11,072 nt of DNA from Planctomycetales bacterium (GTDB lineage Bacteria > 4484-113), in NCBI GenBank assembly GCA_037445915.1, contig JBBIJQ010000053.1, positions 1 through 11,072 of the forward strand, read 5' to 3'. This document shows, in pieces, positions 1 through 11,072 of this stretch (its first letter is position 1; the number at the start of each line of letters is the position of its first letter). The notes below the pieces were generated by a model, which saw only the letters and a list, made by a program, of their open reading frames with translations, made no database searches and had not been told where the DNA came from. The translations under genes and the position numbers were made by a program.

Positions 1-1
1 G

Positions 2-394
2 TGCGCGGCGAGGTCGGAAGACCCGGCTGTGCGGCAGAAGCTGGTGGACGGCTGGCGAAAGCTCTTCGGGCACGAAAACTACACAGCCGAAAACGTGTAG
101 TGCGGCGGCTGCAAAGCTGGCGGGCTCATCGCCGACAAGCAGTGCGAGGCGCGGCCGTGCGCGATGGAGCGCGGCGTGGAAAGTTGCGCGCTTTGCGAGG
201 ATTTCGTGTGCAAGAAGGTCGGGAATCTCCTCGCCAGCGCCGAAGGGATGTTCGTTTTCATGAACAATAAGATGAGCGAAGTCACGCGCGAGGAGTTTGA
301 GTTGTGCGCGCGGCAGTTTTGCTCCATGCCCGCGCTTATCCGCATCATGGCCGACGCGGGGAAGCTGCCGGGGTGGGTTAAGGGCGAGAGGTAG
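2..394 (+). pseudogene. DUF3795-like Cys-rich (putative metal-binding) protein, 5'-truncated by the window edge, with an in-frame TAG at 98-100 (nonsense mutation, sequencing error or readthrough)
   Basis: Frame 2 reads CAARSEDPAVRQKLVDGWRKLFGHENYTAENV*CGGCKAGGLIADKQCEARPCAMERGVESCALCEDFVCKK...GER*. The CxxC...C...C...CxxCxxxxC pattern resembles DUF3795 proteins and runs across the TAG. The ORF track shows only 164..394. Confidence 0.7.
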
Positions 395-417
395 AATGTA
401 GTTGGGATTCCAGACGA

Positions 418-721
418 GTACGCCGGGCTAACCAGCCCGGCCGAGAAAGGGATTAGAGGTGAGGGAATAGGGATTAGCCCCAGATTCCGTAGGCCGCACT
501 TTAGTGTGGCTTATGGAGTGTAGGGCGCGGGCTTGTACCGCGCCAATGGTATCTTCCGGGAGCGACTGAGGCGGCATACAAGCTGCCGCCCTACACCCGG
601 ATTCCAGACGGCGGGGGGTAAACCCCCGCCCTTCAAAAGATTCCAAAATCCAGAGCCAGGCTAAAGCCAGGCCTACGGTAGGAAAAGTGAATCCAGAGCC
701 GCGCTGGTGAGCGCGGCGTAC
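418..721. repeat. Nested cluster of REP-like hairpins: three inverted pairs plus one single GAAG-type REP
   Basis: Pair A: GTAC-GCCGGGCT-AACC-AGCCCGGC (418-441) and inverted partner 698-721. Pair B: GTAG-GCCGCAC-TTTA-GTGTGGC (489-510) and inverted 655-676. Pair C: GTAG-GGCGCGG-GCTTGTA-CCGCGCC (520-544) and inverted 570-594. Single D: 610-634 on - strand, GAAG-GGCGGGGG-TTTAC-CCCCCGCC. Confidence 0.85.
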
Positions 722-749
722 CCATTATTTGATTGTCAACAACCTGGAT

Positions 750-813
750 GCCGGAGGCGGGGCATTCCTGCCTCGTGTCTTTAGTAGTGCGGCAAGAAAG
801 CCGCACCTCCGGC
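750..813. repeat. GGAG-type REP doublet (REPIN-like) next to the antiporter stop codon
   Basis: GCCGGAG-GCGGGGCA-TTCC-TGCCTCGT (750-776) faces GTGCGGC-AAGAAA-GCCGCAC-CTCCGGC (787-813). The outer 7 bp are a perfect inverted repeat. Confidence 0.75.
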
Positions 814-827
814 TACTTCATATCTGC

Positions 828-2183
828 CTACCTCTCCGGTAGCCCGTGGGGGATAACGCGCTTGAGCCAAATGGGGGTAACGAGCGTGGTGACGAGCACC
901 ATAAGTATCATTATGCTGAAGACGTCAATGCCGATGATGCCCGATGACAGACCTACTGCGGCGATGATGAGCCCCACTTCGCCTCGGCTTATCATGCCCA
1001 CGCCGACGCGCCAGCTTTCGGTGCGCGTGAAGCCCGCGAGCATCGCGCCGGCGGCGCAGCCCCACGCCTTCGTGTAAACCGCCACGACGATGATGAGCAG
1101 AGCGAAGATAATGAGTAGCCATTCCTGCGAGCTCATCTCGCGCATGCGCGCAAGCGGGTCAAAAACGGTGCGAGCGTTGGCCTCCAGCCCTATGCTGATG
1201 AAGAACACGGAGACAAAGAAGCCGTAAGTAAGCGTGCGTAGGTCGCGGTCAATTTCCTCGCGCAAGTGCGTCTGGGCGATGAGGACTCCCGCGAGGTAGC
1301 TTCCGGTTATTGCAGCCAGGTTGCCGATAAACTCCGCCATCCACGCGTAAAACAGCCCGACGACAATTGCGCCTGCGAGCAGCCCGGCGGTAAGCGGCTG
1401 GCTGTTCATGTAGGAAATGTAGCGCTTTGCATAGCGGAAACCGAAAATGGCTATGGCGACAAACGCCGCCATAAGGAAGATGAGCACGAATATGCGCATG
1501 ACGCCCTCGTAGGGGTGCAGCGCAGGAGCTGTTAAGAGCCAGGAAATAACCCAATCAAGCAAGTGCGTGTTGGCAGCTAGGCTGCCGCCCTCCGCCGGGC
1601 GGAAGGCGATAACGATGGAAAGCAGGACAATGCCCAGCACATCGTCTATAACCGCAGCGCCGAGGATGGTCATTCCCTCTTTGCCCTTGAGCGCGCGCAG
1701 TTCCATCAGCGTCTGCGCAGTGATCGAGACGGACGTGGCAGTGAGGATTGTGCCGATGAAGATGGCTTCATAAACCGTGAACTTGAGGCCAAGCTCCATA
1801 AAGGCGAATGCCACCGCGCTTCCGATAATGAGCGGGAATATCAGCCCGCCTGTGGCCGCAAGGAACGCCGCCTTGCCGACCTTCATCATCCTGCCCAGGT
1901 CGGTCTCCAAGCCTGCGAGGAACATCAAGAGGATAACGCCAATCTCGGCAATGTCCTTCACTGTGAAAAAGACGGGAACTGCAGCGTGGCCGTCAATTGA
2001 GGTTTCCACCGGCAGGAATATCGGCCAGCCGAGTATATTAAGCGCGGTCGGACCGAGGAGAAGGCCGATAAGTATCTTGCCGAAGACTGCGGGCTGGCCA
2101 TAGCGCATAGCCAATGAGCCTGCCCACTTGGCGGCGGCCAAGATGATGGCGAGTATTAACAGCAGCTGTAAGAGATGCGACAT
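828..2183 (-). CDS. Cation:proton antiporter, CPA2/NapA-KefB family (about 451 aa)
   Basis: Many hydrophobic helices with family motifs GQPAVFG..LLGP, LMFLAGLETD, TATSVSIT, AAVIDDVLG (DD motif), FFISIGL and GMISRGEVGLI. Start placed at MSHLLQ (ATG 2183; ATG 2207 is an alternative). The ORF-track extension to 2408 crosses REPs and the divergent gene. Confidence 0.93.
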   Translation of the reverse strand: MSHLLQLLLILAIILAAAKWAGSLAMRYGQPAVFGKILIGLLLGPTALNILGWPIFLPVETSIDGHAAVPVFFTVKDIAEIGVILLMFLAGLETDLGRMMKVGKAAFLAATGGLIFPLIIGSAVAFAFMELGLKFTVYEAIFIGTILTATSVSITAQTLMELRALKGKEGMTILGAAVIDDVLGIVLLSIVIAFRPAEGGSLAANTHLLDWVISWLLTAPALHPYEGVMRIFVLIFLMAAFVAIAIFGFRYAKRYISYMNSQPLTAGLLAGAIVVGLFYAWMAEFIGNLAAITGSYLAGVLIAQTHLREEIDRDLRTLTYGFFVSVFFISIGLEANARTVFDPLARMREMSSQEWLLIIFALLIIVVAVYTKAWGCAAGAMLAGFTRTESWRVGVGMISRGEVGLIIAAVGLSSGIIGIDVFSIMILMVLVTTLVTPIWLKRVIPHGLPER

Positions 2184-2261
2184 TTTAATAAACGGACGCG
2201 ATATCATCCTATAAGCGCGCGGCTGCGTCAAATGCGGTGTAGGATGGCGGAGAGTCAAGCA

Positions 2262-2329
2262 GTGGCGCGGCCGTCCCGGCCGGGAAGGGTTAAGGGCGGA
2301 GTCCAGAGCGGGACTGAAGTCCCGCCTAC
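2262..2329. repeat. REP-like hairpins in the divergent intergenic region
   Basis: - strand: GTAG-GCGGGAC-TTCA-GTCCCGC (2308-2329) followed by the TCTGGACT tail. + strand: GTGG-CG-CGGCCG-TCC-CGGCCG (2262-2282), a weaker match. Confidence 0.7.
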
Positions 2330-2342
2330 AAGGAATAAAGGT

Positions 2343-2348
2343 TATAAT
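2343..2348 (+). promoter_or_regulatory. Sigma70-type -10 box for the glycosyltransferase (short-leader or leaderless)
   Basis: Perfect TATAAT 10 nt upstream of ATG 2359, with no Shine-Dalgarno between them. Confidence 0.55.
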
Positions 2349-2358
2349 CATCGCTCCC

Positions 2359-3537
2359 ATGGAAAAGGTGAAGGTGCTACAAGTCGCGGGCTTGGACCAT
2401 TTTTTCAAGTACTTCTTGAAGCGGCTGGTCCAAGGGATGACCGAAGCCGGTTGGCAGGTTGTCTGCGCATGCGGCGATTCGGGCTATTCGGACATCCTGC
2501 GCGCCGAAAAGATGGACATCCGCACGATCCCCTACACCCGCACCTTGAACCCAATGGCGCACATCCCTTCCATCGCCGCGCTGACACGCTTGATGCGGCG
2601 CGAGAAGTTTGATGTCGTTCACGTGCACAACCCGCTGATGTCGCTCATCGCGCGCGCAGCCACGCTGCTCGCCAAGCCCCCGCTGGTTATCTATACCGCG
2701 CACGGCTTTTACTTCCACGAACACATGCCCGCATGGAAGCGGTTCGTCGGGCTGAGCCTTGAGCGCATGGCTGCGCCTGCCACGGACTTTCTGTTCACGC
2801 AGAACCGCGAAGATGCGGAGCTCGCCGTGAAATTGGGGCTGTTCAAGCCGGAACGGACGTTGGTTATAGGCAACGGCGCTGACCTGCGCGCGTTCAACCC
2901 TGCGCTTGTGCCGGATGCAAAGCGTGAAATGCTGCGGCGCGAGTTTGGCATTCCACATGGGCAGCGCGTTATCGGCATGGTCACCCGCTTTACGCGCGAT
3001 AAAGGACTGATTGAATACCTTGAGGCGGCGGCGGCGTTGAGAGCAGTTGTCCAGGACACCTGGTTCGTCATCGCAGGCGGGCGCGCCGAAGGCGACCGCC
3101 ACCCGCTTACCGAAAAGGAACTTAAGGGCATGGCGGAGTTCTTCGGCATCGGCGACCGCGTCGTGTTCACGGGCGTGCGGCAGGACATCCCTGCCGTGCT
3201 CTCGCTGTTTGACGTGTTTGTCCTTCCGTCGCACCGCGAAGGAATGCCGCGTTCGGTGCTTGAGGCGATGGCGATGGAAATCCCTGTAGTAGTCACCAAT
3301 ATACGGGGCTGCCGCGAAGAAGTCACGCACGGCGTTGAAGGCTTCCTCGTCCCGATTAAAGACGCAGACGCCCTAACCGACCGGGTGCTGGACATTCTCA
3401 AGCAGCCTGAGCTTGCGGCGCGCATGGGCAAGGCCGGGCGCGAGCGCGCGCTGCGTGAATTTGACGAAGCCAACATTGTCAAGCTACAGATAGAAGCCAT
3501 AACCCATGCTCTCCAAGATCGTCGCGCCAAGGTGTAA
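2359..3537 (+). CDS. Glycosyltransferase family 4 (GT-B fold), 392 aa
   Basis: Motifs DVVHVH, YTAHGFYFH, IGNGADL, R...DKG, and DVFVLPSHREGMPRSVLEAMAMEIPVV (E-x7-E motif), TNIRGCREEV. Confidence 0.95.
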   Translation: MEKVKVLQVAGLDHFFKYFLKRLVQGMTEAGWQVVCACGDSGYSDILRAEKMDIRTIPYTRTLNPMAHIPSIAALTRLMRREKFDVVHVHNPLMSLIARAATLLAKPPLVIYTAHGFYFHEHMPAWKRFVGLSLERMAAPATDFLFTQNREDAELAVKLGLFKPERTLVIGNGADLRAFNPALVPDAKREMLRREFGIPHGQRVIGMVTRFTRDKGLIEYLEAAAALRAVVQDTWFVIAGGRAEGDRHPLTEKELKGMAEFFGIGDRVVFTGVRQDIPAVLSLFDVFVLPSHREGMPRSVLEAMAMEIPVVVTNIRGCREEVTHGVEGFLVPIKDADALTDRVLDILKQPELAARMGKAGRERALREFDEANIVKLQIEAITHALQDRRAKV

Positions 3538-3557
3538 GGCGCATTCAGCTTCAGCAC

Positions 3558-3587
3558 TTGTATTAGGTATGCATTGGCGGGTAGAAT
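3558..3587 (+). promoter_or_regulatory. Putative sigma70 promoter of the yebC-ruvC-ruvA operon
   Basis: TTGTAT (3558-3563), an 18-nt spacer, then TAGAAT (3582-3587). SD GGAGG at 3634-3638 precedes ATG 3647. Confidence 0.55.
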
Positions 3588-3646
3588 CCTTATTCGCACC
3601 GGGCGCCAGGGCTTTGCGCGCGCGGGGGGCATCGGAGGTAACGGGT

Positions 3647-4399
3647 ATGTCGGGTCATAACAAGTGGGCTAACATCAAGATACGCAAAGGGGCGCAGGAC
3701 GCGAAGCGAGGCCGCCTCTTCTCCAAACTCATACGCGAGCTGACCGTCGCCGCGCGCGAAGGCGGCGCTGACATTGAGCATAACGCCTCGCTGAAGGTCG
3801 CCATTGAACGCTGCCGCGAGGCGAACATGCCCAAGGACACGATTGAGAAGGCTATTGCGCGCGCATCGGGCGAGGCGGGCGGGACGCAGTTTGAGCGCAT
3901 CACATACGAAGGTTACGGCCCGCTGGGCATCGCCGTGCTTGTTGAATCCCTCACCGACAACAAGAACCGGACCGTCGCAGAAGTGCGCAGCATTTTCACC
4001 CGCGCGGGCGGCAACCTCGGCGAGACGGGCTGCGTGGGGTGGCTGTTCCGCCGCAAGGGGCAGTTTGTCGTTTCCAAAGAAGGCGTGGACGAAGACCAGC
4101 TTCTTGAGATGGTGATGGAGTCGGGCGCAGAAGATATGAAGCTAGTTGACGACTCATACTTTATCACCTGCGACCCTATGAAGTTTTCGGCAGTGCGCGC
4201 ATACCTTACCAATCAAGGCGTGAATGTAATATCTTCAGACCTGGCAATGGTTCCTAACACGACTATTGAAATCACTGAAGAGAAGGATGCGCTACGGCTC
4301 ATGCGCATGCTGGAAGCCCTGGAGGACAGCGATGACGTGCAGAAAGTCCACGCCAACTGGGAGATGAGCGACGAGTTGATGGAGAAAGTCGCGAGTTGA
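3647..4399 (+). CDS. yebC: YebC/PmpR family protein, 250 aa
   Basis: Canonical N-terminus MSGHNKWANIKIRKGAQDAKRG, plus YEGYGPLG, TDNKNRT and LEDSDDVQKVHAN. GGAGG SD supports the start at 3647 rather than 3506. Confidence 0.97.
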   Translation: MSGHNKWANIKIRKGAQDAKRGRLFSKLIRELTVAAREGGADIEHNASLKVAIERCREANMPKDTIEKAIARASGEAGGTQFERITYEGYGPLGIAVLVESLTDNKNRTVAEVRSIFTRAGGNLGETGCVGWLFRRKGQFVVSKEGVDEDQLLEMVMESGAEDMKLVDDSYFITCDPMKFSAVRAYLTNQGVNVISSDLAMVPNTTIEITEEKDALRLMRMLEALEDSDDVQKVHANWEMSDELMEKVAS

Positions 4400-4881
4400 T
4401 AATCCTGGGCATTGACCCTGGCTATTCGCGAACCGGTTATGCCATCCTTAACGCCGATAAGAAGCGCAAGCCCGTCTTGCGCGCAAGCGGCGTTATAGAA
4501 ACCCCCGCCGGCGGCGACTTTCCCGCACGGCTGCTTCAGCTTTGCACCGAGTTGCGCGGCATCATCAATGCGCACAAGCCCGGCGACATGGCGCTGGAGG
4601 AGCTGTTTTGGAGCAAGAATGCCAAGACGGCGATAGGCGTGGCGCAGGCGCGCGGCGCGCTCATTGCCACCGCCGCTGAGCTTGGGCTGGGCGTGGCGGA
4701 ATACTCCCCCACAATGCTGAAGCTCGGGCTTACGGGCAACGGCGCTGCCACAAAAACGCAAGTTCGCTACATGGTTGAGAAGATACTTGGCATCGCGCCC
4801 GGCAGCAAACGGCTGGACGACGAGTTTGACGCGCTGGCGCTCGCGCTGTTGCACGCGATGCAAAAAGGGCTTATGCTCTAA
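4396..4881 (+). CDS. ruvC: Holliday junction resolvase RuvC
   Basis: ILGIDPG, ALEELF, VAQARG, EYSP..K..LTGNG.A.K.QV and DDEFDALALAL, with the catalytic acidic residues present. TTG start overlaps the yebC stop (TTGA). Confidence 0.96.
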   Translation: MIILGIDPGYSRTGYAILNADKKRKPVLRASGVIETPAGGDFPARLLQLCTELRGIINAHKPGDMALEELFWSKNAKTAIGVAQARGALIATAAELGLGVAEYSPTMLKLGLTGNGAATKTQVRYMVEKILGIAPGSKRLDDEFDALALALLHAMQKGLML

Positions 4882-4884
4882 AGC

Positions 4885-5487
4885 GTGCTCTCTTTCATTG
4901 ACGGCGCAGTTACCCACATCGCCCCCGAAGGCCGCGTAACCATCAAGTGCGGCGACTTCGGCTTCATCATTGACATGGTCGCGCGCGAAGCCAACTCGCT
5001 TGCCTACGGCGAAAGCGTGCGCGTGCACACGCTGCCCATCATCTCGCAGCAGGAGGGGCGCATCACGTGCTACGGCTTTTTGGAGGAAGTGGAGCGCGAC
5101 ATCTTCGTGCGCCTGCTGCGCTGCCCCGGCGTCGGCCCAAAGGTTGCGCTAGCGCTACTGGAGATGGGCTCGGCCAGGCTGCTGCGCGCGATTGAGGAGG
5201 AGCAGGCGGCGACGCTGACGAGCACGCAGGGCGTGGGCGCGAAGACGGCTCAGCGCTTGGTGCTGGAGCTTAAGGGCAAGTTCCGCGAGATGCTGGGGCA
5301 GCTACCCGACGCTGCTGCGCCACTCGCGCCGCAGGCAGAAGCCACGCAAGCGCTGGTGGGGCTGGGCTTCCGCGAAAACGAGGTGCTGTCAGCGCTCGCT
5401 GCGCTGGGCAAAGAAGGCGTGAGCATGGCGACGACGCCGGTTGAGGAGCTGCTCAAGCTTGTGTTGGAGAGATTGCGGAGGTCATAG
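4885..5487 (+). CDS. ruvA: Holliday junction branch migration protein RuvA
   Basis: YGF...ER..F..L...PGVGPKVAL and GVGAKTAQRLVLELKGK (HhH motifs), C-terminal EATQALVGLGF domain; follows ruvC directly. Confidence 0.96.
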   Translation: MLSFIDGAVTHIAPEGRVTIKCGDFGFIIDMVAREANSLAYGESVRVHTLPIISQQEGRITCYGFLEEVERDIFVRLLRCPGVGPKVALALLEMGSARLLRAIEEEQAATLTSTQGVGAKTAQRLVLELKGKFREMLGQLPDAAAPLAPQAEATQALVGLGFRENEVLSALAALGKEGVSMATTPVEELLKLVLERLRRS

Positions 5488-5499
5488 AAAAGAATTCGG

Positions 5500-5550
5500 G
5501 TAGGCGGCACCAGCCGAAGGCTGTCTAGCTTTAGCGCCGCGCTGGAATCC
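5500..5550 (+). repeat. GTAG-type REP interrupted by a 19-nt hairpin insertion, followed by the shared 3' tail
   Basis: GTAG-GCGGC-[ACCAGCCGAAGGCTGTCTA]-GC-TTTA-GCGCCGC-GCTGGAATCC. Removing 5509-5527 restores a perfect 7-bp stem with the same TTTA loop as pair B. Confidence 0.7.
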
Positions 5551-5579
5551 GCTGAAGGGCGGGGACCTGTGCCCCGCCG
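5551..5579 (+). repeat. Left GAAG-type REP / inverted repeat of the RAYT cassette
   Basis: GAAG-GGCGGGG-ACCTGTG-CCCCGCC hairpin; exact reverse complement of 6157-6185. Confidence 0.9.
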
Positions 5580-5607
5580 CTTTGAGAATTTCCGCTTAAC
5601 TTGATGC

Positions 5608-6096
5608 TTAACGCAACCCGCCTATATCCCCTTGATAAAGCCACTCCTCCGGTTTCTCTGATTTTTCATGATGAACTGCATTACGCGCCACATATTCCCA
5701 TTTCTCCTCATACGACTCGTCAGAACGCATTAGAGAATCTGCGAATTCCTTTTGCCAAATCGCACCTTCAAATCCAATCTTCCAAGCGCCGCGCGTGGTT
5801 ATGCTCTTCCATGTGCCGATGAATCCTGAAAGGTCGGTGATTACGCCAACTTCCTTTTTGGGCGCACAGAAAAAATGGACATGGTCAGGCATCACAATAT
5901 ACCGCCCAACCGCCCATCCAGCTTTTTCAGCCACCGAGCGGAATGATTCGGTTAGCATTTGATGAATCTCTGGAGTGGCAAGTAAGTATTGACGGCGGTG
6001 CGTGCATATAGTGATGAAGTAAATCTGCGGATTGATATCAGAACGCACTTCGGCAAGGCGCCGCCTGTGTTTCCGGTCTGGGAGTGAAGATTCCAT
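5608..6096 (-). CDS. REP-associated tyrosine transposase (RAYT; IS200-like Y1 HUH family), 162 aa
   Basis: YFITICTHRR, YIVMPDHVH (HUH, His72/His74), WQKEF.D..MRS.ESY.EKWEYV..N (candidate catalytic Tyr135) and C-terminal EEW.Y. Confidence 0.9.
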   Translation of the reverse strand: MESSLPDRKHRRRLAEVRSDINPQIYFITICTHRRQYLLATPEIHQMLTESFRSVAEKAGWAVGRYIVMPDHVHFFCAPKKEVGVITDLSGFIGTWKSITTRGAWKIGFEGAIWQKEFADSLMRSDESYEEKWEYVARNAVHHEKSEKPEEWLYQGDIGGLR

Positions 6097-6103
6097 CCAC
6101 GCG

Positions 6104-6109
6104 ATTATA
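6104..6109 (-). promoter_or_regulatory. -10 box for the RAYT gene (likely leaderless)
   Basis: - strand TATAAT followed by 7 nt (CGCGTGG) and then ATG 6096. It lies inside the REP-bounded cassette. Confidence 0.55.
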
Positions 6110-6156
6110 GCGGAAAGTGCCTACGCCCTGAATAATCATCTGTGCAAGTAAGAACA

Positions 6157-6185
6157 CGGCGGGGCACAGGTCCCCGCCCTTCAGC
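6157..6185 (-). repeat. Right GAAG-type REP / inverted repeat of the RAYT cassette, 4 nt downstream of the rnpB 3' end
   Basis: CGGCGGGGCACAGGTCCCCGCCCTTCAGC, exact reverse complement of 5551-5579. Confidence 0.9.
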
Positions 6186-6189
6186 AGAG

Positions 6190-6573
6190 CGCGGGGGGCG
6201 GTAAGCCGGGTTCTGTCGGGGGCGGCCATTTCTCTAGCCATGCGGTCTCCCGCATAGTCTTGCGGCATCAAACGGAACCGGCGGGCCGCCGGTATGCCAC
6301 GCAAGCGCGGCATCTCCGCCTGCCTTGCACCGGGCGGGTTTGCCCACCCGGGAACCTTGCGGCCCCGGACGTGCGCTCTTACCGCGCGGTTTCACCCTTG
6401 CCGGAGGACTCAACCGAGATTTCGGAGGCTTGCGCTTCCGAGCTTCCGGCGGTTCTTTTCTGTGGCGCGTTCCATACGGTTGCCCGTTCTGGGAGTTGCC
6501 CAGCGCCCTGCCCTGCGGTGCCCGGACTTTCCTCATCACGCCGAGGCGTGACGCGGCCGCCAAGCCCCCCGCG
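6190..6573 (-). ncRNA. rnpB: RNase P RNA, bacterial type A (about 384 nt)
   Basis: - strand has GAGGAAAGTCCGGGC, GCCACAGAAA, AAGGGTGAAAC.G.GCGGTAAGAGC, GGCAAACCC...GCAAG, CTAGAGAAATG and ACAGAACCCGGCTTA. P1 is formed by CGCGGGGGGC (6573-6564) and GCCCCCCGCG (6199-6190). Confidence 0.97.
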
Positions 6574-6578
6574 GAAAT

Positions 6579-6584
6579 ATCATA
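6579..6584 (-). promoter_or_regulatory. -10 box of rnpB
   Basis: - strand TATGAT 5 nt upstream of the P1 5' strand. Confidence 0.55.
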
Positions 6585-6634
6585 CCCGAAATGACGCTAC
6601 GCACGAAAACGGTGCTCAAAAGGAATGTAACGGC

Positions 6635-6643
6635 TGCTATAAT
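6635..6643 (+). promoter_or_regulatory. Extended -10 promoter of the ABC exporter operon (likely leaderless)
   Basis: TG-C-TATAAT, 5 nt before GTG 6649 and 8 nt before ATG 6652, with no convincing SD. Confidence 0.6.
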
Positions 6644-6651
6644 CCCAGGTG

Positions 6652-7797
6652 ATGAAGGCAAAATTCGGTGGGAAGGCGACCTGCATCGCAACTACACTGG
6701 CGATACCCCTTATGCTGGCAATTTGCATCCTCGCGCTTTCGTGCGCGCAGAAGCCGGTGGAGCTTTCGGGCATCGTGCGCGCGCGCGAATACCGCCTGTC
6801 GTCGCGGCTCGGTGGCAAGGTGGCGCAGGAGATGGCTCAGGAAGGCGGCGAGATGAAGGCGGGCGAACCCCTCGCGCGCATTGATGATTCAGTGCTCAAG
6901 GCGCAGCGTGAGGTGCTGGTGCAGGGGGCGAAGGCCGCATGGGCTACATACAACGACTTGAAGGCAGGCGCAACGCCGGAACAGCTTCGCCAGGCGCGCG
7001 CGGAGCTTGCGGGCGCGGAGGCGCAGTATTCACAGGCGCTAAAGGGATTTCGCAGCGAGGACGTCCGCGCCGCGGTGGAGCAGCGCGATGCGCTGGCTGC
7101 GAACTACGAGAACGCAATGAAGAACGCCGGGCGGCTGGAGAACCTTTTCGCAGAAGGCGTGGTTTCCGCGAAAGACCGCGATGCTGCGGTGGCGGCGCGC
7201 GATGCGCTGAAGTCGCAGGTGGCGGCTGCGCAGGCGAACGTGGACAAGCTCACGCGAGGCCTGCGCCCTGAGGAAATTGCGGCGGCGAAGGCGGCGGCGG
7301 ATGCGCGGCAGGCGGTTTTGGACAAGCTCAAGGCGGGCGCGACGGTGAACCAGCTTGCATCAGCCGAGGCGAAGGCGCGCCAGCTTGATGCGCAGCTAGC
7401 CGCGCTTGATTTGGACATAAGCGACTTGACCATTACCGCGCCGACGGGCGGGATGCTGGAGGAATACCTCCTTGACCCCGGCGAAGTTGCCACGCCCGGC
7501 CAGGCGCTGGCGACGTTCGTGAGCAGCGAAGACGTGTGGATAGACACCTTCGTCCCTGAATCAATGCTTAGCAAGGCGCAGCAGGGCGCGAAGATGCGCG
7601 TGGTGCTGGACGCGTTCCCCGACAAGCCCTTTGACGCGGACATATATTTCGTGAGCCGCGAAGCGGAGTTCACGCCGCGCAACGTTAGCACGCCGGAAGA
7701 ACGCGTGAACCAGGTTTACCGCGTGAAGCTGCGCGTGCAAAGTGCGCCGGTGCCGTTGCGCTCAGGCATGACCGCAAAGGTTATGTTCACCGGCTGA
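6652..7797 (+). CDS. HlyD-family periplasmic adaptor / membrane fusion protein (YbhG-like)
   Basis: N-terminal hydrophobic anchor ending LALSC, lipoyl-like SSRLGGKV...EG..MKAGEPLARID, long Ala-rich coiled coil, ITAPTGG, and EAEFTPRNVSTPEERVNQVYRVK. Start may be GTG 6649. Confidence 0.92.
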   Translation: MKAKFGGKATCIATTLAIPLMLAICILALSCAQKPVELSGIVRAREYRLSSRLGGKVAQEMAQEGGEMKAGEPLARIDDSVLKAQREVLVQGAKAAWATYNDLKAGATPEQLRQARAELAGAEAQYSQALKGFRSEDVRAAVEQRDALAANYENAMKNAGRLENLFAEGVVSAKDRDAAVAARDALKSQVAAAQANVDKLTRGLRPEEIAAAKAAADARQAVLDKLKAGATVNQLASAEAKARQLDAQLAALDLDISDLTITAPTGGMLEEYLLDPGEVATPGQALATFVSSEDVWIDTFVPESMLSKAQQGAKMRVVLDAFPDKPFDADIYFVSREAEFTPRNVSTPEERVNQVYRVKLRVQSAPVPLRSGMTAKVMFTG

Positions 7798-8747
7798 TGT
7801 GCCCCGAGACGACAATCGTCGTTGACAATGTGACCAAGACCTTCGGCCACATCACTGCGCTCAAGGACGTTTCGTTCACAGTGCAGCAAGGCGACATCTT
7901 CGGCTTCCTCGGACCCAACGGCAGCGGCAAGTCCACGCTTATCCGTGTTCTTTGCGGCATGCTCAAGCTAAACGGTGGGCGCGCCAGCGTGCTTGGCTTT
8001 GATTGCGAGCGCGAAACCGAAGAAGTGAAGCGCCGCATCGGCTACATGCCGCAGCGATTCGCGCTTTACCCCGACTTGACAGTGCGCGAGAACATGGAAC
8101 TTTACGGCAGCCTCTACGGCCTGAAGCGCGATGAGCTGCGTACGCGCATTGAAAAAGTCGGCAGTTGGCTGGAGCTATTGCAGTTTTCGCGCCAGCTTTC
8201 GGGCACGCTCTCCGGCGGCTGGAAGCAGCGCCTGTCGCTTGCCTGTTCGCTGCTCCACGACCCGCAGGTCATATTCCTTGACGAGCCGACATCGGGCGTT
8301 GACCCTGTCGCGCGCGCGGAGCTTTGGACGATACTGCTTGAGCTTGCCGCGCAGGGCAAGACGCTTTTCATCACAACGCATTATATGGACGAGGCCGGGC
8401 GCTGCAACCGGCTAGGTTACGTATATTTTTCACGCCTGCTTGCGCTGGGCACAGCCGAAGAGCTGACGCACTTGCCGGTCGTCACGCCGCCTGACACGCG
8501 CTGGATTGAATTCGTGTATCCGTCGGCCGCGCAAGAGCTAAGCTTCCTGCTGAAGCTGCCGCATGTGCGCAAGGGCACGGTTTTCGGCAACAATGCCCAC
8601 CTGCTTGTTGACGCAAACACGGAAAGAGTCGAGCTGGAGCACATATTCAGCAAGGCTGCCGGAACGCCCATCAATGTAATGGACGCGCGCGCCACGCTGG
8701 AAGACGTGTTTGTCGCGCTGACGAAGGAGCGTGACAGCGGTGTTTAG
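7797..8747 (+). CDS. ABC transporter ATP-binding protein (ABC-2/YbhF-like, single NBD)
   Basis: Walker A GPNGSGKST, Q-loop GYMPQ, signature LSGGW, Walker B IFLDEPT, H-loop TTHYMDEA. Coupled to the upstream gene by a TGATG overlap. Confidence 0.96.
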   Translation: MCPETTIVVDNVTKTFGHITALKDVSFTVQQGDIFGFLGPNGSGKSTLIRVLCGMLKLNGGRASVLGFDCERETEEVKRRIGYMPQRFALYPDLTVRENMELYGSLYGLKRDELRTRIEKVGSWLELLQFSRQLSGTLSGGWKQRLSLACSLLHDPQVIFLDEPTSGVDPVARAELWTILLELAAQGKTLFITTHYMDEAGRCNRLGYVYFSRLLALGTAEELTHLPVVTPPDTRWIEFVYPSAAQELSFLLKLPHVRKGTVFGNNAHLLVDANTERVELEHIFSKAAGTPINVMDARATLEDVFVALTKERDSGV

Positions 8748-9858
8748 GGGCTTGCTGCCAATGGCGCTCAAAGAAACGCGGCAGCTACTGCGCGATCGGG
8801 CGACGCTGCGGATGATACTAATGCTGCCGGTGCTGCAACTGGTCATCCTCGGCTACGCTATCAGCACCGACGTGACGAACGTCAGCGCCGTCGTGACCGA
8901 CCTATCGCTCAATGAAAGCAGCCGCGAGATGGTGCAGATGCTGGAGAACACCGGCGTTTTCCGCCTGCGCGCGTCGCAGCTTTCCTACGACGATGCTTAC
9001 CAGGCAATCGTTGACGGCCACGCCAAGGTTGCGTTCCTCATCCCGCCGGGCTTTTCTCCCGACGCCGCCAGCGATTACAGCCGCACGATGCAGGTGCTTG
9101 TTGACGGCAGCGACTCCACGACCGCCAACTACGTCATGAGCACCGTCGCAAACACTACGCGAATGCTGTCGGCCCGCTTTTTGCTGCAAAGCGGGCGCAT
9201 ACAGCCTCAAATGCCTTCTGTCGAAGCAAAGACGCGCATACTCTTTAATCCACGCTTGAGTTCGTCCAATTTCTTTGTGCCCGGGCTGCTAGTACTCATT
9301 CTCTACATGCCGTTGGTGCTACTCACGGCGCTGTCAGTAGTGCGCGAGCGCGTGGAGGGAACCCTGGAGCAGCTTATAGTGACGCCTATTTCCCGCCTGG
9401 GGCTAATCCTCGGCAAGCTGCTGCCTATGTTCGCGCTAGGCGCGATTGGCGGCATAGGCGTGATAGTTGTGATGGTATATGTCTTTGAGGTTCCATTGCG
9501 CGGCAGCCTCGCCTTGTTAACGGTTATGATGCTCATCTGGGTTTTCGGCTCGCTTGCGCAGGGGCTGATGGTTTCGTCGTTTGCGCAGACGCAGCTTCAG
9601 GCGGTGATGATATCAATCCTTTCCATCGTCCCGCAGATAATGCTTTCCGGCTTTATGTTCCCCCGCGAGTCTATGCCGACCATCATCTATCCTATAACCT
9701 ACTTGCTCCCGATGACTTATGCGCTAATTGTCGTGCGCGGAATCGTTATCCGTGGCAGCGACTTTTTTGTCTTGCTCCCGGAGATAACCGCGATGGTGGT
9801 TTACGCCTTCGGCCTCATCATCCTAGCCGCCCTCCGCTTCCGCAAGCGGCTAGGGTAA
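8731..9858 (+). CDS. ABC-2 type transporter permease (YbhR/YbhS-like)
   Basis: KE.RQL.RD N-terminus, periplasmic domain with VDGSD, FNP.L.S..F.VPGL, VRERVEGTLEQLIVTP, LSGFMFPRESMP and a C-terminal RFRKRL. Confidence 0.94.
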   Translation: MTAVFRGLLPMALKETRQLLRDRATLRMILMLPVLQLVILGYAISTDVTNVSAVVTDLSLNESSREMVQMLENTGVFRLRASQLSYDDAYQAIVDGHAKVAFLIPPGFSPDAASDYSRTMQVLVDGSDSTTANYVMSTVANTTRMLSARFLLQSGRIQPQMPSVEAKTRILFNPRLSSSNFFVPGLLVLILYMPLVLLTALSVVRERVEGTLEQLIVTPISRLGLILGKLLPMFALGAIGGIGVIVVMVYVFEVPLRGSLALLTVMMLIWVFGSLAQGLMVSSFAQTQLQAVMISILSIVPQIMLSGFMFPRESMPTIIYPITYLLPMTYALIVVRGIVIRGSDFFVLLPEITAMVVYAFGLIILAALRFRKRLG

Positions 9859-9868
9859 CGCCCAATTC

Positions 9869-10165
9869 TCACGGCCGGTTGAGTAGGTCAACAATTACCA
9901 TTTGAATTGCGCTGTACCCATTCTCCACAATAGGCGCGCTATAGGCAATGTCGATGTAGCCGTTGTCTAGAACCATATCTACATTAGATCTGGTCGTGCT
10001 CGTGTAATCAGCGATTGGACTTGGGAGCTCAATCCAAAGTTTGGTTAACGGATTCCTAAACTTAAGCTAAATCGTTCGGTTCGTGCCGTTTTGAAGCTCA
10101 TAGACAGCGCAGCCGGCGACAAGAATGCACGTGAGCAATACAAAGAGTACAGTTGTTCTTAGCAT
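9869..10165 (-). pseudogene. Small putative lipoprotein (98 codons) with an in-frame TAG at codon 33; absent from the ORF track
   Basis: SD GGAGG (10176-10172), ATG 10165, then MLRTTVLFVLLTCILVAG-CAVYELQNGTNRTI*LKFRNPLTKLWIELPSPIADYTSTTRSNVDMVLDNGYIDIAYSAPIVENGYSAIQMVIVDLLNRP*. Lipobox VAGC; the frame stays open for 65 codons after the TAG at 10069-10067. Confidence 0.6.
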
Positions 10166-10195
10166 TTTCTTCCTCCCGTAACAATGTAATTATCC

Positions 10196-11071
10196 CTATT
10201 CAAGGAAGTTCTTCATCAGGATTAAGTCCCCATTATCAGAACCGTGCGTATAGTTATCGATGTTTCCGTCGGGTGTGCTGGCTTCAATATCCAGCACCAT
10301 TATCTGCTCGTTCCAATCGCCGTCCTCGCCTAGTGCTTCTACTGCGTTGCTTTCTAGTTCTGTCCCATTTACTTGAGAGCCGGCAGACCACCCCCAAGGT
10401 CGACCAGCTACAGTAGCAAGCATATAAGCGTCGCTGTTAGAATTGAATCCCACGACACTACCGCTTAGCATCTCCGCCTCATGTAGCGAACCGGATTCAG
10501 CGTTGGCATCTAGTATTAAAATCGATCCATTTAGCCAATATCCGCTGATTGCAAAGTACCAGGATGTATTGCTTCTCGCTAATGAGATAGTAGGGAATGG
10601 GCTATTCGTTACTTGAAATAGCGTAGTGCGCGTGACGGTGCCACGAGCGTCAAGTCTAAGTAGAAGGGCATTTCCCTGTTCAAGATTGTAGCTTTCCGTA
10701 TAGCCTGCAACCAAGACATCTCCATCGTCAAGCGGTTCTAAGTCTCCGAAAAGGTCATTTCCCTGTCCGCCCCATTGCCGCGCCCACTGGAAATCTAGGC
10801 TGGAGTTATATCGCGCAATAAACCCATCTCTATTTGAAGTAGATAATCGCACTCCTGCAATGTATAGCGCTCCATCGTCAGCTAATCTGGCCCGATTAAC
10901 AGCTATGAAACCATTTTGCCGCCAGGCTTCCTGCTGGAGCATGTTCCCGTCGCTATCAAGCCTAAGAACGAAAAGGTCGTCTGGAGCATATGCGTTTTCT
11001 TCCCTCTGTCCTGTTACATAACATCCGCCGCTTGGGATTGCCGCGATAGCCCCGCCTTCCGTTCTCCATGC
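10196..11071 (-). CDS. Beta-propeller-like (SBBP-type repeat) hypothetical protein, 5'-partial
   Basis: The frame is open from the window edge (AWRTEGGAIAAIPSGGCYVTGQ...DDLFVLRLDSDGN, then the 248-aa ORF). Repeated blade motifs: G..Y..G...D.F.L...S.G...W...WGG.G.D. Confidence 0.75.
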   Translation of the reverse strand, partial: AWRTEGGAIAAIPSGGCYVTGQREENAYAPDDLFVLRLDSDGNMLQQEAWRQNGFIAVNRARLADDGALYIAGVRLSTSNRDGFIARYNSSLDFQWARQWGGQGNDLFGDLEPLDDGDVLVAGYTESYNLEQGNALLLRLDARGTVTRTTLFQVTNSPFPTISLARSNTSWYFAISGYWLNGSILILDANAESGSLHEAEMLSGSVVGFNSNSDAYMLATVAGRPWGWSAGSQVNGTELESNAVEALGEDGDWNEQIMVLDIEASTPDGNIDNYTHGSDNGDLILMKNFLE

Positions 11072-11072
11072 C

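Follow-up and report, generated by a model that had tools for sequence, protein, structure and literature searches.

A single HUH-Y1 gene lying between two identical, oppositely oriented REPs raises the question of what such a unit is: a transposon that recently reached its site and carries the means of its own movement, or a gene that has long been resident there. The unit is found in the 11,072-nt stretch of DNA analyzed here (the window; contig C53), which belongs to the genome of a Planctomycetales bacterium (G000; 1.79 Mb in 120 contigs, 90% complete, GC content of 0.572). An earlier note on this DNA had favored the former, an autonomous REP-transposon that had recently moved or been acquired, and had named it a candidate for an undescribed system.

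The inverted-repeat arms span 5548-5579 and 6157-6188, are 32 nt long and 97% complementary, and lie 577 nt apart; within them, the reverse complement of 6157-6185 equals 5551-5579 exactly over 29 nt. By our own arithmetic, a perfect 29-nt inverted match is expected by chance in 11 kb at roughly 2e-10 (about 6e7 pairs divided by 4^29). Both REP arms form a hairpin with a 7-bp G+C stem (GGCGGGG/CCCCGCC) and a 7-nt loop, each with CT plus the tetranucleotide GAAG, here called the head, directly 5′. DNA folding gave −10 kcal/mol (z −2.9) for the left arm and −9.1 kcal/mol (z −1.9) for the right. The left REP (5551..5579, plus strand, its arm reaching 5548) is located 28 nt past the stop codon of the enclosed RAYT gene, R1, while the right REP (6157..6185, minus strand), of the same sequence, is 60 nt upstream of the R1 ATG. 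The remaining REP pairs of the window (I2, I3, and I4) are 76 to 80% complementary, in agreement with the diverged stems described for them earlier. A REP of another class (GTAGGCGGCACCAGCCGAAGGCTG..., 5497..5540, plus strand) lies past the ruvA stop codon, ahead of the left REP. With 15 further genomic matches at 85 to 96% and a class that also appears in the k-mer census, it is a piece of REP mosaic outside the inverted pair.

R1 (5608..6096, minus strand, 162 aa) is the sole ORF between the 29-nt perfect arms, and the description of one HUH-Y1 gene bracketed by identical inverted REPs holds. Its protein matches Pfam Y1_Tnp (6e-8) and scores 90.9 bits against NCBIfam NF047646 REP_Tyr_transpos, an equivalog model with a curated cut-off of 80, with residues 18-154 covering model positions 4-145 of 146. 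The IS200 model NF033573 gives 34.3 bits, under its cut-off of 55. The best solved relative is E. coli TnpAREP (PDB 4er8, E 9e-6), in which H59-M60-H61, Y115, and N119 have been described as the HUH motif, the catalytic tyrosine, and a metal ligand, respectively (PMC3479197). Residues H72-V73-H74, Y135, and N139 of R1 fall on H59-M60-H61, Y115, and N119 of 4er8 (positions counted from the alignment), and H143 is aligned with H123 of the E. coli protein. Judged by these matches, R1 is a RAYT-type HUH-Y1 gene.

Of the 49 columns conserved in its subfamily at 85% or more, R1 differs from the consensus in 8, where the median among 84 sequences is 1. The substitutions include FADS for FFDH and NAV for NPV, the latter a Pro-to-Ala change in the N-P-V motif. 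Together with its clade-mates, R1 makes up the three sequences furthest from the consensus (8, 10, and 17 of 49 columns). Such divergence could reflect relaxed constraint or altered specificity, and the sequence leaves room for an R1 that could be weakened or altered. One of the clade-mates, the same-family RAYT at G003:C77:3052-3474 (L033), has DRIT for DHVH and EEL for EYV, the latter without the catalytic Tyr, and from these replacements is probably an inactive derivative.

To the left of the cassette lie yebC, ruvC, and ruvA, and to the right an HlyD-type protein and an ABC-2 transporter. The extragenic space itself is bounded by ruvA (4885..5487, plus strand; 93% identical to its ortholog in G001, the same-genus genome considered below) and by the gene for RNase P RNA (rnpB, bacterial class A; 6186..6573, minus strand), which was recovered at full length (1-367) with 225.1 bits and goes unmentioned in the earlier note. 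rnpB runs in the same direction as R1, and its 3′ end directly abuts the right REP. On the rnpB strand, the right REP has a terminator-like score (stem plus GTGTTCTTAC tail), and this REP is likewise found 3′ of rnpB in G001, being absent from that position in five other family genomes. From this position and the terminator-like score, the right REP probably ends or stabilizes the RNase P RNA transcript. Elsewhere in the window, a 248-aa ORF at 10196-10942 (minus strand) has no Pfam match at E 0.001.

To establish how old the cassette is at its site, the locus was compared with that of G001, the one same-genus genome compared, which is 62% complete. The locus order there is yebC, ruvC, ruvA, a gap, rnpB, hlyD, and ABC genes, with flanking proteins 83 to 93% identical. 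No RAYT match is present in the ruvA-rnpB gap of G001. Reading leftward from rnpB, however, the gap begins with a REP that is identical to ours at 28 of 29 positions, the sole difference lying in the head (GTAG versus GAAG). It is followed by a diverged spacer, in which 38 of 61 columns are identical, by TATAAT and ATG, and by 18 remaining R1 codons that are identical at 44 of 54 nt (MESSLPERKHAKRLGEVR against MESSLPDRKHRRRLAEVR). Beyond these 18 codons homology ends, and the rest of the gap consists of other REP classes. This remnant of REP, TATAAT, ATG, and 18 codons indicates that the common ancestor already had R1 at this locus and that G001 later lost it by deletion. As the REP is far better conserved than the spacer adjoining it, the identity of the two arms points to constraint or homogenization and not to youth. 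The earlier note had held vertical inheritance at this locus to be incompatible with its reading; as far as one same-genus genome at 62% completeness shows, R1 appears to be vertically inherited and ancestral at ruvA-rnpB.

The rnpB loci of six family genomes (G007, G004, G005, G008, G006, and G002) share no window genes at E 1e-5, save for weak Na/H exchanger matches, and because these genomes are not syntenic at rnpB they are silent on presence or absence at ruvA-rnpB. L007 and L008, which hold the best RAYT relatives and are different loci, likewise gave no rnpB with Rfam.

Both the copy number of the cassette and the RAYT phylogeny, which the earlier note had proposed as checks, speak for a resident gene. 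A blastn search of the genome with the interior (5590-6137) matched no second site, so the interior is single copy. The RAYT tree, built from 87 sequences, unites R1 with the RAYTs of G001:C2 and G003:C77 (SH-aLRT support of 93), and the clade around this group (SH-aLRT 92) contains many Armatimonadota MAGs. Across the tree, phylum labels are clustered, requiring 17 changes versus a shuffled mean of 33, and the nearest relatives of R1 come from the same genus and family.

Contigs from four runs of one study were compared with positions 5000-6700. Pieces of the R1 interior occur in all four runs with 0 to 23 differences each, and all of them end at or inside REPs, which places R1 in those samples and leaves its locus there unspecified. 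In the three other runs, the interior contigs have 3 to 23 base differences, with no insertions or deletions listed. Excised junctions, also proposed as a check, were sought in the contigs of the four runs, and no credible one was found; as the data are contigs and not reads, rare excisions would be invisible. A joint from 5540 to 6156, which skips 615 nt and is seen in two runs, was rejected as an excision product, its shorter side being 22 nt with 12 unrelated letters between. The joint was read instead as REP mosaic, its two REP classes being adjacent elsewhere in the genome as well.

A TATAAT hexamer is located at 6104..6109 (minus strand), 7 nt 5′ of the R1 ATG. R1 had been credited with its own −10 box, and the hexamer is indeed there; a two-hexamer promoter scan of 5400-6700 found 0 sites, so that TATAAT is to be taken as a −10-like hexamer only and not as part of a full two-hexamer promoter. 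In both the G001 remnant and the paralog G001:C2 (50% identical), TATAAT likewise stands 7 nt before the ATG. Among the loci of 83 relatives, four have TATAAT within 80 nt upstream, and three of these four are in same-genus or same-family genomes. The spacing would permit a leaderless or near-leaderless mRNA, and from its retention in R1, in the G001 remnant, and in the G001 paralog, we infer that R1 has its own, possibly leaderless, transcript.

The cassette interior is AT-rich as had been described, with a GC content of 0.48 to 0.50 against 0.60 to 0.68 in the flanks, and the R1 ORF, at 0.487, belongs to the lowest 2% of 7136 genome windows. The same is seen for the other RAYTs of the genome: all six range from 0.455 to 0.503 versus a genome mean of 0.572, and the G001 paralog has 0.491. 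AT-richness is therefore a trait of RAYT genes in G000, and the low GC of R1 is no mark of recent arrival.

To place the cassette among its kin, we surveyed the RAYTs of the same genome. Six RAYT-like proteins are encoded in G000, and the next-best protein match of R1 is only 24% identical to it. R1 on C53 is flanked by the inverted pair of GAAG-headed REPs, and R3 (C8) and R4 (C109) are each flanked by an inverted pair of their own REP class. R5 (C7:24339-24869) and R6 (C41:446-979) are likewise each flanked by an inverted pair, of a REP class, GTAGGCCAGGCTTTAGCCTGGC, that is common to the two, while R2 (C18) has REP-like hairpins in direct orientation. Inverted REPs thus bracket five of the six RAYTs (R1 and R3 to R6). 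Between R5 and R6, identity is 84% at the protein level (149/177) and 86% for the DNA; R6 has ATT at the position of the R5 ATG and may be a pseudogene or a gene with a rare start codon.

One genome per species was scanned for relatives of R1; 387 turned up, and 80 loci were retained, 71 of which have 200 nt or more on each side. At 23 of these 71 loci, the gene is bracketed by an exact inverted repeat of at least 14 nt, and at 10 by one of at least 20 nt, the longest measuring 45 nt; the heads of these repeats are mostly of the TGTAGGGCGGGG or TGTAGCCGGG types. The scan relied on exact matches, with 26 of the 80 loci giving no 10-nt seed, and it undercounts such repeats because mismatches are ignored.

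This layout is a published one. Nunvar et al. 2010 (PMC2817692) define it by a RAYT with inverted cognate REPs on its two sides, and the unit is named the REPtron by Di Nocera et al. 2013 (PMC3733652) and Corneloup et al. 2021 (PMC8266576), the former citing Ton-Hoang et al. 2012 as also describing it. RAYTs have further been assigned to REPIN populations from the REP or REPIN beside them and from the fixed extragenic space that they occupy (bioRxiv 10.1101/2021.07.10.451892 and 10.1101/119735). The suggestion of an undescribed system therefore finds no support, as the layout is that of the REPtron and R3 to R6 are arranged alike with REP classes of their own. Nor does it seem that R1 drives the multi-class REP landscape, as had been proposed, since there are six RAYT paralogs, five of them with an inverted REP class, one class being shared by R5 and R6. 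Identical inverted REPs and an AT-rich interior are traits of the RAYT family and not signs of a new or recent element.

The REP class of the cassette has 4 exact copies in G000; allowing up to 3 mismatches raises the number to 10, and allowing up to 7 substitutions raises it to 31, while a control pattern gave 0 matches. Exact arm copies are found at two further loci, and copies occur in contexts that look intergenic, with REP mosaics. Of the 10 copies with up to 3 mismatches, 9 have CT directly 5′ of G(A/T)AG. REPs whose stems belong to different classes have in common their head (CT-GTAG or CT-GAAG) as well as a tail resembling TCTGGAATC, and are often arranged in direct tandem mosaics, both in the window (487-678) and genome-wide. 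Some copies of the R1 class form inverted pairs with a stem variant that carries compensatory changes (GGCGGCC...GGGCCGCC). G-rich heptamer-like repeats (GGGGTTA and AGGGATT types, with CCCTTA complements) adjoin REP clusters at C7:60150-60195, upstream of R3 on C8, and on C36 and C40.

The GAAG head had been called atypical, and comparison with relatives bears this out. Among the 10 copies in G000, 6 are headed by GAAG, located at both cassette flanks and on C21, C35, C36, and C40, and 4 by GTAG. The same-genus genome G001 has 8 copies, 3 of them perfect, and all with GTAG; within the family, G002 has 20 copies and G003 has 1, again all with GTAG, and G004 has 4, with 3 GTAG and 1 TTAG. GAAG is thus found in none of the 33 copies in these four relatives, whose heads are 32 GTAG and 1 TTAG. 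With 6 of 10 copies here and 0 of 33 elsewhere, GAAG is a derived variant, a T-to-A change confined to the G000 lineage. The right flank carries GAAG although it is orthologous to a GTAG copy in G001. Relative to the consensus, the six GAAG copies have 0 to 1 mismatches and the four GTAG copies have 1 to 2. Least-diverged GAAG copies are what would be expected if the variant were the replicating master sequence, with gene conversion as an alternative.

GAAG is not obviously a substrate, because in E. coli every base of GTAG is needed and any change abolishes activity (PMC3479197 and PMC8266576). According to the same two papers, a change at position 2 nearly abolishes cleavage in Stenotrophomonas, and only the last two positions are strongly selected in Marinomonas. 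By analogy with these enzymes, tolerance of A at position 2 of the head by a RAYT is plausible and not a given. The string "GAAG" does not appear in the main text of PMC3733652 or PMC8266576, and among the titles listed by a literature search none bore on GAAG together with RAYTs, which is weak evidence that GAAG-headed REPs are not discussed in the literature.

A second difference between the two sister species concerns the RAYTs themselves. Around the R1 paralog G001:C2, which is 50% identical and at another locus, are three REPs that belong to a sister class (GGGGGTTTACCCCC stem-loop) and have GAAG heads. Its site (L034 4624-7329) comprises 2.7 kb with ORFs of 267 and 326 aa and the RAYT between GAAG-REPs. 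At the syntenic site of G000 (C7:59889-60187), only about 300 nt of REP debris is present, a truncated GGCGGGGGGTAAACCC half-hairpin among it. Neither genome has lost either REP class. Going by these sequences, this is a reciprocal loss, in which each sister species retains one of two paralogous RAYTs.

The spread of GAAG in G000 might mark a recent shift in RAYT-REP specificity. R1, in a lineage without a paralog serving GAAG, would have gained or always had tolerance of A at position 2, and the variant would then have replaced GTAG at both flanks and four other sites. The R1 features that bear on this reading, at otherwise near-invariant positions, are FFDH to FADS, NPV to NAV, and the His at the position of the E. 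coli metal ligand H123. We offer this reading tentatively and regard it as rather doubtful.

Weighing these results, we consider it likely that the R1 cassette is a resident REPtron, that is, a single-copy, vertically inherited RAYT, a domesticated IS200-like nuclease, in the fixed ruvA-rnpB space between inverted cognate REPs. By analogy with the enzymes of E. coli, Stenotrophomonas, and Marinomonas, the R1 protein would bind the single-stranded REP hairpin together with its 5′ tetranucleotide and would cleave and rejoin at the nearby CT, maintaining or spreading a small REP family in trans while its own gene stays put. The identical arms would derive from conservation of the REPs or from their putative homogenization, and not from a young insertion, and the GAAG variant has spread within the lineage, taking in both flanks and four further sites. 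The rnpB transcript would be ended or stabilized by the right REP, which would so insulate R1 with its own TATAAT. Points that speak against a resident REPtron are the smallness of the REP family, at 10 copies within 3 mismatches, the divergence of R1 from its subfamily consensus, a GAAG head where the E. coli enzyme needs every base of GTAG, vertical inheritance judged from a single congener that is 62% complete, and the two-hexamer promoter scan with its 0 sites. For an autonomous REP-transposon, recently inserted or acquired and with its identical arms serving as terminal repeats for self-mobilization, one can cite arms that are perfect over 29 nt, exact arm copies at two other loci, and an AT-rich interior whose gene has its own TATAAT. 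This is largely refuted by the remnant of the same gene, with its REP, at the same locus in the sister species G001. The interior is moreover single copy, low GC is common to all six RAYTs and the G001 paralog, and R1 has its nearest relatives within its own genus and family. The contigs of four runs from one study hold no credible excision joint, their pieces not being tied to the locus. Neither the autonomy of the cassette nor its recent movement or acquisition is supported by these findings, and we regard such a transposon as extremely improbable.

The cassette might instead be a decaying relic, in which R1 is inactive or losing function, the REPs are kept for host reasons (as rnpB terminator or stabilizer), and GAAG was spread by gene conversion, for instance from the GAAG-headed GGGGGTTTACCCCC class. 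That R1 is among the three most consensus-divergent of 84 sequences (8/49 columns), with a clade-mate, G003:C77, that is without HUH and Tyr, would fit this account. So would the terminator-like context of the REP, the low REP copy number, and the deletion of the gene in G001 with no obvious loss of the REP class (8 copies, 3 perfect). A possible donor exists as well, as a GAAG-headed REP class with the same first 13 nt and last 8 nt is present in both species. The R1 ORF is nevertheless intact, with HUH, Tyr, and Asn in place, and for the strain variants in three other runs, 3 to 23 base differences and no indels are listed. Divergence is also lowest in the GAAG copies, as for a currently replicating master sequence. 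On this evidence we judge a relic to be unlikely and keep to the resident REPtron.

Set beside known systems, the cassette resembles the REPtron in having one HUH-Y1 gene between inverted copies of a genome-dispersed REP, which is a G+C hairpin with a 5′ tetranucleotide and CT. Also shared are a single-copy gene in a fixed extragenic space and the presence of several RAYTs per genome with REP classes of their own. It is unlike the REPtron in that the head is GAAG, not GTAG, in 6 of the 10 copies, that the REP family is very small (about 10 copies), and that the right REP abuts rnpB. Its host, too, is an uncultivated small-genome bacterium, probably of the Armatimonadota if its nearest named RAYT relatives are a guide, and not a proteobacterium. 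With the REPIN-RAYT systems of Pseudomonas and E. coli (Bertels and Rainey 2011, PMC3116915; Bertels et al. 2017, bioRxiv 10.1101/119735; bioRxiv 10.1101/2021.07.10.451892), it has in common vertical inheritance in the same extragenic space with RAYT loss in some lineages, and multi-copy RAYT groups that evolve by duplication and loss. A master sequence with mutated neighbors is found in both, as are some inverted doublets, here with a stem-variant partner. In contrast to those systems, many copies here belong to direct tandem mosaics, in which TCTGGAATC separates them from REPs of other classes, and there are far fewer REP copies than in classical REPIN populations. Common to the cassette and the IS200/IS605 elements (IS608 and ISDra2) are subterminal hairpins, a guide tetranucleotide adjoining the hairpin on its 5′ side, and membership of the HUH-Y1 fold family. 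R1 differs from these elements in falling below the IS200 cut-off and in being single copy and stable at its locus, and whereas IS200/IS605 elements have distinct left and right ends, the ends of this cassette are identical inverted hairpins.

For the most part, then, a false lead has been removed. What is modestly new, besides a right REP that abuts rnpB, is the reciprocal paralog loss and the GAAG head, small points for specialists in REPIN-RAYT systems, to whom a 1.8-Mb, non-proteobacterial genome may also be of interest for its six RAYTs, the majority having their own class of REP at their flanks. The change from GTAG to GAAG in one lineage provides a ready substrate pair for testing how strict RAYTs are about the tetranucleotide. 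If the specificity shift were true, it would represent natural evolution of the guide tetranucleotide, where the GTAG of E. coli is experimentally intolerant of change.
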